From the IMG/VR virus record IMGVR_UViG_3300045988_081755: a stretch of 64,000 nucleotides of DNA; one strand, written 5' to 3'. Below are positions 1 through 64,000 of this stretch, piece by piece. Source of the DNA: a virus. The notes under the pieces are model-generated. The model was not told where the DNA came from, did not search any database, and saw nothing but the letters and a program-made list of their open reading frames with translations. The position numbers and the translations under genes are program-made. Positions within the stretch are counted from its first letter, which is position 1. Each line of letters opens with the position of its first letter.

Positions 1-182
1 TTTGTCAGAGTCGTCCAATCGGTGAACGATTCACCCCCATCTTTTGAGTACCGAAACAGATTGGTCTCACCCTGTCGTGCTGCTCGCAATACAGGTATAA
101 GTCCAGCTGGCGGAATCACTTGAGTATGAATCGTGAACCCCTTTCCGACTCTGGGAAATTCTTTATACTTTATTGTTGCCAT
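1..182 (-). CDS. hypothetical protein, 5' portion only (gene continues past the left edge)
   Basis: ATG at 182 on the minus strand, 1 nt after the stop of the upstream gene. The frame stays open to position 1 (MATIKYKEFPRVGKGF...). Absent from the ORF track because it is truncated. Confidence 0.5.
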   Translation of the reverse strand, partial: MATIKYKEFPRVGKGFTIHTQVIPPAGLIPVLRAARQGETNLFRYSKDGGESFTDWTTLT

Positions 183-183
183 T

Positions 184-669
184 TCATTTCTTGAATTTTC
201 TCAATAGCCAAAAGACTCCTCCACCCACTGTTGCTATACCAGCGTAGAAGAATATCTTCTCCCACCAGCGAAGCGGCATACGGGTTGGCACCTCGACTTT
301 CTTCTCAACTTCAACAGGATAGGGAGCCGGAATTTCCTTGATAACTTCCCTGTCTTTATACACTACTTTGACAGGGATGCTATCCTGTTTGTTTTCAATA
401 TCATGCTCAAGCAAACCTGACTCTCCATGATATGTTGCAGTCGAACGAGCATACTTCGTTTCAACCGTGCTTGTCGTGTCAGGTGTAATGTTCTTGACAT
501 ACTCCTTTTCAATCTGAACCTGAACGACCGTGTCCCTCACTGTTTCCGTTACAGTAACCGTCTTTTCAACAGGAATATAAATCTTACGACTGCACGCAGC
601 AATCATAAGAACTATCCCAACCAGCATAAGAGCCTTTTTCAAAATACTTTTCATAATCTTTTTATTCAA
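184..669 (-). CDS. lipoprotein-signal protein with C-terminal TM helix (unimolecular-spanin-like candidate)
   Basis: 161 aa. N-terminal signal ending in lipobox-like LMIAAC, a beta-rich T/V/E middle, and a C-terminal hydrophobic helix IFFYAGIATVGGGVFWLL followed by RKFKK. 8-nt overlap with the upstream gene. Function inferred from topology only. Confidence 0.5.
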   Translation of the reverse strand: MNKKIMKSILKKALMLVGIVLMIAACSRKIYIPVEKTVTVTETVRDTVVQVQIEKEYVKNITPDTTSTVETKYARSTATYHGESGLLEHDIENKQDSIPVKVVYKDREVIKEIPAPYPVEVEKKVEVPTRMPLRWWEKIFFYAGIATVGGGVFWLLRKFKK

Positions 670-1120
670 TGGTTATCCACACTTCTCGCCCTGCTTTGAT
701 AGCTTCACGAACCATTTTCTTTACCCTTTCGGACGCATTAAATTGATTCTGTAACCGCTCTCTTCCAGGAACTCTATCCCCAACAAGAATACATCCTTCA
801 GTATGCCCAGCGTTGGCTCCAGCATGAATAAGTATCCCCAAGAAATGAGGCACGTTTTCCAAAGCAGGATACTCTTTCCCAAATTTAGGAGAGTACCGAT
901 ATATTACTTTATAACGTCCTGCCGGAATACAGGTTTCTCCATACACCTTTTCAGGGCATTTACACGCAACTCCCCTTGGAGTATTAGGACAGGTATCCGG
1001 AAGTTTGCGCTGAGTATCTTCCAGAGTGTCAGCTATCCTCAACCCATCATGAGATAAAACTCCCATTGTCGCAGTTGGGGAAAATTCCTGACGAATAAGT
1101 TTTAATTCTAAATTGCCCAT
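662..1120 (-). CDS. DUF5675-like protein with YkuD-type His/Cys signature (possible cell-wall enzyme)
   Basis: 152 aa. IHAGANAGHTEGCILVG resembles the His...Gly-Cys catalytic motif of L,D-transpeptidase-fold enzymes. Family name recalled, not searched. Confidence 0.5.
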   Translation of the reverse strand: MGNLELKLIRQEFSPTATMGVLSHDGLRIADTLEDTQRKLPDTCPNTPRGVACKCPEKVYGETCIPAGRYKVIYRYSPKFGKEYPALENVPHFLGILIHAGANAGHTEGCILVGDRVPGRERLQNQFNASERVKKMVREAIKAGREVWITIE

Positions 1121-1181
1121 ATCGTTTATCTTTTAAAATTCAACAGCGTAAAAATACAGCAAAAATTCTCTTGAAACAAGT

Positions 1182-2354
1182 CTAATTTGCGGGATAGAAC
1201 ACGGGTGAGAACTCGTTTGACGAGTCAAACATCACATTTCCTTCCAAGTCTCTCATTATGAATTTCTTGATTCTTGGTAGCATGAAATCTGATACAGGCT
1301 CATCGACAGACGGCTTGAACCATTCAGAAGCCACATAGCGAACCCCCTCTGTATTCTTAACTATCTCTAACAGGTTATCCCACTCAACTCGCTGACCAGC
1401 TTCCCAGAAACGGAAGTCAAGATACTTCGTCATTCCAACCTGTATGTTCTTTCTTACGACAGCCGTATCGTAGCCAGCTTCCAACTCACAACGAAAATCA
1501 ACTCCGGCTTCACCACCGACCTCATACCATGTTGCATTCTCAAGTTTAATCCCCATTAGCTTGCCAGATACTATCATATCCCCAATTCCGAAATACGGAG
1601 TAGCCTTATCAAGCAAGGTTTTCAACTCTGCGTAGGAAAGCTCTTGACCGTTCTGAGTCGCTAACTGAATATGAATGAATGAGTCTTCCATAATTCCAAC
1701 AAACATAATCTTGAGAATTCGATTATCGAAATTTTGAAAGATTTGTGTCAGCTTCTCTATCGTGGCTGTCGCATACACGTTTTGATGATTCAGGATTCTC
1801 CTCCTGAACATTTCATCACTTTCAGTATCACGACCACCAATTGCATAATATTCATTCGTACACTCGTAATGACCCTGCGGAATTGGATTCACGGTTGTGA
1901 TACTATTCGCATCTACATTCGTAAACCGTCCTATTGCCTCGCTTCGCACCTTTACATAACCATACCCCGACTCGCCAACTGTAAGAGAGTTTTCGATGGC
2001 GAAACGAACCCCATTAGTGCTGACAAAGGTATTCACTCCAGCCGTGTACGTTGTTCCTGGTTCAGCATACACTCGTATATAAGTAGAAGAACCCAACGCA
2101 CCATAACGAGCCGTCACCCCAAACAAGGACGCTGCCCTATCAAGATAATCCCCAGAAGCGGTTTCTGGAAAGATTTGTGTCTCGACTATCGCCACATCCT
2201 TGATAGCCTTTTGCGCAACTTTTGCCGATGCATATGCAGCGGCATTCAAGACGGAATTATCAGTGATGTCAGATACCTTGTCCGTCTTGTTTAAGAATGT
2301 TTCAACCCAAAGATTCTTCAGGAATGAAATAGTATTATTTACTTTTGTTATCAT
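1182..2354 (-). CDS. baseplate J/gp47-like protein
   Basis: 390 aa. The N-terminal stretch NSVLNAAAYASAKVAQKAI...ASGDYLDRAASLFGV resembles baseplate J family proteins. Sits at the distal end of the tail module. Confidence 0.55.
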   Translation of the reverse strand: MITKVNNTISFLKNLWVETFLNKTDKVSDITDNSVLNAAAYASAKVAQKAIKDVAIVETQIFPETASGDYLDRAASLFGVTARYGALGSSTYIRVYAEPGTTYTAGVNTFVSTNGVRFAIENSLTVGESGYGYVKVRSEAIGRFTNVDANSITTVNPIPQGHYECTNEYYAIGGRDTESDEMFRRRILNHQNVYATATIEKLTQIFQNFDNRILKIMFVGIMEDSFIHIQLATQNGQELSYAELKTLLDKATPYFGIGDMIVSGKLMGIKLENATWYEVGGEAGVDFRCELEAGYDTAVVRKNIQVGMTKYLDFRFWEAGQRVEWDNLLEIVKNTEGVRYVASEWFKPSVDEPVSDFMLPRIKKFIMRDLEGNVMFDSSNEFSPVFYPAN

Positions 2355-3271
2355 ATCTGAATATTTGTTACAAGAAAATTATTCGTTACTGTCTTCACCT
2401 GTATCTTCATGAAGATAGCGTCTTCCTTCCTGTACAGGTCAAGAAGATTTACTGATACCCACCGAGCGTCCCTTTGAAACATATTCACCAAGTGTTTGAA
2501 CAGGGACGGATACTGTATGGCATTCACGGAAGAACCGATAGCCTCATTAGGAAGCCCATAATTCGGAAACTCCGGAATTGTACCTTTCAAAGCATGAATG
2601 ATTGTGTCCAAAGCCTGCCCAATAGCAGCCTCGTATTCAAGCGTCGCCAAGTCATCGTTCTCAAACCGAAAGTTCTTATCGATGTCCTTACCGAGTATCT
2701 TTTCAGAATCAAGGTTATCAACAATATTCGGAATATTGAAATTCCCCGATGTTCTGATATTAATCTTGAACATTCCTCCACCTGTATTCGCATCGTAGTC
2801 CTCTTCCTCTACTGCGTTATTTCGAGCAATATCTACCCAATCATCCTGAGGATTGTTCGAGCCTAACTGTGATGATACATTCTCAAACGTTTCCCGAGTC
2901 TTAAGAACTCTTTGAAGAGCAACATTCATTCCGTACCGTCCAATAATAGCTGAACGCAACCATCGTGATGAATTGTCTATCGTCCACAACTTCGTTTGGC
3001 ATTCAGTGAACATATCAAGCAATTCCCAAGAATCAATCCTGGAAAGACCTGTCGCCTTTAATGTGAACAACGGCTCAATTTCCTGCGATTGCTTCATCAG
3101 GGTGTCAAGCCTACCAAACGAGTCCCCAATATTGACATCGTCTTGACCTGTATAGTAAGCAACTATCAGTGGATAGTAGGAGTTGCAAAACAATGCAAAC
3201 GACTCAAAGTACGATTGAATGTCGTACCCTGTTTGTTTCTTAAATGTCTCTAATGCGTCTCTCATAACCAT
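2351..3271 (-). CDS. tail/baseplate module protein, function unassigned
   Basis: 306-aa ORF, co-directional, with 4-nt and 10-nt overlaps with its neighbours inside the baseplate block. Confidence 0.6.
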   Translation of the reverse strand: MVMRDALETFKKQTGYDIQSYFESFALFCNSYYPLIVAYYTGQDDVNIGDSFGRLDTLMKQSQEIEPLFTLKATGLSRIDSWELLDMFTECQTKLWTIDNSSRWLRSAIIGRYGMNVALQRVLKTRETFENVSSQLGSNNPQDDWVDIARNNAVEEEDYDANTGGGMFKINIRTSGNFNIPNIVDNLDSEKILGKDIDKNFRFENDDLATLEYEAAIGQALDTIIHALKGTIPEFPNYGLPNEAIGSSVNAIQYPSLFKHLVNMFQRDARWVSVNLLDLYRKEDAIFMKIQVKTVTNNFLVTNIQI

Positions 3272-4056
3272 CCCTCCAATACTGTTTCGGTCACAGGCTG
3301 TAAAGCATCTGTCACCACTGACGCAACTTCATTGACTCCTGTCTGTATCATCGAAGGAAGTAACTTGTCCAACAAGGATTTATCATTCTTGTTAGACACG
3401 GCTTCCAACGGAGCCAACGCAATCATCGTCATATTATAGTTCCATACCATATTCTTCGACAAGTCCTGTGAAAACTGCACTCCGGATGGCGGAATAGAAA
3501 CGAGGTAACTTTCCCCGAGTGCCATATTATAGAAGTACAGCCTCAATGGTCTCCCACTTTCATCAAGACCAACGCTCTTACTTATCATTGCTTGAAGTAT
3601 CTTCATCACGCCATAACCTGTCTTAACATTCAGATTGAAATTCGAAAATGCAAGTCCTGAAATTGAACCGCTCTTCTTAGTGATGTCAAACAAATGATAT
3701 TTTCCTGCACTGACGCTTTTGCTTGACGCATCAATGCTCACGGATGGCTTCGGATTAATTAGTATCTTGAACTGCCGACCAAAACTCCCCTTAATGTTAA
3801 TTTCCTGAGGCGAATAGGAAGGAGTCGACAATACTGTTACTCCTGCCATCGACTTCTTGATATTAGTTCGGGTTGGTTCTGTCTTCGATATAGAATCCGG
3901 CATTATAGGAAACGTCAGATAATCTATCGTGTTGTCGTTACTATCCGCAAGTTCCAAAGCAACCATGTACCATTCGAAGTCATTAGGATACAAGCTCGCA
4001 AGAGCCTGTCCCCCGATTGACTTCGCCATGTTCATAACTGTATCTAATGCAGACAT
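3262..4056 (-). CDS. tail/baseplate module protein, function unassigned
   Basis: 264-aa ORF, co-directional, overlaps the downstream gene by 10 nt. Confidence 0.6.
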   Translation of the reverse strand: MSALDTVMNMAKSIGGQALASLYPNDFEWYMVALELADSNDNTIDYLTFPIMPDSISKTEPTRTNIKKSMAGVTVLSTPSYSPQEINIKGSFGRQFKILINPKPSVSIDASSKSVSAGKYHLFDITKKSGSISGLAFSNFNLNVKTGYGVMKILQAMISKSVGLDESGRPLRLYFYNMALGESYLVSIPPSGVQFSQDLSKNMVWNYNMTMIALAPLEAVSNKNDKSLLDKLLPSMIQTGVNEVASVVTDALQPVTETVLEGWL

Positions 4057-4089
4057 ATCTTTTAAATTTTCTACAAATATAGTAAATCT

Positions 4090-4311
4090 CTACAAAATTT
4101 TTCCCGTACTTGTCGTTGCCCCTGTCTGAGCAGCAGCAGTACCAGTGGTCGAAACAGTGATTCCAGGTTGAACCTCTCCCGTCTTGACAAACGTATCAAT
4201 CGCATCCGCCATGCCGTTTGCAAACTTACTATCGTCAATCTCAGTTTCTTTTCTTATTTGCGTCATCAATGAAAGTATTGATTGCGCAAGTCCTGCTTTA
4301 TCTAATGGCAT
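4090..4311 (-). CDS. small tail-module protein
   Basis: 73-aa ORF filling the gap between two tail genes. T/G/A-rich C-terminus. Confidence 0.5.
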   Translation of the reverse strand: MPLDKAGLAQSILSLMTQIRKETEIDDSKFANGMADAIDTFVKTGEVQPGITVSTTGTAAAQTGATTSTGKIL

Positions 4312-4315
4312 AATC

Positions 4316-5356
4316 TTATTTATTAAAAAATTGTTTCAATAAACCGTTTAACTCAGTTGTCTTCTGTATCGTAGGAGGTAATGGTGTCCCGCTCGGTCCA
4401 ACAGCCGTTGAAACTGTTAGCGTGGCGATAGCATCTACAATTTTTGTCAGGAGTTCATTCAACCCTGTCCCTCCATTGATAATTGACATCTTTCCATTTC
4501 TTATTTCAATCATTGCATCGCCCTGAGACAGAGTAGCTTTCTTATCCTCGAAACGCAGGGTGCAATCAAAGATTGTCGTCTCCGCTTTATTCTCGTTGAC
4601 GGTATGATTATACTGGGTTTCCCCCACCTTTGTTTCTGTCACGAACCCTTGCTCGGTTATAGTCGTTTTTGAGAAGTTTTTATCGTCTCCCTCACCATAC
4701 GTAGCAGAAACGGTCATTTCTTCCTTATTGATGCTTATTCCCGACTCATTTTCGGTGACAGGGTCTATCAGTTTAGCAGTGAGCTCTTCGAAAGCCTCTA
4801 CTTCCACTTTCTTGTTAGCGGAAACTTTCACTGTACCCGTTGAACCTACCTCAAGAAGAGCGTTCTCGTCTCCAAGCGCATTTATCTTAAGAGTCCCGAA
4901 CTGTTGCCCTCTAATTGAAATGAACAACGTTCCTCTCTTTGCACTACCTGTAATGCTCAAAGAACCCTTATCCCATTCACGAAGAATTGAAAACTCTTCA
5001 TCGCTTCTCATAGGGATACGACCATTCGTTGAAATAAAGGTTCCGATAATCATCGGCTGGTTCATGTACGATTGTGCTATCCACATCACCGGAGTTCCCT
5101 TCTCCCCAACCTTTCTTGGAAAGGTTATATTCTGAAGAGCCTCGTTTGAAATGAAGCATTCGTGAATGACGTTCCCTTCACTATCATCAATGATTGATAT
5201 CTTATTCGTTCGAAAACAGGTGTCAACGAACTTATCACGGTCGACTCCTTCCGGAATTAGAACGTATCCAAATCCAGTTGTTTGCTGAACCGTTCCTTGC
5301 TTACGAACAGGGGAAACTCCTTGTTTCCCCACCTTTTTGACTCTAATCGTTGCCAT
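4316..5356 (-). CDS. baseplate hub / central spike candidate
   Basis: 346 aa, beta-rich, located right after the large post-tape-measure protein. Assignment by position only. Confidence 0.4.
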   Translation of the reverse strand: MATIRVKKVGKQGVSPVRKQGTVQQTTGFGYVLIPEGVDRDKFVDTCFRTNKISIIDDSEGNVIHECFISNEALQNITFPRKVGEKGTPVMWIAQSYMNQPMIIGTFISTNGRIPMRSDEEFSILREWDKGSLSITGSAKRGTLFISIRGQQFGTLKINALGDENALLEVGSTGTVKVSANKKVEVEAFEELTAKLIDPVTENESGISINKEEMTVSATYGEGDDKNFSKTTITEQGFVTETKVGETQYNHTVNENKAETTIFDCTLRFEDKKATLSQGDAMIEIRNGKMSIINGGTGLNELLTKIVDAIATLTVSTAVGPSGTPLPPTIQKTTELNGLLKQFFNK

Positions 5357-7508
5357 CTTTAAACATTTCTCTTTCTAAGAAGAAGTTAAACACATCGATA
5401 TTCACACCAAACTTCGTCGAAGACGGAGCTATCACATCGTCCTTATGCTTGGGGTCTCGCTTCTGAATATCCGCCCGAATTCCGTCAATATCAACGATGT
5501 TGAAATAATTTTTCGCGGCATTAGTGATGTACTCAAGAAGCATCCCCCTCTCAACTGTCAGAACAGTAACACGGTCAATTACATCATTTGTGAATGTAAT
5601 TGTATTGTTCACCGCTGTCACGTAGAAGAGCTCCTGCGTGCTCTCTAATATAACGAAAGTACCAACCTTAATACGTCTGTCCCCATTTATTGTTATCGTT
5701 CCTTTACGAGTGAACGGGAGATACGAGGTGGTCTCAACCACATACAGTAAATCATTCAACAACGCTTGAGACATTGTATTGATATTCTTTTCGTCGTCTT
5801 TCCCTTTCAGGCTCTTTTCAGACAGATAGATATCATTCGTGATGCACCGCTTATTTCCGAAACGTTCAACATACTCATTCAAGAAGATAATAGGAACCAA
5901 CGCCAGTGAGGAGAACTGTGAACTACCTGTCAATGCGTTCTGTGGCATGATTCGATACCACGCATAAGCACGGTTATCATACTCAAGCGAAAACGATAAC
6001 AGGTCTTTCGGTTCTATTCCTATAAATTCTTTTGAATTGACAACGTTCTGAATTGCCGTCTTCGTAAACGGAGGCTGGCGTATCATCAGGTCGAATTCGT
6101 TCCCCCACGTATCTCCCCAAAATTCAACGAACGGTTGCTGGCATATCTTATTGAAGAAATCAAGCAACGTTCCTTCGGGGTTCGTCAATGAACGGTCAAC
6201 AATTCTTCTGTCTGATAGCTGTCCGTCCACCCACAGGGTAATCATCTGCCACACCCCCTTTGCATCAGGACGCTTCGCGCAATGAGAAAACAGGCTGTTA
6301 GGAACGATTCCAATGTTTGACAACTGATTCACGATAAACGATGACACGGTGTCAATCTGCTGAAACTCATAAGCGAAATAATAATCGTACGAACCTGTCA
6401 CCATGTTACGCTTGAACCACGAGGATTCGGGGTCTCCCCCATAGAACCACCTGTCTGGGCTTCCCTCTACAAATTTCAAAGGAATAAAGTAGGAACCATC
6501 CTCAACTAACAGTTTCATCAAGTCCCGACCAGATATTGATACAGAGTAATCCGTACTTTCGGAATCAACATTTGTTGAAACAGTATCTATCAGACCCATC
6601 ATATCCCATATCAACTTGTCATTCAGTTCTGACGGTTCAATGATGTGGGTGCTTGATTGGCGTTTTCCCATATCCTCATACTTCTCCTTCTTCAACTTTT
6701 CGAAACGAATAAATATCATATCGTTGTTCTGAATGAACTTCGAAAACCAGTCACGATGAATACTTCCTCGCTTATCTGTAATATTAAAATGATTAGCAAA
6801 GTCTTCGCCAAATGTCTGGATTGTAAGCGTATCAGTTGGAACGAGCTCAATAGAGAATGTCCCCATTGATATATCTTTATTCGTCGAACAGGTTCTTATC
6901 CAAGAACTGATATCATACACTTTATTGAAGGCACGTGAATAGACCCAAACTTTGATGTTTAAGGCTTTCATCTGAACATGGTATTCTTTGTTCTCATCGC
7001 CCGAACCTGACGCTGCGGCACGCTTCTTCGCTGCGTAAGAATCATTGATTGGCTTTGAGCTACTCGAATCACCATTGTTCGTAGGAGAGTCCCAAGGCAC
7101 ATATTCGGGGTCTTTCAGGAGCTCTTTTTGTTTCGTTGACCAAAACGCTGAGAAGCTACTATACTGCCTCATAAACAGGTCAGAAGCAAGTATCTCTTGC
7201 AGCTCTGCGGTTATCTGTTTGTTTGGTATTGCGTACCATGTTCCCACCATTATCAACGGTGGCTTATTCTGCTCTATTTCACTCTTATATTTCTCCTTCA
7301 TTTGAGGAGAATAACTGTTTATAATTATCTCAGCATTCGTCCAATGACCATCGGTAAATTTTAGGAAGTCATCAACGGTCAAGTCCTCTTGATACCCTTG
7401 CTTCTTCAAATCATCAAGGAAATCTTGGATAGTCGCTGGTTCGCGACTATCTTCGATTCCTTTGAACCAATCGGTTGAATACGGAGGTATTTTCTTTTCT
7501 TCTGCCAT
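5343..7508 (-). CDS. large tail/baseplate protein (721 aa), function unassigned
   Basis: Long ORF immediately downstream of the tape measure gene (2-nt gap), 14-nt overlap with the next gene. Confidence 0.6.
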   Translation of the reverse strand: MAEEKKIPPYSTDWFKGIEDSREPATIQDFLDDLKKQGYQEDLTVDDFLKFTDGHWTNAEIIINSYSPQMKEKYKSEIEQNKPPLIMVGTWYAIPNKQITAELQEILASDLFMRQYSSFSAFWSTKQKELLKDPEYVPWDSPTNNGDSSSSKPINDSYAAKKRAAASGSGDENKEYHVQMKALNIKVWVYSRAFNKVYDISSWIRTCSTNKDISMGTFSIELVPTDTLTIQTFGEDFANHFNITDKRGSIHRDWFSKFIQNNDMIFIRFEKLKKEKYEDMGKRQSSTHIIEPSELNDKLIWDMMGLIDTVSTNVDSESTDYSVSISGRDLMKLLVEDGSYFIPLKFVEGSPDRWFYGGDPESSWFKRNMVTGSYDYYFAYEFQQIDTVSSFIVNQLSNIGIVPNSLFSHCAKRPDAKGVWQMITLWVDGQLSDRRIVDRSLTNPEGTLLDFFNKICQQPFVEFWGDTWGNEFDLMIRQPPFTKTAIQNVVNSKEFIGIEPKDLLSFSLEYDNRAYAWYRIMPQNALTGSSQFSSLALVPIIFLNEYVERFGNKRCITNDIYLSEKSLKGKDDEKNINTMSQALLNDLLYVVETTSYLPFTRKGTITINGDRRIKVGTFVILESTQELFYVTAVNNTITFTNDVIDRVTVLTVERGMLLEYITNAAKNYFNIVDIDGIRADIQKRDPKHKDDVIAPSSTKFGVNIDVFNFFLEREMFKDGND

Positions 7509-7510
7509 AA

Positions 7511-9694
7511 TTATTCCGATTGAATTGTTATGTTATTCAATGACTTTCCAACTCCTTCTTTAACCCCCTGAGAAACATTCTCCCGGATTTTCTGTAACTG
7601 TTCATCGGTAAACTGTATAGCAGGGAATCCACCCTGTTGCCCTGTACCTGAGCCAGCACTTCCTGGAGAGGGAGCTACGATTGTAACAGGTATCGGACCC
7701 TCGTCTTTGATTGCTTTAACAACCGCAGCGATAGAACCTTTTCCACCAAGAATTTCTTCATATCCATCCTTAATTTTTCGATTCTGTGTTGCGGCAGTAG
7801 ATGCGGCAATGTCACCAACCTTACTTCGAGCATCAGCCTCAGAATATTCAGCACCCGTTGAACGACCACGCTGAAATATTTTCTTCGCATCGTTTCCAGT
7901 TGCCTTTTCCAAGTCAATAATATCAGTCATTGACAAATTAGGGAAGATTTGTTTCATCACCTGACGACCCATTTCGCCCCCACCCGTCATCTTCTGTATT
8001 CTTTCGAAGAACTGTTGCTGAAGTTCAGGTTTCTCCGGCATCTGTTCAATCATCGCTTGTAAATCTGATAATTGAGCATCGGGACCAGCAACCTCTCTTG
8101 CGGTTCTCAAAAGCAACGCTTGGCTGACGTCATCTTGACTTACATTGTTTCCCATTAAAGAGTTCTGTACACGCTCTAATTGGCGACCCTCCATCCCAGT
8201 AGCATTCTGTATGCTTGTCATGGAACGTACAATCCCAGCCGTATTGAGTGAACCTGTTCTGTTAAGAACATTCTCTCCCATGCGATTGAACGATTGTAAA
8301 TACTCCCCAAGTGTCGAAGCGATGTACTGGTCACTCTTTCCGAGTCCCTGTAAGTTGGTGTCAAAAGCCTGTACAACGTTGGCTCCTGTACGACCTGAAC
8401 GGTCAAACCGTGTTGTCGCTAATACAGAAGCAGCATCATCTTCAGATAAGCCTCGAATCTTTCCAGCCATTAACAGTTGATTCACATCATGAAGGGAAGT
8501 GTTCCGTTCATAGACTCCAGCCTTTTGAAGAGTTGTAACCTGAGACAGATAATCTGTCATATTCAAGCCCAACGTCCGTGAAGCCCATGTAGGAAGCTCA
8601 TCTTTATCAGTTACCAACCCTGCCTTATCAGCACTTCTTAATTGCTGTCTCTTTTGACCGTATTCCCAATCTTTCCAAGCCTCAGCCTCTTGTTGCGTTT
8701 TTGGAAAGGCAATTGCCGATAAATCAAGTGTTCCTGGTTCCTTTGGTTGTGATTGCTTCTGTCTATACGACCAATCCGTCGCCATCTTATAATCATGAAA
8801 CGTAGTGTTCCCACCCGTAACATAATCAACATTATCACCAAATGAATCAACGAATTGGCTCCCCAACGCTTCACGATAGGAAATGTTATGTAAAGCAGAA
8901 TAATCCCCCAACGCTCTATCGTTCTGGGTTGCTGCCATACGTCCGACTTCCTTCTTTTCAGCTTCGGCTCCCGATATGCCGAATGTCAGCATATTCAACA
9001 ACCAATGATTACCCCTGTTATTCCGACGTTGAAATTCGTTTTCCGCACCATACTGTGCAGCCTCATACTTCGCTTGCTGACCCAATATTGTTCCAATCCC
9101 CATAATAAGCGCACCGAAAGGAAGCATTCCCATCAATCCACCCATACTCGTAGGGAGCTTGAACCCTTTTCCAAACATTCCAGCACCACCCTGTCCGGGA
9201 GTCGGAACCTCTGGAGTTGCCGGAGGTGGAGCTTGAGGAGGTTCCCCTCCGCCAGCCGAAGGAAGAACACCATTCGTGTCATCCCGCTGGGTCTTTTCCA
9301 TTGTGTCCGCTATCCGGACAACTTCTGACAGTATCTTATCAAGAGTCGTTTGTTGGCGTTCAGTAAGCTGGGTATTTAAAGCACGACCAGAAGTTCCTGG
9401 AGATACAACTCCACCCGAACCACTTAAAGGTCGCCCAGTATAAGGGTCTATAAGGGTCGGTCGTCTTTCGGTCGGGGTATCATTAGGGAAGCCACCTTGC
9501 ATTCCCCCTGAGAGAGCGTTTCGCTCCTTTAACAGGTCGATTTGCTTTTGAATGACTCCAACAGTTTGCTCAGCGATGTCCTTGAACGTACTTTCCATCT
9601 TATTGAAGTCGTTCCACAAGGCTTGAGCGTTTTGCCGGAGCTCCTGAAGAGGTGACGCATCAGCCGATACCCGTATTCTCTTGTCTTCCGCCAT
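7511..9694 (-). CDS. tail tape measure protein
   Basis: 727 aa. Gly/Pro-rich N-terminal third, hydrophobic segment GGLMGMLPFGALIMGIGTILG, long helical remainder. Lies downstream of the tube gene and two small chaperone-sized ORFs. Confidence 0.7.
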   Translation of the reverse strand: MAEDKRIRVSADASPLQELRQNAQALWNDFNKMESTFKDIAEQTVGVIQKQIDLLKERNALSGGMQGGFPNDTPTERRPTLIDPYTGRPLSGSGGVVSPGTSGRALNTQLTERQQTTLDKILSEVVRIADTMEKTQRDDTNGVLPSAGGGEPPQAPPPATPEVPTPGQGGAGMFGKGFKLPTSMGGLMGMLPFGALIMGIGTILGQQAKYEAAQYGAENEFQRRNNRGNHWLLNMLTFGISGAEAEKKEVGRMAATQNDRALGDYSALHNISYREALGSQFVDSFGDNVDYVTGGNTTFHDYKMATDWSYRQKQSQPKEPGTLDLSAIAFPKTQQEAEAWKDWEYGQKRQQLRSADKAGLVTDKDELPTWASRTLGLNMTDYLSQVTTLQKAGVYERNTSLHDVNQLLMAGKIRGLSEDDAASVLATTRFDRSGRTGANVVQAFDTNLQGLGKSDQYIASTLGEYLQSFNRMGENVLNRTGSLNTAGIVRSMTSIQNATGMEGRQLERVQNSLMGNNVSQDDVSQALLLRTAREVAGPDAQLSDLQAMIEQMPEKPELQQQFFERIQKMTGGGEMGRQVMKQIFPNLSMTDIIDLEKATGNDAKKIFQRGRSTGAEYSEADARSKVGDIAASTAATQNRKIKDGYEEILGGKGSIAAVVKAIKDEGPIPVTIVAPSPGSAGSGTGQQGGFPAIQFTDEQLQKIRENVSQGVKEGVGKSLNNITIQSE

Positions 9695-10001
9695 TTTGTT
9701 CTAATTTAAGCATTTCTTCAATTTCTCTTTCAGCCTCAGTAGAGAAGTCCTCAATCGTAGTCGAAGCCTTAAAGATGTCCCCAATTCCGGGAATATACTT
9801 ATCCTCATCTTTCCCACGTTCAGTCTGAAACTCTTTTAAATACAGCTTGTCTTCTTCGAATTCCATTAGCTGGTATAAAAAAGAAGATTCCCGATGAGCA
9901 GGGGACATAAATGAAACATTATGCTTTATTCGCCACCACCTGTCCAACGGGAATCTATTGTTCCAGCTGACAACACCCTGTATCAGCTCGGAATGTTTCA
10001 T
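9660..10001 (-). CDS. tail assembly chaperone candidate (second ORF)
   Basis: 113 aa. Starts 1 nt after the stop of the preceding ORF and overlaps the tape measure start by 35 nt. Positional call. Confidence 0.45.
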   Translation of the reverse strand: MKHSELIQGVVSWNNRFPLDRWWRIKHNVSFMSPAHRESSFLYQLMEFEEDKLYLKEFQTERGKDEDKYIPGIGDIFKASTTIEDFSTEAEREIEEMLKLEQNGGRQENTGIG

Positions 10002-10002
10002 A

Positions 10003-10371
10003 TTACTCCTCCTTCTTTACGTCATCACTTTCATCACCTTTCAGGAGGTCAGTAATTTCTTTAAAGAACGGAGCAACCGTCTTGAAGTATTCATCGCGGA
10101 TAAGTTTGTAGTCCCTGACGTCAAGTTCCGAAAAGTTTTTCACTTTCATATCCTCTATCAATTTCGGACACAAAACAGCAATCGCTGCTTCAATATCAAT
10201 CATGTCAAGAGCATGCTGAGCCATAGCTGAAGGACTCATGACCATTGAGTTATAGAACCCTCTGGACAGGTTTTGCTTCATTGCTTCAATCTGATAGAAC
10301 TGACCCACATTAGGGAACTTCACTGGGTAACTGTGCCCCTTGATTTCAATTGTTACTTCATCTTTTATCAT
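10003..10371 (-). CDS. tail assembly chaperone candidate (first ORF)
   Basis: 122 aa, acidic C-terminus, lies between the tube and tape measure genes. Confidence 0.5.
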   Translation of the reverse strand: MIKDEVTIEIKGHSYPVKFPNVGQFYQIEAMKQNLSRGFYNSMVMSPSAMAQHALDMIDIEAAIAVLCPKLIEDMKVKNFSELDVRDYKLIRDEYFKTVAPFFKEITDLLKGDESDDVKKEE

Positions 10372-10400
10372 AATCTTCTTTTATTTAAAGCAAGGCAGGA

Positions 10401-10889
10401 TTATCCTGCCATGCTGATTGGTTCAAGATAAATACCACTGATGTCGGTTCCTGCAAGTCCAGCCTCCTGGATGCTGAATGACTGAGTATTCAGTAAACAG
10501 CCTTGCAAGCGAGCAATGGTTTCACCCGTGTTATCAACTTCGGTAACAAGTTTCGTCGCTGCGTCTTCGCTTGATACCGTTTTCGCATACACCGTAATGT
10601 CAAAAGCAATGTCCCCCAATACGAGGCTATTCTTTATCTCCGCTATGCTTCCGAACTTCTTGAGCATCTTCTTCATAATCGGAGTATTGAATGAAATGAA
10701 GTATTGTGATACACTCCATTGACAAGTGTACGCCACAGGGGGTGCTTCCTGATAAGTCAGGCTTCCCAACCCCTGAACGTTGGCACGCTGTACGTTTTCC
10801 GAGAATGTCAGGTTGCGGACGTATCCTGCAACCTCGTTATCTATTTTGATAAACGCTTTCGGTGCTGTAAAAACTCTTCCTCTTGCCAT
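10401..10889 (-). CDS. tail tube protein candidate
   Basis: 162 aa, directly downstream of the sheath-like gene (12-nt gap). Size and position are typical of contractile-tail tube proteins. Confidence 0.55.
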   Translation of the reverse strand: MARGRVFTAPKAFIKIDNEVAGYVRNLTFSENVQRANVQGLGSLTYQEAPPVAYTCQWSVSQYFISFNTPIMKKMLKKFGSIAEIKNSLVLGDIAFDITVYAKTVSSEDAATKLVTEVDNTGETIARLQGCLLNTQSFSIQEAGLAGTDISGIYLEPISMAG

Positions 10890-10901
10890 ATCTTTTTAAT
10901 T

Positions 10902-12560
10902 TTAGTTTTTCAACAAGAATCCGGTGAAGAAAATCTTAGTGATTTCACTGTTCACCACCACCTCATAGGTGACATCGTAATAGTCCTCAACTCGAGTCGC
11001 AACAACGTTCTGGAACCGCTGAATCAAGTTGTCTTGATTTTCAGTCGCAACACGTGATTGCAAGAAGTTAATTGTCCAAGTCTCAAGAGCTCCCTTTGAC
11101 AAAGTATTCAGGTTCACACCGTTTTCATCGCCCAACAGGTCAATCTCAGCATTCACGACACACTCTTTGTTCAACTGTGCAAGCACACGCATGAACTGAA
11201 TAGAGAAGGACAATCCCTTCTTATTGAAGAGCGTCTTGTTATCCTGAAGAGTTGTAACACCCTGAAGAACCACGAACCTCATCAAGTAAGGATTCGGATA
11301 AACAACAACCAAACCAGCCTTGACAGCTTTCTCCATTTCCTTTTCGTCAGGAATGTGCTGAAGTTTGTCGCCACCGATTGTTTTGTTTGTTACCGGAATA
11401 TAAGGTGGTTTGCCACTCACACGACCGATTACTTGGCACAGGTTATAGAATACACCCCACCAACGTACTTTAGACGCTACCATGTCGCTTGCAGTGCCAA
11501 TACCACCGTGAACACAAACCACGTATGCATTGTTGAACTGTCTTGCCATAGCAAGCGAGTCATTGAACTTCAACTTGCTGTCGTACGCACCGACATACAC
11601 AAATTTGTCGAACTTCGCTTGAGTGTTGCGGTGAGCGATAACCTTGTTATTCGTAGCACCAGCACCCGAAGCACCGATTTGGTCTGTGAATACGATATTA
11701 TACTCAACATCAGTGATTTGAGCTAACAGGTCGTCGAGGTCAGTCGGCTTATACTGTTCAGTCGCTCCAGTAGCTACTTGCCATCCTTCATTGTCAGCAA
11801 TGTCAGAAGCATCTACTGAACCGTCACCTGTGATTTTGCTTGAATCATCAAGAATGAATCTTGACCCAAAGTTCTCATCGGTTTGGCACCACTGAATAAC
11901 CTGAGCCAACGTAGTACATTCCGGAGTCTGACAAATCAGATACGGGTCAGCCTGTTCAACTGTCAATTCATCGTAGGAAAGTTCAACCCCTGTAATCGGG
12001 TCTTTATAAAGACCTGTAAAGGTTCCTCTCCAGAATTTCATAATGAACGCATTCGGGTCTTCCGTTCCGGCTTCAATTGTCCACGCATAACCTGTTTTCA
12101 GGAAATCGCCTTCAACCTCGCCATTTGCATTCAATCCTTCGTCGATAGTTTTCACTACCAGCGTACCACCTTTCGAACCACCACCAGTCGGGGTGAACGT
12201 CATAGTTGCGGGAGTTGTCGTACAGGCACGAGCATACAGTAACTTACTGATACCAACCGCATCCGCATTATACGGGTCGGGAGTAAACAGAGCCTCTGCG
12301 CATTTCCAGAACATTCCGCCTTTCACGAAGTCACGAAAATCTGATAATGTCTCGAACTCATAGACAGCGTCCTTTCCTTGCTTGTCGGTGCCATTAACAC
12401 CTGAACCTCCACCGAAGCCAGCACCATAAACACCCGTGTCAATCAAGAGCACGGTTCCATAGTCCAAATTTCGGGAAGCACTACTCTCTCCGGAAGTTAT
12501 CGTTGAATATACTCCGGGAAGAGTTCTCAATTTTCCATTGAAATAAACGCTTGTTGCCAT
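10902..12560 (-). CDS. contractile tail sheath protein candidate
   Basis: 552 aa. N-terminus MATSVYFNGKLRTLPGVYSTI carries the PGVY-type motif common at sheath N-termini. Gene order is sheath, tube, chaperones, tape measure. Confidence 0.6.
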   Translation of the reverse strand: MATSVYFNGKLRTLPGVYSTITSGESSASRNLDYGTVLLIDTGVYGAGFGGGSGVNGTDKQGKDAVYEFETLSDFRDFVKGGMFWKCAEALFTPDPYNADAVGISKLLYARACTTTPATMTFTPTGGGSKGGTLVVKTIDEGLNANGEVEGDFLKTGYAWTIEAGTEDPNAFIMKFWRGTFTGLYKDPITGVELSYDELTVEQADPYLICQTPECTTLAQVIQWCQTDENFGSRFILDDSSKITGDGSVDASDIADNEGWQVATGATEQYKPTDLDDLLAQITDVEYNIVFTDQIGASGAGATNNKVIAHRNTQAKFDKFVYVGAYDSKLKFNDSLAMARQFNNAYVVCVHGGIGTASDMVASKVRWWGVFYNLCQVIGRVSGKPPYIPVTNKTIGGDKLQHIPDEKEMEKAVKAGLVVVYPNPYLMRFVVLQGVTTLQDNKTLFNKKGLSFSIQFMRVLAQLNKECVVNAEIDLLGDENGVNLNTLSKGALETWTINFLQSRVATENQDNLIQRFQNVVATRVEDYYDVTYEVVVNSEITKIFFTGFLLKN

Positions 12561-12650
12561 ATTATCTTTATTAAAAGTTTACTAACTTATTTCGGAATAA
12601 AGGTATAAAAATTTTCCAAAACATCAATAACCACAAATCTTTTTGAGGAA

Positions 12651-12674
12651 GGGCAAGAGCCGAAGCTCCTGCCC
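12651..12674 (-). terminator. hairpin after the 1294-aa gene
   Basis: GGGCAAGAGC-cgaa-GCTCCTGCCC, a 10-bp stem with one mismatch. The U-tract is weak. Confidence 0.4.
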
Positions 12675-12681
12675 AAACTCA

Positions 12682-15600
12682 TTAAGAAATTTTCCAGCTC
12701 GTATTCGTCGTTATCTTGAACGTTTGTGAACCACCCGTTGCGCCATAAGACAGGCTCGTTGGAGTGACTTCAAGATACAGAATCTTCGCTACCAGTGTTC
12801 TCGCACCTGTTACCGTGAACTGATAGGAGAGACTTGTGCTCACCCGTGTGCTGCCCTCGTACCATCCGTCAAACACGTCAGCACTATTGGTCTTGGTACA
12901 TACAACCGTTGCCGAAGCACCATAGTTATAAGACCCACCGCCAGATACTGAACCACGTCCCGCAGCCGAACTGTCAAGACTGACAGATATTGTATAGGAA
13001 CGAGTTGTTCTATTTCCTCGAGCCTCAACCGTAACATTTCCAGTAATAGTTCCTGGAGAATAAGTTACAGAGGTGGACACTCTGGTTGAACCATTGTACC
13101 ATCCGTCGAAGCTATAAGAATATTGAGCAGTAGTTGCCGGAAGCGATGCAGTAGAACCAGCAGCCGTACCACCATAAGAAACCGACTCGCTTGCACGACT
13201 CACAGAGGCAATATACGCATTCTTATTATAGGTGACAGTATAACTTCTCAGGCTTCTCGTTCCCTTCGCAGTGTACGTTGCATTAGCTGTTACACCAGTC
13301 GGAGCATAAGTTGCTGAAGATGTTATCTTAGTCGCTCCGTTATACCAACCATCAACCCCATAGGAGTATTGAGCAGTCGTAGCGGAAACAGTCATCGTTG
13401 AACCAGTAGCGTTGGCTCCGTGAGCAACACGTTCTGAAGTTCTACTCAGACTTGCGACATAATCACCAGCCGAATAAGTTATCGTATAATATTTCTTCGT
13501 GAAGCGAGCATATACGGTCATCGAGGCTGTTACACCTGAAATCGCATACGATGCTGAACTACTCAACAAAGAACCACCTGATGCACCAGCAGAATACCAA
13601 CCATCAAACTGATAACCAGCAGCAGCCGAAGCCGTGACAGTTATACTTCCTCCGTGATTTACACTTCCACCACCTGAAACTGTTCCACCCGTTGTTCCGG
13701 CTGTATAGTTTCCTGTGCCGTCTGTATTACGATAATACGCTGACGGGGAGACTGTATATGAGTTAATGGTCGCTTTCGCTGTAAGAGACAAATTAGACTT
13801 AACAGCCGTCGGAGCATACGTCAATGATGTTGAAACTCTGGTTGCGCCATTGTACCAACCGTCAAATGTATATCCCGCAGTGACTGTGGCTGTACAGCCA
13901 GTCGCATTAGCTCCCCAACTTACAACTTCAGAAGTCTTACTGATTGTGGCGATACCTGTTCCCTTGACATAAGTCACGGTATAAGTGTTCGTCGTATATT
14001 CAGCCGTATAAGTTGCATTCGCTGTAACAGTAATCTCACGAGAAGCAGTTGTTACACCATCAGACCACTTAGAGAATGTCTTTCCTTCTATCGTAGAAGC
14101 TGTCAGAGTAACCTTTGTTCCATAATCATAAGTTCCCCCACCAGAACCATTGTTCACGGTAATTGTGTACTTATTGACTGTGGCTGTTCCTCTGGCTTCG
14201 AAAGTTCTCGCAGCCGTAATGTTCGCAACGCTCAACGCAAGAGCCGTACCAACCTGAGTGCTTCCTTCGTACCATCCCGCAAACGTGTATGTATATTGGG
14301 CAGTATTAGCAGGAAGAGTCGCTGTACAGGTCGCAGTTCCACCGTAATTTACGGATTCACTCGTCTTACTGATAGAAGCGATATTCGCATTCTTTGTATA
14401 AGATACTGTATAGACGTTAATTGTCGCAGACGCTGTCAATGTACAGTTAGACTGAATTGCTGATAGAGTTGCCTTACCAGCTGAAACTGTCAATGTACCT
14501 GTTCCAGAAGTCTTCGTCCAAGTCGGAGTATTGTAACCAGTAGAAGCAACCGCAGTATCTGAAGTCACTGAACCATTATACGCTACTCGCTCAGTCGTCT
14601 TCGTCAGAGCATTTACACCTGTTCCCCTCACATAAGTCACAGTAAACCAATTCTTTTGGAATCGAGCATAAACTGTTACCGCAGCCGTCACACTTGCTAT
14701 CTCATAAGTCGCGGACGTGCTGATTTGTGTACCACCAGCGTCGTACCAACCTTGGAATGTATAACCTGCCTTCGCAGCAGCCGTTAAAGTCGCTTTAGAG
14801 CCATAGTTATATGTTCCCGAGCCTGTTACCGTACCGCCATTCGTTCCGCTCGTAAACGAGCCAGTAGAATCCGTATCACGGTATTGAGCCGTTCCTGTGA
14901 TTGCAAATGTTTTCAACACTCCCTTAGCAGTGAGCGTCATGTTTCCAGTAACGTTGGTTGGTCCATAAGTAAGAGCCGTGCTGACACGAGTATCACCGTT
15001 GTACCATCCATCGAAATTGTAACCTGTCACCAATGCCGCAGTAGAACCCTTCGCATTTGAACCGTGTTCAACTGTTTCACTCGCTGGAGTAACCGAAGCA
15101 ATTCCTGTGCCTTTCGCATACGTGATAACATAGGTATTGATTCCGAACGATGCAGCATAAGTTTCATTTGCCGTAACATTCGTGACGGTCAATTTAGCTG
15201 TCTTGGTTCCATCACTCCATCCACTGAACGTGTATCCTGTCGAAGCGGTTGCAGTTGAAGATGCTTCGCCACCATACTGTACTCGAGCCGATGTCGGCGA
15301 TACTGAACCACCTGTTCCGGCTGTGAATGTTACTGTAAACCATTGACGCTGGAACCGTGCTGTCAAGCTGCGAGCTCCTGTTGCGGTGAATGTATAGGAA
15401 GCGGAATCCGAAACTTTCGAATCGCCCTCATACCACCCAGCGAAACTGTACCCAGTTGCCGGAGTTGCTTTCGCAGTGACTGATGTTCCGTGATTGAAAG
15501 TTCCTCCTCCGGAAACAGTACCACCCGTCGTCCCTGATGTAAAGTCGCCCGATTCAGCCACACGAAATTGAGCAGCCAAATTGATAGCATAGCTCTTAAT

Positions 15601-16566
15601 CGTGAACACCGCTTGAATCGTGCGGTTCTTAGTAATCTCCCATCCAGGATACGGGTTCGTCGTTGATTCAACCCCCTCTTCATCAACCCATTTCGTAAAG
15701 TTGTAACCAGTAGCAGGGGTTGCAGTTGATTTAATGCTCGAACCATAGTCATAAGTTCCTCCTCCGGATACCGTTCCCGCACCTGTCGGGGTAATGGTAA
15801 ACGCAAGAGAATACCTGTTAAGCGTTCGAGAACCAATTGCTGTGAATGTTCTGTTTGCTGTTATATTTGCCACGCTCAATGACAACGACGAAGAAATCTT
15901 CGTGTCGCCCTCATACCATCCTAAGAATGAATATGAGTATTGAGCCGTATTCGCGAGCAGTGTTGCAACCGCAGTTGCGGTATTTCCCCAATTAATCTTC
16001 TCGGAAGTCTTATTAATCGTATTGATATAATCTCCTTTCGAATAGGTAACAGTCCAAGTCGAAGTTGCTTGAGTAACTGTTACCGTCCCAACGACAGAAG
16101 CGATTGAACCCGTAACAGTTATCTTCCCTGTACGTCTTCCAACCGTGTTCTTAGGAATGGGGATTTGGGCACTGAATATAAACTCATCAACGGCTCCTGG
16201 GTCATCAGGAATTGATGTCCCATTCACCGTCAATAAGCCATTCGCAGTATAATTAGCAGGCAAAACAATAGGGATATCATTCCCCGAACCAAGAGCGAAA
16301 GTAATCTTCGGTGAGTTGCTCTTTCCAGAAACAGTTATCGTCGAAGCTCCTTCGCCTACCTCAAATGAAGTCTTGTCCAAAGTAATGTATTCAGCAGTTG
16401 GCTCTTGCTTAACTTGGTAAGATTTTGCCGCTTCAATTCCTTTGACCACAGCCGTAACAACTGTCTGACGTTCAAGACGACCTTTATGTATCGTGCCTGA
16501 ATTGGTCAGAGTAGCGTCACCCTCTCCGGTCATTGGATTAACGGTCAACCAAGAATCTTTCGCCAT
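12682..16566 (-). CDS. giant virion surface repeat protein (Ig/BACON-like ends plus about 14 Listeria-Bacteroides/Flg_new-type repeats)
   Basis: 1294 aa. The signature Y-x-F-x-G-W-Y/W-S-D recurs about 14 times (FLGWYEGDTK, FAGWYEGDSK, FDGWYNGDTR, FSKWSDGVT and so on). The N-terminus is paralogous to 17672..18307 and the C-terminus to 16593..17129. Confidence 0.8.
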   Translation of the reverse strand: MAKDSWLTVNPMTGEGDATLTNSGTIHKGRLERQTVVTAVVKGIEAAKSYQVKQEPTAEYITLDKTSFEVGEGASTITVSGKSNSPKITFALGSGNDIPIVLPANYTANGLLTVNGTSIPDDPGAVDEFIFSAQIPIPKNTVGRRTGKITVTGSIASVVGTVTVTQATSTWTVTYSKGDYINTINKTSEKINWGNTATAVATLLANTAQYSYSFLGWYEGDTKISSSLSLSVANITANRTFTAIGSRTLNRYSLAFTITPTGAGTVSGGGTYDYGSSIKSTATPATGYNFTKWVDEEGVESTTNPYPGWEITKNRTIQAVFTIKSYAINLAAQFRVAESGDFTSGTTGGTVSGGGTFNHGTSVTAKATPATGYSFAGWYEGDSKVSDSASYTFTATGARSLTARFQRQWFTVTFTAGTGGSVSPTSARVQYGGEASSTATASTGYTFSGWSDGTKTAKLTVTNVTANETYAASFGINTYVITYAKGTGIASVTPASETVEHGSNAKGSTAALVTGYNFDGWYNGDTRVSTALTYGPTNVTGNMTLTAKGVLKTFAITGTAQYRDTDSTGSFTSGTNGGTVTGSGTYNYGSKATLTAAAKAGYTFQGWYDAGGTQISTSATYEIASVTAAVTVYARFQKNWFTVTYVRGTGVNALTKTTERVAYNGSVTSDTAVASTGYNTPTWTKTSGTGTLTVSAGKATLSAIQSNCTLTASATINVYTVSYTKNANIASISKTSESVNYGGTATCTATLPANTAQYTYTFAGWYEGSTQVGTALALSVANITAARTFEARGTATVNKYTITVNNGSGGGTYDYGTKVTLTASTIEGKTFSKWSDGVTTASREITVTANATYTAEYTTNTYTVTYVKGTGIATISKTSEVVSWGANATGCTATVTAGYTFDGWYNGATRVSTSLTYAPTAVKSNLSLTAKATINSYTVSPSAYYRNTDGTGNYTAGTTGGTVSGGGSVNHGGSITVTASAAAGYQFDGWYSAGASGGSLLSSSASYAISGVTASMTVYARFTKKYYTITYSAGDYVASLSRTSERVAHGANATGSTMTVSATTAQYSYGVDGWYNGATKITSSATYAPTGVTANATYTAKGTRSLRSYTVTYNKNAYIASVSRASESVSYGGTAAGSTASLPATTAQYSYSFDGWYNGSTRVSTSVTYSPGTITGNVTVEARGNRTTRSYTISVSLDSSAAGRGSVSGGGSYNYGASATVVCTKTNSADVFDGWYEGSTRVSTSLSYQFTVTGARTLVAKILYLEVTPTSLSYGATGGSQTFKITTNTSWKIS

Positions 16567-16592
16567 ACCCTAATTTGTTTTTAAAATTGTTT

Positions 16593-17129
16593 CTAACTGA
16601 CAGTCCAGTTCACATTGGTTGAAACTTGGAATGTCTTACTTCCACCAGCGGCATCGTAGTCCAAAGATGTAGGTGTGACATCAAGATAGAATATCTTAGC
16701 GACAAGGCTCACGGCTTCAGTGGCTGTGAACGTATATGTCGCACTCGAACTCACCTTGGTGGCTCCCTTATACCATCCATCGAATACGTCACCACTCTTC
16801 GTCAGATTACATTTTGCAGTCACCTGACTTCCAGCACTTACCTCCGCAGACGCAGTAGCACCAGCAGCACCACCGTTCAACTGAACCGTACCACGACTCG
16901 TAACGTCTGAATTGATTGACAGAGCAACTTGGAATGTACCCTGTGCAATGTCCTTCAACATTACATAATCGTTATTGCCGTAGGAAGCCAACGCATCAGC
17001 GTCAAACTTTCCTGTCGCAACAAGTTCTTTCTTGCGGACGTAATTATTAGCAGGAACACCTATTACGTCGGGAGTTATCCCAACGGTGTCCGCTGCCTGT
17101 TTTGATGTCGCATACGGATTATTTGCCAT
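16593..17129 (-). CDS. virion surface protein sharing the C-terminal module of the 1294-aa protein
   Basis: 178 aa. DVFDGWYKGATKVSSSATYTFTATEAVSLVAKIFYLDVTPTSLDYDAAGGSKTFQVSTNVNWTVS aligns with the last ~65 aa of 12682..16566. Confidence 0.75.
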   Translation of the reverse strand: MANNPYATSKQAADTVGITPDVIGVPANNYVRKKELVATGKFDADALASYGNNDYVMLKDIAQGTFQVALSINSDVTSRGTVQLNGGAAGATASAEVSAGSQVTAKCNLTKSGDVFDGWYKGATKVSSSATYTFTATEAVSLVAKIFYLDVTPTSLDYDAAGGSKTFQVSTNVNWTVS

Positions 17130-17131
17130 AA

Positions 17132-17383
17132 TTAAGTAGTTTTTCCGGCACTTGCCTGACAGTCCACAAACTTCGTGAAAGCGATATTTCCAGAAACAGT
17201 ATTGATTTTATCAACGATTTGTTGCCCCGTCAATTTGCTCATAATACCAGCCCCAGTCAGCTTATCAAGAATATTCTTCTCCGTCAATCCATCAAGAATA
17301 GAAGACGGATTCTGTTGCTGATTCTGAACTATTGTCAGTAACTCATCAACTTTTGCTCCTGTGAATTTCGATTTATACGCCAT
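17132..17383 (-). CDS. small virion-module protein
   Basis: 83-aa ORF, 2-nt gap to the next gene, with repeated ...KLTG... motifs. Confidence 0.55.
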   Translation of the reverse strand: MAYKSKFTGAKVDELLTIVQNQQQNPSSILDGLTEKNILDKLTGAGIMSKLTGQQIVDKINTVSGNIAFTKFVDCQASAGKTT

Positions 17384-17402
17384 AATCTTATTTATTATTG
17401 GT

Positions 17403-17660
17403 TTATTCTTTTAACACCCCAAAATCGCTTCCAGTTGAATCCTGGAACCCCTCATCACTATCAGCAGGAATGAACGGCTCACGGAGACCCAATTGAGTGA
17501 TTGTAAACGATGATTCCAAAGGGATTGTTCCTTCGGTGATTTTACCTGTAACGGTCATCGTTCTGTCGAACCCCTCATTCGTTTCAACAGCAAGCGGGAC
17601 AGCAGCCGACATTGCTGTCGGCTGTGCCACTTTCTTTGCCTTTTTCAACCGTTTTCCCAT
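17403..17660 (-). CDS. small virion-module protein
   Basis: 85-aa ORF, co-directional, tightly packed. Confidence 0.5.
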   Translation of the reverse strand: MGKRLKKAKKVAQPTAMSAAVPLAVETNEGFDRTMTVTGKITEGTIPLESSFTITQLGLREPFIPADSDEGFQDSTGSDFGVLKE

Positions 17661-17671
17661 ATTCTAATAGA

Positions 17672-18307
17672 TTAGGAAAGTTCCCAAGAAGTATTAGAAA
17701 TGATTGTCTGAGATACGGCTGCACCGCTTGCTTCCAGAGTGATTGTATCATTACCGAATGCAAACGTCGGGTCACCAGCAGATTGCTTAATCTGAATTTG
17801 CTGAGACTGCCCTCCAGCGGTCGTAACTTTCATGGCAGCGGTCAATTCATCAACCGATGTATTGGCTGCGATACCTGTGAAAGTAATACTGAACTCGAAC
17901 TCCTGAGTCGCTCCAGGGTCACCAGTGATAGCCACATTATTAGTGGTCTCAACTCCACCAGCGGTGTATTTGCTCGGAAGAGTCAATTCCAAACCTCCCT
18001 CAACGACCGCACGAGTTTTCAAATCGACAAGTTCGAAATTCAACTTAGAAGAGTTGGATTTACCTGTGATTGTCAGGGTTCCACCTGCTTTTCCAACAGT
18101 TGTTTCAGCTCCGTCGTTGAACGAAACGAACTCTGCCTTTCCCTTCTGGATTACGGTGTACGTCTTATTCGGAGATACGCCCACTGCCACACCAGTCACC
18201 GTGGTAGTACGTTGTTCACGACCAGTGTGAACTGTACCTGTGTTCTGAACTGTCGCATTACCATTTCCCGAAGCGGGAGCGACGGTCAGCCATACTGCTT
18301 TTGCCAT
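17672..18307 (-). CDS. Ig/BACON-like virion protein, paralog of the N-terminus of the 1294-aa protein
   Basis: 211 aa. MAKAVWLTVAPASGNGNATVQNTGTVHTGREQRTTTVTGV aligns with MAKDSWLTVNPMTGEGDATLTNSGTIHKGRLERQTVVTAV of 12682..16566. Ends in SNTSWELS-stop. Confidence 0.75.
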   Translation of the reverse strand: MAKAVWLTVAPASGNGNATVQNTGTVHTGREQRTTTVTGVAVGVSPNKTYTVIQKGKAEFVSFNDGAETTVGKAGGTLTITGKSNSSKLNFELVDLKTRAVVEGGLELTLPSKYTAGGVETTNNVAITGDPGATQEFEFSITFTGIAANTSVDELTAAMKVTTAGGQSQQIQIKQSAGDPTFAFGNDTITLEASGAAVSQTIISNTSWELS

Positions 18308-18377
18308 AAATTCACTATTTTAAACGTTAAACAAAATTTTTCTCACCAACAAAGATAGTAATATTAGAGCGAATTCC

Positions 18378-19259
18378 CTACTCAAGCCTCCAAGCGGTCT
18401 TCGCTTCAATATCCTGTTCCCCTTGATTATTCATTTCATCCAGCCACACATATCCCGACTTAAACTGAAACAGTTCGTTCCCTGTCTGAAGAACCCAATC
18501 TGTATTTGAATAGATAGTATTTTCTCCATTATTAGTAAGCTGGTCGAGCCACACATACGGGTGTGAAAATTCAAAATATTTGTCAATAGGAGGTGGATTC
18601 CAACTTGGGTCTGACCCAACAGGTATCGCATCCTCTATCACAAATCTCCTCACAATTTCAGGTCTAACGATTGAAGCATAATCTCCTATGTCCTCAACCT
18701 CTATTGACACGTTCTTTATCAATATCGGTTGCGGAAACAGGCTGTTCTCCGCTATCAATTCATTCGTGCTGAAATCGAAGTACGCAAACTCTTCCTCGAA
18801 CGTATTTCTTGCACCTATCAACAACGCATACAATACCTCACCAATCAAGATTGATTCAAGCATATTGTCACTGAAGCACATCAGGTCAATTCTTGAAAGA
18901 GCTGGCTGTCGGAACCCCTCACGTTCATATTCAGGAACCCCAAAGGTATCAAGCACGGGAGCACCGTACCCACCCAACGGAGCTGGCTTATCGGTTGAAC
19001 GTCCTGGCTCTCTTACAATTATACAAGGCATATGGCTCTTATCCTTAGGATATTCCATCTTCACCTGTATCTTCCGAGGATTAGTATTCTTCCTCAAGAA
19101 AAGTGCCTTCGCCTGTTCGTAGAAGTCAAACTGCCCATCCCGAGTCCCGTAGAACATATGGTATAAGAAAGTCTGGGTCTCCGGCACACTTTCGTAATCA
19201 TACTGAATGTATGCTATCAACCCATCGACTATCTGTTTTATTCTTGCAATTAGTATCAT
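18378..19259 (-). CDS. neck / head-tail joining module protein, function unassigned
   Basis: 293-aa ORF between the capsid and tail blocks, 2-nt gap to its neighbour. Confidence 0.6.
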   Translation of the reverse strand: MILIARIKQIVDGLIAYIQYDYESVPETQTFLYHMFYGTRDGQFDFYEQAKALFLRKNTNPRKIQVKMEYPKDKSHMPCIIVREPGRSTDKPAPLGGYGAPVLDTFGVPEYEREGFRQPALSRIDLMCFSDNMLESILIGEVLYALLIGARNTFEEEFAYFDFSTNELIAENSLFPQPILIKNVSIEVEDIGDYASIVRPEIVRRFVIEDAIPVGSDPSWNPPPIDKYFEFSHPYVWLDQLTNNGENTIYSNTDWVLQTGNELFQFKSGYVWLDEMNNQGEQDIEAKTAWRLE

Positions 19260-19261
19260 CT

Positions 19262-20032
19262 CTATAATTGATTTAAAAATTCATCAATCGCCATGTCAGC
19301 TACCTCAAACACCTGTGCCTCGTCAAGAGCTCTGTCCATGAACTTCCGAGGTTCAAATCCAGGATGAATCCAACTCAACGGGTCACTGTTATTACTGACC
19401 CTGCGGAATGTAAAGTATCCCCCTCGATTCTCTTTGTCCGTAGATGAAACATCAATCCTCACGAGTCCTTGGTATTGGGGTGATTTATGGGTGTACTCTG
19501 GTATTACTCCGTTCGCTGTTCGAATTTCCTTACGACGACCCAATTGAGCGTACTGTGCTGGGAGTTGAGACTTCTTTACAGGCTGCCCACCGTTACTTTT
19601 TGCAATGTCGTATATTTCTTTCGGCAAAGCATTTTGAAAAATTGTGGATTCAGCAACAGCGTCAGGAGTAGCATAACGGAAAGGAATTGTCAAATACCAA
19701 CCCCCACTTAAAGAAGTTTTCTTCTTCGGGGAATTGGCGAATCCTGGTTTCTCGTCGAACGGAGCTTTACCCTCTTCAAGAGCCAAAGCCAAACCATCCT
19801 GTCCAGGCTGTAAACCAAACACAACTTCCGTCGCACTCACTCGGTCGACATACATTGCTTGCTTATACAGTTTTCGAGTTTTCTTCAACTCTTTATTGAC
19901 AAGGTTCTCCCACTTATTTACATACTCCGTCACGACTCGGTTGATAATTTCACCACCGAGTGCCTGAGCTTGGTCGCCTGTCAAAGCAAACTCCGCTACA
20001 ATTTCGCTCAAATCAACGTGTATCGGAATCAT
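19262..20032 (-). CDS. neck / head-tail joining module protein, function unassigned
   Basis: 256-aa ORF, overlaps the upstream gene by 20 nt. Confidence 0.6.
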   Translation of the reverse strand: MIPIHVDLSEIVAEFALTGDQAQALGGEIINRVVTEYVNKWENLVNKELKKTRKLYKQAMYVDRVSATEVVFGLQPGQDGLALALEEGKAPFDEKPGFANSPKKKTSLSGGWYLTIPFRYATPDAVAESTIFQNALPKEIYDIAKSNGGQPVKKSQLPAQYAQLGRRKEIRTANGVIPEYTHKSPQYQGLVRIDVSSTDKENRGGYFTFRRVSNNSDPLSWIHPGFEPRKFMDRALDEAQVFEVADMAIDEFLNQL

Positions 20033-20825
20033 TATTATCGTCGTTATAGATTATCCCACTACCATCATAATTCGGTCGCTGCATATCAATAAGATGAGTC
20101 CTTCTCCCCACACCCTGTATGGGCATCTTGAGGATTTGTAGCTGCCCACTCTTCTTGTCTTTTCCTAACGAAGCACGTATCTCGTGAGGCATATCAATGA
20201 TATGATACTCCACCCGATGTTTGTACAGCACGGAAACCCCCATATCGGGTTCGACATTTCCAGGAGCAAATCGTAGGCAATACGGGTTCTCCGGAACAAC
20301 TTCATACGTCGATGGGTCTAACTTCACCAACGGTGATGTTGAATCCTTAAAGATGTACACTGCCTCGATACCACCCTCTATTGGTGCGTATGATAGAAAA
20401 ACAGCAACCTCGTCACCTATCATCAGCCTCGCAACCAACATTTCCGTAAACGAAGCATATTCGTCCTCAACGGTTACTCTGTCAAAGTAGGAGAGGAAGT
20501 CTTTATCCTCATCACGAACAGTTATCGCAGCCGTACCCATCAATTCGGGAGCCCATTGAACGTATTGAGTATTCCGGTTCAAACCTGTTACAAGAGCTTT
20601 CGTCCTACGAGGATTCACGAAGAAATATCCAAAGCCGTGACAGTTCTGACAATCAGGAAGAGCAGCTCCTGAACTTCCCTGACATGGGCAGCGAATAGCC
20701 TTTTCACAGATTATATCATAGCCGTGTGCCCAAATAACCGAATTGAAGTCATTTGGGCGAAAGCTCACCTGCGGTTGCCCATATAGGGACTGTTCGGGTG
20801 CTTCTGTTATGTTTCTTCTGTTCAT
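20013..20825 (-). CDS. neck module protein with Cys cluster
   Basis: 270 aa. Contains CPCQGSSGAALPDCQNCHGFGYF, a putative zinc-binding knuckle. 1-nt overlap with the upstream gene. Confidence 0.6.
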   Translation of the reverse strand: MNRRNITEAPEQSLYGQPQVSFRPNDFNSVIWAHGYDIICEKAIRCPCQGSSGAALPDCQNCHGFGYFFVNPRRTKALVTGLNRNTQYVQWAPELMGTAAITVRDEDKDFLSYFDRVTVEDEYASFTEMLVARLMIGDEVAVFLSYAPIEGGIEAVYIFKDSTSPLVKLDPSTYEVVPENPYCLRFAPGNVEPDMGVSVLYKHRVEYHIIDMPHEIRASLGKDKKSGQLQILKMPIQGVGRRTHLIDMQRPNYDGSGIIYNDDNNDSDTR

Positions 20826-21625
20826 TATACCACAACCATTTTTATTTCGTCATAAATCAATTTTATCCTCTTCACTGTTTCAGCAATCTCCTTCTGATAC
20901 TGTATGATACGAGCACCATAACCAGCATTCGTTGCGGAAGAAGTAGAACTGATTGATTGACTCAACCCGTCCACACCAATTGACTGGGCAGCGATACCAG
21001 CACCAAGAATCAAGTCTCCGGCAATACCTAATGGTCCAAACGTCGCTAACTTTCCAGTCAGGTTAATTAAGTCCATAGGCATGTGGTCGAGGTCGAATCC
21101 TGTAATGTACTGGAAATCCCAGTAATCCGGAATCAATCTAAAATGCTGACTACCCAATTGAGTAGTCAAACCGCTTAGAATCACTTCCGCATTCGCAGTA
21201 GCAACAGCCGAACCCGTCGGAACGATTGATACACGTCTCTTATAAAGACCGTAACTGTTCTGATGAGTTGTAAGCCATTGTGTCGGATAGGAGATTTGCT
21301 CAAGATTGTTGAACCGTCCCGTCAACGAAATTGGCTTGTTGACGGGATAGTTCGTGAACAGAATAGGAAATTCCTGCCAATAGTCGGCTCGGTAGAATGT
21401 CAGCTTCTCTTGGTCAATGAACTGGCGCATCAGTTTAAGGTTGAAGAAGTTCTCCACCTCTTTCTGTGCTGCCTGAATGTAGAACCTCATGCTCTCAGAG
21501 CTGAATGAAGTCCCGTCACCACCCTGTATAGTTATCCCGTACAGGTACAAAGAAAAAATCTCCGTGGGATTAAACATCATCCCCGTATTCTTTCTATACT
21601 TCATTGTCAAAACAAGCTGTCCCAT
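20825..21625 (-). CDS. neck / head completion module protein, function unassigned
   Basis: 266-aa ORF, co-directional, 5-nt gap. Confidence 0.6.
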   Translation of the reverse strand: MGQLVLTMKYRKNTGMMFNPTEIFSLYLYGITIQGGDGTSFSSESMRFYIQAAQKEVENFFNLKLMRQFIDQEKLTFYRADYWQEFPILFTNYPVNKPISLTGRFNNLEQISYPTQWLTTHQNSYGLYKRRVSIVPTGSAVATANAEVILSGLTTQLGSQHFRLIPDYWDFQYITGFDLDHMPMDLINLTGKLATFGPLGIAGDLILGAGIAAQSIGVDGLSQSISSTSSATNAGYGARIIQYQKEIAETVKRIKLIYDEIKMVVV

Positions 21626-21630
21626 CTTAA

Positions 21631-22260
21631 TTACTCTTTAGAGGATGCTACCAAAAATTCGATGATTTCAGCTTTCGTTTTCTCAGCAATAGCAGCCATG
21701 TCAAAGCCACTCTCGGTTCCGAAAGCTATCAATTCATCTTTCTTCATTCCAGAAAGTTCTTTACGAAGAGCCTCTTCCTCCTGTTCCGGAGTCAAAGTTT
21801 CACCGCCATCACCCTCTGCGGGATTTTCGTCGCCTGTGGTCGCTGCGGTGTCTGCTGCGGGATTTTCAGGTGCTGGGGGTGTAACTGTCTCGGGTGCGGG
21901 GATAATTCCCTCAGCGAGCTTTAAACGAGCCTCATGCTCCTTCTCGTATTCACCTTTCCAGTTTACAACCTCTTGCTCGAGCTCTTCAATCTTCTTCTTC
22001 TGAGAAGTATTGATGTTAGTCAAGCGAGCCAGTTCCTTTTTGTACCACTCTTCACGGTCGTTGAAATCAGACTTCATCTGAACTTCCTTAGGAGTTTCGA
22101 ATACGGGCTGTTTGCCGTGTTCATACAGGTTGGGTAAACCTAACTTCAGAGCTTCCTTCCCGAACTCGTCCTCGACCTCTGCAACACAATTAACGAACTT
22201 CACGTTCGTGCCATTAATGTTGATTACCTTGTTTCCTGCTTTTCTGTTAAAAAGTTTCAT
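21631..22260 (-). CDS. capsid-associated protein with acidic Pro-rich linker
   Basis: 209 aa, first gene after the hairpin terminator that follows the capsid gene. Low-complexity PAPETVTPPAPENPAADTAATTGDENPAEGDGGE linker. Confidence 0.55.
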   Translation of the reverse strand: MKLFNRKAGNKVININGTNVKFVNCVAEVEDEFGKEALKLGLPNLYEHGKQPVFETPKEVQMKSDFNDREEWYKKELARLTNINTSQKKKIEELEQEVVNWKGEYEKEHEARLKLAEGIIPAPETVTPPAPENPAADTAATTGDENPAEGDGGETLTPEQEEEALRKELSGMKKDELIAFGTESGFDMAAIAEKTKAEIIEFLVASSKE

Positions 22261-22292
22261 AATCGTTTCTTTAATTTGTTTATAAAATTAAT

Positions 22293-22319
22293 GGGGATGG
22301 GACTTACCACCCCATCCCC
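22293..22319 (-). terminator. hairpin terminator after the major capsid gene
   Basis: GGGGATGGG-9 nt-CCCATCCCC, followed on the minus strand by ATTAATTTTAT. Confidence 0.65.
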
Positions 22320-22348
22320 ATCATTATAACGTTACTCGGTCGTCTTTT

Positions 22349-23866
22349 TTAGGTAGTCGGCAAACCAATCTTACCAATGTTGATGATACGAGCAATCTTT
22401 CCTGGCATATACTCAACGGGAGTACCATAGTTCAGGACAGAGAACGAACGTCTCGGACCAACAATAGCGTAATCCAGTTTCATGGTACCACCCAGTTCCA
22501 GATACTCAATCATTTCACTTCCGTTGAAGTAAACAAGAGCAGATTTGGTTCCGGCAATCCAACGGTTGCGGTCGTGAACCTCTCCCGGAGCAGCACCGTC
22601 CCATCCAGCAGCCAACTCAGTTGTGCTAACTTCAAAGATAGGATAGAAGTCTGCAGTCCCCTTATCAACAGGGTCTTTCTCAGTACGATAGATAACGTAG
22701 CAAGTTTCAGGATAAGCAGAAGACTGCGCACCTTTGAACTTCAGAGTCACTGACTGAGTAGCACCAACAGCCTGTTCAGTGTCGTTCAGCAATACAGGTT
22801 CAGACTCTCCGTAACGGTTCTTTGCTGTAACAGCATAGAAGTAGTTACCAGCGTGAACAGAGCCGAATACTCCCTTAGCATCAACAGCCACAGCAACCGG
22901 AGTTGTTGTATCCTTGATAGGAGCATTAGGAGCTTTGTCAGAAGTCTTACCACCGCCCAACTTAATCGGTTTCGCGAAGTCGAAGAACTTGTCTGCCTTG
23001 ATGTTCACTTTACCGAATTGAGTAGTGATGTCGTTTACCGACTGACCCATAGTAGCACCAACGACGCCACCAGCCATACCTACCACAACACGTTTTGACT
23101 CGTGGAAGAGTTTCACGTAGTTGTTGAATACGATAGGAGAAGAAACGATACGGTCGATGATACCGTTTCGGTCGTTTACAACTGCCTGAGCAGCGTCTTC
23201 AACCAAAGCGTCGTTCAGTACAGAACCGTTTGCGTTCAGCACAGCAACGTCACCGAAGTAAGCGTCCAACACCTGTTCAGATGTTTTACCCAGAAGACCA
23301 CCTGTGATATCGTTAATACCAGCGATGTGCTGAGCAAATACACCGTCAAACTCTTCAGGAACTTTTGCCGAGTTGGCGTCGATTACCTTTTTGTCCAGGA
23401 TAGTCTGAAGCAAGATGGTCTTGTTCTCAACTTCCTTTGTGTACAGGCTACCAACGACAGTCTTGACAATCATACCCGGATGAGTCACCTGACCAGTCAC
23501 ACCAGTGAATTTCACGGTGATTGACTTACGACGGTAAACAGAGTCAGTTTCAGTAGGAGTTTCACCTTCCTGATTGAAGATACCTACTTCCTGACCATAT
23601 TTGTAGAGCTGATTGTACTGGTGAACAGTATTGTCAATTTTCTGACGGTTCAGTTCGTTCCAGAATACCAACTGGTCCAAACGGTTCTCGAGGTTCTTCA
23701 GCACAGAATCCAGAGATTCAGGTTTCAAACCACCACCGTTATTCAATTGGTCGTTGTACTGCATACCAGTCAACAGACCCGCCTCCATCGCCTTCAAGAT
23801 TTCATCTGAAGACAGACTTTCCAACGGATTGGCGTTTTCCGTTCCAGTGTAATTGAATAAATCCAT
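22349..23866 (-). CDS. major capsid protein candidate
   Basis: 505 aa, immediately downstream of the acidic scaffold-like gene and the prohead protease, and followed by a strong hairpin terminator (22293-22319). Positional and size-based call. Confidence 0.65.
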   Translation of the reverse strand: MDLFNYTGTENANPLESLSSDEILKAMEAGLLTGMQYNDQLNNGGGLKPESLDSVLKNLENRLDQLVFWNELNRQKIDNTVHQYNQLYKYGQEVGIFNQEGETPTETDSVYRRKSITVKFTGVTGQVTHPGMIVKTVVGSLYTKEVENKTILLQTILDKKVIDANSAKVPEEFDGVFAQHIAGINDITGGLLGKTSEQVLDAYFGDVAVLNANGSVLNDALVEDAAQAVVNDRNGIIDRIVSSPIVFNNYVKLFHESKRVVVGMAGGVVGATMGQSVNDITTQFGKVNIKADKFFDFAKPIKLGGGKTSDKAPNAPIKDTTTPVAVAVDAKGVFGSVHAGNYFYAVTAKNRYGESEPVLLNDTEQAVGATQSVTLKFKGAQSSAYPETCYVIYRTEKDPVDKGTADFYPIFEVSTTELAAGWDGAAPGEVHDRNRWIAGTKSALVYFNGSEMIEYLELGGTMKLDYAIVGPRRSFSVLNYGTPVEYMPGKIARIINIGKIGLPTT

Positions 23867-23904
23867 TTCCTATTTATTTTTAAAGTTATAATTCGATAAC
23901 GAAA

Positions 23905-24684
23905 TTATTTCACGAGACGAATGTTCTTCTTGTTATACATATACAAGGCTGCGTCTTGACCGATTGCCCCACATACAGGGTCGAGCAAATAGGCAGTTGT
24001 ATTGTCACGCAAAGACTTCTGAATTTCGGGGTCGGTTTCCTCATCGATTGATTTAGTAATCAATTCACGAACAACCGCACGGTCACGAGATACGCTCAGG
24101 ATGGTTTTGTCATCCTCGTCTTTCGCTCCACCGCCCATTTCGAGACTCTTTTCGATAACAGCCTTATTCAGACCAGCGGTCTTAAATGCAGGAGCAGTAT
24201 CGCCAAAAGCAATAATCGCTTGACGCATACCGTCCAAAGATTTTTCAATCTTGTCAACGACAGGAGTCAAAGCCTGTTCAATTACTCCGGGAAGAGATTT
24301 CATGAACTCATCCTGAGACTGAGTAACCTTGCCAAGCAAGTTGTCTTCGATGCTCTTCATGATATCCGCAGAAATTGACTTGGCGATGTCGTCTTTGTCT
24401 TTACCCTTGTCAGCACCGCAACCCTTTTCAACATCGTCTGGGTCTTTCTTGTCACCATCCTTGTCATCAGGGTCTTTCTTGTCTTTTTCTTTGTCCTTTT
24501 CTTTCTTCTCGTGTTCACCGTCTCCGTCGCCTTCACCATGGTCATCCGGACCACTCTGAACCGACTTCTCCAATTTGATTGAGCCGGAATCAATCCAACC
24601 AGCAATCACCTCTTCTGAGAACCCACTACCAAGCAGGGACTTAACGAGGTCGTCATTTTTCTGTTCATCTGTTAATTGTACCAT
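23905..24684 (-). CDS. scaffolding protein candidate
   Basis: 259 aa, highly acidic D/K/E low-complexity centre (GEGDGDGEHEKKEKDKEKDKKDPDDKDGDKKDPDD), between the protease and capsid genes. Confidence 0.6.
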   Translation of the reverse strand: MVQLTDEQKNDDLVKSLLGSGFSEEVIAGWIDSGSIKLEKSVQSGPDDHGEGDGDGEHEKKEKDKEKDKKDPDDKDGDKKDPDDVEKGCGADKGKDKDDIAKSISADIMKSIEDNLLGKVTQSQDEFMKSLPGVIEQALTPVVDKIEKSLDGMRQAIIAFGDTAPAFKTAGLNKAVIEKSLEMGGGAKDEDDKTILSVSRDRAVVRELITKSIDEETDPEIQKSLRDNTTAYLLDPVCGAIGQDAALYMYNKKNIRLVK

Positions 24685-24744
24685 AATCTTTTGAATTTTT
24701 CGGTTTAAAAATATTACAAAATTTCTTTTCCCTAAAATGAGTCG

Positions 24745-25419
24745 TCAAATGTCTTCTTGAACAATGCGGAATTTTGAGTCAATAATTATCCTCTTGTTTC
24801 CAACTACCTGTTCGAACATGATACTCTTTCGTAGGTGACTCTTCAAAATTTCACCCGTAGGAATAAAATCTTGCATTTGAATCCCCTTTACAAAATCGAT
24901 ATACGAATTGAAATTCACAGGTGTGAACGTCAGAGCAATGTTATTGATAATTGCTTTCGTGATATGCTTTTCATTTTTCGGGTCTCGCTCGAGTGCTTTG
25001 CCCTCAATAGACATTCCAGGCTTTCGGGTTGAACCGCTTTCACGCATTTCAATACACTTATCCCAAAAGGCTCTCGCCTCGGGAGACTCGCTCCACAGCT
25101 TCCCTTTCACCCAAAACTTATTATCAACTATCTTCCCGTCAAGCGGTTCACCAATCCAAAACCTACTCTTCAGCTCTTTTGCTCGAACTGTTAGGTGGTC
25201 AAGATTGAATAAGCCGTGTTTCAGGAAGTATTGAATCTCGAAGCCGTTTGGCTCCATAGAGTCACCTTGATAATCCTTGCTGTCATCACTTGCGATACCC
25301 TCAAAGACCATGTTCTCGTAGCGACGTTCATCACCACGAGGATACTGCATAGCTTCCTCAGACTTCATAATGTCAAGAGGAAGCCAGAAGTTGAAATCAT
25401 TTGGGGTTTGCTTCTTCAT
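24745..25419 (-). CDS. prohead (capsid maturation) serine protease, HK97/S78-like
   Basis: 224 aa. FEGIASDDSKDYQGDSMEPNGF...GLFNLDHL resembles the G-x-A-S...D-x-x-G-D...P-G-A-F...H-D pattern of caudoviral prohead proteases. Position fits. Confidence 0.65.
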   Translation of the reverse strand: MKKQTPNDFNFWLPLDIMKSEEAMQYPRGDERRYENMVFEGIASDDSKDYQGDSMEPNGFEIQYFLKHGLFNLDHLTVRAKELKSRFWIGEPLDGKIVDNKFWVKGKLWSESPEARAFWDKCIEMRESGSTRKPGMSIEGKALERDPKNEKHITKAIINNIALTFTPVNFNSYIDFVKGIQMQDFIPTGEILKSHLRKSIMFEQVVGNKRIIIDSKFRIVQEDI

Positions 25420-25444
25420 TGAATCCGTTTTTAAAATTCTGAGA

Positions 25445-25476
25445 CAAAATTACAAATCATTTCAGAAAGTTACAAA
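25445..25476 (-). promoter_or_regulatory. possible Bacteroides-type promoter upstream of the prohead protease gene
   Basis: Minus strand has TAATTTTG (-7) with TTTG 20 nt upstream. The spacing is one off the other copies. Confidence 0.35.
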
Positions 25477-26763
25477 TATTGGGTCACCAACATAATCGGT
25501 TCCTCTTTCATTCGCTGCCATAAATTCTTCATGAGGTGTCCGGACTTTCATCGGTCCCACCATCAAGGAATATTTCATTTCCTCGAGAAGACGTAACATA
25601 TCCGAGTCGTCGCCTGTAAACACAATTTCGCATTCAGTCAAGCGGTTGGTCGCTGGGTCTTCCTTATACCTTGTATCATGAATGATTAGAGGCTTCAAGA
25701 ACTTCAGATGTCCGTTCTCCCCAACTGTCACTTCCTGCATTCCGCTGATACCTTTAAGAATGGTTTCGACACACTTCATCGGGTCACGAACAGGAACAGC
25801 CAATTTTCGCTTGTCTCCGTCCATTGATTCAGGCTCAAGCGGTTTCACGGCTTCAATATCCATAGCCTTTTTCAGGATTGAAGTAAATCCCGGAACAAAA
25901 GCCTCCGGAGTAATGCGTCCTTCCTCAAGAGCTTTCAACAACGGTTGGGCGGCATCCATTTGCTGCGGTTTCATCATCAGGTCAAGAACGATACGTCCTT
26001 GGTCAAAGATGAACGGCTTCAAAGGCATTTCCCCAAGGTCAATGAACTCTGCAAAACAATGTTCGCTCGCATCAACTGTTACAGGCTGGTCACTGTCGAC
26101 ATACACCTGATAATATTTAATGTGGGCATCCGCATTCTTATGCTCCCCAAGATACACAATTCCTCTATCCGCAAGGGGGTCAAGATTTGTTTCTTCTTTT
26201 AGTTCACGTAATGCAGCGGTCTCAAAGTCCTCTCCTGGGTCGACATGACCTCCAGGGATACAAACCTTTCCAGTAGGACAGAACTCCTCAACTCGATGTA
26301 ATATGAGGACTCTACCAGACTTGTCCAAAGCAACCACATCAGCGTATTTGGTTGGCTCACCTGTAATTGACTTCACGATGTCGAAATACACCTGTTTAGT
26401 CATCTTCCCTTCCCGATACGCCAGCTCGGCATTATCAAGAGTGTCAATGTCTTTACAGGCTTCCCCAACCTCAGGGTCATTGCGATAAGCCTCCAACGAC
26501 TTCAGAATTTTGTTCCTCTGGTTTACGGCTGATGTAACTTCCTTTTGATGTTCTTTTAGGAATCCTCTATATTTCTCAAACACTTCGGATTTCTTCTGTT
26601 CCGGCAAACCATCAACTCCGTCAATTACTGACTTCTGAATTGAAAATTTATCGGACAGTTCTTGCCCAAGCAGGTCAAGTTTCCCGAGCTCCGATTTCAG
26701 ATTCCGGTAATCCTCAATTTTCTCTTGAGCTGTCTGAATACCAAAAAACTTCTTTAAATTCAT
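25462..26763 (-). CDS. Nudix hydrolase domain protein embedded in the head module
   Basis: 433 aa. Nudix box GGHVDPGEDFETAALRELKEETNL matches G-x5-E-x7-R-E-U-x-E-E-x-G-U except the last Gly. Flanked by ~150-aa N- and C-terminal extensions. Confidence 0.8.
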   Translation of the reverse strand: MNLKKFFGIQTAQEKIEDYRNLKSELGKLDLLGQELSDKFSIQKSVIDGVDGLPEQKKSEVFEKYRGFLKEHQKEVTSAVNQRNKILKSLEAYRNDPEVGEACKDIDTLDNAELAYREGKMTKQVYFDIVKSITGEPTKYADVVALDKSGRVLILHRVEEFCPTGKVCIPGGHVDPGEDFETAALRELKEETNLDPLADRGIVYLGEHKNADAHIKYYQVYVDSDQPVTVDASEHCFAEFIDLGEMPLKPFIFDQGRIVLDLMMKPQQMDAAQPLLKALEEGRITPEAFVPGFTSILKKAMDIEAVKPLEPESMDGDKRKLAVPVRDPMKCVETILKGISGMQEVTVGENGHLKFLKPLIIHDTRYKEDPATNRLTECEIVFTGDDSDMLRLLEEMKYSLMVGPMKVRTPHEEFMAANERGTDYVGDPIFVTF

Positions 26764-26774
26764 ATCTTTTCGTT

Positions 26775-27722
26775 TTAAACTGAATATTCTTTGTTTCCAA
26801 TAGTTATCTTTGCTCGGCTCTTCCGCTCAACTTTACGTTGATAATTCTTAGGAGGCTCAAACTGTCTTGTATCAGGATTCCAAACATATCCTTTGGGGAG
26901 ATACCTTAAATCACACCGACAGAACGGGTGAACAGGGTGTATCGTGGCTTTCCAGTCCTTAGACTTTACACCATAATTCGTACCGTTCGCCATAAGTTCT
27001 GACAGGTGAAAAACCTTTGGCTCGCTTCCGATACCCCCTTTCAGGTACAGCCGTATGCAATGACGGCACGCTCCAGGAAAGACATCGAAGTAAACCAACG
27101 GGTCAGGGTCTTCTTCCATGATGATTTCCGCCCGACCAAGATTGTATATGTCTTGACTTTCCGTCTCAACAATACGTCCCCAATCACGGTTCCAATCATT
27201 CATTTGGTTCGCCAAGTTAGATGTTATCTTCTTGACTGAACGTTTCTCGAATGTGCCGTCCAACAGTTCCTTCTTCAGAACGGCATCAGCCTTTGCAGCC
27301 TCTTGAGCCTGTAAATAGCTGAGTTCCTCTGCCGAAATTGAAGCACGAACATCATTCTTGATACGCTCCGAAAATCCCTTGATATGAGTATAAGTCTTGT
27401 TGGCTGCAACCTTATAGAACGCCATTTCCCTCGCTGTGGGCTCAAATAAGCCCATTTTAGAAAGAAACGCAGTAAACTCGGAGTAACTCATCTGAGCCGT
27501 TGCATTCGTCCCAACAGCAGCCGAAACACGACCAAACAGAAAAGCCTGATAATGGGAAGGGAATTTAGGAATCAGTTTAATCAAGTCAACCCCTTTACGC
27601 TTGAGCAAGTCCAGGTCTTCCTTCGTTAGGAAGTCTTTCCCCAACACCTGTGCAACCATCTTGACCACCATGAGGTCGACGTTGTCCAAAATCTTCTTTA
27701 TTTCTTCTTCCGAAAATAACAT
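26775..27722 (-). CDS. head morphogenesis protein, SPP1 gp7 / Mu F-like
   Basis: 315 aa, directly downstream of the portal. Carries C-terminal Cys/His motifs GACRHC and HPFCRC typical of this family. Confidence 0.7.
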   Translation of the reverse strand: MLFSEEEIKKILDNVDLMVVKMVAQVLGKDFLTKEDLDLLKRKGVDLIKLIPKFPSHYQAFLFGRVSAAVGTNATAQMSYSEFTAFLSKMGLFEPTAREMAFYKVAANKTYTHIKGFSERIKNDVRASISAEELSYLQAQEAAKADAVLKKELLDGTFEKRSVKKITSNLANQMNDWNRDWGRIVETESQDIYNLGRAEIIMEEDPDPLVYFDVFPGACRHCIRLYLKGGIGSEPKVFHLSELMANGTNYGVKSKDWKATIHPVHPFCRCDLRYLPKGYVWNPDTRQFEPPKNYQRKVERKSRAKITIGNKEYSV

Positions 27723-27886
27723 TATTTCTTTTCCTTTTGAATATCAACCATCGTTTGAACAATATCACCAAACAGCCGTACAGCGTTGAAAGCATTCTTC
27801 GACTGATTCTCATACTGCTTTTGAACCTTTGGATATCTCATCGGGTCAACGTGATGTTGGATTCTGGGGGATACAGGCTGTTTCAT
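27722..27886 (-). CDS. small ORF (54 aa) translationally coupled between portal and MuF-like genes
   Basis: Not in the ORF track (under 60 aa). Its ATG overlaps the portal stop as ATGA and its TAA overlaps the MuF-like ATG as TAATG. Translates MKQPVSPRIQHHVDPMRYPKVQKQYENQSKNAFNAVRLFGDIVQTMVDIQKEKK. Confidence 0.5.
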   Translation of the reverse strand: MKQPVSPRIQHHVDPMRYPKVQKQYENQSKNAFNAVRLFGDIVQTMVDIQKEKK

Positions 27887-29631
27887 TTTCTTATTCCTAA
27901 TTGTGAGTCAATAAATTCAAGAGCCTTCCCAAGAATAGGGTTGTCCATAGACTTCTCAACCAACATTTGGTCAATAGCCTCTTGAGCCGTCTTAGGAGAA
28001 TCTTTACCCTCTTCGTCATCGACGATTTGGTTCATTCCTTCTCCTCCCATCATCTTGTTACTTTGAGCCGACTGATACACCGTGTTAAGGATAGTATCCT
28101 TTTCGGGATTGAACTTCCTTCCGGAATACTTCTCAAACATATCCTCAAGAGATACGAACCCAGCCTCAGATTTCTTCTTGTCAAGTTCAACCTGAGCAGC
28201 CTCGTCCTCTATCTCTATACCTGTAAAGACAAGCTCCAAGCGGTCATCAATCTCGCTGATGATATACTTATTCAGCACATTCTGATAGAACACCAACAGC
28301 GGAGTCAAACCTTTTTGGCGAGAATGGTCGAGACGTTCCTTCTGTCCTTCTTGACCGAATATACGGGCAGCATCCTGAAACTGAAAGCCGAGTTCCGATG
28401 GGTCCATACGGTACACAGCACAGGCAATCACCAATAGGAACTTAATCCATTCAGTGAATTCCATATCACGGTTCGTTTGCTGTAAATCAATCCACTCGAG
28501 GTCTATACCTTGTATCACAGGAATCTTGTGAGAGTTGTACACGGTGCTCATCGTTTGTTTCCAGTCCTGACGGAATTCGTTCAGAGTTCCTTGGTCGATG
28601 TTTCCGTTCTTCACATTGATAAAGCCTTTCGGCTGGCTACCTTGTTTGAAGAAGTTACCATTATACTGCATTCCCCACAAAATCCACGTAACAATTTCAA
28701 TCAGCGTTTCCAGCTCCGAACAGCCATAGCCATTACGCAACACGTTGGTCGTCTTGTTTCGTACACCATACCCAAGTTCCCACGGATAGAAAACTACATA
28801 CTCATTCGTTACAGGGTGTCTGATAATCTGACCGTCCCATACCATAGCATATCTTGGCAGATAACCATGCCAACGGAAATTCTCAAACATCTGTGCATAT
28901 CGTGGGTCATTTGTGTCAAGCTGTCTAATAAGCGCAGCGTCCACGGCACGATACTTCTTGAGGTTCATGTTCCTCGCACGAACGAGCTCGAACGTCATTT
29001 GGTCAAGCACGAGGGAATCCCTCAATACTTTACGGGTAAACTCTTGAAAGTTATCCTCACATTCCCATTTGTCATTCTCACCACCCTCTTCGAGAAACTT
29101 GACAATGTAGTCGACAATCTTCTTGTCCTTTACGTTCAGTTCCTTATCCTCAGAACCTTCCGAGCCTGGACTCTTCTTATAGCGTATCTGATATCCTGGC
29201 TTCTGGTCATCAAGACTGTACTTTAAGAAGTTCTGAACCTGTTCAATACGAGTGTTGATGATAGCTTTAACAATAAAGATTTCGCCCATACGATTGAGCG
29301 TGCCAAACGAAATACCGTTGTTCGGGTCTCGATAGCCTTTTCCGTTAAAGCCAATTTCAGAAGGATTCCAAAGGATTGATTTAATTTCCGGCTGCGGAGC
29401 TCTCCGACTGTTCTTTTGCTGTTCGGCAATGAACGCTTGTGCCTTCATTACTTCTTCAAAAGACTCCGAAGTTAGGGACTTCTGAAGCCTGTTGCGCAAA
29501 GCTATCGGAGCAGCCTGAGCCATCACTTGGAGTTCCTGAAGAGACAGTCCATCAAGACCGTCTATGGGAGCCGCATTATTGGCTCCCACTGAACTCCTGT
29601 TTTTTGATGAACGGTTTCTTCCTTTTCCCAT
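27883..29631 (-). CDS. portal protein
   Basis: ORF track gives 608 aa from 29709. I prefer the ATG at 29631 (MGKGRNRSSKNRS..., 582 aa), which starts 2 nt after the stop of the upstream gene. Size, position upstream of the MuF-like gene, and the segment NGYGCSELETLIEIVTWILWGMQYNGNFFKQGSQPKGFI are portal-like. Confidence 0.7.
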   Translation of the reverse strand: MGKGRNRSSKNRSSVGANNAAPIDGLDGLSLQELQVMAQAAPIALRNRLQKSLTSESFEEVMKAQAFIAEQQKNSRRAPQPEIKSILWNPSEIGFNGKGYRDPNNGISFGTLNRMGEIFIVKAIINTRIEQVQNFLKYSLDDQKPGYQIRYKKSPGSEGSEDKELNVKDKKIVDYIVKFLEEGGENDKWECEDNFQEFTRKVLRDSLVLDQMTFELVRARNMNLKKYRAVDAALIRQLDTNDPRYAQMFENFRWHGYLPRYAMVWDGQIIRHPVTNEYVVFYPWELGYGVRNKTTNVLRNGYGCSELETLIEIVTWILWGMQYNGNFFKQGSQPKGFINVKNGNIDQGTLNEFRQDWKQTMSTVYNSHKIPVIQGIDLEWIDLQQTNRDMEFTEWIKFLLVIACAVYRMDPSELGFQFQDAARIFGQEGQKERLDHSRQKGLTPLLVFYQNVLNKYIISEIDDRLELVFTGIEIEDEAAQVELDKKKSEAGFVSLEDMFEKYSGRKFNPEKDTILNTVYQSAQSNKMMGGEGMNQIVDDEEGKDSPKTAQEAIDQMLVEKSMDNPILGKALEFIDSQLGIRK

Positions 29632-29633
29632 GA

Positions 29634-30329
29634 TTAAATAGTTCCAGGAGTGACGAATGTTTTTGCCTCGTAGGTTCTGCCTCCGTAGATGAAACGAATA
29701 GTGAACCAAGTAACCATTGCCGGACGGGTGATACCCAAATCCTTCACAATTTCAAACATCAGAGAATTGGAAGCCTTTGCGGTCAGGGTTTTCTTGTCTT
29801 CGCTCAACGTACCCAAGTCGGCAGAGTTTCCACGGAACTCAAGCTGACGTTCGTCAGCAAATATCTGTACCTGATATTCAGAATCATCCTGAGCATCGGC
29901 ATCGGCAGCAATCTTTTTGAACTTCGCAACCAGCAAAGGCAAAGAACCCTTTGAAGAAGCATAGTCATATTGGTCAGTGTACGACTTCGGAACCACGCTG
30001 TAATAGGTTGCCTCGTTATAAGCAACACCCAATTGCAATCCAAAGATTGTACCTACCTCTTCCGGCACACCAGAAGTAAAGTCAGCAGACTCATCAATGA
30101 TAAGTTCATTGCCTTCGTAGCACTCTACTTTACATTCACAGGTCTTCGCCATGTTCAGCATAGTAGGAATAGTCACTTCGTCGCCCATCTTGAAATTCAA
30201 GCCAGCCGAAACAAGACCGGAATAATTCTTTCCAATCAGTCCTGTTATCATGAAGTTGTTAATGGTTCCAAGACCATCGGTCTCAACCGTTACAGCTTCC
30301 GCACCTTTCGAATAAACATATTTCTTCAT
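29634..30329 (-). CDS. hypothetical protein upstream of portal
   Basis: 231-aa ORF, co-directional. No terminase motifs seen. Confidence 0.6.
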   Translation of the reverse strand: MKKYVYSKGAEAVTVETDGLGTINNFMITGLIGKNYSGLVSAGLNFKMGDEVTIPTMLNMAKTCECKVECYEGNELIIDESADFTSGVPEEVGTIFGLQLGVAYNEATYYSVVPKSYTDQYDYASSKGSLPLLVAKFKKIAADADAQDDSEYQVQIFADERQLEFRGNSADLGTLSEDKKTLTAKASNSLMFEIVKDLGITRPAMVTWFTIRFIYGGRTYEAKTFVTPGTI

Positions 30330-30411
30330 TTCCTTTTATGTTTTAATTCTTACCAATTATTTAACGATACAAATTTACAAATAAAAATACCGAGATTAAA
30401 GCATGATATCC

Positions 30412-31839
30412 TTATTCCTTCTTTTGAGTCTCCTTACCACGGCTTTCCAATTCTCCCTTCACTTTCATTATAGAGTAAAGCAACTCCGCTCTTTGAGACT
30501 TCTTTATGGCTTCAAAGTTCTTGTTTAAATCATTCACAAGACCCTTCTCCATCTTCTTGAGGTTTTCCGTAGGAATGTTCTTAATGTTTGACCACTTCTC
30601 ATCAACACCCTTGCGAACCTTTTCTGACAGGTATTTCTTCAGATTGACCTTTCCGCTGTTAGGGACGTCCTCAAACTTGACACGGGTGTAAGACTCTTCG
30701 GTTTCACCTTGTTTTGATTCAGACTTTGAATCTTTAGAATTCCATTTATTTGCAAATTTATCCGCAGCCTTTGCAGCTTCATTTGGGGAGGAAAACAGTT
30801 TACTTTTCAAATCCTCTGCCTCTTTATGAAATTCTTCTGCTGCTTCAAAAGAAACTTTTGACGCTGAAACTGACGCTGAATATTCATACTTCTTGTCCTT
30901 CAGATTAGGAACAGCCTGGACAGCCATTGACTCTACCACACCATCTTCACCATATTTTTTCGTATCACTAAAAGAATTCCCCTCCCACCCAGAAAGACTC
31001 ACTCGTTCTTTTTGGGGTTCGGACTTCGATTCTTCCTTTGATTTGCGATTTTCTTGAATGAGCTTGTTTATTTCACTCCATGTATCCGCAATTTCTTTTG
31101 TAAGACGTTTTTCTTCATCAGACATTGGGGATTCAATATCAGGATTGGGGAACTTCTTTTTCTTTTCGGAAATGAGTCTTTCAACTTTTTCAGAAAGTTC
31201 TTTCCGTCTCTGAAGATTATCTACTTCTTCTTTCAACTTTTTTTTAATAGCAAAATCTGAAAATCCACCGATATGTTCAGCCAATGAACCATTAAATTTT
31301 CTTCCAGTAACTTTGTTAATCCAAACTCCAACTTTTTCCTTTTTAAAAGGACCATATCCACCCCCTGAAGCTTCGGCTCCAATAGGAGCTTCCTTTAGAA
31401 CTCTATCTGCCTTTTCATAGACAGATTCTTTTTGTTCAGATTCCTTCTTCTGGGCTTCGTTTATCTTCTTACTGGTTTCCTTGGCTTCCTCTGCGTTTTT
31501 CTTCTCTTCATTCGCCTTAACACCAGCATTAATCTTTTCAGCCTGTTTCTTCGCAGCCTCGAGTTTTTGTTTCTTCTCCGAAAGTTTCATCACTTCCGCA
31601 GCCGGAAGATTCAGTTTCCCCTCGTTGATAGCAGCGATAACCTTGTTTACAGCCTCGAGCTCCTTTGCAGGGTCAGTTTCCTTCTTCTCAGTCTTTTCGC
31701 CATCGTCGGACTGTTTCTCAGCACCATACTTCTGTCCGACACGATGTTTACGACGGTTCTCAGCGGTGTCTGAATAAACACCCGAACGAGATTTCATTAT
31801 TGTTCTTTCTGTCAATGTAACCATATTCTTTTCAACCAT
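30412..31839 (-). CDS. Lys/Glu-rich protein carrying one GVY-x-DT-x-EN-RR-x-x-RVGQ-x-Y motif
   Basis: 475 aa. N-terminus MKSRSGVYSDTAENRRKHRVGQKYG, then long charged helical regions. Has its own promoter cassette at 31854-31884. Confidence 0.65.
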   Translation of the reverse strand: MVEKNMVTLTERTIMKSRSGVYSDTAENRRKHRVGQKYGAEKQSDDGEKTEKKETDPAKELEAVNKVIAAINEGKLNLPAAEVMKLSEKKQKLEAAKKQAEKINAGVKANEEKKNAEEAKETSKKINEAQKKESEQKESVYEKADRVLKEAPIGAEASGGGYGPFKKEKVGVWINKVTGRKFNGSLAEHIGGFSDFAIKKKLKEEVDNLQRRKELSEKVERLISEKKKKFPNPDIESPMSDEEKRLTKEIADTWSEINKLIQENRKSKEESKSEPQKERVSLSGWEGNSFSDTKKYGEDGVVESMAVQAVPNLKDKKYEYSASVSASKVSFEAAEEFHKEAEDLKSKLFSSPNEAAKAADKFANKWNSKDSKSESKQGETEESYTRVKFEDVPNSGKVNLKKYLSEKVRKGVDEKWSNIKNIPTENLKKMEKGLVNDLNKNFEAIKKSQRAELLYSIMKVKGELESRGKETQKKE

Positions 31840-31853
31840 TTAATTTGATACCG

Positions 31854-31906
31854 CAAATATATTACGAAATCTTGAATCATCAAAGAGTTTCCCGAAGAAA
31901 ACTCTT
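31854..31906 (-). promoter_or_regulatory. terminator hairpin + Bacteroides-type promoter cassette
   Basis: Minus strand: 8-bp hairpin (31883-31906), TTTG (-33, 31881-31884), a 19-nt spacer, TATATTTG (-7, 31854-31861), then the ATG at 31839. Confidence 0.65.
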
Positions 31907-31909
31907 GAA

Positions 31910-32152
31910 TTACTCCCAATCTTCAGGTAGGAGGGACTCCTTCCCGAGTTCCTTAGCACGCTTCTTAATCCAACGCTTCGCAGCAGCAGGGTCTTTTGCC
32001 CTGCCGACACTGCGTATAGCATCCTTTAAGTCCTGCCCGTTACGAATAGGAAACGAGCCATCCTTCATGGCTTCGCCTTCCTTTGCCAAAGCCTGTCTTT
32101 CCTTTTCGGGGAAGTCATGCTTATTCAACGATTTTTCGAGCAACGTTTCCAT
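31910..32152 (-). CDS. small conserved-looking protein
   Basis: 80 aa (…DGSFPIRNGQDLKDAIRSVGRAKDPAAAKRWIKKRAKELG…). Its start overlaps the stop of the upstream gene by 1 nt, and a hairpin follows it. Confidence 0.6.
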   Translation of the reverse strand: METLLEKSLNKHDFPEKERQALAKEGEAMKDGSFPIRNGQDLKDAIRSVGRAKDPAAAKRWIKKRAKELGKESLLPEDWE

Positions 32153-32658
32153 TATTCATTGGGGATTTGGTTGACATACGGTTTCCCGACACGACCCAAA
32201 CGTTGATTGTCCGGAGTATCAGCATACACACCTGAACCCAGTGATTTGATGATGTCGTCTTTTGACTCATCACCTGTCAAAGACTTCAGGAAGTCAGCAG
32301 TAGGAGAGTAGGCTTGACCAACACGGTTCAAGCGACGGTTTTCGGGGGTGTCAAGATATACTCCTTCCAAGCCTTTCATGATTGTTCCGTCCGCAGCCTG
32401 TTCCCAAGCAACTTGCTTCTTACGATAATAGCGGAGGACATCTTTGTTCTGTTCGTCTGAGCAAACAGCCTTTTGGAGATACATTACATCAGCGACAAAT
32501 GCCTCTTTTTCCTGGTCGCTTAATTCGCCACTACGACTCTTCATGAGTCCTTCTTTGTAGTAACTTGATACTTCCTCAGGAGTGAACACTTCATAACCGT
32601 TGTCAGCGGCAGTTTCCTCGAACATCGCCAAAGAAACTTTCTTGTTTTTATTTTCCAT
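32152..32658 (-). CDS. protein with three copies of the (S)GVY-x-DT-x-(E/D)N-x-RL-x-RVG-x-x-Y motif; first gene of the virion operon
   Basis: ORF track starts at 32733. I prefer the ATG at 32658 (MENKNKKVSLAMFEE..., 168 aa) because a TACTTTTG -7 box lies at 32691-32698 inside the longer version. Confidence 0.6.
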   Translation of the reverse strand: MENKNKKVSLAMFEETAADNGYEVFTPEEVSSYYKEGLMKSRSGELSDQEKEAFVADVMYLQKAVCSDEQNKDVLRYYRKKQVAWEQAADGTIMKGLEGVYLDTPENRRLNRVGQAYSPTADFLKSLTGDESKDDIIKSLGSGVYADTPDNQRLGRVGKPYVNQIPNE

Positions 32659-32690
32659 AATCTTCCTTTGTTTAAAATTTTCTTTGTGAG

Positions 32691-32714
32691 CAAAAGTATT
32701 CAAAAATTTTGAAT
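32691..32714 (-). promoter_or_regulatory. -7 box TACTTTTG plus abutting 17-bp perfect palindrome, upstream of the virion operon
   Basis: -7 box at 32691-32698. ATTCAAAAATTTTGAAT at 32698-32714 is a perfect palindrome and occupies the position where a -33 element would be expected. Confidence 0.5.
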
Positions 32715-32752
32715 ATGGTAGGAGAGAGTTCAACTGTCCTTAAAATAAAAAC

Positions 32753-32788
32753 GGGCAAAGAAGGAGGACTCTCGCCCTCCTTATGCCC
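32753..32788 (-). terminator. minus-strand terminator insulating the virion operon from the ori region
   Basis: Minus strand reads GGGCATAAGGAGGG-cgagagt-CCTCCTTCTTTGCCC followed by GTTTTTATTTT. Confidence 0.55.
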
Positions 32789-33207
32789 CAGACACTTCCT
32801 TAGTAGTAACTAAACACCAAAAGTAGAAATTCAGACTAAATCAAAATCTTTTGTCAAATCAAATGTAAATCAAGCCATAAAACAGACAGCTCGAGAACCG
32901 AACTGTACCATTATAACGGTATCGACTGGAAAAGGTTTTTCTCATTTCCTGTACCCCTAACGAATAAAGGCTGCGACAGCAGCCTCTCGAGGCGAAGCTC
33001 ATCGAAGATGGCGAAGCCTGTCAAAACACCGAACGTCAGTGAGGAGTGTTTCGAGGTCGAAAATGACATTCATAAATTTCCGTTCGGGACTCTATTTCTT
33101 TTCTCTATTTCTAACTATTTCAATAATACTCATATTTACCCCTGCGCGCGAGGCTCTCTTGTCCTACGGATGTCTATCGGGATTTTCGAGCCACAATTTC
33201 CCGAAAT

Positions 33208-33318
33208 AAAAAGGGGGGTTTATACGCTCAATAAAAGGGGGTCTAAAGCGCATTTAAGGGGGTCTGTACGCTAATAAAGGGGGGTTTATACGCTCGAAAT
33301 GCATACGTCTGTACGCTG
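33208..33318 (+). repeat. iteron array (4 full + 1 partial direct repeats, ~21-22 bp period)
   Basis: AAAAAGGGGGGTTTATACGCTC (33208), ATAAAAGGGGGTCTAAAGCGC (33231), ATTTAAGGGGGTCTGTACGCT (33252), AATAAAGGGGGGTTTATACGCTC (33273), and a partial GCATACGTCTGTACGCTG (33301). Lies about 100 nt upstream of the Rep_3-like gene. Confidence 0.85.
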
Positions 33319-33343
33319 TAAAAACATACACGAGTAAATTTCT

Positions 33344-33362
33344 AACCCTTATTTAAGGGGTT
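33344..33362 (+). promoter_or_regulatory. inverted half-iteron pair (candidate Rep autoregulatory operator)
   Basis: AACCCTT-attt-AAGGGGTT. The right arm repeats the TTAAGGGG core of the iterons. Located between the iterons and the rep start in an A/T-rich stretch. Confidence 0.5.
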
Positions 33363-33423
33363 AAAAATAGGAGCAAACCTTATTTTATGATTTCCCGTTA
33401 TTACAGTATAAAATCAAAAGATT

Positions 33424-34170
33424 ATGAGAAAAGATGTAATACAATGTTCGAAAAGAGTCAGCGAAGATACTCCTGACTACTCATGTTGGCAAATGCGCTG
33501 TCTGTGCTTAGTTGCCGACCAGCTCCAGCCTTTATTAAAGGAAGATATTGATTGGGCAAATACAAAGTTTGAAAACCTCGAAAAGTACGGTATCTTTAAC
33601 GATGACCATGAAGTTGAAATCACGATGAAACTTTCCGACATCGACAAGAACCGAAACGGAATTCGGGTTCTCAATGAGATTAAAAAGATGTTCGATATTC
33701 CCATTACATGGGATTGGATGAAAAACGGTAAAGCCACACGAACTGTCTTTTACTTTATCCATCGAATGGAATGGAATGAAGATAACCTGTTTTCTATTTA
33801 TCTGTCCCATTTCAGCGTTCGATGGATTCTTGAGTTCGGGAAGCGACAGGGGTTCTTATCGTTTGACAAACCGTCAATGATGATGCTCTCTTCTTCCTAC
33901 TCTATGCGCCTCTTTTTGATGTTGAGTCAATGGTACTCTAAGAAAGAGTTTTCTCTCGGTGTAGAGGAACTTGAGAGACGTCTGTGTTGTCCTAAATACA
34001 CCCCCAAAGATTTACGTGTACAGGTGCTTGAACCTATAAGAAGAGAGTTAAATAGCAAGGACTGCCGTCTTTCTTTTGAATATAAGTTCGTGTCAAACGA
34101 CAGAAAGAAAGGAGTTGGTCGAAAACGTTTTGATACTGTGGTGTTCACTATAATTGACAAAGAGAAATAA
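33424..34170 (+). CDS. iteron-type replication initiator, Rep_3-like
   Basis: 248 aa. SSSYSMRLFLMLSQWYSKKEFSLGVEELERRLCCPKYTPKDLRVQVLEPIRRELN matches the conserved second winged-helix region of Rep_3 initiators (S-x-Y-x-x-R-L-Y-E-L-L...V-L-x-P-x-x-x-E-I-N). Iterons lie directly upstream. Confidence 0.75.
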   Translation: MRKDVIQCSKRVSEDTPDYSCWQMRCLCLVADQLQPLLKEDIDWANTKFENLEKYGIFNDDHEVEITMKLSDIDKNRNGIRVLNEIKKMFDIPITWDWMKNGKATRTVFYFIHRMEWNEDNLFSIYLSHFSVRWILEFGKRQGFLSFDKPSMMMLSSSYSMRLFLMLSQWYSKKEFSLGVEELERRLCCPKYTPKDLRVQVLEPIRRELNSKDCRLSFEYKFVSNDRKKGVGRKRFDTVVFTIIDKEK

Positions 34171-34173
34171 TCT

Positions 34174-34713
34174 ATGGGCAAAGAAGATACATTATCGGTT
34201 CTGAATATTCAAGCGGAAAACGACCGTCTGAATAAGCGTATCCTCTTTCTTGAGCGTGAAAATCGTGAACAGAGAAAGGAACTGTCAGACTATGCTCGTA
34301 GGGAAAAGGAACTGTTGGAAGAGATAGACCGTTTGGAAGGAGAGCTCGATGAAATAACATTTGAGAAGCGTCCTAAATACAAGCCGGAAAATCCAGCCGA
34401 AAGTGTTGACGACTTTCTCCTTCCAAAAGTAGATACTGGGACTGGGCTGAACCGAGTGGGCAAGATTGGCTTTGAAGAAGAGTGGGAAGATGTCATGTAT
34501 GCTTATACAGATGAAATCTTCGTTGAGTCAGATAAACCTGACGTCCTCTTCTATCGTGACGATGCTGAGAAATGCTTTATCACCCCCACGGGGAACACTC
34601 GGTTGCCTTTCCCTATTTTGCAAGAAGACCTTGACAGGTACAATATAATAAAAGTTCGACCATTGACTCAAGAGGAAATGGGGGAAGTGTGCAAAGAGTT
34701 CGATTTAACTTAA
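34174..34713 (+). CDS. coiled-coil protein, function unassigned
   Basis: 179 aa, 3 nt after the rep stop. N-terminal heptad-like region. Contains DTGTGLNRVGKIG, which resembles the RVG motif of 32152..32658. Confidence 0.6.
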   Translation: MGKEDTLSVLNIQAENDRLNKRILFLERENREQRKELSDYARREKELLEEIDRLEGELDEITFEKRPKYKPENPAESVDDFLLPKVDTGTGLNRVGKIGFEEEWEDVMYAYTDEIFVESDKPDVLFYRDDAEKCFITPTGNTRLPFPILQEDLDRYNIIKVRPLTQEEMGEVCKEFDLT

Positions 34714-34725
34714 AATTCATTCACA

Positions 34726-34989
34726 ATGTTTCAAATGAAAACTTTTCATTACTTGTATGTTATCATCGGAATGATGGTAGCTGCGTTCTTTGGAATTTCA
34801 CTTGGGATGGGTATCACTTGCCTAATTCCGGTGTCATTCGTGGTGATTGGGCTGTTCGCCTACCAAAACATGAAGAAGAATCTTCCTGTCGGACAGGCTA
34901 TTCTCAATGGCGGTTTACCACCCCTGATAGGTGGTCTTCTGATTTGGCTGTGTTTCTTGCTGGGGAATTGGTTCAATATAGGTGGATAA
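34726..34989 (+). CDS. small integral membrane protein (about 3 TM helices)
   Basis: 87 aa, three hydrophobic stretches. Its stop overlaps the next ATG (ATAATG). Confidence 0.6.
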   Translation: MFQMKTFHYLYVIIGMMVAAFFGISLGMGITCLIPVSFVVIGLFAYQNMKKNLPVGQAILNGGLPPLIGGLLIWLCFLLGNWFNIGG

Positions 34990-35294
34990 TGAAGAAACTT
35001 GTATTCCTATTCTTGACGTTGCTGATTGTAGGCTGTGGGACGACTCGAAAGACCGTGTTCTTTGAGCGAGTAACCCCACAGCCTCTTTCGGTGATTGACA
35101 GCCTGAACACCGTTCACGGCTTGAGCGTTCCTACGAATTTAAACTCGTGGGGCAAAACGTACTTCATCGGGAATGATTCCGTGATGACAACTGTTTACGT
35201 CTTGACTGAAAGGAAGAAAGACACTTTATTTATCTTTTCTGTTACTGAAACAGCCGGAAAAGAAAATGTAATCTTTAAATTTAGGAAGGAATGA
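34989..35294 (+). CDS. lipoprotein (possible cognate inhibitor of the downstream peptidase)
   Basis: 101 aa from the internal ATG of track ORF 34689..35294. MKKLVFLFLTLLIVGCGTT is a lipoprotein signal with lipobox. Beta-rich. 4-nt overlap with the peptidase gene. Confidence 0.65.
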   Translation: MKKLVFLFLTLLIVGCGTTRKTVFFERVTPQPLSVIDSLNTVHGLSVPTNLNSWGKTYFIGNDSVMTTVYVLTERKKDTLFIFSVTETAGKENVIFKFRKE

Positions 35295-35872
35295 TTACAA
35301 GAGGACTTGGATTTATTGAAAGTGGCGTCAATCCGAATGACGCCATTTATGCAGCTCCAAAGATTGAACTCCCGAAGAGCTATGAACTGAAAGAGCAACT
35401 CCGTGTCTATGACCAAGGAAACAAAGGAAGCTGCGTTTCCTGTACCGTTGCGGAGATGTTCAACTTCTATTGTAAATCGAAAGGTCGTGAATCGGGCATC
35501 GGTTTCGAATACATTTACGACAACCGTTCTGACAAGACTATTGACGGAATGATGCCTCGTGAGGCTTTCGAAATTCTTAAACGGGAATCTCGTATTGATT
35601 TATTCGCTCGTGTGACGTCTCTTGACGCTCTCAAAAAGAGCGTTCTTGTCAATGGCGCAGCACTTATAGCGATGAATGTATTTTCGTATAATGACGACTT
35701 TTGGGATGGCGATGAATTCATGGGTGGTCATGCTGTGGCTGTCGTTGGTTATGATGAAACAGGCTTAATCATTAAGAACTCCTGGGGTACAGGGTTCGGT
35801 CGTGGTGGCTATGTTACTCTCCCATACGGAAAGTTTAACAAAGTACGAGAAGCCTGGACTCTGCTGGGTTAA
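35291..35872 (+). CDS. papain-like (C1-type) cysteine peptidase, minimal catalytic domain
   Basis: 193 aa. Gln/Cys motif QGNKGSCVSCTVAE, His motif GGHAVAVVGYDE, Asn/Trp motif IIKNSWG. No signal peptide or propeptide. Followed by a terminator hairpin. Confidence 0.8.
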   Translation: MITRGLGFIESGVNPNDAIYAAPKIELPKSYELKEQLRVYDQGNKGSCVSCTVAEMFNFYCKSKGRESGIGFEYIYDNRSDKTIDGMMPREAFEILKRESRIDLFARVTSLDALKKSVLVNGAALIAMNVFSYNDDFWDGDEFMGGHAVAVVGYDETGLIIKNSWGTGFGRGGYVTLPYGKFNKVREAWTLLG

Positions 35873-35893
35873 TCTTTCGTTACTATTTGCGAG

Positions 35894-35926
35894 GAGCACT
35901 TCTTTCAGGAGTGCTCTTTGTTTTTC
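35894..35926 (+). terminator. terminator of the rep-peptidase operon
   Basis: GAGCACT-tctttcagg-AGTGCTC followed by TTTGTTTTTC. Confidence 0.65.
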
Positions 35927-35943
35927 TTCGAAAATCAAGAAGG

Positions 35944-35961
35944 AGTCTCCCTGTCGCAAGC
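35944..35961 (+). repeat. crossover-site copy A (18-nt core AGTCTCCCTGTCGCAAGC)
   Basis: Identical to 37993-38010 and to the reverse complement of 36628-36645 except for one base. Confidence 0.7.
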
Positions 35962-36259
35962 TGGCGTTCCCTACGCAATTTCCGGTACAACTATCAACAT
36001 CACTGGATATGGTTCAGGCAAAGGAACTGTTAGCGTAACAGCTCCAGCAGGGGGTTCTTGGAGTATTGACTTCGCAAGCAATGCTTTCAGCCTTACTGCT
36101 TCGCCATCATCGGGTACTGGTCCGAACAGTTCCGTCACTATCAATGCTATCAATGATTCTGGTCAAACAGGTATTCACAGAATTAATATCTATCTTAAAA
36201 ACGGCTCAACGGTTGTTGATACAGCAACCGTTCAAGTTCGTATAACTTCTCAAGGATGA
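35944..36259 (+). other. silent alternative C-terminal cassette A for gene 36303..37391
   Basis: No ATG; the track ORF starts at a TTG inside the terminator T-run at 35918. Begins with an 18-nt core identical to the crossover site, in the same codon phase (GVSLSQAGV). Ends at the palindromic terminator 36272-36293. Confidence 0.6.
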
Positions 36260-36271
36260 TTATGAAGGAAA

Positions 36272-36293
36272 GGAGCTGGGATATCCCAGCTCC
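36272..36293. terminator. 22-bp perfect palindrome between cassette A and the expressed C-terminus (bidirectional terminator)
   Basis: GGAGCTGGGATATCCCAGCTCC lies between the convergent stops at 36259 and 36303. Confidence 0.6.
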
Positions 36294-36302
36294 CAATTCC
36301 AA

Positions 36303-37391
36303 TTATGGTGTGATAGTTTGGTTTTCAGCTTTAAGAGTGAAAGTTGAAAAGTACCTAGAGTCGAATATATTTTGGCCACCCCGCTGAATGCGTACTGTAA
36401 TAGTGTCACCAGCTTTGGCTTGAACAGTTTCCATCCTGCTTCCTGGTTTACAAACTGTCAATCCGTTTGTATTATTCCACATAATTGAGGCATTTTCATA
36501 CCCAGAACCCATAGAATAATAATCATTTGGACCATACAATGGAATACCCGTTGAATTAAATAGATAAGCGGTTGCTCCTGTATAATTACGGAACTTAATT
36601 GTTAGGGTAAATCGGGAAACGACGGCTGCTTGCAACAGGGAGACTGCTTGGGTCTTACCACTACCAGTCTGCGTATAGGAAACAGAACCGCCTCTCGAAC
36701 CGCTTTGATTGGACGCAGCCGTAATAGATGTTCCATCCGTGTTCTTGCTGAACCCTGTTCCGCTAATCGTAGCCGTCCATGCAACATTTTCCTGGGTCGA
36801 TGTTTCGACTCCGTTTATAACTTTCTTTCGGTAGGAAATTACGGTAACGGATTTCGTTCCACCACCAGCGACGAAACTGAGCGATGTCGGAGTCACGGAG
36901 AAGTAATAGTTCCAAGTTACTACTCCCGCAGCCTGACTCAATGAAATAGAAGCTGTTTTCCCACTTGTCCCCTGTGTATAGGAAACAGAACCGCTTCTCG
37001 AACCGCTTTGATTGGACGCAGCCGTAATAGATGTTCCATCCGTGTTCTTGCTGAACCCTGTTCCGCTAATCGTAGCCGTCCATGCAACATTTTCCTGGGT
37101 CGATGTTTCGACTCCGTTTATAACTTTCTTTCGGTAGGAAATTACGGTAACGGATTTCGTTCCACCACCAGCGACGAAACTGAGCGATGTCGGAGTCACG
37201 GAGAAGTAATAGTTCCAAGTTACTACTCCCGCAGCCTGACTTGCGCCAACAGTACGTGTCATCCCGCCACCAGCGACTGAAAGGCTCGTACTGCGTGTGG
37301 ATTCTGTCTGGTTAGCAGACGCTGCGACAGTCACAGTTGTGCTACCACTTCCTCCGGAGTCCGGAGTTGCTGTAATAAAATCTTTCTTCAT
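36303..37391 (-). CDS. BACON/Ig-like repeat protein with switchable C-terminal domain (expressed locus)
   Basis: 362 aa. N-terminus MKKDFITATPDSGGSGSTTVTV, two near-identical 101-aa repeats, then ...GKTQAVSLLQAAVV followed by a ~105-aa unique C-terminal domain. Promoter TAAATTTG at 37431-37438. Confidence 0.8.
   Translation of the reverse strand: MKKDFITATPDSGGSGSTTVTVAASANQTESTRSTSLSVAGGGMTRTVGASQAAGVVTWNYYFSVTPTSLSFVAGGGTKSVTVISYRKKVINGVETSTQENVAWTATISGTGFSKNTDGTSITAASNQSGSRSGSVSYTQGTSGKTASISLSQAAGVVTWNYYFSVTPTSLSFVAGGGTKSVTVISYRKKVINGVETSTQENVAWTATISGTGFSKNTDGTSITAASNQSGSRGGSVSYTQTGSGKTQAVSLLQAAVVSRFTLTIKFRNYTGATAYLFNSTGIPLYGPNDYYSMGSGYENASIMWNNTNGLTVCKPGSRMETVQAKAGDTITVRIQRGGQNIFDSRYFSTFTLKAENQTITP
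36619..36654 (-). repeat. crossover site inside the expressed gene
   Basis: Minus strand reads GACCCAAGCAGTCTCCCTGTTGCAAGCAGCCGTCGT, which matches 37984-38019 on the plus strand at 34 of 36 positions. Confidence 0.7.
36669..37241 (-). repeat. 303-bp in-frame tandem duplication inside gene 36303..37391
   Basis: 36669-36938 and 36972-37241 are identical except for 2 mismatches (offset 303 nt = 101 aa). The ~33-bp junctions between the copies diverge. Confidence 0.9.
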
Positions 37392-37430
37392 AATTCTTAA
37401 AATTAGTTATAACTAAATGAAATTTCACCG

Positions 37431-37461
37431 CAAATTTAGCGGTTTATATCTCGAAATCAAA
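37431..37461 (-). promoter_or_regulatory. Bacteroides-type promoter of the switch gene
   Basis: TAAATTTG (-7, 37431-37438) and TTTG (-33, 37458-37461) with a 19-nt spacer. Lies inside the invertible segment. Confidence 0.6.
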
Positions 37462-37899
37462 ATCCTTTGTCGTTATCCTACAAAACGAGCCTTCCGGAGA
37501 AAGGCATATCACCTCTGTTTGGTCGTCTAAATACGATACAGATAGGACGGGGAGATAAGTGTATCCATCAATATAGAAAATGCCTGCAGGCTCCCCGTTA
37601 AGACCGTCAAACGTGGGAACCTGTATCCTGGGGGATACGACCTGTTTACCGCCACCGAAAACTCCGAAGTCCCTAACAGTCTGTTTCACCGTGACGAGTA
37701 CCTGTTCAAGCTCGTGAATATACTTGCGTTTCATGTTCAAGTAGGAATTAAGAATCATGCTGACCTCAATCTTCCCTTCAATTCCGTACAGTTTCCTCGT
37801 TTCATTGCGGAGAACCTGAAGTTCTCCTGCGGAGAGTTCTTCAAAATCCTTTTCAAGAATGTCGAGCAACTGTTTGTTTCGCTTTTCTTCTTTCTTCAT
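37444..37899 (-). CDS. hypothetical protein inside the invertible segment
   Basis: 151-aa ORF upstream of the switch gene. No serine or tyrosine recombinase motifs recognisable. Confidence 0.6.
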   Translation of the reverse strand: MKKEEKRNKQLLDILEKDFEELSAGELQVLRNETRKLYGIEGKIEVSMILNSYLNMKRKYIHELEQVLVTVKQTVRDFGVFGGGKQVVSPRIQVPTFDGLNGEPAGIFYIDGYTYLPVLSVSYLDDQTEVICLSPEGSFCRITTKDFDFEI

Positions 37900-37983
37900 G
37901 TCTTCATTCTTTTATATGTAAAACGTTCTTTTTCCGACAATCAATTGATTTTACGCCAGAATCTTCCTTATTCATTTAAAATA

Positions 37984-38019
37984 GAGCCAAGCAGTCTCCC
38001 TGTCGCAAGCAGCCGTCGT
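37984..38019 (+). repeat. crossover-site copy C
   Basis: GAGCCAAGCAGTCTCCCTGTCGCAAGCAGCCGTCGT, an inverted repeat of 36619-36654. Sequence on both sides is unrelated. Confidence 0.7.
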
Positions 38020-38380
38020 AATAACCTATAAATATAGAATTGCACCTGAATTGATTACAGTTTCTAATTCGCAACATGGTTCTGTGACGAAAACTGTTCT
38101 GATGTATAAAGAGCGTTATGTGAATGGGGTTAAAGATGGTGAAGAGCAAATTGAATACTCTTTACTTGACCAAAATGGAAGTTATTCCCCTGTTCCTTCT
38201 ACCACATACACAAATGTTTGGGGAGGAACTTGGACAATTGAAAAGACAGGGAATTCTTTAAGGGTAACGACAATTTCAGGAGGAAGCAATTCTTCTGGTG
38301 GAATCACTGGTGTGAAATTAATGCCTGGAACCAGTTATGCTGGGACAATAAATACCGATTTAAATTTGGGTCGTCCATAA
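37985..38380 (+). other. silent alternative C-terminal cassette C for gene 36303..37391
   Basis: The frame is open from the TAG at 37982-37984. There is no ATG (track start is the TTG at 38051). Begins SQAVSLSQAAVV, encoded by a 36-nt inverted copy of 36619-36654. Followed by hairpin 38393-38417. Confidence 0.6.
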
Positions 38381-38392
38381 TTTCAAATAAAA

Positions 38393-38417
38393 AGAGCGGA
38401 GTTTTCGGCTCCGCTCT
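38393..38417. terminator. hairpin between cassette C and gene 38468..38743
   Basis: AGAGCGGAG-ttttcgg-CTCCGCTCT. There is a T-run on the minus-strand side (TTTTATTT). Confidence 0.55.
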
Positions 38418-38467
38418 TCCCTGTCGTCAAACAATAAATCAAAATATGAAAACACAACAAAGAGAAT

Positions 38468-38743
38468 TCATTTTCCTCTGATGATAGTAGTATAACGGTC
38501 ATAGATGGCATCCCAGTTCTTTTCGACAAGTTTGCATTTCTGTGTGAAAGACTTATCGTTGAAAGTGTTGATGTTTTGAAAGACTCCGGCTTTCAGTTCC
38601 GGATGCCACATCTTTAGAAAGATACCCTGTTCACTGATGAAGCCTATTTCCTCACCCTTGTAAACTAACTGTGCATATTCTGACGTGGGCATTCCGGCTC
38701 CACCCTTTACCGTTACTCGATTTATTTCAATAGGTGCTATCAT
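38468..38743 (-). CDS. hypothetical protein
   Basis: 91-aa ORF. Its ATG overlaps an upstream stop as ATGA. Confidence 0.6.
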   Translation of the reverse strand: MIAPIEINRVTVKGGAGMPTSEYAQLVYKGEEIGFISEQGIFLKMWHPELKAGVFQNINTFNDKSFTQKCKLVEKNWDAIYDRYTTIIRGK

Positions 38744-39032
38744 GATTCCTTTTCTTTAAGTTGTGATTTGATTCGAAGATTGTAGTTATCCCATATCAAT
38801 TGAGCGTGTTCCTTGACCCAGTTTACTGCATACCTGTGGTCTTGGGGTTCTTTTAGTCTCAAATAAACAGGTTTGGGGTACAGTACAGGCACAGTGATGA
38901 ATTTCCTGTAACGGACATGATTGATTCTCCTTTGTAGAAAATCTGTGAACTTCTTTGTTCACCGCAAGCACGCTGAAGTTTTGACGGCTTCCCACCTCTC
39001 TTTGATGTAAACTTTATCTTTGCCATAATCAT
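38740..39032 (-). CDS. unresolved coding region (possible -1 frameshifted gene)
   Basis: An ATG-initiated frame (39032 down to the TGA at 38859-38861, 57 aa) and a second frame with no ATG that ends in an ATGA overlap with the next gene. The heptamer C-CCA-AAC (38871-38877) links the two frames. Confidence 0.35.
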
Positions 39033-39035
39033 TAA

Positions 39036-39356
39036 TTATTTAGAAGTGGACCATTCAGGAGCTGTCTGACCGTAACATTCACAGGCTTGAACGATGCTCT
39101 TATTGAGAGCCTCCCGATGTATAGATATAAACTTATTCAGGTTATCAACTGATTCCTTTAAGAGACGTATTTGATAGTCCGCAGAGTCCTTTTCAGATGT
39201 ACAGGCTGTCGGGATATCTTCTCTCGCTTCGTACAGTTCATCAAGTAAAGATTTCAGTTCTTTGACTTGGCTTTCCATACCGCATAAAGTTTGATTCGTT
39301 ACTTCCCAAGAATCTTTATAGGAAGAACCACTTTTGAATGTTAGTTGATGTTTCAT
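39036..39356 (-). CDS. hypothetical protein
   Basis: 106-aa ORF with its own promoter cassette at 39384-39438. Confidence 0.65.
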   Translation of the reverse strand: MKHQLTFKSGSSYKDSWEVTNQTLCGMESQVKELKSLLDELYEAREDIPTACTSEKDSADYQIRLLKESVDNLNKFISIHREALNKSIVQACECYGQTAPEWSTSK

Positions 39357-39383
39357 GACTATCGATGTTTAAATTTGACAGTA

Positions 39384-39438
39384 CAAAGATAGTGGAAAGA
39401 AATGAGACTGCAAAGAAAATCCCGGAATTTCTTCCGGG
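39384..39438 (-). promoter_or_regulatory. terminator hairpin + promoter cassette
   Basis: Hairpin CCCGGAA-gaaa-TTCCGGG (39421-39438), TTTG (39411-39414), 19-nt spacer, TATCTTTG (39384-39391). 45 bp (39406-39450) are identical to 44082-44126. Confidence 0.7.
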
Positions 39439-39460
39439 AAATCTTTGAGAGGATTGATTT

Positions 39461-40128
39461 TTATGTGAAATCGAACTCGGCTACACAAACATATTCTCCC
39501 TGATACTGAGGGTCTCCAAGATATAATCGAATGTACTGAAGAGCGTGTGAAGCGGGAGTGAATTGCTTTCCGGCAGACATTCTAAAATAATGTGCAGTAA
39601 AGCCAGGAATTCCAGGGTTCTCGGGGTCACTTTGAACTTTGTCATAATATGACTTGGTTCCAGCTCCAGGAATATCTTTATACAAAGTTTCCATGTAAAC
39701 GCCATTATTAAATGGCTCCTCCCATATATTTTCGATACTGTCTGAAAGCAATAACGCTCCTCTTGTTACCCAATAAGTATCGGACATTTCAGACACGGAA
39801 GGAATCTGTGCATTCATTTTAACTGAAAGATATGAAACTTCTCTTTCGTAACCATTGTCGTTTATTTCTGACTTTACAGAAAAACCCGTTGCGTTGAACG
39901 AAAAAGTAACATTTCCATTCCATTTATCAGCAATTGAAGTTAAACCCACAACGGGCATGAGCGGAATTCCGTTTTGGTCAACGGTTACAAGGCGAGATAC
40001 CCCCCCCAGCGGAGAAGTTCAAAGTTGTGGAGCGAGCAGAAAAGGTTGGATTTGGGTCAGCAGATACGCTTACTTGAGCCGTACCCCCCCCCCGAATCGG
40101 GAGTGATTGTAAGAAAATCTTTTTTCAT
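39461..40128 (-). CDS. BACON-like paralog interrupted by two poly-G tracts (phase-variable candidate, out of frame as assembled)
   Basis: The ATG at 40128 gives MKKDFLTITPDSGGG, then a stop. With G9 instead of G10 the frame reads GTAQVSVSADPNPTFSARSTTLNFSAGGG. With G7 instead of G8 at the second tract it joins track ORF 39461..39958. Confidence 0.6.
40010..40017 (-). repeat. poly-G tract (G8 on coding strand), second tract of gene 39461..40128
   Basis: Run of 8 C on the plus strand. In-frame lengths would be 7 or 10. Confidence 0.95.
40084..40093 (-). repeat. poly-G tract (G10 on coding strand), codons 12-15 of gene 39461..40128
   Basis: Run of 10 C on the plus strand. In-frame lengths would be 9, 6 or 12. 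Confidence 0.95.
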
Positions 40129-40140
40129 GATTCTTTAATT
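40086..40140 (-). repeat. 55-nt identical 5' end shared with 63946-64000
   Basis: CCCCCCCCGAATCGGGAGTGATTGTAAGAAAATCTTTTTTCATGATTCTTTAATT occurs at both loci. It covers 12 nt upstream of the ATG, codons 1-12 and the start of the G tract. Identity ends at the tract. Confidence 0.95.
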
Positions 40141-40254
40141 TTAAATTCAACGAAATTATTTATGCTATTGACGTCAATTATAGCCGATTTAAGAGGTTAA
40201 AAGTATGCCCCGAACAAATTATCCGGAGCACACCTTTGATTATCGCTTAGAGCC

Positions 40255-41526
40255 TTATAAGACGACCGCAAGGCTTGATACCACGTCCTCGAAGTATTTA
40301 ATATCTTGGATGTGAACTTCACCCTTGATATATTTCTGAAGACGTTGGTGAATATCCGCAGCCGACGGAATCATCATTATAGGAGATGTTACAGGTGCGG
40401 AAGCAATTACCACACAGGAATGTTCTCGGATACGCTGTTCCTTTTCGTTTTCCGTAACCGTATAAGTTACGAGAAAATGGGGAGTTTCCATATCGTCAGA
40501 ATTGAGTTCCTTCATGTATTCTTTCGGCTGATGGTTTTCAGCTCCGTTCAGATATGAAAGATATTCCCAGTAAATAGGAAGCATTTCATATTCCCCAAAC
40601 ATGAAGTTCTGAACCATCTTCATCAGATAACGTTCAGCCTCTTTGTCGGTAAAACCTTTCTGAATGGGGAACTCATTGATGTACATGAACGATTTTCGCT
40701 TTGTCTCGTCAGAGTTCACCGGAGTAACCAACACAGCGATACGAGCCATACACAGGTCAGAAGTCGGGTCGGACTCTTTTACGATACGATATCCAGGAAT
40801 AGGACAGTCATCGAAGTCACGAGTGTCTTCAGGGGTGTCGGGGTTATCCAGTTCACCGATTGCGCTTAGAACCTGTTTCCCACGAACCAAAGCTGGAATC
40901 CATGCTGTACGGTCTTCGTTATCGTCACTTGTGCGTGCCCAAATCATCTTTTCTTCAGGAGCTTTTTCCTCTGGTGTGAATAGGTTGCCCTCAGGAGTCT
41001 TGACGTACCGTTCAATCTCTTTATCGGTCATGCCCTGTGGGTCGAGTTCGTGAACCAATGTAACTCCTAACAATTCCCAGCCCATACCGTCCGGCTCTGC
41101 GTTTATGGCTTTCTTGAAGTCCTGAATCAGGTTGTCCGTGAGCAATGCGGGTGCGGGTAACAAGTAGGATTTTTGAATGATACGTGTACCGAATTGACCT
41201 ACCTTTCCGAACTTGCCTTCGTAAATGTAAATCTTCTTCCCGTCAAGAGACTGGGGTTGATACGGCTTTGCGCCTGACAATTTCTTCGAACGGCATGCCT
41301 GACATTCATCATCGCAAGCGGTTGAGGTGAAGCAATAGTTCGGATACTGTTTAGATGTGGAAACAGCATGAAGAGGTGTGCCCCCTACATGACCAATCTT
41401 AAGATACGACAAGCAAAGGTCATACATCAAGTCGGCATCGGTTTCCTCTGTAACGTTTACAGGCATTTGAAACTTCTGCGGTCTGCCGTCTGGGTCGGCA
41501 TAGATAAAATTATAAACTACTTTCAT
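40255..41526 (-). CDS. hypothetical protein (423 aa)
   Basis: Track start is 41583. The internal ATG at 41526 (MKVVYNFIYADPDG) avoids overlap with the upstream gene. Contains a Cys cluster CDDECQACRSKK. Confidence 0.6.
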   Translation of the reverse strand: MKVVYNFIYADPDGRPQKFQMPVNVTEETDADLMYDLCLSYLKIGHVGGTPLHAVSTSKQYPNYCFTSTACDDECQACRSKKLSGAKPYQPQSLDGKKIYIYEGKFGKVGQFGTRIIQKSYLLPAPALLTDNLIQDFKKAINAEPDGMGWELLGVTLVHELDPQGMTDKEIERYVKTPEGNLFTPEEKAPEEKMIWARTSDDNEDRTAWIPALVRGKQVLSAIGELDNPDTPEDTRDFDDCPIPGYRIVKESDPTSDLCMARIAVLVTPVNSDETKRKSFMYINEFPIQKGFTDKEAERYLMKMVQNFMFGEYEMLPIYWEYLSYLNGAENHQPKEYMKELNSDDMETPHFLVTYTVTENEKEQRIREHSCVVIASAPVTSPIMMIPSAADIHQRLQKYIKGEVHIQDIKYFEDVVSSLAVVL

Positions 41527-41551
41527 AATCGGAAATGAATTTAGGATGTTG

Positions 41552-41956
41552 TTAAATTTGGATTGAATAAACCGGAGTATCAAACATCGATACTTTTCCG
41601 GGAACGAGTTTCTTTTGTTTCATGTCAGGAACTTGAAACATAACGGGAGTCGCATGATGTTCCGGAACGTGTTTAAAACGTTCGAAATACAACTCAATGG
41701 CATTGAGAGTTGTGATGGCTGAGACTTGTGCCATTTCAGCCTCCTCTTTTGAGCCGTACAGGGAAGAAAACAGCCTTTCGCCTGTAACTAATAAGATGGA
41801 GAAGCGAAACTTTCCCTTGGGAGATGTTAGAGCGTTCACCTGACTGACCTCTTTGATATTTTCAATTCGGTAGGCTTTCTGAACCTCAACGAGCTCGTCT
41901 CGCTTGGCAGCAGCTTCTTCGATTGGGGTGACCCATGATTTAATGAATATAAGCAT
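41552..41956 (-). CDS. hypothetical protein
   Basis: 134-aa co-directional ORF. Confidence 0.6.
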   Translation of the reverse strand: MLIFIKSWVTPIEEAAAKRDELVEVQKAYRIENIKEVSQVNALTSPKGKFRFSILLVTGERLFSSLYGSKEEAEMAQVSAITTLNAIELYFERFKHVPEHHATPVMFQVPDMKQKKLVPGKVSMFDTPVYSIQI

Positions 41957-41988
41957 AATCTTCGATTTTAAATTACAATGAAATAACG

Positions 41989-42345
41989 CTATTCGACAGG
42001 ACTGTCACCAGTAATCTCATAAATATTTCCATCCACCTGTTTGTAAGGAGTGAGGTCATCCGTTACCTGTATGAGTTCACACGGCTTGTCGTTGAAATAC
42101 ACAGCTTTCGTAGACCAATCTTCCAAGTTTCTGATGTAGATGTAAGCCACGATATCCTTACTGATATACCACTGGATTTTGCATACAAAATCTTTGTGAT
42201 GATTGAAGAAATGATACCACGTTACAATGTTCCAGAACAGTTCTTCCTCACCAGCGTCTTTGAAAGACACGTATTGAGCAGGGAAGATGAGGTGGCTGTA
42301 CCACCACCTCATGAACCACCCCAATTTATTCTTCCGTTTTTGCAT
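41989..42345 (-). CDS. hypothetical protein
   Basis: 118-aa co-directional ORF, overlaps the upstream gene by 20 nt. Confidence 0.55.
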   Translation of the reverse strand: MQKRKNKLGWFMRWWYSHLIFPAQYVSFKDAGEEELFWNIVTWYHFFNHHKDFVCKIQWYISKDIVAYIYIRNLEDWSTKAVYFNDKPCELIQVTDDLTPYKQVDGNIYEITGDSPVE

Positions 42346-42958
42346 TCTTGAGAGTTTCTTTTAAATCAGGTTTCAATGTCGCACGAATATTTTCGATAGT
42401 GTCACACAGGTTCGACGCTGGTTTCTTAGCATCGTCGTTCTTTTCATTCCAATCAGCCGTAATGATGTCCATATAGATGAGATACGCTTCCGGAAACTCT
42501 TCCTGAAGTCTGGCTGGTGTGAACCGTGTTTGTTTCATCAGGCACTTCAGACGCTTTTCCATGTGGTAGCGTTCTTTCTCTTCTTTGAGATACTCCTGAA
42601 CCAAAAGAGCGATTTCATCATTGTCCTTGAGTTTACCAACATACGATTCGACCTTTTCATCCTCATAAGGTATTTCACAGGAAAATTTCAGGTGAATGTA
42701 GATAGTACGGCTTCCCCAATCTTCCGGGAACCATCCCTTCGGAAAGTTATAGGAGGAGAGCGTCGCTTCGTTACAGCGGAGGAAGAACTTCTTATGTGCT
42801 TTGAAACAAGCCAGAACGTCCTCAGGTGTCTTTCCGATAAACCGTTTCTCGATAGCTTCATTGAGCTTTTCCTGGAGAGCGTCGAGCTTCTCTTTGTAGT
42901 TCAAATTTGCCAACCGTGTGGCAATCGTCAATCTGGTGTCTTCTGCAATTACTGCCAT
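42326..42958 (-). CDS. hypothetical protein
   Basis: 210-aa co-directional ORF. Confidence 0.6.
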   Translation of the reverse strand: MAVIAEDTRLTIATRLANLNYKEKLDALQEKLNEAIEKRFIGKTPEDVLACFKAHKKFFLRCNEATLSSYNFPKGWFPEDWGSRTIYIHLKFSCEIPYEDEKVESYVGKLKDNDEIALLVQEYLKEEKERYHMEKRLKCLMKQTRFTPARLQEEFPEAYLIYMDIITADWNEKNDDAKKPASNLCDTIENIRATLKPDLKETLKNAKTEE

Positions 42959-42964
42959 GTCGTT

Positions 42965-43729
42965 CTACTTTTTAGGGTTCATATTCAAAATCTTTGCTTT
43001 CGGTTGTGGCTCTGGACGCTGTTCAGGTTCTTTCGGGCATTCCCACAGTTGAGGAACATAGGTGAAGCGAGCCTTCGGGTCGGGCGAAGCCTGTTGCAAG
43101 AAAGCCACTTTCTCCATCGCCTCGCTCTCTTTGAGAGCCTCTAAGAGATTATCGTCCGTGTCCTTAACAACTTCACCAGAGTGCATATCAATCACCTTAA
43201 ACAGAGGCTCAGGGAGCTCCATGTTAGTGAACTCTGTAACGTCGAGATAATCACAGCCAAAGTTCTCAGCCGTTTTCAGGTCGCTGTCGCTGAACTGTCC
43301 TTCCAGACCAGAGGCGTCACCTATCATTAGGCACTCTTCCTTGCTGATTTCCAACCCTGTATTCTCACAGAATTCTTTCAGCATATTCTCAAGCATTCCT
43401 GGGTTCGGTTTACGGTCAGGACATTCCTTAGCATTGTAGGGACAGAACTGCCCAGCGACAAGTGTATTCAAGCCGATGAACGACTGAAGAGATGCGATGA
43501 CGTAAATGAATTTCGGTTGAAACATAGCTGGGTGAACATGACCCATTTCAATTCCACCCTGATTAGATACGATGAGAACAGCCTGTGGATGAAGTTTCTT
43601 GAGCTGCGCAAAAACCTCCATTTTCAGTTTCATGTCCCAGACTCCTTCCGGGAACGTTTTTCCGGATTCGGTATCGATGAGCGTACCGTCCAAGTCGATG
43701 AAGATAACTTTCTTCTTTGTAATGTCCAT
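42965..43729 (-). CDS. HAD-superfamily phosphatase, polynucleotide 3'-phosphatase-like
   Basis: 254 aa. Motif I FIDLDGTLI, motif II VSNQGG, motif III RKPNPGM, motif IV IGDASGLEGQFSDSDLKTAENFGCDY, as in DNA 3'-phosphatase-type HAD enzymes. Pro/Glu-rich tail. Confidence 0.7.
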   Translation of the reverse strand: MDITKKKVIFIDLDGTLIDTESGKTFPEGVWDMKLKMEVFAQLKKLHPQAVLIVSNQGGIEMGHVHPAMFQPKFIYVIASLQSFIGLNTLVAGQFCPYNAKECPDRKPNPGMLENMLKEFCENTGLEISKEECLMIGDASGLEGQFSDSDLKTAENFGCDYLDVTEFTNMELPEPLFKVIDMHSGEVVKDTDDNLLEALKESEAMEKVAFLQQASPDPKARFTYVPQLWECPKEPEQRPEPQPKAKILNMNPKK

Positions 43730-43784
43730 AATCTTGTTTTAAAAAATGTTACTGATAAATATACGTGAAATCCAAGGAGTTCGA

Positions 43785-44024
43785 TTAGAACTCCACGAAT
43801 ATTAATCTAAATTTGCTTCCAGGTTCGCAAACCCACATATGGGATGAACCAAACCCGAAGGAGAAATAACGGTTCAAAGATGGGTGGCGTTCCTGAAGAA
43901 TTTTCATACAGTAACGAAGTCCGTCTTCTGTTTCAGAAGAAGTGATGTTGTTTAGGATTTCAGCGAAAATTTCAACTGATTTACTTTCCATGTTTAGGAG
44001 AACTGATTCAACTGTTGCTTTCAT
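43785..44024 (-). CDS. hypothetical protein
   Basis: 79-aa ORF with a promoter cassette at 44060-44114. Confidence 0.6.
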   Translation of the reverse strand: MKATVESVLLNMESKSVEIFAEILNNITSSETEDGLRYCMKILQERHPSLNRYFSFGFGSSHMWVCEPGSKFRLIFVEF

Positions 44025-44059
44025 GACTTTACTGTTTTTTTTTTAATTGATTTACACAA

Positions 44060-44114
44060 CAAAGGTAATGGATTCTCAGAAGACTGCAAAGAAAATCCCG
44101 GAATTTCTTCCGGG
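44060..44114 (-). promoter_or_regulatory. terminator hairpin + promoter cassette
   Basis: Same hairpin (44097-44114), TTTG (44087-44090), 19-nt spacer, TACCTTTG (44060-44067), ATG at 44024. Confidence 0.7.
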
Positions 44115-44156
44115 AAATCTTTGAGAATGTCTAAAATTAGTTCCCTTATAATACGT

Positions 44157-44465
44157 TTACTTTCTCCGTCGATGGGTTTTCTTCGTCTTGTTTTTCTTCC
44201 TGTCTTTCCGGATTCTTTCTTCATTACGACCATGTTTCGAGCCACCTTTACCCATTCGTGGTAGGTCGTAGAGAGTAATGTCAGGAATATCAGGTCGAGG
44301 ATAAATCGTGTACACCTGTTCAGGGATACGGGTTGGCTCGTACTCTTCTTTCTTTATATCCTCTACTCTGACAAGTTCAACGTCATGTTCCTGAGCCATT
44401 CTTATAGCTGCTTCCGGAATAGCTCCGGCTCTTCCAACGATTATTCCAATGCGTTTTCCTTCCAT
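44157..44465 (-). CDS. hypothetical protein with very basic C-terminus
   Basis: 102 aa, 1-nt overlap with the upstream gene. Confidence 0.55.
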   Translation of the reverse strand: MEGKRIGIIVGRAGAIPEAAIRMAQEHDVELVRVEDIKKEEYEPTRIPEQVYTIYPRPDIPDITLYDLPRMGKGGSKHGRNEERIRKDRKKNKTKKTHRRRK

Positions 44466-44959
44466 CAGTATCTCCTTTCTTCTCCGATGATTAATAGAAG
44501 ACCGTCCTTCATGTCCTCGACAATAAAATAACCGCCTCTAATCTTATCAGCACCCGTCATGTAGGAAAGAACCAAGCCTCTCTCAAGTGCGAGCGAGCGG
44601 ATACGTTCACACATCTTCTGGGGAATTGTACTATCCTCGCTGTTTGTAATCGTTATGAGAACCGCAGCACCCTCCTTGCGGTCGTAGCCTGTAATCAAGT
44701 AGTTCGTACCGTCATCAAGATGAGCATCCGCACAATACAGTATCTCCCCAGCCAGCTCTGATGTTCGGGGTTCAAGTCCTGTGGCTTGAGACAGGTTCAG
44801 GATAGAACTTTCAAGATTTTGAGAGGAGCGTTCAGCCATACGTTCTGAAAATTCTATCATAGACTTCACTGAAAGTTCTACGAGTGTGTCCTGATTAACA
44901 CGTTTCCCACAGCCTGTAAGTAGGAGCAGGAAGATTGAAATGGTTGCTAACTGTTTCAT
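44465..44959 (-). CDS. lipoprotein
   Basis: 164 aa. MKQLATISIFLLLLTGCGK is a signal peptide with lipobox. Confidence 0.7.
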   Translation of the reverse strand: MKQLATISIFLLLLTGCGKRVNQDTLVELSVKSMIEFSERMAERSSQNLESSILNLSQATGLEPRTSELAGEILYCADAHLDDGTNYLITGYDRKEGAAVLITITNSEDSTIPQKMCERIRSLALERGLVLSYMTGADKIRGGYFIVEDMKDGLLLIIGEERRY

Positions 44960-45345
44960 AATCTATAAATTTCTTCGTTCATCATGTGCCTGTCAAAAGG
45001 ACTGGCGTCTAATTTCACGTTCGCTCTATCATACTGTCGTAGGAAACGAGCGATTTCCATCATGTCTCGGTTTCCGAGGTCGATGAATTTAATGTAGTCG
45101 GTCTTCGTACCCTGTAAAGATACGACCGCCCATGAGCCTGAACGATGATGAACATCAACTGAAACATCAATGTTCCCCATCAGTTTTCGGATACGTTCCG
45201 CATGAACCTCAGCTTCCTGAGTCGCACACTTTTGCCTGTGGATTAATCCCTTTAAATCCGATTCCAATTTATTCATTCTTTCGAAGTCCTCTTTGAACAA
45301 CCAAAAGAACAATTTACGAAGCCACTGTCGAATTAACTTTTTCAT
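44956..45345 (-). CDS. hypothetical protein with N-terminal hydrophobic segment
   Basis: Track start is 45429. I prefer the ATG at 45345 (MKKLIRQWLRKLFFWLF..., 129 aa). Confidence 0.5.
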   Translation of the reverse strand: MKKLIRQWLRKLFFWLFKEDFERMNKLESDLKGLIHRQKCATQEAEVHAERIRKLMGNIDVSVDVHHRSGSWAVVSLQGTKTDYIKFIDLGNRDMMEIARFLRQYDRANVKLDASPFDRHMMNEEIYRL

Positions 45346-45682
45346 TTTGTTTTTCTTTATTAGTTGCTTTCTTTGGTTGCTCTTCAGGATAGTGAAGCTC
45401 TTTCTCAATTGATTTACTTTCGTAATCAATGAATTCTTTCTTCTTCCGAAGGCTCATTTCCATAGCCTGTTGAATAGCTGGGCGAACGAACTTGTCAAAG
45501 GCTTCCCCGTCAAGGAAGGCTTCGAATCCGTGGTTGCCACCAAGCGTCGTAATGTTTACGAAACAACCGCTTCCCATCAGGGAGCCACGCTTCCAGTCTT
45601 TCTTCCAAGCTCTCAACTTGGCGAGTAGCGAAGCCGTCGTTTGGGCTGTCGTTTCTTTGAGTTTCCTTTCAAATTTATTCAT
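45314..45682 (-). CDS. hypothetical protein
   Basis: 122-aa ORF, 8-nt overlap with the upstream gene. Confidence 0.55.
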   Translation of the reverse strand: MNKFERKLKETTAQTTASLLAKLRAWKKDWKRGSLMGSGCFVNITTLGGNHGFEAFLDGEAFDKFVRPAIQQAMEMSLRKKKEFIDYESKSIEKELHYPEEQPKKATNKEKQNEKVNSTVAS

Positions 45683-46427
45683 CTTTCTTTCCTTTATTGT
45701 TTACACCGTACCCAAATAGAGCGAAATCACATTTACACGGGTCTAACGGATAGACCTCGCGACAGTTAGTAGTGAGCTCAAGCACTGTATTCATGCTATC
45801 GCCTTTACCCTTTATGAGACCCAATTGACGACCAACGTTTGCGACGTGAGTGTCAAGCGGAATCATCAACCATGATGGAGGGATTAAACTCCAGATTCCT
45901 AAATCAACCGGACTGTTCTTTCTCACCATCCAGCGCAAAAACATATTTAGACGCTTGCAAGCCGACTTCGTGTCCTGGGGGATACCTTTCACTCCAGGGA
46001 ACAGGGTTATCAGCGCATAAAGATAATCTGTGGCGCAGCCGGAACGACAATACGCTTTGGATACAGCCTCTTCCATGTCCTCATTCTCATCGTAGATTTT
46101 CTTGAGTGCCTTACATAGTTCAGCGAAGTCGCCCCACTTGAAGAAGCGGTACATGGTTTCTTCTGAACCAACGTACTTCCTCCAGACCATATTCTTGATA
46201 TACATATAGGGAGTATATCGTTCCATGTCAGCGAACAGGCTCTCACAGGTTGAGAGGATTGCCTTTCGGTTCCCATACGCTAACCACGCAGCGATGAACC
46301 CTACTATTTCCTGAGAACATTTGTAACCAAACTTCCGAGGGAACTGTACAGGGTCGTCAGCTACGAATTCCGGCTTCTCGTACTGTTCAGCCAGCTTCAT
46401 AATCAGATGTCTTGTTTTTGTTTCCAT
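45675..46427 (-). CDS. TIGR02757/DUF2400-like protein (HhH base-excision-glycosylase-like fold)
   Basis: 250 aa. DDPVQFPRKFGYKCSQEIVGFIAAWLAYGNRKAIL and IPLDTHVANVGRQLGLI (helix-hairpin-helix-like) match my recollection of this family. Confidence 0.6.
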   Translation of the reverse strand: METKTRHLIMKLAEQYEKPEFVADDPVQFPRKFGYKCSQEIVGFIAAWLAYGNRKAILSTCESLFADMERYTPYMYIKNMVWRKYVGSEETMYRFFKWGDFAELCKALKKIYDENEDMEEAVSKAYCRSGCATDYLYALITLFPGVKGIPQDTKSACKRLNMFLRWMVRKNSPVDLGIWSLIPPSWLMIPLDTHVANVGRQLGLIKGKGDSMNTVLELTTNCREVYPLDPCKCDFALFGYGVNNKGKKDE

Positions 46428-46430
46428 ACC

Positions 46431-46865
46431 TTATAAGTCATTAAATTTCACTTGATTGTTATGAAGGAGTTTCGTGAACTCAGCTCCGTCCCACCACTTG
46501 ATGGTGAAGTGTTCTATCAACTCACGATAGGTTTCTTCCCCTGTCAGATTACCCTTTTCGAGTTCGTCCGTAATCTTATAGGGAAATCTCATGTCAAGAA
46601 TGTACAGGTTCAAGGATGGTCTTTCGAGAACCGCTCGAAGATACCGCCCATTGATGTTGAACTCTGTTAGGAAGCCATAACAGAGCACATCGAAGAGAAG
46701 CCAATATGTCTTCCCGTCTTTTGAGTAAACTCTGTGTTCTTTTCCTTTCGTTCGGTGTGGGTCAATACCTGCATTCTTGAACACCCGTGATATGCAGCCC
46801 ACGTGTACGAAAGCGTCAAGATGACGCTGTACTTCAATTCCTGCTGGGATAAATTTCTTTGCCAT
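46431..46865 (-). CDS. hypothetical protein
   Basis: 144-aa co-directional ORF. Confidence 0.6.
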   Translation of the reverse strand: MAKKFIPAGIEVQRHLDAFVHVGCISRVFKNAGIDPHRTKGKEHRVYSKDGKTYWLLFDVLCYGFLTEFNINGRYLRAVLERPSLNLYILDMRFPYKITDELEKGNLTGEETYRELIEHFTIKWWDGAEFTKLLHNNQVKFNDL

Positions 46866-46879
46866 ATATTCTGTCTTAA

Positions 46880-47341
46880 TTATTCTTCATTCAAAGCAGC
46901 CATACACTCTTCATGAGCTTCCTTACAGGCTGCGTCCATGATATATTCCATGTTATCATACTCTGGACATTCCCTGACGGCTGTACCTGTTACATCAACG
47001 TAGAGGCAACCACTCTCATCGCACTCGACAATAAACCATCCGTCATTATACATAACATAACCATCCTCGTAGATAGTCTGAATAAGTGTACGTCCGTCTT
47101 TCATAGACGAAGAAGCGAGTTCGTAAGGACAGGTGATTGTGCCCTGTTCGGCTTGATTGATACGAGCCATCGCCACCAGAGCTACCTTTGCGAGCTCCCG
47201 ACGTGATTCGATGTTATCAACATAGCGGTGAGTTCCTACTGGCTTGCTAAAATCTAAATTTTTGTAGTATCTATGACCTTTCATGACGTACACTTGTTTG
47301 ATTTGACTGAGCAAATATACGTCGACTTTTCGAATATCCAA
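46880..47341 (-). CDS. hypothetical protein
   Basis: 153-aa co-directional ORF. Confidence 0.6.
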   Translation of the reverse strand: MDIRKVDVYLLSQIKQVYVMKGHRYYKNLDFSKPVGTHRYVDNIESRRELAKVALVAMARINQAEQGTITCPYELASSSMKDGRTLIQTIYEDGYVMYNDGWFIVECDESGCLYVDVTGTAVRECPEYDNMEYIMDAACKEAHEECMAALNEE

Positions 47342-47364
47342 TGAGTTCCTCGGGAATTTCTTGA

Positions 47365-47544
47365 TTATTTTCTTCGATTTTTCCTCAATTCGGCTCTGCG
47401 TTCTCTCCTACGAGCCTTTCCATCCTGAATTTTGAGTGAGCATTCACCAGACAGCCTGTACACTTCCGATTGAGTCTTACTAATTACGTGCTCACAGAAC
47501 CCTGATAGGGTAACTGATGAGCTATGTTCCATTCTTTGGTTCAT
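47365..47544 (-). CDS. small basic protein (59 aa)
   Basis: Below the ORF-track cutoff. Translates MNQRMEHSSSVTLSGFCEHVISKTQSEVYRLSGECSLKIQDGKARRRERRAELRKNRRK and fills an otherwise empty gap. Confidence 0.4.
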   Translation of the reverse strand: MNQRMEHSSSVTLSGFCEHVISKTQSEVYRLSGECSLKIQDGKARRRERRAELRKNRRK

Positions 47545-47708
47545 TTTAGACGATTTAAGCGATTATAATTATAAAACGAGTAATTTGTACCAGCCAACAG
47601 AGGTAAATCTCGTAGAGCGACCACCAGTGGCTCCTATAAATCAGAAAGAGCTGAACCATTACAGCCCAACTCTTTCCTCACCTTATGAACAAAAAGTGCT
47701 CTCTCGAG

Positions 47709-48002
47709 TTATTTCTTCTTGCCTTTCTTCGGCTCAATCACTGTTTTCACAGTTTTAGAAGCCTTGAACGCCAATGTATGAGACTCCGGCACGTTCATAG
47801 GTTTCTGAGTCAACGGATTCACACCCGTTTTTGCCGGATTGATTTTCTGTTTGAATTTACCGAACGGAAGGCTGATTTCATCGCCTTTCTCAACGCAAGT
47901 TTCAACGATTACCGGAGTAAGAGCGTCAATTACTTTTTCGGTATCTCTCTGGGTCATACCAGCTACTTCGGCAACTTTTGCCACGAATTCTGACTTTCTC
48001 AT
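47709..48002 (-). CDS. hup: HU/IHF-family DNA-binding protein
   Basis: 97 aa. MRKSEFVAKVAEVAGMTQRDTEKVIDAL...LPFGKFKQKINPAKTGVNPLTQKPMNVPESHTLAFKASKTVK follows the HU consensus (F-G-x-F...R-x-G-x-N-P-x-T...F-K-x-G-K). Confidence 0.9.
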   Translation of the reverse strand: MRKSEFVAKVAEVAGMTQRDTEKVIDALTPVIVETCVEKGDEISLPFGKFKQKINPAKTGVNPLTQKPMNVPESHTLAFKASKTVKTVIEPKKGKKK

Positions 48003-48111
48003 TTTTGTTTTAATTTTAATGGATAAATAAATGTTTCAATTTTCAAACGTGTTTATATAACGTCGGTTTTCGTCAATCGGTTTTCTGTCATCCCTGTAAT
48101 CATTAGGATTC

Positions 48112-48669
48112 TCACCTGTCGGGAGTGAATACAGCGGACGTTCTCTTGCTATTTGCCCCACACATTCCAAGGAAGCGATAGGCAAGATTGACAAGAAATG
48201 CTCTGTCTTTATTGCGCTGATATGCTATCTTCTTTCGAATCACGGACATCACCTGTGCATAACAGATACCATTCGAGAGCTGAATGTAGGTGTGGCTGAA
48301 TTCTGTCACCACCCATACATTGATTAAGCGGTCTCCCCACTTGAAGATGTACGGCTTATGCTTCCATGTCACTTTGTCCATGAGCCGTTCAGCGTTCGAA
48401 AGATAATCCTCTTTATCTTTCATGAGATACATATTGTTTGCCTGAGAGTCTGATAGGAGCTTGAAGATATTCTTCTCCTGTTCAGGTGTACAGATGACCT
48501 CCATGTCAATGTCGTGAGGTTCATCAACTTCCATTCCTAACTTATACAGGGCAAGAGACCCCACGATTAAGAACTTCATCCCATACGGTTCGAGAACCTG
48601 TTTACGGAACTCATCCAACGCTCGTTCAACTGGATTCGAGCTGTTTGTTGTTAAATCTGATGTAATCAT
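48112..48669 (-). CDS. nucleotidyltransferase-fold protein candidate
   Basis: 185 aa. LIVGSLALYKLGMEVDEPHDIDMEV fits the G-S-x(n)-D-x-D minimal NTase motif. Confidence 0.4.
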   Translation of the reverse strand: MITSDLTTNSSNPVERALDEFRKQVLEPYGMKFLIVGSLALYKLGMEVDEPHDIDMEVICTPEQEKNIFKLLSDSQANNMYLMKDKEDYLSNAERLMDKVTWKHKPYIFKWGDRLINVWVVTEFSHTYIQLSNGICYAQVMSVIRKKIAYQRNKDRAFLVNLAYRFLGMCGANSKRTSAVFTPDR

Positions 48670-48721
48670 TTTCGAAATTATTTGATGTTTGATAATGTTA
48701 CGTGATTTCTCCGGTTATCGA

Positions 48722-49348
48722 TTACAGTCCTCTCGATTTAATGATATTCTTGAGCCTGTCGCTATAACCTTTCTTCTCAGCGTATATTCGGTCTAAATAG
48801 GCGAAATATTCGTCTCTTGTAAATCGTCGACAGAATGTACTTTGCCATATAGCGTAATCAGTAATGCAGTCGTGCCAGGAGTTAAATCGGGCATGACCCA
48901 TCATGGTTCCTACTGCAAGCGTTGGACGGGTGCTGGGGACTTTCATCCCCAGACAGTTATGTCCTTCCCTGAACAGCTTCGAAGTGAACGTACCTGATTC
49001 CTCTATACATTGAGCCATCACAATATCCGGATGGTCAAGCCTCAACTTGAAGATATAGTCGTACACTTCATCAAAGAACGTTTCAGGAACTGAATCACCC
49101 ACCTCGGGCATCGTTTCCTCTACTGCATAGCAACCTCCGGCTGGTACGGCTTCAGGATTGCTGCAAGATTTCATTACAATAAAAGCACATAGGAACACCA
49201 AACCCCACCAGAGCATTGAGAACCAGTTGAACGGCTTCTCTTTGAACACGTCGGCTCGTACCTGTTCCATCTTGTTTTCAATCTTCTTCCACAGGTTCTT
49301 CTTCTTTGGAGGAGACCCTCCTGGATAGATTTCTTTTGTTTCAAGCAT
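48722..49348 (-). CDS. glucosaminidase-family peptidoglycan hydrolase with N-terminal membrane anchor (endolysin candidate)
   Basis: Track start is 49387. I prefer the ATG at 49348 (208 aa). TM or signal-anchor FNWFSMLWWGLVFLCAFIVMKSC. MAQCIEESGTFTSKLFREGHNCLGMKV resembles the glucosaminidase catalytic region. Confidence 0.65.
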   Translation of the reverse strand: MLETKEIYPGGSPPKKKNLWKKIENKMEQVRADVFKEKPFNWFSMLWWGLVFLCAFIVMKSCSNPEAVPAGGCYAVEETMPEVGDSVPETFFDEVYDYIFKLRLDHPDIVMAQCIEESGTFTSKLFREGHNCLGMKVPSTRPTLAVGTMMGHARFNSWHDCITDYAIWQSTFCRRFTRDEYFAYLDRIYAEKKGYSDRLKNIIKSRGL

Positions 49349-49364
49349 AATTTCAAATTTTAGT

Positions 49365-49541
49365 TTATAATAGTAGGAAGAACCCAATCACAATGAACGC
49401 CATCACTACTCCCGCACACATCGCTCCCAATAGTAGGAAGAACGCCAGCATAATCTGAGTCTTCACTCTTCCCCTGTAATAGCTACGACAGGTACGGCAA
49501 GCAGCCTCGTTCCTACATGAACATTTTCGACATCGTCTCAT
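49365..49541 (-). CDS. small membrane protein (58 aa), holin-position candidate
   Basis: Below the ORF-track cutoff. Translates MRRCRKCSCRNEAACRTCRSYYRGRVKTQIMLAFFLLLGAMCAGVVMAFIVIGFFLLL. Cys-rich basic head plus one long TM segment, directly upstream of the lysin. Confidence 0.45.
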   Translation of the reverse strand: MRRCRKCSCRNEAACRTCRSYYRGRVKTQIMLAFFLLLGAMCAGVVMAFIVIGFFLLL

Positions 49542-49554
49542 GATTGTTTCCTCC

Positions 49555-49776
49555 TTAAAATTCCACGATTGGTTTCTTCTTGTGCTTCTTAGGAAGTTCC
49601 TCGTTGAATGTCTTAGGAATCCAACGGAAGTTCCCAGCGAAGCTGATTCCCTGACTTTTCAGGAACCGTTCAAGCCTTTCTTCCAAGACTGCCACACAGG
49701 TATCAGTTTCCTGCCATGTCGTCTTATAGTTCTTAGCAAAGTTATTGCTGCAAATGTACACTTCTTGACCTATCAT
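49555..49776 (-). CDS. hypothetical protein
   Basis: 73-aa ORF, 4-nt overlap with the upstream gene. Confidence 0.55.
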   Translation of the reverse strand: MIGQEVYICSNNFAKNYKTTWQETDTCVAVLEERLERFLKSQGISFAGNFRWIPKTFNEELPKKHKKKPIVEF

Positions 49777-50231
49777 AATCTCTGAATGTTTTGACCTTTC
49801 ACTCCCCAGATTGTTTCAAGAACAACGTAGGCAAACTGCTCCTGCAACTTCCTCTCTTTCTCAATGTCAGTGGAGCGTCTATACTGTTCTTTATGCTCAT
49901 CGCTCCAACCAAGTGTCCGGCTGAACACTTCGAACGCTGGTTCAGTAAAGTAGGAGCATACAGCTACATGGCGACCGAAACGGCTGTCATCCGAAACGAT
50001 TATTTCCCAACAGTATTCATCAGAGACGTTCAGATATCGTTGAGCCTCCCCGAGTGAACCCTGTCCGAGTCTCGGAAGTACGTGTATCTGACGAGTGTGC
50101 CCAGGAGTGAAGACTTCCTGTAACTTCAGGATATAGTCGCCAGCTGACTTAACAGGCTGGTCGAACTCTTCCAATGACTTCACAAAGTTTCGCCAAGTCT
50201 GGTTAGACAGACCGTTCATGTTTACCATCAT
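49773..50231 (-). CDS. hypothetical protein
   Basis: 152-aa co-directional ORF. Confidence 0.6.
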   Translation of the reverse strand: MMVNMNGLSNQTWRNFVKSLEEFDQPVKSAGDYILKLQEVFTPGHTRQIHVLPRLGQGSLGEAQRYLNVSDEYCWEIIVSDDSRFGRHVAVCSYFTEPAFEVFSRTLGWSDEHKEQYRRSTDIEKERKLQEQFAYVVLETIWGVKGQNIQRL

Positions 50232-50243
50232 AATCTTTCTATA

Positions 50244-50732
50244 TTAATCGAGTTCATAAATAACCAAGTCCTCAGGGTCGAAGATAGACGGATATTCATC
50301 CATACCCTTTTTCACATCAAACGTGAAGTTCAGTTGATACCGTTCATCGACCACGCAGAACTGCTGAGCGATTTCACTCCAGCGTATAACATTCTTCGGT
50401 AACCAAGCCACTCCAAGCTCTTTATTGAGAATTCTCCAAGCCTTATCGGTGCAGTGAGTTATCGCAGCCGTTTGCATACGTCCTTCATGTAGGAAGCGGA
50501 TAAGTCCTGATTTAAACAGGTACGAGCGCAGGTACGGTCTATCCTCAGGTAGTGTTGGCTCAGCAGGAGCCTCTATTGGCGTCTCTACGACCTGTTCAGT
50601 AGCAAGGTCAGATAAGTGTCCGCGAAGGGATACCTGCCCTCCCTCAAGGAGCTCAAACGAGTCATAGATTACTTGTTTAACAGTGCCGTCACTGAACGTA
50701 ACGGTCACTGGCTTATTATTTCTGATGTCCAT
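50244..50732 (-). CDS. hypothetical protein
   Basis: 162-aa co-directional ORF. Confidence 0.6.
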   Translation of the reverse strand: MDIRNNKPVTVTFSDGTVKQVIYDSFELLEGGQVSLRGHLSDLATEQVVETPIEAPAEPTLPEDRPYLRSYLFKSGLIRFLHEGRMQTAAITHCTDKAWRILNKELGVAWLPKNVIRWSEIAQQFCVVDERYQLNFTFDVKKGMDEYPSIFDPEDLVIYELD

Positions 50733-50741
50733 ATCGGGAAA

Positions 50742-51059
50742 TTATTTAGAGATATACATACTATTCAGCGGAGACTCTATCATTCTGTAGAGGATGAGAA
50801 CCCCTGTCTCAACACACTGTATCATGATATCCCTCAGGAAGCGAGGCTGACCATCAATAGGGTTGATGTCGTCGGACTTGATAATGTAGTGATGGTCACT
50901 ACCTACAAACCATTCGCCTCTTTCAGTGAGTCGACGGATAGTATTCATTTGTTCCTGTGCCTTCTGTTTAGAAGTGATTGAGAAAGCAACGTCAGCGATA
51001 CCCCATTGACCGTTTATGCACTGACTTGTGATGATGTTGAAAACTCGTTTATGTCCCAT
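50742..51059 (-). CDS. hypothetical protein
   Basis: The track start at 51113 lies inside the promoter cassette. I prefer the ATG at 51059 (MGHKRVFNIITSQ..., 105 aa). Confidence 0.55.
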   Translation of the reverse strand: MGHKRVFNIITSQCINGQWGIADVAFSITSKQKAQEQMNTIRRLTERGEWFVGSDHHYIIKSDDINPIDGQPRFLRDIMIQCVETGVLILYRMIESPLNSMYISK

Positions 51060-51088
51060 AACCAAATGATTTAAATTGTTTGACGGAA

Positions 51089-51119
51089 CAAATATAGTGG
51101 CATTAATTGACATTCCAAA
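51089..51119 (-). promoter_or_regulatory. Bacteroides-type promoter
   Basis: TATATTTG (51089-51096), 19-nt spacer, TTTG (51116-51119). Confidence 0.65.
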
Positions 51120-51315
51120 GAGTTTCCCGATATTTTCCTCAAATTTTTCCGAAACAGGCTACTGGGGTCGGCTTATACGGGTTATTTTGTGCCGACGTCG
51201 TTCGTACCTTTCATTCTCGATGAACGGTTGATGACTGTGGAGAGCCTCACATTTAGCTCTCCAATAGTTTCTTTCGTCAGTGATACGGTTCACGAGCCGT
51301 ATCAACAATGCTCGC

Positions 51316-51759
51316 TTATTTACTTTCATAGACCTGAATGATTTGTTCCACGTTGAACCTTACTTCGCCCTCTCCATAGACTTCCCCTTTCAGGTGATTG
51401 CCTCGTCTTTCCTTCACCAAGACATATTTGTACACCCGTTTCGGATGAACCACACGTCCAGGAACGTGTTTGTCAGGCATACCAAACTCTTCGAACCGTA
51501 CCTTAACAGTATCTCCGACTTTCACCTGTTCACGCATTTCGTTCAGTGACACTTCCGGAATGTAGAAGCATCCTGGCTGTTTGGCTCCTGACAGGAACTT
51601 CGTGAGTTCGTCTCGGAGTTGTTCAACCTCTTCAATTGACATAAGTTGGAAATAACAGGTATTCGGTCCATCCTGAATTCCAACTTTGACGGTTCGCCCA
51701 TACTTGTCAGGCTCTTCCGTCTGAATGATTGGTTTCAATGTTTCCATCGTTATCTTCAT
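51316..51759 (-). CDS. hypothetical protein
   Basis: 147-aa co-directional ORF. Confidence 0.6.
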   Translation of the reverse strand: MKITMETLKPIIQTEEPDKYGRTVKVGIQDGPNTCYFQLMSIEEVEQLRDELTKFLSGAKQPGCFYIPEVSLNEMREQVKVGDTVKVRFEEFGMPDKHVPGRVVHPKRVYKYVLVKERRGNHLKGEVYGEGEVRFNVEQIIQVYESK

Positions 51760-51946
51760 TTATAAATTGTTTCATATACGGACATTCGTTTTCACACGGG
51801 TACACCGTACCATCACCACAAGGGTCTTGCCACGTAGGCAAGGCACGCAAGTCGGCTGTGCAACACGTTCTACCATCTCCCAGTAGTGTATCATCGAAGT
51901 GCTCACATAATCGCCTGTGTGCTTCTATTTGTTCTTCTGTCTTCAT
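51707..51946 (-). CDS. small Cys-rich protein
   Basis: 79 aa, 8 Cys. Overlaps both neighbouring genes. Confidence 0.45.
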   Translation of the reverse strand: MKTEEQIEAHRRLCEHFDDTLLGDGRTCCTADLRALPTWQDPCGDGTVYPCENECPYMKQFINEDNDGNIETNHSDGRA

Positions 51947-52085
51947 TGTAACATTCTTTTGAGCAGTAGTGTTTTTTCCCTAAGACTATCCAGTCGTAAC
52001 GTCGTATCTCAGCATTAGAGCCTCCTCGGGTGTGAGTAACCGCACCACAAACATCACACGTATATTCATACCATTTCGTCTTCAT
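51903..52085 (-). CDS. small zinc-ribbon-like protein
   Basis: 60 aa, with CDVC...CSKEC pairs. Confidence 0.45.
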   Translation of the reverse strand: MKTKWYEYTCDVCGAVTHTRGGSNAEIRRYDWIVLGKKHYCSKECYNEDRRTNRSTQAIM

Positions 52086-52091
52086 CCTACC

Positions 52092-52325
52092 TTAGATTTT
52101 CTTCTGAAGTTTCAGCCGTGTAATAGCGTCCTTGCGGGAGTAAGCCATAATCGTATGACCTTTTACAGTGAATTCCCTCAACTCACGAACAACGGGTTTC
52201 GGCTTCCGTTGGTTGTCATTACGTCGAACCCCTGTATTGCGTCGAGGAGTTCTGAATGGGTCATTTGATTGTGCTGCCGCCATCATCAGAGCGGTCATCA
52301 GCAACATTCCTTTCATTCTTGTCAT
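52092..52325 (-). CDS. small secreted/basic protein
   Basis: 77 aa. Signal-like MTRMKGMLLMTALMMAAAQS, then an Arg/Lys-rich stretch. Confidence 0.5.
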   Translation of the reverse strand: MTRMKGMLLMTALMMAAAQSNDPFRTPRRNTGVRRNDNQRKPKPVVRELREFTVKGHTIMAYSRKDAITRLKLQKKI

Positions 52326-52327
52326 GG

Positions 52328-52831
52328 TTACTGAATATTTTGAGGATTAGCATACAGAATATAAGGAGAAGCATTCGTCTCAGCGATAAAGGTCTTCCCC
52401 TCGTATTTGACTTCGCACACGAGACCAATACTGAAGTCCCCTGTCCCACAGTCAGGATGCAGTTCAGTGATTTCGAGATTGGCTCCCTTCGGGAAGAAGG
52501 AACGGATATCCCAACCCTCTTCGTCTTCTTCAACCCAGTCGGGGTGAACTTCTAATGTCACCATTTCCTCATAGGAGCAGCCTACCTTGTCAGCGACCTC
52601 ATCGTAGTACGGTTTCAGGCTGGGATAGTCGTCTCTCAGTTCATCGATGAACTCTTTACCGCACTCGTTTACTTTCAGTTTCTTTTCCATAATCATCTTT
52701 GATTTTAATAAAGTTTCTACATCTATAATATCGTATCTTGTCCCGACAGTAACCGTCATAAGCACAGGTTTCACAGAGCGCAACCTTGCCTTCACGGTTC
52801 TTACAATATAGGGAGTGTCCTCTTCGTTCAT
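52328..52831 (-). CDS. hypothetical protein
   Basis: Track start is 52966. I prefer the ATG at 52831 (MNEEDTPYIV..., 167 aa), which forms an ATGA overlap with the stop of 52828..53028. Confidence 0.55.
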   Translation of the reverse strand: MNEEDTPYIVRTVKARLRSVKPVLMTVTVGTRYDIIDVETLLKSKMIMEKKLKVNECGKEFIDELRDDYPSLKPYYDEVADKVGCSYEEMVTLEVHPDWVEEDEEGWDIRSFFPKGANLEITELHPDCGTGDFSIGLVCEVKYEGKTFIAETNASPYILYANPQNIQ

Positions 52832-53028
52832 GACTTCACTCGCCTGAGATAAATACCTTCTCCCTGCGGGAGTTTTCCATGCTCTCTGATATAGTTGTCT
52901 CGATGCTTTATGCAAAGGTCGCTGCGACAAGCGCAGACCGACCCCTCGAAGCAACACGGGTAACAAGATGGGTTCTTCTTGCCCAAGCGTATTTCATACC
53001 CACCCTCTGTGGCGATTAGTTTGCTCAT
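52828..53028 (-). CDS. small Cys-rich protein
   Basis: 66 aa, CYPCCFEGSVCACRSDLC. ATGA coupling to the next gene. Confidence 0.5.
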   Translation of the reverse strand: MSKLIATEGGYEIRLGKKNPSCYPCCFEGSVCACRSDLCIKHRDNYIREHGKLPQGEGIYLRRVKS

Positions 53029-53137
53029 GATGTTCTGATTTATGGATTAATAGTCTCGATGTCTATATTCGAATAAACGTAGTGCTCCTAATCCTCGGGG
53101 CACTACGACTGTCAGCACTGTTTTCATGATGAGCAGC

Positions 53138-53806
53138 TTATTTAGTTCCAAGAGCCTTGTTAGCACGCTCGATTTTACGCTTGAGAGAAGCAATACGGTG
53201 GCGGATAGCCTTGGCGTCTTCCTTTGACAGTTTAGCGAACTCCTCAGCATTAGCAACCAGAGCTTCTTTCTCAGCAAGTTCCTCAGAGTATTTAGTCAGA
53301 CGTTCGTTAGCGTCACCAACACGGGGAGCAGACTTCTTTTCACCCTCTACAGAGGCTTTCTTTTCAGCTTTCGGAGCCTTGTCAGCCTTTGCCTTCTTAT
53401 TGGCTTTAGAGGCTTCTTTGACTTCCTCTTCGCTCTTTAACGGCTGGGCTGGCTTGATAAGTTCCTTGGTATTCTTTTCGATTTCAGCCTGACGACGACG
53501 TTCTTCACGTTCAGCCTTTTCTTCAGCACGGTGACGAGCCTCAACCTCGATGTCCTTGAGGTCAGTATAGATGATGTAGAAGCGACCATAAGCGTCGAAG
53601 AGTTCCTTCTTGCTGTTGGCTTCGGTGTATTCCTGAGGAGCGAACTTACTGTTCAATCCCTTGATAGCAGCACAGATGTCATTGATAGCAGCGACCATGT
53701 TAGGTTTGCTGATGTACTTGATAGCTTTCTTTTCATTCAACATATCTTCGTTGATTACGAAAGAAGTTACATTCTCAGAAGCGGTGTTAATTACATTTGT
53801 TTTCAT
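53138..53806 (-). CDS. Lys/Ala/Glu-rich protein (histone-H1-like low complexity)
   Basis: 222 aa, with a promoter cassette at 53853-53883. Confidence 0.6.
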   Translation of the reverse strand: MKTNVINTASENVTSFVINEDMLNEKKAIKYISKPNMVAAINDICAAIKGLNSKFAPQEYTEANSKKELFDAYGRFYIIYTDLKDIEVEARHRAEEKAEREERRRQAEIEKNTKELIKPAQPLKSEEEVKEASKANKKAKADKAPKAEKKASVEGEKKSAPRVGDANERLTKYSEELAEKEALVANAEEFAKLSKEDAKAIRHRIASLKRKIERANKALGTK

Positions 53807-53852
53807 GACTAATTGTTTTAAAGATTTGACTTATTATTGATTTTTGATGTTA

Positions 53853-53883
53853 CAAATGTAGTGGTTTCAATTGAATCAGCAAA
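53853..53883 (-). promoter_or_regulatory. Bacteroides-type promoter
   Basis: TACATTTG (53853-53860), 19-nt spacer, TTTG (53880-53883). Confidence 0.65.
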
Positions 53884-53912
53884 GAGTTTATCCGGAAATT
53901 CTTCAAAAATTT

Positions 53913-54224
53913 TCAAGATTTTTCTGAAATCGTCTCTACACTCCATTTGAACCGCTCCGGATAAAACTGGGCATTGTATCTCACTTCCTGGAACGGGTGC
54001 TTGTCAGCGAGTATCTTCAGCGTCTCCTCGAGGAACTTCTTTGGGATACCTATATGAGTATCATCGATAGGAGTAACCACACGTTTCGGGAGCCACCTGT
54101 TAAAGAAGAACTCCTTCCCCTCACCGCATACAGGGTGTCCGGGATGTTCGACTATCCAAAACGTCACGCAGTATTGAACAGCCTTTTCCGTTTCGCCTAT
54201 CTTTCGGATTGTTAGTGTTCTCAT
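53913..54224 (-). CDS. hypothetical protein
   Basis: 103-aa ORF, 4-nt overlap. Confidence 0.55.
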   Translation of the reverse strand: MRTLTIRKIGETEKAVQYCVTFWIVEHPGHPVCGEGKEFFFNRWLPKRVVTPIDDTHIGIPKKFLEETLKILADKHPFQEVRYNAQFYPERFKWSVETISEKS

Positions 54225-54547
54225 CTTATATACATTATTGCTTCGGCTACATTCTCAACAGAGTAGGAGCCACCCTTCACTCCATCGTATATCATCTGAG
54301 CAACTTTCATAAGTTGTTCCTTCTGCCTTTCTTGACGTACCTGTTCAGCCGTCTTGATGACTTCACAGGTGTGCGTCTTAGGAGCTGTCTGATGTGGTCC
54401 GATGTTTGGTGTCCACTGTACACCACTCGACCACCACGACATTCCGTGATTGTCTGAATAGAGTCCCATCCCTCCGGCAATAATTCTCCTTTCCTCTTGC
54501 TCGCCTGTTTCTATACAGGTTACAAGAATGATGTCTCCCACTGTCAT
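54221..54547 (-). CDS. hypothetical protein
   Basis: 108-aa ORF, 4-nt overlaps on both sides. Confidence 0.55.
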   Translation of the reverse strand: MTVGDIILVTCIETGEQEERRIIAGGMGLYSDNHGMSWWSSGVQWTPNIGPHQTAPKTHTCEVIKTAEQVRQERQKEQLMKVAQMIYDGVKGGSYSVENVAEAIMYIR

Positions 54548-54837
54548 AACTTTATCTTTTGAGTGTATTGTAATTCCCCACTATATCCTCTTGCTTTGAG
54601 TTCATCCATAAGTTGTCGAGGAGTAAACTTTGCCAACTCAGGATTCGAATAAACAGGGTGAATCTTCGGGGGACGATTCGCTGGCTGTTCGTTCTTCTGC
54701 TTCTGTCTTCTCTTTTTGCGCTGCTCACTTCTGCACGCTCCACAGGTAGAATCATGTCCATCCGCATACTGGGGATGCTTGTGAAATTCATTGATAGGTT
54801 TAATTGCATGACACGTTTTACATTCTTTTGTTTCCAT
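54544..54837 (-). CDS. zinc-finger protein
   Basis: 97 aa. CKTCHAIKPINEF...DGHDSTCGACRSEQ forms a four-Cys motif, followed by a basic tract. Confidence 0.55.
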   Translation of the reverse strand: METKECKTCHAIKPINEFHKHPQYADGHDSTCGACRSEQRKKRRQKQKNEQPANRPPKIHPVYSNPELAKFTPRQLMDELKARGYSGELQYTQKIKL

Positions 54838-54857
54838 ATTATCTTAGTTTTAATTAA

Positions 54858-55055
54858 TTATCCCCATATTACATAGTTCAAAAACCTTACCACACCGTCC
54901 CACCAGTCGAGGAACAGTTTCATTCCCCACAGGATTAGGAACACGAACACGGCTATCCAAAACCGCTGCCACCACACCCTGTATTTCTTTTTCAGAACCT
55001 TTCTTCCGAAGCGTCCCCAGAAGAAGTTCATGATTGTCCAAATTACTCTTTCCAT
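54858..55055 (-). CDS. small membrane protein candidate
   Basis: 65 aa with the Trp-rich hydrophobic segment WIAVFVFLILWGMKLF. An alternative frame (54850..55041) is less convincing. Confidence 0.4.
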   Translation of the reverse strand: MERVIWTIMNFFWGRFGRKVLKKKYRVWWQRFWIAVFVFLILWGMKLFLDWWDGVVRFLNYVIWG

Positions 55056-55076
55056 GATTACGATGATTTATTTAAC

Positions 55077-55232
55077 TCAAAAGTTTGCTTTCAGTTTAAG
55101 AACTCTCAGGACTTCTTTCAACTCGCTGTCCGTATAGTTACGAGCTATCTCCATTGATACACAGTTGTGATTAGAGGCGATTTCTATCGCTCTTTCACGG
55201 GATACTTTCGGGATTGTTCTTTTAATTCTCAT
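55077..55232 (-). CDS. small protein (51 aa)
   Basis: The track start at 55319 overlaps the promoter cassette. The ATG at 55232 (MRIKRTIPKVSRERAIEIASNHN...) lies downstream of the -7 box at 55256-55263. Confidence 0.5.
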   Translation of the reverse strand: MRIKRTIPKVSRERAIEIASNHNCVSMEIARNYTDSELKEVLRVLKLKANF

Positions 55233-55255
55233 GACTGTTAGTTTTAATGACTGAG

Positions 55256-55310
55256 CAAATGTACTGGGTTCTATCGACATATCAAAGAAATCCCGGAAGA
55301 AATTCCGGGA
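55256..55310 (-). promoter_or_regulatory. terminator hairpin + promoter cassette
   Basis: Hairpin TCCCGGAA-tttc-TTCCGGGA (55291-55310), TTTG (55283-55286), 19-nt spacer, TACATTTG (55256-55263). Confidence 0.65.
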
Positions 55311-55322
55311 TATCCTCAAGAT

Positions 55323-56114
55323 TTATTTCTTTAACTGTTTGAGATGAGCTATGTAACGAGCGTGAAGACATTGTATGTTATAGCCACCAGCCAAGATACA
55401 GCTCGTTTTAAAGAGATAACGACTTCCGGCTGTAATTACTATCCACTCGCCTACATAGTTCCCCTGCTGACCTTTAAAAGAGATGAGGTCGAACGACTGT
55501 ATCTTATCTTTGATAGGAGTGAGTTTCTTTTCCACCTGACCTATGAGTTTAGCTGTGGCAGCAGCGATGATGAACTTTACCTCTGACTCACGCTTTGCTT
55601 CGAACTCCTCACGTGTCTTGCAGTAGAAGAACAGGTTCAGGATTCCTGACTTCTGAAGTTCCTCATTCCTTTTGATTGACGGGTGGTTACGATAGGAAGT
55701 CGGTTTGGTTCTGTCCCATACTATCTCATCCTCATGAGTGTACCCGCACAGGCTGTAATACTGACGACGAAGAGCCGTGTTCTCAACTGTCTGTATTGAC
55801 TTCGGGTATCTTTCCTCATTTTCCTCGAGACGTTTACGAGCGTCGGCTTTCTTTGCCTCATCAGGTAGTTCGCCCATACAGTTAGGAGTCGTGCCCTCAG
55901 CTATCATCGAATAAAGACTCTTGATGTTTTCGTAGTCCTTGACTCTCAACTCATGATTGTGAATGTACCACTCTGATGACTTATACAGGCTCAGAGCCTC
56001 TTGGTATGTATTCCAACCCTGTTCCCAGAACTTTTCGATAGAGGCTCTTAACTCGTCGAGTGTTACTTGGGCCGTTGCTAATACTTCTTTCTGAATGTCT
56101 TGTACTGTTTTCAT
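55323..56114 (-). CDS. hypothetical protein
   Basis: 263-aa ORF with a promoter cassette at 56145-56175. Confidence 0.65.
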   Translation of the reverse strand: MKTVQDIQKEVLATAQVTLDELRASIEKFWEQGWNTYQEALSLYKSSEWYIHNHELRVKDYENIKSLYSMIAEGTTPNCMGELPDEAKKADARKRLEENEERYPKSIQTVENTALRRQYYSLCGYTHEDEIVWDRTKPTSYRNHPSIKRNEELQKSGILNLFFYCKTREEFEAKRESEVKFIIAAATAKLIGQVEKKLTPIKDKIQSFDLISFKGQQGNYVGEWIVITAGSRYLFKTSCILAGGYNIQCLHARYIAHLKQLKK

Positions 56115-56144
56115 GACTTTTTGATGTTATTGATTTGACTGATA

Positions 56145-56175
56145 CAAATATAGTCATTCCGAATGACTCAGCAAT
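56145..56175 (-). promoter_or_regulatory. Bacteroides-type promoter (variant -33 ATTG)
   Basis: TATATTTG (56145-56152), 19-nt spacer, ATTG (56172-56175). Confidence 0.55.
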
Positions 56176-56214
56176 GAACCATCCGGAATTTTCTTGAAGA
56201 TTTCTTCGATTTTA

Positions 56215-56712
56215 TCAGAAGTTATAGGAAATCGTCATAAGCACACGACCTGTTTCTTTGTCGTCACGGGTCTCAAGACTGAATTGATTGACTGAACAGC
56301 GAAGTTCGTTTTCGGGGTTCTGAAGAGCAGCCATAACCGTCTCACTAATCTTTTCAGCCTTTTCACATAGACGGTCTTCATTCTTACCAGAGCCACGTGA
56401 AGTATAGCCACGGAACTTGATGAACCTGAACTTTCCGTCAGACGGGAGCGTCAGATTTAGGGTTCCACGATTAGAGGCTTCCTCTTTGTCAGGGCGACTC
56501 ATTGTGAACTCACCAATTGTCAGGTGTAACTTTGCCAAGACAGGTTCGATGTCGTTGATGATTTGTTGAGCGACAACACCGTTGGCTTGGAGTTCTTCAC
56601 GCATACGATTGAGGTTTGCTATCTCTTTTTCGATTTGAGCATTGTACTGTTCGAAGTTACTGTTAAAATCTTGAGCCGTTTTCATATCCTTTAATTTTAA
56701 TTTGTTTGACAT
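56215..56712 (-). CDS. hypothetical protein
   Basis: 165-aa ORF with a promoter cassette at 56732-56762. Confidence 0.65.
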   Translation of the reverse strand: MSNKLKLKDMKTAQDFNSNFEQYNAQIEKEIANLNRMREELQANGVVAQQIINDIEPVLAKLHLTIGEFTMSRPDKEEASNRGTLNLTLPSDGKFRFIKFRGYTSRGSGKNEDRLCEKAEKISETVMAALQNPENELRCSVNQFSLETRDDKETGRVLMTISYNF

Positions 56713-56731
56713 TTGATTTACTTTGATGACA

Positions 56732-56762
56732 CAAAGGTAGTGGATTCTGATGAGTCTCCAAA
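56732..56762 (-). promoter_or_regulatory. Bacteroides-type promoter
   Basis: TACCTTTG (56732-56739), 19-nt spacer, TTTG (56759-56762). Confidence 0.65.
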
Positions 56763-56850
56763 GAAATTATCCAACTTTCTTCAGATTTTCTTCAAGATTT
56801 AACATTCGAGGACAGTCATTTCGCACATAACTCGCTGTGGGGTGACCATG

Positions 56851-57201
56851 TTAGGGTGATGACAATCCCCTGTCGACAGCCATTATACTTCTGTACCCTA
56901 TTTCCCGGAGTAGATGCAACGATTTATCCGTGTCTTGGTGGAGAGTTTTTAGGGACGTTTTCGAGTCGGTTACAGCGTCAGAACCGTCAGTCTCGTGATA
57001 ACGGATAGTGAGGCATACGATATCCTCGCAATAACAGCCGTACAGACTCCTGGGTTCAATGTAGGAACAGTCATCGTCGACAATCTTCACGGGTTGAGTC
57101 CGGAGGATTTGCTGCGTCGGAGAGTGTTGCAGTCCGGATTCGAAATACCTCCAGACCTCCTCCACCCACTCCAACCCCACCATTGTAACCAGCCGTAACA
57201 C
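56851..57201 (-). CDS. doubtful ORF in an otherwise non-coding, structured region
   Basis: 116 aa from a GTG start (first ATG at 57183). No promoter cassette or coupling. Unusual composition. Confidence 0.3.
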   Translation of the reverse strand: MLRLVTMVGLEWVEEVWRYFESGLQHSPTQQILRTQPVKIVDDDCSYIEPRSLYGCYCEDIVCLTIRYHETDGSDAVTDSKTSLKTLHQDTDKSLHLLREIGYRSIMAVDRGLSSP

Positions 57202-57400
57202 TCCGCATATCCTACCTCACGCCCATACCCCCTGACCATATACCTGTATAGCCTATATATGTATTCCTAACCCACCAGTGATTATCACCCCTACTTTTCT
57301 ATTTGGTAGGTACAAAACATCACCAACCTGATTCCTATTCCTATACCATTCTATTAGGAGCTAACCATATTGAGGCTCAGAGTTATACCATTGATTATGT

Positions 57401-57468
57401 GGACGTCCCTGTACGAGACGTCCAGAGGGATGTAACAAGCCATCACCACTGACTCATCACATCCCTCT
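57401..57468 (-). other. two abutting perfect hairpins in a non-coding region
   Basis: GGACGTC-9 nt-GACGTCC (57401-57423) is directly followed by AGAGGGATGT-25 nt-ACATCCCTCT (57424-57468). No U-tract follows. Confidence 0.6.
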
Positions 57469-57517
57469 GACATTTGTCCAGAACCCGAAGTCGATTATCG
57501 ACAACCGTTCATTGAAT

Positions 57518-57853
57518 CTATCGAGGCGACTGTCTCTTCCTCTGTATCACATCACACTCCTCTCGCAATTCCTTCAACGTTCTTGAATTGTGCTTGAGCG
57601 TATCATTAATCACACCAGCCACCTCATACTGTTCATTCCTGACAGCCTCATGATAAGCCGTCTCGAGCATCTTGAGATACATACTGACAGTCACGATTTC
57701 CGTCTCCAACATCTTCAAGTATAATATCTCATGATTGTTGAACACGTAATTGAACCGCTTGCTCAACAACGTATATCCCCACACCGACAGCACAATAACA
57801 GCCATCAGCAGTATGAATAATATGATAAGCAACTTAATCATAATACCATCCAA
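57518..57853 (-). CDS. membrane-anchored protein
   Basis: 111 aa, N-terminal TM IKLLIILFILLMAVIVLSVWGYTLL. Confidence 0.6.
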   Translation of the reverse strand: MDGIMIKLLIILFILLMAVIVLSVWGYTLLSKRFNYVFNNHEILYLKMLETEIVTVSMYLKMLETAYHEAVRNEQYEVAGVINDTLKHNSRTLKELREECDVIQRKRQSPR

Positions 57854-58374
57854 TCCTTTGCGAACATATCATTCCAGTCCGGCACGTAGTTCGTAGCCAC
57901 TGAACTGCTGGGGAACTGTTTAATCACAAGACACTGGTTGCGATAGTGAATGTCCTTGTCGGCTGTCTTACCTATCAACTCCTTGGCTGAATCAGGTAGG
58001 GACTGCATCTTAGGAACTATCTCAGCACTGATATCGCTGTCGATTTGCTTCACCACAAACTTATCCCCAATCCAACTTTCTCTTCTGATACATTTACCAG
58101 CCTCAAGAGCCTGTAATGCTTCCCCGAATGACAGGTTCTGATACGGGTGTTTATAAGCAGCGATGTCGTCATTGGTTATTCCTAACAGGCTCATTCTTGC
58201 CCTCAGGTTCTGACGATAATCATCCATCGCATTCATCTGACCATACATCAGGGGTTTCTGCTCAGAAGGGATTTCATTGAATTTAGGATTTTTGAGGATG
58301 AACTCATCCAACTTGTTTGTTCTCTCGTCGAGCTCTACATACTCGGCAATCATTCTTTCTTTAAATGCTTCCAT
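57838..58374 (-). CDS. fusion of an N4 gp49/Sf6 gp66-like domain and a DUF2829 (Tad2-like) domain
   Basis: 178 aa. N-terminal ERMIAEYVELDERTNKLDEFILKNPKFNEIPSEQKPLMYGQMNAMDDYRQNLRARM. C-terminal SFGEALQALEAGKCIRRESW...YVPDWNDMFAKDWMVL matches the DUF2829 hallmark (F-G-x-A-L-x-A-L-K-x-G-x-x-x-x-R-x-x-W ... D-W). Confidence 0.6.
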   Translation of the reverse strand: MEAFKERMIAEYVELDERTNKLDEFILKNPKFNEIPSEQKPLMYGQMNAMDDYRQNLRARMSLLGITNDDIAAYKHPYQNLSFGEALQALEAGKCIRRESWIGDKFVVKQIDSDISAEIVPKMQSLPDSAKELIGKTADKDIHYRNQCLVIKQFPSSSVATNYVPDWNDMFAKDWMVL

Positions 58375-58384
58375 TGTTTCTTAT

Positions 58385-58786
58385 TTATTGATTATCAAAA
58401 TGTCGTTGAATCAGATTGACCAATTCCTTCGATTCTATCTTATTCAACCATACTTTACTCACCAGGATATTTTGCTGATAAATATTGTACGACAGCCGTA
58501 TTGCACCATTCTCAATGGATTGACCGTTTACATTGTATCTGATATCAGCTTCTTCAAGTTCCTGAATACATTCATGTAAATCAAGAGCTTCATCAGGACT
58601 CAGAACTACTTCATCGTCGTCTTCGTAAATACTCCAGCCAATGATACTATCTACTTCCAACGACAGTTCATCATTCATAAACCGCCTCAACTGTACAGGG
58701 TTGGTTCGACCCTCGTATCCTCTAACTAATTGAGTTAAGGTTCTACCACGAAAATTTTCGTAGGAAACAAACAGATTTCTTTTCAT
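58385..58786 (-). CDS. hypothetical protein
   Basis: 133-aa ORF, 4-nt overlap with the upstream gene. Confidence 0.6.
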   Translation of the reverse strand: MKRNLFVSYENFRGRTLTQLVRGYEGRTNPVQLRRFMNDELSLEVDSIIGWSIYEDDDEVVLSPDEALDLHECIQELEEADIRYNVNGQSIENGAIRLSYNIYQQNILVSKVWLNKIESKELVNLIQRHFDNQ

Positions 58787-58995
58787 TCTTCTTTCATTTT
58801 AAAGTCTTTAAGTTCCTGGATTATTCTATCCCTGTTTTCTTTTGAGATATCACGGGTTCTTCCTATCCGTTCTGACTTGAGTATTTCAAGCCTACCATCC
58901 TCGTGAACCTTTGCTGTGGTCTTTACCGCATAGTCGTTACCGTAACCAAAGTCCACACCGATAATGATGTCTTTATTCTGAGCGAAGTGTATCAT
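58783..58995 (-). CDS. hypothetical protein
   Basis: 70-aa ORF, 4-nt overlaps on both sides. Confidence 0.55.
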   Translation of the reverse strand: MIHFAQNKDIIIGVDFGYGNDYAVKTTAKVHEDGRLEILKSERIGRTRDISKENRDRIIQELKDFKMKEE

Positions 58996-59360
58996 GGTAT
59001 TATTCCCAGATTAGGTTCATTCGAATGTTCCTGAATATACGCAAGGCACTCCTCACGTGTTCCCTGATAACGGTACAGGTTCCAAGGCTCAACTCCTGTG
59101 GTAGTATCCACCACAGCGCATTTTTCTTCACCACCTGTTTCTTCCTTATTGATGTTCATCGTTTCTTCATTGACAATCAGGCTGCTCACCTCTGTATCTA
59201 TTTCGTACAGGTAAATGGTCGTGCCGTCTTGATTGACAGCCAACTCGCCCTCGTCCTCATCAAGAAACACTTCCGAGATTTCCCCAACGAATCCTGGGGT
59301 CAAATCCATTAGGCTATCGCCCTCATGAATTTCTTTTCCGGCTGAATCTTTGTAAATCAT
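58992..59360 (-). CDS. hypothetical acidic protein
   Basis: 122-aa co-directional ORF. Confidence 0.6.
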   Translation of the reverse strand: MIYKDSAGKEIHEGDSLMDLTPGFVGEISEVFLDEDEGELAVNQDGTTIYLYEIDTEVSSLIVNEETMNINKEETGGEEKCAVVDTTTGVEPWNLYRYQGTREECLAYIQEHSNEPNLGIIP

Positions 59361-59456
59361 AATCGTCTTTCCTTTCTATCTTTTAAATGAGGCGTCATAC
59401 GGTCGTTCTAACAAACTTTTGCCACCCGTGCTGACACCTCATTCAGATTGTTACTG

Positions 59457-59804
59457 TTATTCGCTTATAGGAAGCAAGAACACCTTATCGAAGTTCTTTA
59501 TTACTGACATTGACGTAACGTCGCTATCAACCAATATTTTCCCACCCTTGATTTCTCTTACTGTATAGAGAGTTCCATACACGTTCTTCACTGTCTTGAA
59601 CCTGTCCCCAACTTTCAGTTCATCGAGTTTCACTTCCTTATACTCAGAACCATCCCCGAGGCAAAGCACCTCTTTGTCTTTACTGTTTACCTTTACACAG
59701 TGAGAACACGCATGACAGGCTGAACTGCCTATCTTACAACCGCCATGAATGTTGCAATCAGGCTGTAATTGGTTCCCTTCGAACCAAAACTTCATCTTTA
59801 ACAT
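59457..59804 (-). CDS. hypothetical protein with N-terminal Cys cluster
   Basis: 115 aa, CNIHGGCKIGSSACHACSHC. Confidence 0.55.
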   Translation of the reverse strand: MLKMKFWFEGNQLQPDCNIHGGCKIGSSACHACSHCVKVNSKDKEVLCLGDGSEYKEVKLDELKVGDRFKTVKNVYGTLYTVREIKGGKILVDSDVTSMSVIKNFDKVFLLPISE

Positions 59805-59805
59805 A

Positions 59806-60063
59806 CTACCAACATCTTTGAAAATTACTCAATTTCTTACCACATCTCGAACACTTCTGATAAGTCCCAGTCACCCAATGACCGCTCTTTCGCTTCTTTC
59901 CTCCTTTACGGCTTAAACTAAATTGCGCACCTCGGTAACGTTCTTCTATGACTGTTACAGGCTTATGCCCAAACCATTCGCAGAGCTTATTGTTCCACTT
60001 CTTGATTAGGGATTTTTGAATCTTCTTCCACTTCTTCATACGTTGAATTGAATCGTTTCTCAC
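59806..60063 (-). CDS. DUF1660-like small prophage protein
   Basis: 85 aa. LCEWFGHKP plus a C-terminal CSRCGKK. The true start may be the ATG at 60039. Overlaps the upstream ORF. Confidence 0.45.
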   Translation of the reverse strand: MRNDSIQRMKKWKKIQKSLIKKWNNKLCEWFGHKPVTVIEERYRGAQFSLSRKGGKKRKSGHWVTGTYQKCSRCGKKLSNFQRCW

Positions 60064-60295
60064 TCATGATAAATAACTCTCCGGACTCATCAGTGAAGAC
60101 CATGTCTCCACGATTGACACAACGCATACCGTTATCGCCATAGGCTTCGATATAACATTCATCACGGCTCGTGAACTGTTGGTCTATCTGGTAATCCTTC
60201 TCTTTCAGCTTTTCAACGACTTCGCTGAACGTGGTGTCTGATAACTGTACGATATCAAACACTCCGCTGACTTTTGCTCTAAACTTCTTCTTCAT
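59987..60295 (-). CDS. hypothetical protein
   Basis: 102-aa ORF, 12-nt gap after the sigma factor gene. Confidence 0.55.
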   Translation of the reverse strand: MKKKFRAKVSGVFDIVQLSDTTFSEVVEKLKEKDYQIDQQFTSRDECYIEAYGDNGMRCVNRGDMVFTDESGELFIMSEKRFNSTYEEVEEDSKIPNQEVEQ

Positions 60296-60307
60296 GATTT
60301 CCTTATA

Positions 60308-60919
60308 TTAATGTTTCTCAATATCCTCGTACGCACGCAAGGCAACCAGCTCAATTAAATCCTTTTTTGCCTTGTGCATAGCGTTCTTGACCTGCTGTAC
60401 GGTGAAGTCCAGCTCATCGGCTATTTCTTCGTAGGAGAAGTCATCAAAGAACTTCATCTGTAACACCCGTCGTGATACTTCAGGCATTTCATTCATGACT
60501 GTCCTAACGAATTCCAAACGCTGTTTGAACGACATTGCTTCTTCCGGTGTACGGCTGTCATCTATTACTTGTAACGTAGGTCGTTCATCCTCGGTATCGT
60601 CGAACCCTTCATCGATGCTAACGATGTTCACTCTGTTACGCTTACGACAGTAATCTATCGCACAGTTCCTTCCGATACGTACTAACCAAGCACTCAGTTG
60701 ATAGTCCGGCTGGAAGTTCTTTAACCGCTGAAAAGCCTTTTCAAAGGTTTCCATTACGATGTCGGCTGTAAGGTCGCTATCGTTTACGATATCAGATATC
60801 TGAATAGTCAAGATAATTCTGTATTTCTTGAAGATTGCTGAATAGGCTTCCTGGTCGCCACATAAGGCTCTTTGAACCAAAAAGAAGTCCTTCTCTTTTG
60901 ATGATAATTTAGGTCTCAT
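60308..60919 (-). CDS. sigma-70 family (ECF-like) RNA polymerase sigma factor
   Basis: 203 aa. Region 2-like YSAIFKKYRIILTIQ...ADIVMETFEKAFQRLKNFQPDYQLSAWLVRIGRNCAIDYCRKR and region 4 HTH-like RVLQMKFFDDFSYEEIADELDFTVQQVKNAMHKAKKDL. Confidence 0.85.
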   Translation of the reverse strand: MRPKLSSKEKDFFLVQRALCGDQEAYSAIFKKYRIILTIQISDIVNDSDLTADIVMETFEKAFQRLKNFQPDYQLSAWLVRIGRNCAIDYCRKRNRVNIVSIDEGFDDTEDERPTLQVIDDSRTPEEAMSFKQRLEFVRTVMNEMPEVSRRVLQMKFFDDFSYEEIADELDFTVQQVKNAMHKAKKDLIELVALRAYEDIEKH

Positions 60920-60946
60920 GATTTCTTATATTTGATTTAACGGGTG

Positions 60947-61000
60947 TAAATGTATATATTTAGATTGACATATCAAAGAAATCCCCGATTTATTTCGGGG
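60947..61000 (-). promoter_or_regulatory. terminator hairpin + promoter cassette of the sigma factor gene (variant -7 TACATTTA)
   Basis: Hairpin CCCCGAAATAAATCGGGG (60983-61000), TTTG (60974-60977), 19-nt spacer, TACATTTA (60947-60954). Confidence 0.55.
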
Positions 61001-61065
61001 AAATTCTTTACTCGTCGTCTTCGTCGTCATTTGCCTCTCCAATTTGTTTGTAGAAGGATTTGTTC

Positions 61066-61608
61066 TTACCAGGCTGCTGCCATCATGTTAATCGCTAATA
61101 TATCCTCGAACGTGAGGTCGTTGTCTTTCTTTTTGCGTTGAGCCTCGAACTCATCACAGGTCTCTGAAGCATACATCTTGAATTTATCGTAGTAGGCTAT
61201 CTGGAACAGTTCCCTCATGCGTTTACGTTCAGCAAGGTAGTTCTTACGATGCCATTCCCACATTTGGCTGAACTCAATATATTCAGCACGTGTGAACATA
61301 CATTTCACTATCTTTTTACGACCACGCTTCCATAGCTGCACTTCTTTCATGTACCGCTCGGTGGTTCCATAGACTGATACGTACAGTTGAAGGAATAGTT
61401 TCTGAACTGATGTTCTCATCTCGAACTCATACCATTGTTTCTCTTCTTCGTCAAGTTTAGATTCCTCTATACCATATTTCTCACAAAGAGCAGACAATAG
61501 GATTTTTGCGTTTGTGGCTTCACCACCAACACCTCTTTCGGCAAGAGCCTGTAATTTCCGGATTTTTAATAAAATACCAGCAGGGACGGATTGTTCTTTT
61601 AGTTCCAT
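61066..61608 (-). CDS. DUF2786-like protein
   Basis: 180 aa. GILLKIRKLQALAERGVGGEATNAKILLSALCEKYGI resembles the K-I-x-K-L-L-A-L-A...E-A-x-x-A motif of DUF2786. Confidence 0.5.
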   Translation of the reverse strand: MELKEQSVPAGILLKIRKLQALAERGVGGEATNAKILLSALCEKYGIEESKLDEEEKQWYEFEMRTSVQKLFLQLYVSVYGTTERYMKEVQLWKRGRKKIVKCMFTRAEYIEFSQMWEWHRKNYLAERKRMRELFQIAYYDKFKMYASETCDEFEAQRKKKDNDLTFEDILAINMMAAAW

Positions 61609-61636
61609 AATCTATGACTTTATTGATTTGACTGAA

Positions 61637-61667
61637 CAAATGTAGTGGTTCAGATTGAGATATCAAA
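61637..61667 (-). promoter_or_regulatory. Bacteroides-type promoter
   Basis: TACATTTG (61637-61644), 19-nt spacer, TTTG (61664-61667). Confidence 0.65.
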
Positions 61668-61696
61668 GAGTTTCCTCGGGAATTCTTCAAAATAAA

Positions 61697-61724
61697 TTGA
61701 GCCGAACTTCCCAGTCCGGCTCAA
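61697..61724 (-). terminator. hairpin terminator after 61781..62326
   Basis: TTGAGCCG-12 nt-CGGCTCAA followed on the minus strand by TTTATTTTG. Confidence 0.55.
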
Positions 61725-61780
61725 CCCTCGCAATATTTAATGCAATCCAACGGCAGATTTACCGCTATTATATAACGTCA

Positions 61781-62326
61781 TCAACAGCGTTTCACTCCAT
61801 TGATGTAGAATACGATTCTTTGCTTGTACGGCTCAGTCGTAGCAATTTGCTGCCACTTGATGTACCCATTATCAACAAGGAACCGAGCCAATCCCCTTGC
61901 TGCCTCGTATTGCCAACGCTCAATCTCACGAGCCATACGTGCATCAACATCAAGAGCATTCTGTATCGTTTCCTGGCGGAATGTTAGCATTTGAACAGCG
62001 TGCTCTGGCTGTGGGTAGGGACTGTCAACTACCTGTATGCAATCTCCCAAGACATCCATACCCATAACGACTGGAACTTGATACAGTTCGTGTGGCAACA
62101 TTCCAGGAACCACAATTCCTCTATCCCCATGCCAACGGGTATCAGCCATTTGTTTAATGAAAGGTGCGAGCTCTTCTTTCACCACCCTGTAATCGTCATA
62201 GACGGTTGCCTTACCATCTTCGAACCCTTCCTGATATACAGGTAGGAGAGCATCGTTACTGAACAAATAACGGAACGCCAGCTTAATACGTTCCCACAAG
62301 TTTCTTTTTCTCATTTCTGTTTTCAT
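61781..62326 (-). CDS. hypothetical protein
   Basis: 181-aa ORF followed by terminator hairpin 61697-61724. Confidence 0.6.
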   Translation of the reverse strand: MKTEMRKRNLWERIKLAFRYLFSNDALLPVYQEGFEDGKATVYDDYRVVKEELAPFIKQMADTRWHGDRGIVVPGMLPHELYQVPVVMGMDVLGDCIQVVDSPYPQPEHAVQMLTFRQETIQNALDVDARMAREIERWQYEAARGLARFLVDNGYIKWQQIATTEPYKQRIVFYINGVKRC

Positions 62327-62452
62327 ATTACGAACTTATTTTAGTGAGAGAGCCGGAGCTCCCTCTGGTTTATACTTCTCTGATAGCCATGTACCAGTCG
62401 TCGTTATGTTTTCAACACGTCCAACCGCTATCATACGTCGTTGTTCTCATAA

Positions 62453-62764
62453 TCATGCCTCCCCAAATAATTGACGCTCAACTTTCCAACCTCTCCTGAA
62501 AGATTTGTTTTGTCGACCGCATACACAGTTATACGTTTCCCGGAAGAACAGGGTTAAATCATCGTCAGAAACATCTTTCTGAACGTATCCCTCAAACCAT
62601 GCCCAAATATTAGGACGGTACTCAATTCCTATTTCAATCTTCATGAAGTCCGGATTGGGTTCTTTATCTGTTTCCCAACGGTGTATAGTCGGGTCCCACT
62701 TGTTTACTTCGTGACGTAAACCTTTATTCTCGGCAGCTTGTTTTAATTCTTTCAGAGTTTTCAT
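62453..62764 (-). CDS. hypothetical protein
   Basis: 103-aa ORF with a promoter cassette at 62790-62820. Confidence 0.6.
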   Translation of the reverse strand: MKTLKELKQAAENKGLRHEVNKWDPTIHRWETDKEPNPDFMKIEIGIEYRPNIWAWFEGYVQKDVSDDDLTLFFRETYNCVCGRQNKSFRRGWKVERQLFGEA

Positions 62765-62789
62765 GACTGTTTTAATTTGATTGACGCAG

Positions 62790-62820
62790 CAAAGTTAGTC
62801 ATTCTTTTGATATATCCAAT
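62790..62820 (-). promoter_or_regulatory. Bacteroides-type promoter (variant -33 ATTG)
   Basis: TAACTTTG (62790-62797), 19-nt spacer, ATTG (62817-62820). Confidence 0.55.
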
Positions 62821-62919
62821 GATTTATCCGGAATATTCTTATATTTTTCTTAAGATTTTATTCTTTGTACCTTTGTAATCGTTATATAACTGTTTATAAA
62901 CTCTTTAATATTAAAGACA

Positions 62920-63405
62920 ATGATTAAGACTGGTTTAACCGCAGAAGAGCTCGAACGTAGTGCTCTCTTGCTTAATGGTTTGCTTGCCGACCACTTCACG
63001 CTGTTGCTGAAGACATGGCAGTTTCACTGGAACGTCGTAGGAGACTCATTTGGTTCCTATCACGAAGGGATGCTGAAACTTTATGAAGCCGAAATTGAAC
63101 GTGTTGATGATGTTGCTGAACGTATCCGTGCGCTCGGAAAACGTCCGTTGGGTTCTATGGAAGCTATGTTACAGAACAACCACATTCAGGAGTTTAAGAT
63201 GGATGAAAGAGTTCCTCAGGCAATTGATATGTGGAAAATCATTCGTGACGACTGGGATAGGATGATACGTTCAATTCGTGACATTCACAAACAAATCCCT
63301 CAGAACGACCTCGCCACTCTGAACTTCCTTGAGGACATGATTGAAAGCATGGAAAAGGAAGCGTGGATGAATCGTTCCTACAATGTTACTCCCGAGGGAG
63401 AGTAA
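62920..63405 (+). CDS. dps: Dps-family (DNA protection during starvation / ferritin-like) protein
   Basis: 161 aa. LNGLLADHFTLLLKTWQFHWNVVGDSFGSYHEGMLKLYEAEIERVDDVAERIRALGKRP follows the Dps consensus, including the ferroxidase His/Asp/Glu positions. Lone plus-strand gene, with hairpin terminator 63426-63448. Confidence 0.9.
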   Translation: MIKTGLTAEELERSALLLNGLLADHFTLLLKTWQFHWNVVGDSFGSYHEGMLKLYEAEIERVDDVAERIRALGKRPLGSMEAMLQNNHIQEFKMDERVPQAIDMWKIIRDDWDRMIRSIRDIHKQIPQNDLATLNFLEDMIESMEKEAWMNRSYNVTPEGE

Positions 63406-63425
63406 CCGCTTACAACCTACAAAAC

Positions 63426-63448
63426 AGGGGAGCCTCATCAGCTCCCCT
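63426..63448. terminator. bidirectional terminator between dps and the poly-G gene
   Basis: AGGGGAGC-ctcatca-GCTCCCCT followed by TTCTTTTT. It sits between convergent stops. Confidence 0.7.
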
Positions 63449-63454
63449 TTCTTT

Positions 63455-63988
63455 TTAATTATACAAATGAAAAGTTCCAGTTGCGGAACCACCTGCTCCC
63501 ATATATTCAACCTTTATATCGTAATAACAAGAAACTGAAGACGGTGCTCCAGATTTCTTTGCAAACTGAACCCGAGTCCCATATTGGCTGGTATTAGTGA
63601 CATCATAATACGAAGTATTCGTAGGAGTAACTGTCACCCGTGTATTTCCATCTTTGCTGAAATCTTCTGATATCAGAGTATCTCCTTCATAAACAGCTTT
63701 TCGCAAACGAAATTCTGGTGTGACGAATGGGGCTGCGAAATTTGCCTCAATAGTCCCAGAAGGAGTTATCCACCCTTTACTTGTCCCAGCGAAGCTGTCA
63801 AAATTATATTGCAACTCAGTCACATATCTTCTTCCTGCGCTTTGAGCTACATTAATGGTTCGAGTGATACCCCCCCCTGAATGGTTATCGTAGAGGAACG
63901 AGCATTACCAGTGTTTGCGGGAACCGCAACGGTCACTTCCTGTGACCCCCCCCGAATCGGGAGTGATTGTAAGAAAATCTTTTTTCAT
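63455..63988 (-). CDS. BACON-like paralog interrupted by two poly-G tracts (phase-variable candidate, out of frame as assembled)
   Basis: The ATG at 63988 gives MKKDFLTITPDSGGV... and stops early. G7 or G10 at the first tract gives GSQEVTVAVPANTGNARSSTITIQGG. G6 or G9 at the second tract joins GGITRTINVAQSAGRRYV to track ORF 63455..63823, which starts at a GTG. Confidence 0.6.
63870..63877 (-). repeat. poly-G tract (G8), second tract of gene 63455..63988
   Basis: Run of 8 C on the plus strand. In-frame lengths would be 6 or 9. Confidence 0.95.
63946..63953 (-). repeat. poly-G tract (G8), first tract of gene 63455..63988
   Basis: Run of 8 C on the plus strand. In-frame lengths would be 7 or 10. 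Confidence 0.95.
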
Positions 63989-64000
63989 GATTCTTTAATT

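Follow-up and report, generated by a model that had tools for sequence, protein, structure and literature searches.

A probable shufflon-like cassette switch in a BACON/Ig adhesin-like gene of a gut myovirus, and the case for phage homologous recombination as its catalyst

The window, a stretch of 64,000 nucleotides from the virus record IMGVR_UViG_3300045988_081755, belongs to a Flandersviridae/Gratiaviridae-like gut myovirus with a genome of ~109 kb. It contains what is, on balance, probably a shufflon-like multi-inversion cassette switch, catalysed most likely by homologous recombination of the phage and operating without a dedicated invertase. Isomers of the locus exist that differ exactly at short repeats in near-identical genomes. 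As catalysts we infer the phage RecA, SbcCD, a RuvC-like resolvase and ligase. The product of the switched gene may be a virion protein.

According to the proposed mechanism, the mobile module would consist of a promoter, a gene for a 151-aa protein and the constant 5' part of an adhesin-like BACON/Ig gene. It would end in a short repeat within the last β-strand codons of an Ig domain (VSLSQA), and each silent, start-less C-terminal cassette would begin with the same repeat in opposite orientation. Recombination of inverted copies would then flip the intervening segment and place another cassette in frame behind the constant part. In the window, cassette B is the one expressed at present; inversion of 36655–37983 would join the constant part to cassette C, and inversion of 35962–36618 would join it to cassette A. 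The exchange itself could be carried out by phage RecA, SbcCD, RuvC-like resolvase and ligase on identical repeats of 19–37 bp.

Layout of the locus in the window

The locus comprises the following features (sites A to C from repeat search and shuffles):

35889–35921, plus strand: terminator-like hairpin after a papain-like peptidase gene (35291–35872), preceding site A
35940–35967, plus strand: site A, S1 core repeat (core 35944–35961)
35942–36259, plus strand: silent cassette A, a BACON_2-like Ig domain (PF19190, E=1.5e-5), no ATG and no promoter
about 36273–36294, no strand assigned: 22-bp perfect palindrome GGAGCTGGGATATCCCAGCTCC, lying where the ends of cassettes A and B converge
36303–36618, minus strand: expressed C-terminal domain B, 106 aa, β-sandwich (translation, relatives, structure prediction)
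36619–36655, minus strand: site B, S1 core repeat inside the expressed gene
36656–37391, minus strand: constant 5' part of the gene, a 55-aa N-terminal segment plus two 101-aa Ig-like repeats
36784–36818, minus strand: S2 copy, TAAACGGAGTCGAAACATCRACCCAGGAAAATGT (second copy at 37087–37121)
37431–37438, minus strand: promoter −7 box of Bacteroidota type, TAAATTTG (TAnnTTTG motif), 40 nt upstream of the ATG at 37391
37444–37899, minus strand: 151-aa gene within the B–C invertible segment, accompanying the constant part in the module
37983–38019, plus strand: site C, S1 core repeat (core 37993–38010)
37991–38380, plus strand: silent cassette C, a 121-aa domain past the junction (translation, relatives)
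38394–38418, no strand assigned: hairpin after cassette C, shared with a convergent 91-aa gene (38468–38743, minus strand)

The 18-nt core of the S1 repeat, AGTCTCCCTGTYGCAAGC, occurs in three exact copies in the 64 kb, at 35944 (plus), 36628 (minus) and 37993 (plus); its chance expectation is 0, and none of 100 shuffles gave any match. In the repeat search, 36619–36655 and 37983–38019 emerged as the arms of an inverted repeat of 37 nt with 95% complementarity, and 35940–35967 as a partner both of 36622–36649 (inverted, 28 nt, 86%) and of 37989–38016 (direct, 89%). The initial annotation had limited the likeness of site A to the 18-nt core, which is wrong, as the similarity there runs to 28 nt. 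Its statement that all three copies lie in one codon phase agrees with the codon readout: site B is written GCA GTC TCC CTG TTG CAA GCA GCC GTC GTT (AVSLLQAAVV), site C GCA GTC TCC CTG TCG CAA GCA GCC GTC GTA (AVSLSQAAVV) and site A GGA GTC TCC CTG TCG CAA GCT GGC GTT CCC (GVSLSQAGVP). At core position 12 (window position 36634) site B carries a T, which gives VSLLQAA instead of VSLSQAA, while every other copy examined has a C. Likewise correct was the claim that the VSLSQA motif recurs in the same gene in different codons, since SISLSQAAGV, with which the first Ig-like repeat ends, is encoded by TCT ATT TCA TTG AGT CAG GCT GCG GGA GTA.

Cassette A is part of an ORF (35918–36259) with a TTG start and no ATG, the frame of cassette C opens at 37985, directly behind a TAG at 37982–37984, and no TAnnTTTG motif was found upstream of either on the plus strand. 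The ORFs and the motif scan thus bear out the earlier description of both cassettes as devoid of ATG and promoter, and the perfect palindrome that had been reported was also recovered in the sequence. This palindrome likely acts as a bidirectional terminator, and the hairpin at 35889–35921 is predicted to insulate cassette A from read-through.

Inverted sites bound the module that holds the promoter box and the constant part. Within the constant part, the 55-aa N-terminal segment shows a weak BACON match and is predicted to be disordered. The gene (36303–37391, minus strand, 362 aa) also contains a 303-nt tandem duplication (36652–36938 and 36955–37241, 97% identical), which, like the 151-aa gene of the B–C segment, had not been mentioned in the initial annotation. 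The second repeat class, S2, is represented in the window only by direct copies in the two tandem Ig-like repeats.

Rearranged isomers among relatives

Both fusion products predicted for the window were found in relatives. The same N-terminus (94–100% identity over 55 aa) is followed by a C-type domain in six full-length proteins (P0117, P0109, P0111, P0074, P0019 and P0110), with 70–88% identity to cassette C of the window, and by an A-type domain in one (P0101, 72%). Overall, domains of A-, B-, C-, D-, E-, F- and G-type were seen behind the constant N-terminus, and the C-terminal domains fell into 14 groups on clustering. At the level of the locus, three relatives (L016, L017 and L018) carry a 150-aa gene and the constant part flipped between the same flanking genes and reading into cassette C, with the left flank of site C attached to the other site, as predicted. 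The module occurs in both orientations between the same flanks; a comparison of relatives for alternative orientations had been among the checks proposed. The A/B cassette pair varies both in its orientation and in the side on which it lies. Left arms are of four kinds, one of them the flank with the hairpin corresponding to 35889–35921, and they combine with at least eight cassettes; reciprocal junctions are present in L016 and L037.

Most relatives have four core sites, the fourth in the flank corresponding to 38394–38418, and at least six cassettes per locus, with at least 14 C-terminal types overall. The isomers support the inversion switch proposed at the outset, but its layout of three cassettes is a reduced version of a larger one. 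The window copy, which also carries a mutated expressed site, may switch rarely or be locked.

Many genome pairs, drawn from different samples, are 99.0–99.8% identical over 3–6.6 kb and differ only by an inversion, for example L024/L180, L180/L204, L180/L224 and L016/L037. The inverted units comprise an 808-nt cassette pair, a module of ~1650 nt and a 933-nt inner segment, and in genomes of 99–99.9% identity the inversion ends fall in the repeats. Among contigs with modules at least 99.5% identical, one cluster of 17 contains at least five different fused cassettes. Moreover, the same cassette types occur both silent and expressed, and the silent ones are intact ORFs. The breakpoints outside the repeats in L024 versus L026 were rejected as a programmed event, as they reflect decay by a ~1-kb deletion that joined the D and E cassettes.

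In most relatives S2 forms an inverted 34-nt pair, unrelated in sequence to S1 and 898 nt apart, and this pair flips the promoter-proximal module, in which the 151-aa gene is combined with the adhesin gene's 5' part. Both S1 and S2 bound recent inversions among relatives.

The assemblies also hint at heterogeneity within samples: of 80 contig ends, 15 fall no more than 42 nt from a repeat, an enrichment of about 10-fold, and in one sample two contigs, covered 581x and 542x, share an overlap of exactly 55 nt at a site. Logan contigs of ~930 nt ending at S2 were discounted in this respect, because they are built with k=31, at which a 34-nt repeat would break the assembly anyway. No GenBank phage relatives were detected by blastn of 33.5–41 kb against the phage collection.

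It appears quite improbable that there is no ongoing switch at all, the repeats being conserved domain-boundary linkers, the isomers products of recombination between co-infecting strains or of rare inversions, and the window cassettes stranded relics. Such an explanation would accommodate the single arrangement of the window strain, which has the same orientation in five of five independent assemblies, the core mutation unique to its site B, strain mixtures as a source of contig breaks, and the decayed versions of the locus, of which L018 and L026 have deletions at non-repeat positions and L022 lacks upstream cassettes. Yet it is at odds with intact silent cassettes of types that are expressed elsewhere, with the many pairs at least 99% identical that differ only by repeat-ended inversions, with the five or more fused cassettes in a single cluster of near-identical modules, with an equal-coverage break that falls exactly at a site, and with repeats that are homogenised within genomes. 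Hardly credible is a reading of the plus-strand cassettes as separately translated small genes whose shared sequence is a mere protein motif: both are open over more than 100 codons with TTG candidates, and cassette A matches a Pfam domain, but neither has an ATG or a TAnnTTTG promoter, a terminator precedes cassette A, the same peptide is written in different codons elsewhere in the gene, and the same cassettes are joined to the constant part in relatives.

The catalyst of the exchange

Neither the window nor the rest of the ~109-kb genome encodes a recognisable serine, tyrosine or DEDD recombinase, which extends the earlier statement for the 64 kb. Searches of the ~109 kb for PF00239, PF07508 and PHROG integration/excision families gave no match save a weak one to a 179-aa coiled-coil protein (PHROG 'integrase', E=0.004) that was judged spurious, and no PF00589-type (Rci-like) match was found anywhere. 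A nearby 442-aa ORF gave no support as a recombinase candidate: it has no Pfam, PHROG or PDB similarity, and its acidic sequence shows no recognisable motif. The 151-aa protein was rejected as an invertase. Its model (pLDDT 88) consists of three helices and SH3/Tudor-like barrels, with no significant PDB match and no recombinase fold, and the gene persists in distant relatives without cassettes or repeats (L243, L244 and L242); in relatives with 151-aa proteins of 48–66% identity, the system is absent altogether. Around the locus, known RNA families such as guide or bridge RNAs gave nothing above noise, and Pfam results for the phage contained no reverse-transcriptase domain. Phage genes for RecA, SbcC, an SbcD-like protein, a RuvC-like resolvase and a ligase were identified, in addition to an HU-like gene (PF00216).

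The S1 consensus, derived from 59 site contexts, lacks dyad symmetry (7 of 13 pairs at the best centre), in keeping with the initial remark that the sites do not resemble hix, gix or sfx; the sequence of S1 is one that we take to be unrelated to sfx. Core positions 1–15 are essentially invariant across the 59 distinct contexts, synonymous positions included. Partner sites share 16–37 nt in the case of S1 and 34 nt in that of S2. Within genomes, the repeats evolve in concert: 62 of 71 contigs have one and the same base at position −1 of every site (C throughout in 42, G throughout in 20), the two long arms match at position −7 in 37 of 41, and S2 pairs carry common lineage-specific substitutions. 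The exceptions mostly concern outer arms, where homology is shortest. This concerted evolution of S1 and S2, the fact that two unrelated repeat classes both bound inversions, and an S1 without dyad symmetry in a genome without a recombinase were all counted in favour of homology-driven exchange.

A different catalyst, less likely in our estimation, would be an unrecognised site-specific recombinase, either a Bacteroidales host invertase or a novel phage ORFan, which would act on the asymmetric ~19–27-bp S1 as Rci does on sfx, with S2 being served by a second activity or by homologous recombination. Many phage proteins lack annotation, S1 is asymmetric like the shufflon sfx, the recombinants are precise and reciprocal, and exchange occurs between sites with only 16–19 nt in common. 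In addition, the 15-nt core is invariant in all lineages down to third codon positions, whereas lineages diverge by up to ~19% in the 45 nt of constant arm next to it. This invariance also fits recognition by a specific protein, and 16–19 nt, all that some recombining pairs share, is short for RecA-type exchange; both observations count against the homology-driven reading. Core invariance is nevertheless weak evidence for an enzyme, since the clade is shallow and S2 has invariant runs of 13–14 nt too. Further points against a site-specific enzyme are the missing recombinase domain, the sole gene of the invertible module lacking a suitable fold, the 21-nt site pattern with 0 matches in 185,579 species-representative genomes, the unrelated S2 repeat that likewise bounds recent inversions, and the homogenised left-arm positions −7 and −1, which would be unexpected with a fixed crossover point.

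Relation to known systems and possible significance

Serine-invertase systems (Hin, Gin, Cin and Min) use 26-bp crossover sites composed of two imperfect inverted 12-bp half-sites, together with a Fis-dependent recombinational enhancer. Like the present locus, the Mu G, P1 C and p15B Min systems are phage-borne and join a constant N-terminal part to alternative C-termini by inversion inside a coding sequence, and Min also has several sites and nested segments. However, the invertase gene and the 26-bp dyad-symmetric sites are absent here, the promoter and the constant part ride on the invertible module, the protein concerned is an adhesin-like one of BACON/Ig type rather than a classical fibre, and the phage lacks an integrase and any other recognisable lysogeny gene. 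The R64/IncI shufflon (Rci, sfx) likewise has its cassette segments separated by several short, asymmetric repeats lying in both orientations, and it too gives many isomers, in which a constant N-terminus is followed by a variable C-terminus, and assemblies broken at the locus; here, no rci-like gene exists and a second, unrelated repeat class is added.

With the sap locus of Campylobacter fetus, whose nested inversions Dworkin and Blaser are said to have found in 1997 to be recA-dependent, the phage locus has in common a single promoter on an invertible segment, nested inversions and the lack of a dedicated invertase. Exchange at sap depends on general recombination functions, as would that at the present locus. 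Differences are the ~600 bp of 5' homology in sap versus an identity of only 19–37 bp at a domain junction, and the setting in the genome of a phage that encodes a RecA of its own. In Bacteroidales, gene-altering programmed inversions and intragenic invertons (PMC9881135, PMC10028968) come from the same host phylum and recode C-termini through intragenic inverted repeats. Gene-altering inversions of this kind are chromosomal and tied to Tsr or Mpi-type recombinases (PMC9881135), neither of which is present here. Finally, unlike in a diversity-generating retroelement, whole cassettes are exchanged, with no adenine mutagenesis.

In Flandersviridae-like gut myoviruses, BACON/Ig proteins confer epithelial or mucus binding that is altered by small C-terminal changes (PMC13370021). 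Both the group of phages and the kind of protein seem to be those of the present case; inversions or cassettes are not mentioned in that report, in which the word 'inversion' occurs 0 times. The group counts as one of the most prevalent in the human gut: 1,526 blocks of the collection contained one of its genes, and a similar prevalence has been reported (PMC13370021).

Taken together, there is about an even chance that an abundant gut phage without recognisable lysogeny genes possesses an antigenic-variation-style programmed switch for an adhesin that binds mucus, epithelium or the host, and that this switch lacks a dedicated invertase; in it, signals of 19–37 bp from two unrelated classes, located within coding sequence, would be kept identical by gene conversion, and phage RecA/RuvC would flip nested segments to draw on at least six silent C-terminal domains. 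If true, this would be a phage inversion switch without an invertase and a tractable case of homology-guided programmed rearrangement, and it would explain why assemblies of these genomes break at the locus. A hidden recombinase, if real instead, would be of interest too; should an ORFan catalyse the exchange, it would represent a new recombinase family acting on asymmetric sites. For the biology of the phage, a switch of this type would mean that a single genotype could present several binding specificities, which bears on host range, mucosal retention and the tracking of strains in the virome.

Short repeats and silent cassettes at the adhesin locus

The adhesin-like gene of the window harbors one of three copies of a short repeat, S1, whose 18-nt core, AGTCTCCCTGTYGCAAGC, lies at 35944(+) (site A), 36628(-) (site B) and 37993(+) (site C) and did not occur in any shuffled version of the window. 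The features in and just upstream of the locus are:

33424-34170, plus strand: Rep3-type initiator (WH1/WH2 domains), just upstream of the switch
35291-35872, plus strand: papain-like C1 peptidase, just upstream of the switch
36303-37391, minus strand: expressed gene (362 aa), matching BACON weakly and containing two tandem repeats of 101 aa each as well as site B
37431-37438, minus strand: TAnnTTTG promoter box, the only one in the locus, 40 nt upstream of the ATG of the expressed gene

As the initial annotation had described, the three copies share one codon phase and encode (A/G)VSL(S/L)QA(A/G)V, the final beta-strand of an Ig/BACON-like domain. Its observation on codon choice is confirmed too: where the first internal repeat ends, this peptide is spelled in other codons. 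Sites B and C are alike over 37 nt (95%); at site A the annotated core is present, but the similarity is not limited to these 18 nt and reaches 28 nt. Sites A and C head the plus-strand open frames of the silent cassettes A and C, which indeed possess neither an ATG nor a Bacteroidota-type promoter box. A terminator-like hairpin precedes cassette A, and a 22-bp perfect palindrome marks the point at which it converges with cassette B, the C-terminal domain currently expressed. The tandem Ig-like repeat is a 303-nt duplication (36652-36938 and 36955-37241, 97% identical).

The initiator and the peptidase lie in a plus-strand island amid minus-strand modules. The entire locus is bracketed by a 27-nt inverted repeat (85%; 34696-34722 and 39452-39478, 4.7 kb apart), which is present because the convergent 179-aa and 165-aa genes end alike (...C.xEFD(L/F)T). 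The end of the 151-aa protein encoded beside the adhesin gene (...DFDFEI) is similar, and these common ends may represent a C-terminal interaction motif.

Isomers among relatives and within samples

The phage is of a ~105-110-kb, myovirus-like type that is very common in the human gut, with a gene set (Baseplate_J, portal, intein-bearing terminase, DnaE, DnaB, GroEL, RNR) near that given by Benler et al. for Gratiaviridae/Flandersviridae (PMC8008677). Most homologues of the 362-aa protein have a length of 260 aa: a shared N-terminus (94-100% identity) leads into a single Ig repeat, then the junction motif and finally a C-terminal domain, of which there are at least 14, unrelated or only distantly related to one another. 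Among these are the C-type and A-type domains, joined in relatives to the constant 5' part as had been predicted. When features were mapped in 26 related loci and 76 stretches of metagenome sequence, the usual order was peptidase flank, S1(+), cassette pair, S1(-), a module (silent D cassette, 151-aa gene and constant part), S1(+), cassette pair or lone C cassette, S1(-) and a 91-aa-gene flank. In the mapped loci the module is found both ways round relative to the flanks, and cassette pairs lie on either side and face either way. Each of four left-arm kinds occurs joined to every cassette kind, always within the core. The exact isomer anticipated for a B-C inversion occurs in three related loci (L016, L017, L018). 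Many contig pairs drawn from separate samples show 99.0-99.8% identity across 3-6.6 kb, the sole difference being inversion of the cassette pair (808 nt), the module (~1650 nt) or an inner segment of 933 nt, and a cluster of 17 contigs with modules at least 99.5% identical displays at least five different fused cassettes.

The 933-nt segment, 100% identical and oppositely oriented in the contigs L025 and L024, relates to a second repeat class, S2 (34 nt, TAAACGGAGTCGAAACATCRACCCAGGAAAATGT), unrelated in sequence to S1. Nearly all relatives carry S2 as an inverted pair spaced 898 nt apart, one copy in the Ig-repeat coding sequence and one in a partial silent copy. Recombination at S2 flips the 151-aa gene together with the adhesin gene's 5' part, joining the latter to an alternative 3' half of the repeat and the D domain.

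Heterogeneity may also exist within samples. Among metagenome contigs available in full, 15 of 80 ends have an S1 or S2 copy no more than 42 nt away, a density ~10x that at 100-500 nt. In ERZ837910, two contigs with coverages of 581x and 542x share an overlap of exactly 55 nt that falls on an S1 site and its arm, a length that is probably the k-mer size of the assembler; as the phage genome has no repeat of this length, the assembly graph must branch at that site. This fits coexisting isomers, but may also reflect a strain mixture. A 2.4-kb ENA contig begins with an S1 site followed directly by its reverse complement (L019:28-81). This hairpin-like chimera was most likely created by the assembler at an invertible repeat.

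The window's own strain has three S1 sites and three cassettes, lacks the D cassette and the inverted S2 pair, and contains S2 only as direct copies within the tandem repeats. Site B, the expressed one, shows a C-to-T change at core position 12 that no other examined site has. All five assemblies of this strain (L158-L161, L163) are in the window's arrangement and differ only in Ig-repeat copy number (one in L160, as also in P0002, two in the window and L159); L158 and L160, the two compared for identity, match the window at 99.8-100%. The Ig-repeat stretch is an assembly trouble spot, since L158, a scaffold of 109 kb, is interrupted there by a gap of 100 N. L162 combines a 98.8% identical module with other cassettes. 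In the window's strain the switch may be slow or locked.

Homologous recombination versus a site-specific enzyme

The absence of serine and tyrosine recombinases noted for the 64 kb was borne out: neither these nor DEDD recombinases turned up in precomputed Pfam matches or in our own Pfam and PHROG scans, which spanned the window and, from a 109,370-nt relative, the other ~45 kb of the genome. The phage has genes for RecA, SbcC, an SbcD-like phosphoesterase, a RuvC-like Holliday-junction resolvase, NAD-dependent ligase, UvrD, SNF2 and an HU-like protein. Owing to this full recombination kit, the two unrelated repeat classes and the missing invertase, homology-driven inversion is favored, at a chance of about even or slightly better: phage homologous recombination at short repeats would invert the DNA between them. 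The repeats evolve in concert inside genomes. In 62 of 71 contigs every site has the same base, C or G, at S1 position -1 (all G in L024 and all C in L026, which are ~99% identical over aligned segments), position -7 in the two long arms is the same in 37 of 41, and S2 pairs carry common lineage-specific substitutions; most exceptions concern the outer arms, which have the least flanking homology. Heteroduplex formation and gene conversion would be expected to homogenise left-arm positions in this way; a fixed crossover point would not.

Nevertheless, a host or novel site-specific enzyme remains a serious, if less probable, rival, because some partner sites have only 16-19 nt in common and the S1 core does not vary, synonymous positions included, both of which speak against homology-driven inversion. 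S1 is asymmetric, without dyad symmetry; next to no variation occurs at positions -3, -2 and +1 through +15, and +16 to +23 go with the cassette.

In its logic the switch matches the Mu G, P1 C, p15B Min and R64 shufflon systems, whose defining recombinases and site types were looked for here and not found. The sap genes of Campylobacter fetus undergo nested, recA-dependent inversions and may be nearest in mechanism to homology-driven inversion in the phage, where the homology is far shorter. No account of this switch system was found in the searchable literature.

Genomic surroundings, product and origin of the switch

Further genes of the window include:

about 47.7-48.0 kb, minus strand: HU/IHF-like DNA-binding protein (PF00216)
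57838-58374, minus strand: 178-aa protein
60308-60919, minus strand: sigma-70-family factor
62920-63405, plus strand: ferritin/Dps-like protein, identical in 1,526 blocks of the collection

A homologue of the 178-aa protein in related loci has precomputed Pfam matches to Sequestin (PF21825) and Tad2-like (PF11195), which suggests an anti-defence sponge of the anti-Thoeris type. Outside the window, 5-hmdU DNA kinase domains, a thymidylate-synthase-like enzyme and a dUTPase (L059:16597-18358, 18373-19479 and 15310-15759) point toward phage DNA with hypermodified thymidine. The large terminase with its Hint/intein domain lies beyond the left end (L010:18076-20175), and several homing-endonuclease genes (NUMOD3, GIY-YIG) are dispersed over the genome, their presence varying by strain.

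In the structural model made for the product (P0001), a disordered 53-aa N-terminus is followed by an Ig-like domain and a C-terminal beta-sandwich, both confident. PDB matches comprise the tandem-Ig bacterial adhesins LigA, SraP and InvE as well as the Ig and CBM20 domains of CGTases; cassette A resembles BACON_2. The adhesin-like protein is presumed to be part of the virion. BACON/Ig proteins of the same phage group, displayed on another phage, conferred epithelial and mucus binding (PMC13370021).

The 151-aa module protein was considered as a recombinase and rejected on its predicted fold. It is present in relatives without any cassettes or repeats, in which peptidase, 151-aa gene and a 155-aa BACON protein follow one another on the same strand with only a few nt between them. 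Hence, the switch is a recent elaboration within a shallow clade.

Follow-up and report, generated by a model that had tools for sequence, protein, structure and literature searches.

Hypermutable polyG tracts have been described in the receptor-binding-protein genes of Campylobacter phages (Fletchervirus; Sorensen et al. 2021, Cell Rep 35:109214, as cited in PMC12633550 and PMC12823448). As those two papers relate it, changes in tract length turn the genes ON or OFF and give rise to phenotypic sub-populations. Phase variation through polyG/C repeats is also a feature of the bacterial contingency loci of Campylobacter, Neisseria and Haemophilus (PMC4965091, PMC8355987). A recent preprint (Gomez, Barrick and Waters 2025, PMC12633550) claims contingency loci for T-even and other phages, where they are mostly short runs (6 or more nucleotides, often A/T) in all gene classes. 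Invertible tail-fibre segments, for which Gin of phage Mu and Cin of phage P1 are the examples cited in PMC12823448, provide another source of variation. The BACON domains of phages have been described as single, non-tandem and away from tail genes (de Jonge et al. 2019, PMC6949934), and this paper, the principal one on the subject, is silent on frameshifts and homopolymers.

We identified long G tracts in a family of BACON genes within a 64,000-nucleotide stretch of DNA (the window) from a gut phage. The initial annotation had proposed one of these genes, here called gene A, as a candidate contingency locus; it named the Campylobacter phages as a precedent and was aware of none from a Bacteroidota phage. 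That precedent is real, to the extent that the two citing papers describe it, and the literature that we searched yielded no report of polyG switching in Bacteroidota phages, gut phages included. PolyG length switching in phage genes is already known from Campylobacter phages. What is new here is the host group, the gene family, the presence of two tracts in one domain in many members, and a frame bias at the first tract (T1).

The tracts resemble those of Fletchervirus, as described in the citing papers, in lying within genes, in their length (about 7–11 nt) and in occurring several times per genome. However, there is no sequence relationship between the two systems, as the locus (megablast, blastn) and the protein with both tracts set in frame (tblastn) had no match among 50,697 GenBank phage records. 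The genes described here are small, encode a BACON and a variable domain, lie away from the tail module and are no homologues of the Campylobacter phage genes, so that any receptor-binding role would be putative; many family members carry two tracts inside one domain, and the probable host belongs to another phylum and itself has no known polyG switching. Phenotypic sub-populations are reported for Fletchervirus in those papers; for the BACON genes they are predicted from sequence. With bacterial contingency loci they share a homopolymer of at least 7 nt near the 5' end of the ORF, the existence of ON and OFF alleles, interrupted in-frame alleles, and an association with paralogous families of surface-interaction genes, a role that is putative here. 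The carrier, however, is a virus, and switching would occur per replication burst.

As in the T-even phages, homopolymers in phage genes would serve as reversible frameshift hot spots within a bet-hedging concept (PMC12633550), but the long G runs are restricted to two homologous positions in one gene family of a homopolymer-poor genome. Like the BACON proteins of crAss-like and other gut phages (PF13004/PF19190), those described here have a single BACON domain away from the tail genes and come from a Bacteroidota-associated gut phage, although one that has a contractile tail and is not crAss-like. Invertible tail-fibre segments and diversity-generating retroelements vary a binding protein within a phage population, which is also the apparent purpose here, but they do so by site-specific inversion or mutagenic retrohoming, whereas the BACON genes would rely on replication slippage.

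The window belongs to a scaffold of 109,310 bp that was assembled from a metagenome (ENA ERZ28628869, sample SAMN06164722), and close relatives of the phage are found in human gut and faecal metagenomes. The phage encodes a tail sheath, a major head protein and a portal. Its nearest cultured capsid relatives are the Bacteroides thetaiotaomicron phages DAC19/20/22 and a Chryseobacterium phage (33–35% identity), and intergenic cassettes of the window pair a terminator with a TAnnTTTG box, which we take to be the Bacteroides -7 promoter box. The capsid relatives and these cassettes point to a probable Bacteroidota host. When GTDB representative genomes were scanned for the pattern of 5' end and tract, none matched, which gave neither a prophage copy nor a direct host assignment. 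Elsewhere in the window, four iteron-like repeats (AAAAGGGGGGTTTATACGCTC and variants) lie at 33190-33310, just upstream of a gene (33424-34170, phrog_4402) that resembles replication initiators. As the repeats are located at a switch of coding strand and GC skew, this region is a candidate replication origin.

Gene A stands alone among small genes, and the closest structural gene is about 8 kb away. A PHROGs scan of gene A, its two-tract paralog (gene B) and their neighbours identified no family. The features of the gene A locus are as follows.

39461-40128, minus strand: gene A, encoding a BACON domain and a variable domain; ATG at 40128; both tracts out of frame as assembled
40084-40093, minus strand: T1, G10, codons 12-15, the Gly loop after the first BACON strand
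40000-40007, minus strand: second tract (T2), G8, the second Gly loop of the BACON domain
40057-40128, minus strand: frame as assembled, 23 codons and then TGA at 40059-40057
39461-39999, minus strand: open frame downstream of T2, encoding the end of the BACON domain and a beta-rich C-terminal domain; under purifying selection
40086-40140, minus strand: 55-nt 5' block, starting at -12 and ending inside T1, 100% identical to 63946-64000
40151-40158, minus strand: TAATTTCG, a near match to TAnnTTTG, within the block CATAAATAATTTCGTTGAA
39420-39439, minus strand: terminator-like hairpin and T run of intrinsic type, 22 nt after the gene A stop codon

The gene starts at 40128 on the minus strand with MKKDFLTITPDS, the same N-terminus as the gene at 36303-37391, and runs into G10 at codons 12-15, both as initially described. 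The second tract also exists, but it is located at 40000-40007 and not at 40010-40017, a slip of 10 nt, and the product of the gene as assembled (MKKDFLTITPDSGGGYGSSKRIC) has 23 codons rather than the 22 first counted. T2 begins 76 nt beyond T1, and both tracts fall within codons 12-44. T1 is in frame at G9 or G12 and T2 at G7 or G10; each tract as assembled has one extra nucleotide. When set to G9 and G7, gene A is a single 221-aa ORF that ends at 39461 and includes the listed 165-aa ORF (39461-39958), a continuation that had been anticipated. The BACON-like identity claimed for the gene is borne out by a match of the corrected protein to Pfam BACON (PF13004) at 37.7 bits (cut-off 25), which spans residues 3-51 and crosses both tracts. 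The domain is complete only if both frameshifts are corrected, and the as-assembled fragments of gene A and gene B cannot reach the cut-off on their own. An AlphaFold model of an in-frame ortholog (P0001, 32-sequence alignment) has a mean pLDDT of 59.5 with the N-terminal 55 residues below 50, and a Foldseek search of this poor model against the PDB found nothing below E = 0.04. Orthologs of both gene A and gene B are preceded by the conserved block CATAAATAATTTCGTTGAA, and we infer from its sequence that TAATTTCG is a putative promoter.

The window contains a second two-tract gene and a paralog in which the tracts are absent.

63455-63988, minus strand: gene B, ATG at 63988 and stop at 63455; two-tract paralog, OFF at both tracts as assembled
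63946-63953, minus strand: gene B tract 1, G8; in frame at G7 or G10
63870-63877, minus strand: gene B tract 2, G8; in frame at G9
36303-37391, minus strand: intact paralog with the N-terminus of gene A and no homopolymers; highly conserved in relatives

Set to G7 and G9, gene B encodes 177 aa and scores 31.7 bits against the BACON model. With scores of 37.7 and 31.7 bits across both tracts in two genes, the corrected frame is the real frame. Gene B lies at the extreme edge of the window (63455-64000), and its promoter is cut by the window end.

Long G tracts are rare in the window. The 64-kb window contains four G/C runs of at least 8 nt, compared with 0.67 expected from base composition (0.04 for runs of at least 10 nt), and even among runs of at least 7 nt there are only these four, the T1 and T2 of gene A and gene B. 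GGG makes up 15.5% of the Gly codons in the 21 other ORFs of the window, and the spelling GGGGGG is used for none of the 82 Gly-Gly dipeptides in other ORFs. The tract homopolymers therefore represent a maintained codon choice. The initial annotation had also argued for codon choice from the intact paralog, which starts MKKDFITATPDSGG and indeed writes the glycines of the tract positions as GGAGGAAGTGGT and GGTGGCGGG. Across about 510 kb of related loci there are 102 G/C runs of at least 7 nt, 89 of which are at the T1/T2 positions by pattern search, and the remaining 13 mostly belong to paralogs whose N-termini are variant, where they again form T1 or T2.

Runs of exactly 7 nt of any base are absent from the whole window, and there are only 5 A6 runs and 7 T6 runs where about 15 and 36 are expected from base composition. 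This depletion may reflect selection against slippage, and the long G tracts are sharply distinct from the homopolymer-poor background. Two relatives have a G10 in another, non-BACON context, where it follows GAAACAGCTATCAGGCAGCAGTTCA (L015, position 1025; L030, position 12765); the window lacks this sequence. At 44035-44044, a minus-strand run of A10 occupies the 5' leader between a TAnnTTTG-type box and an ATG at 44024. The same position is A5 in relative L003, and the run may be a second kind of variable tract, one acting on expression.

Relatives were gathered by scanning IMG/VR and public metagenomes for the conserved 5' end and by exact-protein look-ups, which together yielded about 60 related loci, most of them from human-gut samples in SPAdes or Logan assemblies. 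Several of these contigs have 2-6x coverage, at which single length calls may be wrong. Tract lengths range from G6 to G12 over the loci, and over 67 non-redundant genes T1 spans G7-G12 and T2 G6-G11. The lengths at T1 and T2 in the lineages of gene A and gene B are listed below.

Gene A lineage, window: T1 10, T2 8
Gene A lineage, L058 (Logan SRR5156033): T1 8, T2 8; 0 mismatches in 760 nt against the window
Gene A lineage, L059: T1 10, T2 10
Gene A lineage, L029: T1 10, T2 9
Gene A lineage, L049: T1 9, T2 10; both tracts in frame
Gene A lineage, L030: T1 11, T2 10
Gene B ortholog L060: T1 7, T2 7
Gene B ortholog L061: T1 8, T2 8
Gene B ortholog L062: T1 8, T2 8
Gene B ortholog L063: T1 7, T2 7
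Gene B ortholog L064: T1 10, T2 8
Gene B ortholog L065: T1 10, T2 7

The tracts change while the surrounding DNA does not. All gene B orthologs from L060 to L065 have an identical 122-aa C-terminal ORF, and five of them (L060 and L062-L065, at least 99.5% mutual identity) differ by 0-6 mismatches in 0.9-3.5 kb. L060 and L064 have no mismatch in 2013 nt, but their T1 differs by 3 nt and their T2 by 1 nt. Among contigs that are at least 99.5% identical, nearly all indels are within the G tracts and 3-nt tract differences are common; the few other indels are in short A/T runs, plus one 5-nt indel. The G10 and G8 at T1 in two otherwise identical assemblies, the window and L058, would hint at heterogeneity within one population if both derive from the same sample. 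Both tracts are in frame in 2 of 24 two-tract genes, the single tract is in frame in 11 of 43 one-tract genes, and frame states over the 67 genes are close to random.

Full-length alleles are also common at the protein level. A search of a 5.8-billion-protein collection with corrected gene A gave 210 matches. The best 120 cluster representatives of these comprise 54 proteins of 218-223 aa with a BACON domain, 15 that start at or beyond T1, and 50 that are a C-terminal-only 165-aa fragment beginning 'MPVVGLTS'; these are counts of representatives only, and the 90%-identity clusters can mix full-length and truncated forms. Gene callers report the 165-aa fragment if the frame is broken at T2. Among the full-length alleles the differences are whole glycines, with GG, GGG or GGGG at T1 and GG or GGG at T2. 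Others are in frame with a tract interrupted by point changes (GGRG, GEG, GERG, GGEG, SAGGR and SAGER), an example at the DNA level being GGGGAGGGG in L022. The broken run in these alleles should reduce slippage.

The sequence downstream of the tracts remains under selection. In divergent pairs dN/dS of the gene A C-terminal domain is 0.06-0.17, although most of these alleles are OFF in the consensus, which rules out simple pseudogene decay. The downstream ORFs are intact and of family-typical length in nearly all 67 genes, with truncated alleles in L032 and L035. Between closely related pairs, dN/dS of the C-terminal domain is raised (0.36-0.75). Amino-acid variation among orthologs falls in patches within about 39760-39950 (LTSLxDxWNGxV, STxSxQNxNGYExG and SVSExxDTYW), which may be diversifying binding loops.

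The family thus shows a slip-prone tract of at least 7 nt inside an ORF, a tract length more variable than its surroundings, and both ON and OFF alleles of an otherwise intact ORF under selection. Apart from the 10-nt coordinate slip, the sequence-level claims of the initial annotation held. Given the varying tract lengths in relatives, the in-frame alleles, the full-length proteins and the purifying selection, the contingency-locus reading is supported, and we consider it likely (probability roughly 0.75) that these BACON genes form a slipped-strand contingency-locus family of which the window holds an OFF/OFF state. Gene A would then be one member of a multigene family in a contractile-tailed human-gut phage of about 109 kb with a probable Bacteroidota host. 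Each member would fuse an N-terminal BACON domain to a variable beta-rich C-terminal domain, with one or two BACON Gly loops spelled as homopolymeric G tracts. Slipped-strand mispairing during phage DNA replication would alter tract length, presumably reversibly and with heterogeneity within one population, and the Gly loops would tolerate whole-codon length changes. With both tracts of gene A and of gene B one step out of frame, both genes would be OFF in the consensus. Since each tract sets the frame independently, about 1 in 9 length combinations would give the full two-tract protein. Several such paralogs per genome would produce combinatorial heterogeneity of BACON-plus-variable-domain proteins, and a phage population would hedge its bets by containing sub-populations that each express their own subset of these putative surface- or glycan-binding proteins.

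Some observations count against the contingency reading. The mostly OFF consensus and the near-random frame states are also expected under relaxed selection. Gene A is dispensable, as it is lost in L004 (4460-4530) by a deletion between two copies of TCACTCCCG, a 9-bp microhomology. The P0072 allele lacks the segment between T1 and T2, apparently through recombination between its two G tracts. The T1 bias toward the '+1' frame is also not predicted by simple neutral switching. Over the 67 genes, T1 is in frame in 15, carries one extra nucleotide ('+1') in 41 and is '-1' in 11 (chi-square p = 7e-6; a conservative count of 12/23/10 gives p = 0.04), in samples that are not phylogenetically independent. 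The states of T2 are uniform (9 in frame, 7 '+1' and 8 '-1'). We considered a systematic '+1 G' sequencing artefact as the source of the T1 bias and rejected it, because T2 tracts of equal length show no bias.

One explanation of this bias is that the '+1' state of T1 is still expressed, so that recoding would replace or add to DNA switching and tune the amount or isoform of the protein. Expression could come about by +1 ribosomal slippage on rare GGG codons, by slippage of RNA polymerase on the G run or from an alternative start codon. Besides the contrast between T1 and T2, recoding is favoured by G7 and G10, which share a frame at T1 and both occur on alleles only 1-2 mismatches apart in 700 nt, by the conservation of the N-terminal peptide in frame 0, and by the minority status of GGG. 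In addition, the '+1' state of the 'DN' lineage creates an in-frame ATG (GAC AAT followed by G12 and read A-ATG-GGG in L056), which accounts for the 'MGGGGTTQV' proteins of 209-212 aa that are common in the protein database. However, in the lineage of the window the +1 frame offers only ATT-CGG and no canonical start. No stable RNA structure forms in the 94 nt after T1 (-17.4 kcal/mol compared with a shuffle mean of -21.3, z = +1.38), although +1 shifts do not require a downstream stimulatory structure, and the window yielded no tRNA gene. For slippage by RNA polymerase, G7 is a short run. Moreover, tract lengths of 6-12 and the existence of in-frame and '-1' alleles differ from the fixed out-of-frame arrangement of classical recoding sites and of programmed frameshifting or slippage. 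We therefore regard recoding as unlikely. A tentative variant, to which we give a minor share of belief, is that T1 is a three-state device, with the full protein in frame, a second output in the '+1' state and a null third frame. The second output could be an isoform with a shortened N-terminus from a start at the tract edge (the ATG in the 'DN' lineage), or alternatively a small amount of full-length protein, if the ribosome (+1) or RNA polymerase slips on the rare GGG codons.

An assembly or sequencing error, in which the true phage has G9 and G7 and these were miscalled as G10 and G8, is quite improbable. Illumina reads become more prone to indel errors once a G run reaches 8, many of the related contigs have only 2-6x coverage, and T1 is mostly exactly one G too long. 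The disagreement at T1 between L058 and the window also means that at least one of the two calls is a sub-population or an error. However, the alternative assembly L058 is itself out of frame (G8/G8), the '+1' bias is absent from T2, and few other indels separate near-identical contigs. Lengths of 6-12 recur over dozens of independent assemblies made with different assemblers, with 3-nt differences common, and the interrupted and whole-codon protein variants are not error-like. A single wrong call would still leave a hypervariable tract. For the BACON family as a whole, assembly error was rejected as the cause, as it cannot account for family-wide length variation.

That gene A is instead a decaying pseudogene, a dispensable gene in which disabling frameshifts were fixed at mutation-prone sites, would suit the mostly OFF consensus alleles at near-random frequencies, the microhomology deletion in L004, the P0072 allele and the few truncated alleles, but it is highly improbable, because the gene A family shows neither an accumulation of further disabling mutations nor dN/dS near 1, its downstream ORFs are intact in nearly all members, both tracts are in frame in many alleles, divergent paralogs retain the homopolymers at the same two positions against the codon preference of the genome, and the N-terminal 11 codons are conserved as protein while their synonymous sites vary.

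The tracts also coincide with joints between paralogs. Gene A and gene B share the identical 55-nt 5' block, and the gene B orthologs in seven other samples have another 5' end joined at the same G tract, which points to a recombination or gene-conversion joint at the tract. A C-terminal domain of the gene A type occupies a different genomic slot in L056. From these arrangements, the G tracts and their conserved flanks appear to be cassette-exchange joints at which paralogs trade 5' ends and C-terminal cassettes. Terminator-plus-promoter cassettes recur between small genes of the window (39375-39450 and 44051-44126, and also at 51079, 53843, 56135, 56722, 61627, 55257 and 60948), and they could be conserved 3' flanks that mediate BACON gene exchange.

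The intact paralog contains a 37-nt site (36619-36655) that is an inverted repeat of two other sites, 95% and 86% complementary. These partner sites, 37983-38019 and 35940-35967, lie at the 5' ends of two plus-strand ORFs, 38051-38380 and 35918-36259, the latter of which matches BACON_2. The arrangement looks like a shufflon-type invertible system for swapping C-terminal cassettes, and, if real, it would be a second diversification mechanism acting on the BACON gene family.

The dynamics between gut phages and their Bacteroidota hosts are usually attributed to variation in the host, for example to capsules switched by invertible promoters, and diversity-generating retroelements are known diversifiers on the phage side. 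BACON-domain proteins have been proposed to bind glycans or mucus. If the contingency-locus reading is true, a whole BACON family would be under a cheap, replication-driven, phage-side switch in a lineage present in many human gut metagenomes. It would also account for the routine mis-annotation of these genes as 165-aa fragments, and homopolymer frameshifts in gut phage assemblies would be a warning against polishing them away. Sub-populations with the genes ON or OFF would offer a testable handle on the role of BACON proteins in phages.

Follow-up and report, generated by a model that had tools for sequence, protein, structure and literature searches.

The stretch of viral DNA analysed here, hereafter the window, spans 64,000 nucleotides, and at its end lies a BACON-domain gene (gene 2; 63455..63988, minus strand) whose reading frame is broken by two runs of eight G residues. 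Comparison with related loci indicates that these runs are most probably hypermutable poly-G contingency tracts placed on two conserved glycine motifs of the N-terminal BACON domain, which would make gene 2 a phase-variable gene. The first-pass annotation of the window had set stochastic switching of this gene beside systematic homopolymer error, and the switching reading has since gained support, as length variation, a near-random frame, the existence of ON alleles and purifying selection all favour hypermutable tracts over an artefact. The window itself belongs to a phage, encoding a portal, a major capsid protein (PHROG 752), baseplate J, NUDIX and Dps proteins, along with a 1294-aa Listeria-Bacteroides-repeat protein. 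The capsid protein shares 35% identity with its counterparts in phages DAC19-23 of Bacteroides thetaiotaomicron and 95% with that of an unannotated human-faecal contig, and the phage is a human-gut, Bacteroidota-type myovirus-like phage.

Gene 2 begins at an ATG (63988-63986), ends at a TAA (63457-63455) and is OFF at both tracts as assembled. A 12-nt 5' leader (aattaaagaatc; 63989..64000, minus strand), cut by the window end, precedes the start codon and the codons for MKKDFLTITPDS (63954..63988, minus strand), which lie in frame 0 and specify the first BACON strand. Tract 1, a G8 at 63946..63953 (minus strand), codes the Gly-Gly of a PDSGG motif and is in frame at a length of 7 or 10. The inter-tract segment (63878..63945, minus strand) encodes SQEVTVAVPANTGNARSSTITIQ, the BACON core, in the +1 frame and contains stops in both other frames. 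Tract 2, a G8 at 63870..63877 (minus strand), codes the GG(G) ahead of ITRTINV and is in frame at 6 or 9; beyond it come the last BACON strand (ITRTINVAQSAG), a beta-rich orphan C-terminal domain of ~125 aa and the stop codon (63455..63869, minus strand). The N-terminal 14 and C-terminal 140 codons share one frame, with the middle 22-23 codons in the +1 frame. Read as assembled, the ATG at 63988 opens MKKDFLTITPDSGG, enters tract 1 and meets a stop after 27 codons, yielding MKKDFLTITPDSGGVTGSDRCGSRKHW; after tract 2 the original frame resumes with GGGITRTINVAQSAG and the ~125-aa domain, and runs to the TAA at 63455. Enumeration of tract lengths gave an open frame of 176-179 aa only where tract 1 is 7 or 10 and tract 2 is 6 or 9, which bears out the layout, the positions of the two G8 runs and the required lengths proposed in the first-pass annotation. 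With the tracts set in frame the protein is 177 aa long, and the 8/8 state of the window is an assembly call that may be off by one. Gene callers render the C-terminal part as a 122-aa ORF (63455..63823), which was found exactly in 7 further samples. Downstream, a terminator-like GC hairpin flanked on either side by T runs (63426..63448, unstranded) is common to gene 2 and the convergent Dps/ferritin gene (62920..63405, plus strand).

The corrected protein agrees with the string given in the first-pass annotation, where it had been described as a clean Ig-like domain; the domain can be named more precisely as BACON (Pfam PF13004; 31.7 bits against a cut-off of 25). The match extends over residues 3-49 and covers both tracts; since it spans them, the three-frame reading of gene 2 represents real coding sequence. 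The Pfam cut-off is passed in the corrected reading only, and ON homologs carry a precomputed PF13004 match. An AlphaFold2 model of one such homolog (P0001), built on a 12-sequence alignment, was poor (mean pLDDT 52.7) and assigned no strands to residues 1-55. An exhaustive HMMER search with the C-terminal domain of gene 2 returned 7 matches, two from the close family and the others to low-complexity or unrelated proteins, and by this search the domain is an orphan without remote homologs. A PHROG family match was sought for gene 2 and none was found.

A paralog (gene 1; 39461..40128, minus strand) repeats this architecture, with a BACON domain, a G10 (40084-40093) and a G8 (40000-40007), and is likewise OFF at both tracts, its in-frame lengths being 6 or 9 at the first and 7 or 10 at the second. 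The corrected gene 1 protein matches PF13004 with 37.7 bits (cut-off 25) over residues 3-51. The two proteins can be aligned over residues 1-52 only, at 54% identity, and their C-terminal parts are unrelated in sequence, as had been claimed from the first inspection, which suggested that they may confer alternative binding specificities. The leader and the first 35 coding nucleotides do not differ between gene 2 and gene 1; a different 5' end, ATGCAAAAAGA...CCAGACTCT, is found in other gene-2 orthologs. Each of the two genes is followed by a terminator-like hairpin (39420-39439 for gene 1) and forms a self-contained unit with its own terminator. A third, tract-free paralog of 362 aa (36303..37391, minus strand; MKKDFITATPDSGGSGSTTV...) has the same N-terminus and matches Pfam BACON with 24 bits and BACON_2 with 21.6 bits, both slightly below the 25-bit cut-off. 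Its two glycine motifs are coded GGA GGA and GGT GGC GGG, and these mixed codons imply both that the protein sequence does not force a homopolymer at the motifs and that this paralog is constitutively in frame.

Within the 64 kb window, no G or C run reaches a length of 7 apart from the four tracts of genes 1 and 2; C6 and C7 runs are absent and only two G6 runs occur. The pattern GGGGGGGG has 6 matches (4 tracts) where 0.71 are expected, and none of 100 dinucleotide-preserving shuffles got to 6. The G8/G8 pair of gene 2 accordingly lies inside an ORF and is over-represented against the genome background, as is characteristic of contingency loci. A/T homopolymers, tried as additional switches, were set aside, as runs of at least 8 are sporadic and non-recurrent. 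The remark that four of four tracts are one nucleotide away from an in-frame length is true and carries no information, since a length that is out of frame always lies one nucleotide away from a length that is in frame.

Further evidence comes from relatives. A set of 83 related loci, some of them overlapping on the same contig, was assembled from IMG/VR, ENA gut metagenomes and Logan assemblies by way of the conserved 5' sequence, the corrected protein, the Dps neighbour, the inter-tract 26-mer and an exact-product look-up; many stem from one IMG/VR data set (3300045988) and related strains, and the counts that follow are non-independent. Runs in the first 67 loci number 385 G5, 30 G6, 28 G7, 7 G8, 26 G9, 28 G10, 3 G11 and 1 G14, a distribution with a second mode, and on ~80 related gut-phage contigs 66 of 68 distinct tracts of at least 7 G coincide with the two glycine motifs in BACON genes of the MKKDF type. 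Lengths of 6 to 14 occur on identical flanks (for example 7, 8, 9, 9, 10, 10 and 11 between the same 30-mers). Tract 1 ranges from 6 to 14 in orthologs, and tract 2 in gene-2 orthologs from 7 to 10 together with interrupted variants. The absence of such heterogeneity had been named at the outset as grounds for abandoning the switching idea; it proved abundant.

The tract 1/tract 2 combinations of individual gene-2 orthologs illustrate this range: 6/7 in L004; 7/7 in L075, L077 and L080; 8/8 in L078 and L079, as in the window; 8/10 in L070; 9/9 in L072; 9/10 in L005; 10/7 in L082; 10/8 in L081; and 10/10 in L076. The sequence of the inter-tract segment is identical in six of these (L004, L005, L070, L072, L075 and L076). 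Among pairs of gene-2 orthologs with at most 5 differences in ~490 nt outside the tracts (at least 99% identical), tract 1 differs in 7/8 and tract 2 in 6/8, these being differences between assemblies; the tracts must change far faster than the sequence that flanks them. The two lengths within a gene are equal in 9/15 gene-2 orthologs, more than independence predicts. Over all two-tract genes the lengths of tracts 1 and 2 show a weak tendency to agree (r = 0.38, p = 0.06), and a table of the offsets at the two tracts of the same gene showed no clear association (n = 26). The excess of equal lengths could reflect shared descent, a mutational bias within each sample or a technical bias within each data set.

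The last of these bears on the possibility of sequencing or assembly error, by which the gene would be in frame everywhere and its odd lengths would be homopolymer miscalls. Long G runs are prone to error; of the four window tracts, three are +1 relative to an in-frame length, and equal lengths within an assembly are what a per-dataset bias at G runs would give. Against this, lengths from 6 to 14 appear on identical flanks in independent assemblies, among them ENA contigs with SPAdes-style NODE names, which point to probable Illumina data, and a consensus error rate of ~70% would be required to produce a random frame. No single uniform bias mends the four tracts, as tract 2 of gene 2 is -1 or +2 and the others are +1. 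Nor does the rest of the window suggest error at homopolymers in general: an intact 475-aa ORF (30412..31839) contains an A8 run (31238-31245), and long ORFs are unbroken across the window. Moreover, ON alleles differ from one another by whole codons (GG, GGG or GGGG), from which it follows that the length polymorphism is real. Given the range of lengths, this whole-codon polymorphism and the intact A8, a pure sequencing artefact is unlikely to explain the phenomenon as a whole, and error as the source of every odd length is given little credence. The tracts and their site specificity would stand even if the 8/8 call were wrong.

Unconstrained, rapidly mutating tracts would give a distribution of reading frames such as the one observed. 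Offsets of 0, +1 and +2 were counted 15, 15 and 17 times at tract 1 and 8, 16 and 7 times at tract 2, close to uniform; in a refined census of long runs the +1 offset is somewhat over-represented (36 versus 20 and 18). Of 74 pure runs of at least 7, 18 (24%) are in frame, a share that does not differ from one third, whereas runs of at most 5 or interrupted runs are in frame in 16 of 17 (94%; Fisher p = 1e-7 against long runs). The latter is a pattern that the error model also predicts. Genes are ON in 3 of 32 cases with two tracts, where 1/9 is expected, and in 6 of 17 with one tract, where 1/3 is expected. Both alternative frames of the inter-tract segment hold stops in 14 of 14 distinct segments, so that OFF is truly OFF.

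Intact genes in related genomes, which the first-pass annotation had suggested looking for, are indeed present. The gene-2 ortholog with tracts of 9/9 (L072) is an ON allele, and six full-length ON proteins (P0001, P0002, P0003, P0004, P0166 and P0167) carry GG, GGG or GGGG at the motifs, with P0001 being 97% identical to the corrected window protein. One ON protein bears the label 'Putative binding domain, N-terminal [Herelleviridae sp.]' from NCBI third-party annotation. In the ortholog lineage typified by L006, an OFF-derived fragment (P0163, 149 aa) is found on 280 contigs and the ON proteins P0166 and P0167 on 32 and 6, roughly the 1/9 expected.

The same figures bear on how the broken frames might be read through. 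A programmed ribosomal frameshift of fixed offset was considered and is excluded by the near-random frame of the long tracts, since both tracts occur at offsets of 0, +1 and +2 in orthologs whose flanks are identical. A further idea was that of a scrambled core, in which compensating shifts would create a full-length protein with an alternative middle peptide, and two database ORFs (P0006 and P0007) have this appearance; as a general feature this was ruled out, with 0 open alternative frames in 14 segments against 3.0 and 2.6 expected. A looser form of recoding would have RNA polymerase slip on the G runs, or ribosomes shift, such that any DNA state is expressed and tract length simply drifts. 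Leaky decoding of this kind would also be expected to leave a random DNA frame and purifying selection on the protein, and long homopolymers give rise to transcriptional slippage in bacteria and viruses. Efficient bacterial transcriptional slippage, however, is documented mainly at A/T runs of at least 9. A fixed offset or a conserved slippery or stimulatory element is absent here, with same-flank orthologs needing corrections of 0, +1 or +2, and two successive corrections would be required, making the yield the product of two slippage efficiencies. In addition, interrupted tracts are locked in frame (16/17), which implies that frame matters at the DNA level. Recoding as the principal explanation is for these reasons improbable.

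That most alleles are OFF also invites the view that these are decaying pseudogenes, functionless BACON relics frameshifted at mutation-prone runs. The refined census scored 52 genes with tracts, and three of these have one extra frameshift, at a short C or T run outside the G tracts; the lack of a PHROG match and the orphan C-terminal domain might be read in the same way. Yet the other 49 of the 52 are restored by changes in tract length alone, with their lesions confined to the tracts, whereas a neutral relic would gain stops and lose tracts. ON alleles are common, and tracts are kept at the same two motifs in lineages whose Dps is 76-100% identical to that of the window. The C-terminal domain shows dN/dS of 0.11-0.15 against diverged orthologs (dS 0.26 to 2.1), values by which the coding sequence of gene 2 is judged to be under purifying selection and the gene to be maintained. 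Decay is consequently a most improbable account.

Under the favoured interpretation of the G runs as contingency tracts, slipped-strand mispairing during phage DNA replication would add or remove G residues, and the gene would wander at random among its reading-frame states. Full translation would need both tracts in frame, about one state in nine; in any other state translation would stop within ~25 codons of the offending tract. The window allele would be OFF/OFF, its 8/8 contrasting with the 7 or 10 and 6 or 9 required. The phage carries several such cassettes, with the same leader and BACON module and a differing C-terminal domain, plus the tract-free paralog, and its population would probably be a mixture of genotypes making differing subsets of accessory proteins. 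Such a mixture may serve as bet-hedging against variable Bacteroides surfaces or mucosal glycans, and DNA switching may be made leakier by transcriptional slippage at the G runs. By analogy, it is plausible that the products are putative stochastically displayed binding modules; the BACON accessory proteins are probably glycan-binding and possibly virion-associated.

A more ambitious and decidedly tentative proposal is that these elements together make up a combinatorial surface-switching system in an abundant human-gut phage lineage. Here each cassette would comprise a shared leader and promoter, a G tract, the BACON core, a second G tract and a variable C-terminal module, and would switch independently, being ON in ~1/9 of cases if it has two tracts. 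Near-identical BACON modules are joined to unrelated C-termini in P0015, P0017, P0019 and P0060. A promoter-like 12-mer, AATAATTTCGTT, lies 21 nt upstream of the gene 1 ATG (40149..40160, minus strand); it occurs exactly twice in the window, the other copy (23898-23909) being 32 nt upstream of the major capsid gene, and the motif is found upstream of gene-2 orthologs too. This consensus-type candidate promoter, common to the BACON genes and the capsid gene, hints at late co-expression and is the sole pointer to a possible place of the proteins in the virion. Within the tentative combinatorial scheme, the shared motif would cause the cassettes to be co-expressed with the capsid gene, and the virions of each burst would display differing subsets of glycan-binding modules. 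The G tracts might also act as sites of recombination at which paralogs exchange leaders and C-terminal modules, and gene 2 of the window appears to have recombined in such a manner, its 5' end being that of gene 1 up to tract 1.

Neither the gene 1 nor the gene 2 locus had a DNA match in 50,697 GenBank phage records, and the corrected gene 2 protein had no tblastn match in the same records; these searches reveal no cultured relative with the cassette. The tract-free paralog found partial matches only in that collection, all in uncultured gut phages. In a more distant phage (MT835500.1; capsid 58% identical), neither a G run of at least 7 nor an MKKDF-type start occurs in 50 of its 55.5 kb, which points to a lineage-restricted feature. 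The poly-G BACON genes sit in uncultured gut-phage genomes on hundreds of public assembly contigs, and proteins with a BACON domain are at present the class proposed to anchor gut phages on mucus and epithelium. Should switching prove real within populations, a gut phage population would be a phenotypic mixture with respect to BACON proteins, and work on adherence and host range would need to take the ON/OFF state into account. Automated gene calls and surveys of domains would systematically miss or truncate such genes, as ~8/9 of two-tract alleles would look broken. The putative switch also offers a testable parallel to the capsule phase variation of Bacteroides hosts.

Phage-encoded poly-G phase variation is documented in very few systems, and the literature searched yielded no report of poly-G switching for BACON genes or gut phages. 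A study of phage BACON evolution (de Jonge et al. 2019, PMC6949934) makes no mention of frameshift, homopolymer, poly-G or slippage. Gut-phage BACON and other Ig-like proteins have been reported to adhere to mucus or epithelium (PMC13370021, Nat Commun 2026); there, frameshift is mentioned for an engineered T7-like display system only, and none of the protein or DNA strings studied here was found in the supplements. The proteins described here resemble those of both studies in having an N-terminal BACON module and in belonging to a gut Bacteroidota-type phage, but differ in being short, with a single BACON and orphan C-terminal domains.

Homopolymer switches are well established in bacterial contingency loci, such as those of Campylobacter jejuni and Neisseria (PMC4965091, PMC8355987). 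Like them, the gut-phage genes have a G/C homopolymer of at least 7 inside the ORF that would turn the gene ON or OFF through frameshifts, a higher frequency of such tracts than the genome at large, and putative surface or binding functions as targets. The locus is viral, however; the tracts would change length as the phage genome is replicated, and the units under selection would be virions or infections in place of cells. In coliphages T2 and T4, homopolymer slippage generates reversible frameshift diversity in populations (Gomez, Barrick and Waters, bioRxiv 10.1101/2025.10.21.683753), a likeness in mechanism. The T2/T4 loci are mostly short (at least 6) A/T-type runs spread over many gene classes, in contrast to the long G runs at two conserved codon positions of one gene family seen here. 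Diversity-generating retroelements and invertible tail-fibre segments (as cited in PMC12823448) are likewise phage-encoded means of diversifying binding proteins, but here neither a reverse transcriptase with template repeats nor an invertase is involved, and the outcome is ON or OFF by indel.

The closest precedent is provided by the Fletchervirus phages of Campylobacter, which have poly-G tracts of 7-11 nt in receptor-binding protein genes (Sorensen et al. 2021, Cell Rep 35:109214, as cited in PMC12823448, bioRxiv 10.1101/2025.10.21.683753). Judged from that citing account, both systems feature a phage-encoded intragenic G run of ~7-11 nt that varies in length and so alters the reading frame for a putative binding protein, several genes of this type in each genome, and a proposed role in bet-hedging against a host with a phase-variable surface. 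On the same footing, the differences lie in the phage, which is here of a gut Bacteroidota type, of another lineage and with a host of another phylum; in the target, a small BACON-domain accessory protein without detectable similarity to those receptor-binding proteins; and in the arrangement, in which usually two tracts flank one domain core and predict ~1/9 ON. Homology to the Fletchervirus receptor-binding proteins was sought, with no PHROG match and no tblastn or blastn match in the 50,697 GenBank phage records, and the gut-phage case, unlike that of Fletchervirus, is built wholly from sequence comparison. The cassette organization with a tract-free paralog further sets the present genes apart from the known systems. 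The proposed switch is of a kind already known from the Fletchervirus poly-G genes, seen here in BACON genes of a gut phage.

The 5' end of gene 2, the BACON-domain gene on the minus strand at 63455-63988, is nucleotide-identical to that of its paralog, gene 1 (39461-40128, minus strand), with window positions 63954-64000 matching 40094-40140 over a 12-nt leader and 35 coding nt, and the identity ending at poly-G tract 1 (63946-63953). All other gene-2 orthologs start with ATGCAAAAAGA...CCAGACTCT, unlike the window copy, and because the latter instead carries the 5' end of gene 1, the window's gene 2 appears, by sequence comparison, to be chimeric, with tract 1 as the junction. Through this apparent chimerism, the tract 1 lengths that keep its reading frame open look to have shifted from 6 or 9 to 7 or 10.

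Tracts 1 and 2 are of equal length within the same gene more commonly than expected, both among gene-2 orthologs and across all two-tract genes. Equal pairs (7/7, 8/8, 9/9 or 10/10, tract 1/tract 2) occur in 9 of the 15 gene-2 orthologs, L072-L082 and the window copy among them, and the two lengths correlate with r = 0.38 (p = 0.06) over 26 two-tract genes. Shared descent, a sample-specific mutational bias and a technical bias are all possible causes of this excess.

Three homologous database proteins from the L006-type ortholog lineage (P0006, P0007 and P0012) derive from ORFs that cross both tracts in compensating wrong frames, giving a full-length product with a scrambled 25-residue middle. 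The alternative frames between the tracts were always closed in the loci examined, and therefore such ORFs are probably rare variants. Three relatives of the BACON genes bear an additional frameshift at a short homopolymer away from the G tracts, namely C4 to C5 in L009 (plus strand, 1397), T5 to T6 in L029 (minus strand, 5391) and T3 to T2 in L045 (minus strand, 5343), reflecting either real decay or assembly errors. A minus-strand ORF whose ATG lies near 44024 is preceded, at a distance of 10 nt, by a T10 run at 44035-44044 (A10 when read on the coding strand); no length-variable counterpart of this run was seen among related loci.

Only two copies of the 12-mer AATAATTTCGTT are present in the window, both on the minus strand. 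One, at 23898-23909, precedes the start of the major capsid gene by 32 nt; the other, at 40149-40160, precedes that of gene 1 by 21 nt. On other contigs the motif also stands upstream of orthologs of gene 1 and gene 2 and, judged from this placement, it may represent a late promoter element common to these genes.

The phage encodes a 203-residue ECF-type sigma factor on the minus strand (60308-60919; Pfam Sigma70_r2 and Sigma70_r4_2). Other accessory genes of the window, all on the minus strand, encode a 1294-residue protein with at least eight Listeria-Bacteroides/InlB B-repeat domains (12682-16566), a NUDIX-domain protein flanked by portal and capsid genes (25462-26763), a PNK3P/HAD phosphatase (42965-43729) and a DUF2400 protein (45675-46427). 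Upstream of gene 2 in orthologous contigs (L077 2052-3668 and neighbours), past the window end at 64000, lie genes for a GroEL-like chaperonin (Cpn60_TCP1, 538 residues) and a DUF4494 protein, and a 492-residue ORF. Convergent with gene 2 is a plus-strand Dps/ferritin-like gene (62920-63405), the two sharing a bidirectional, terminator-like hairpin at 63426-63448; Benler et al. 2021 (PMC8008677) had already remarked on Dps genes in phages of gut Bacteroides.
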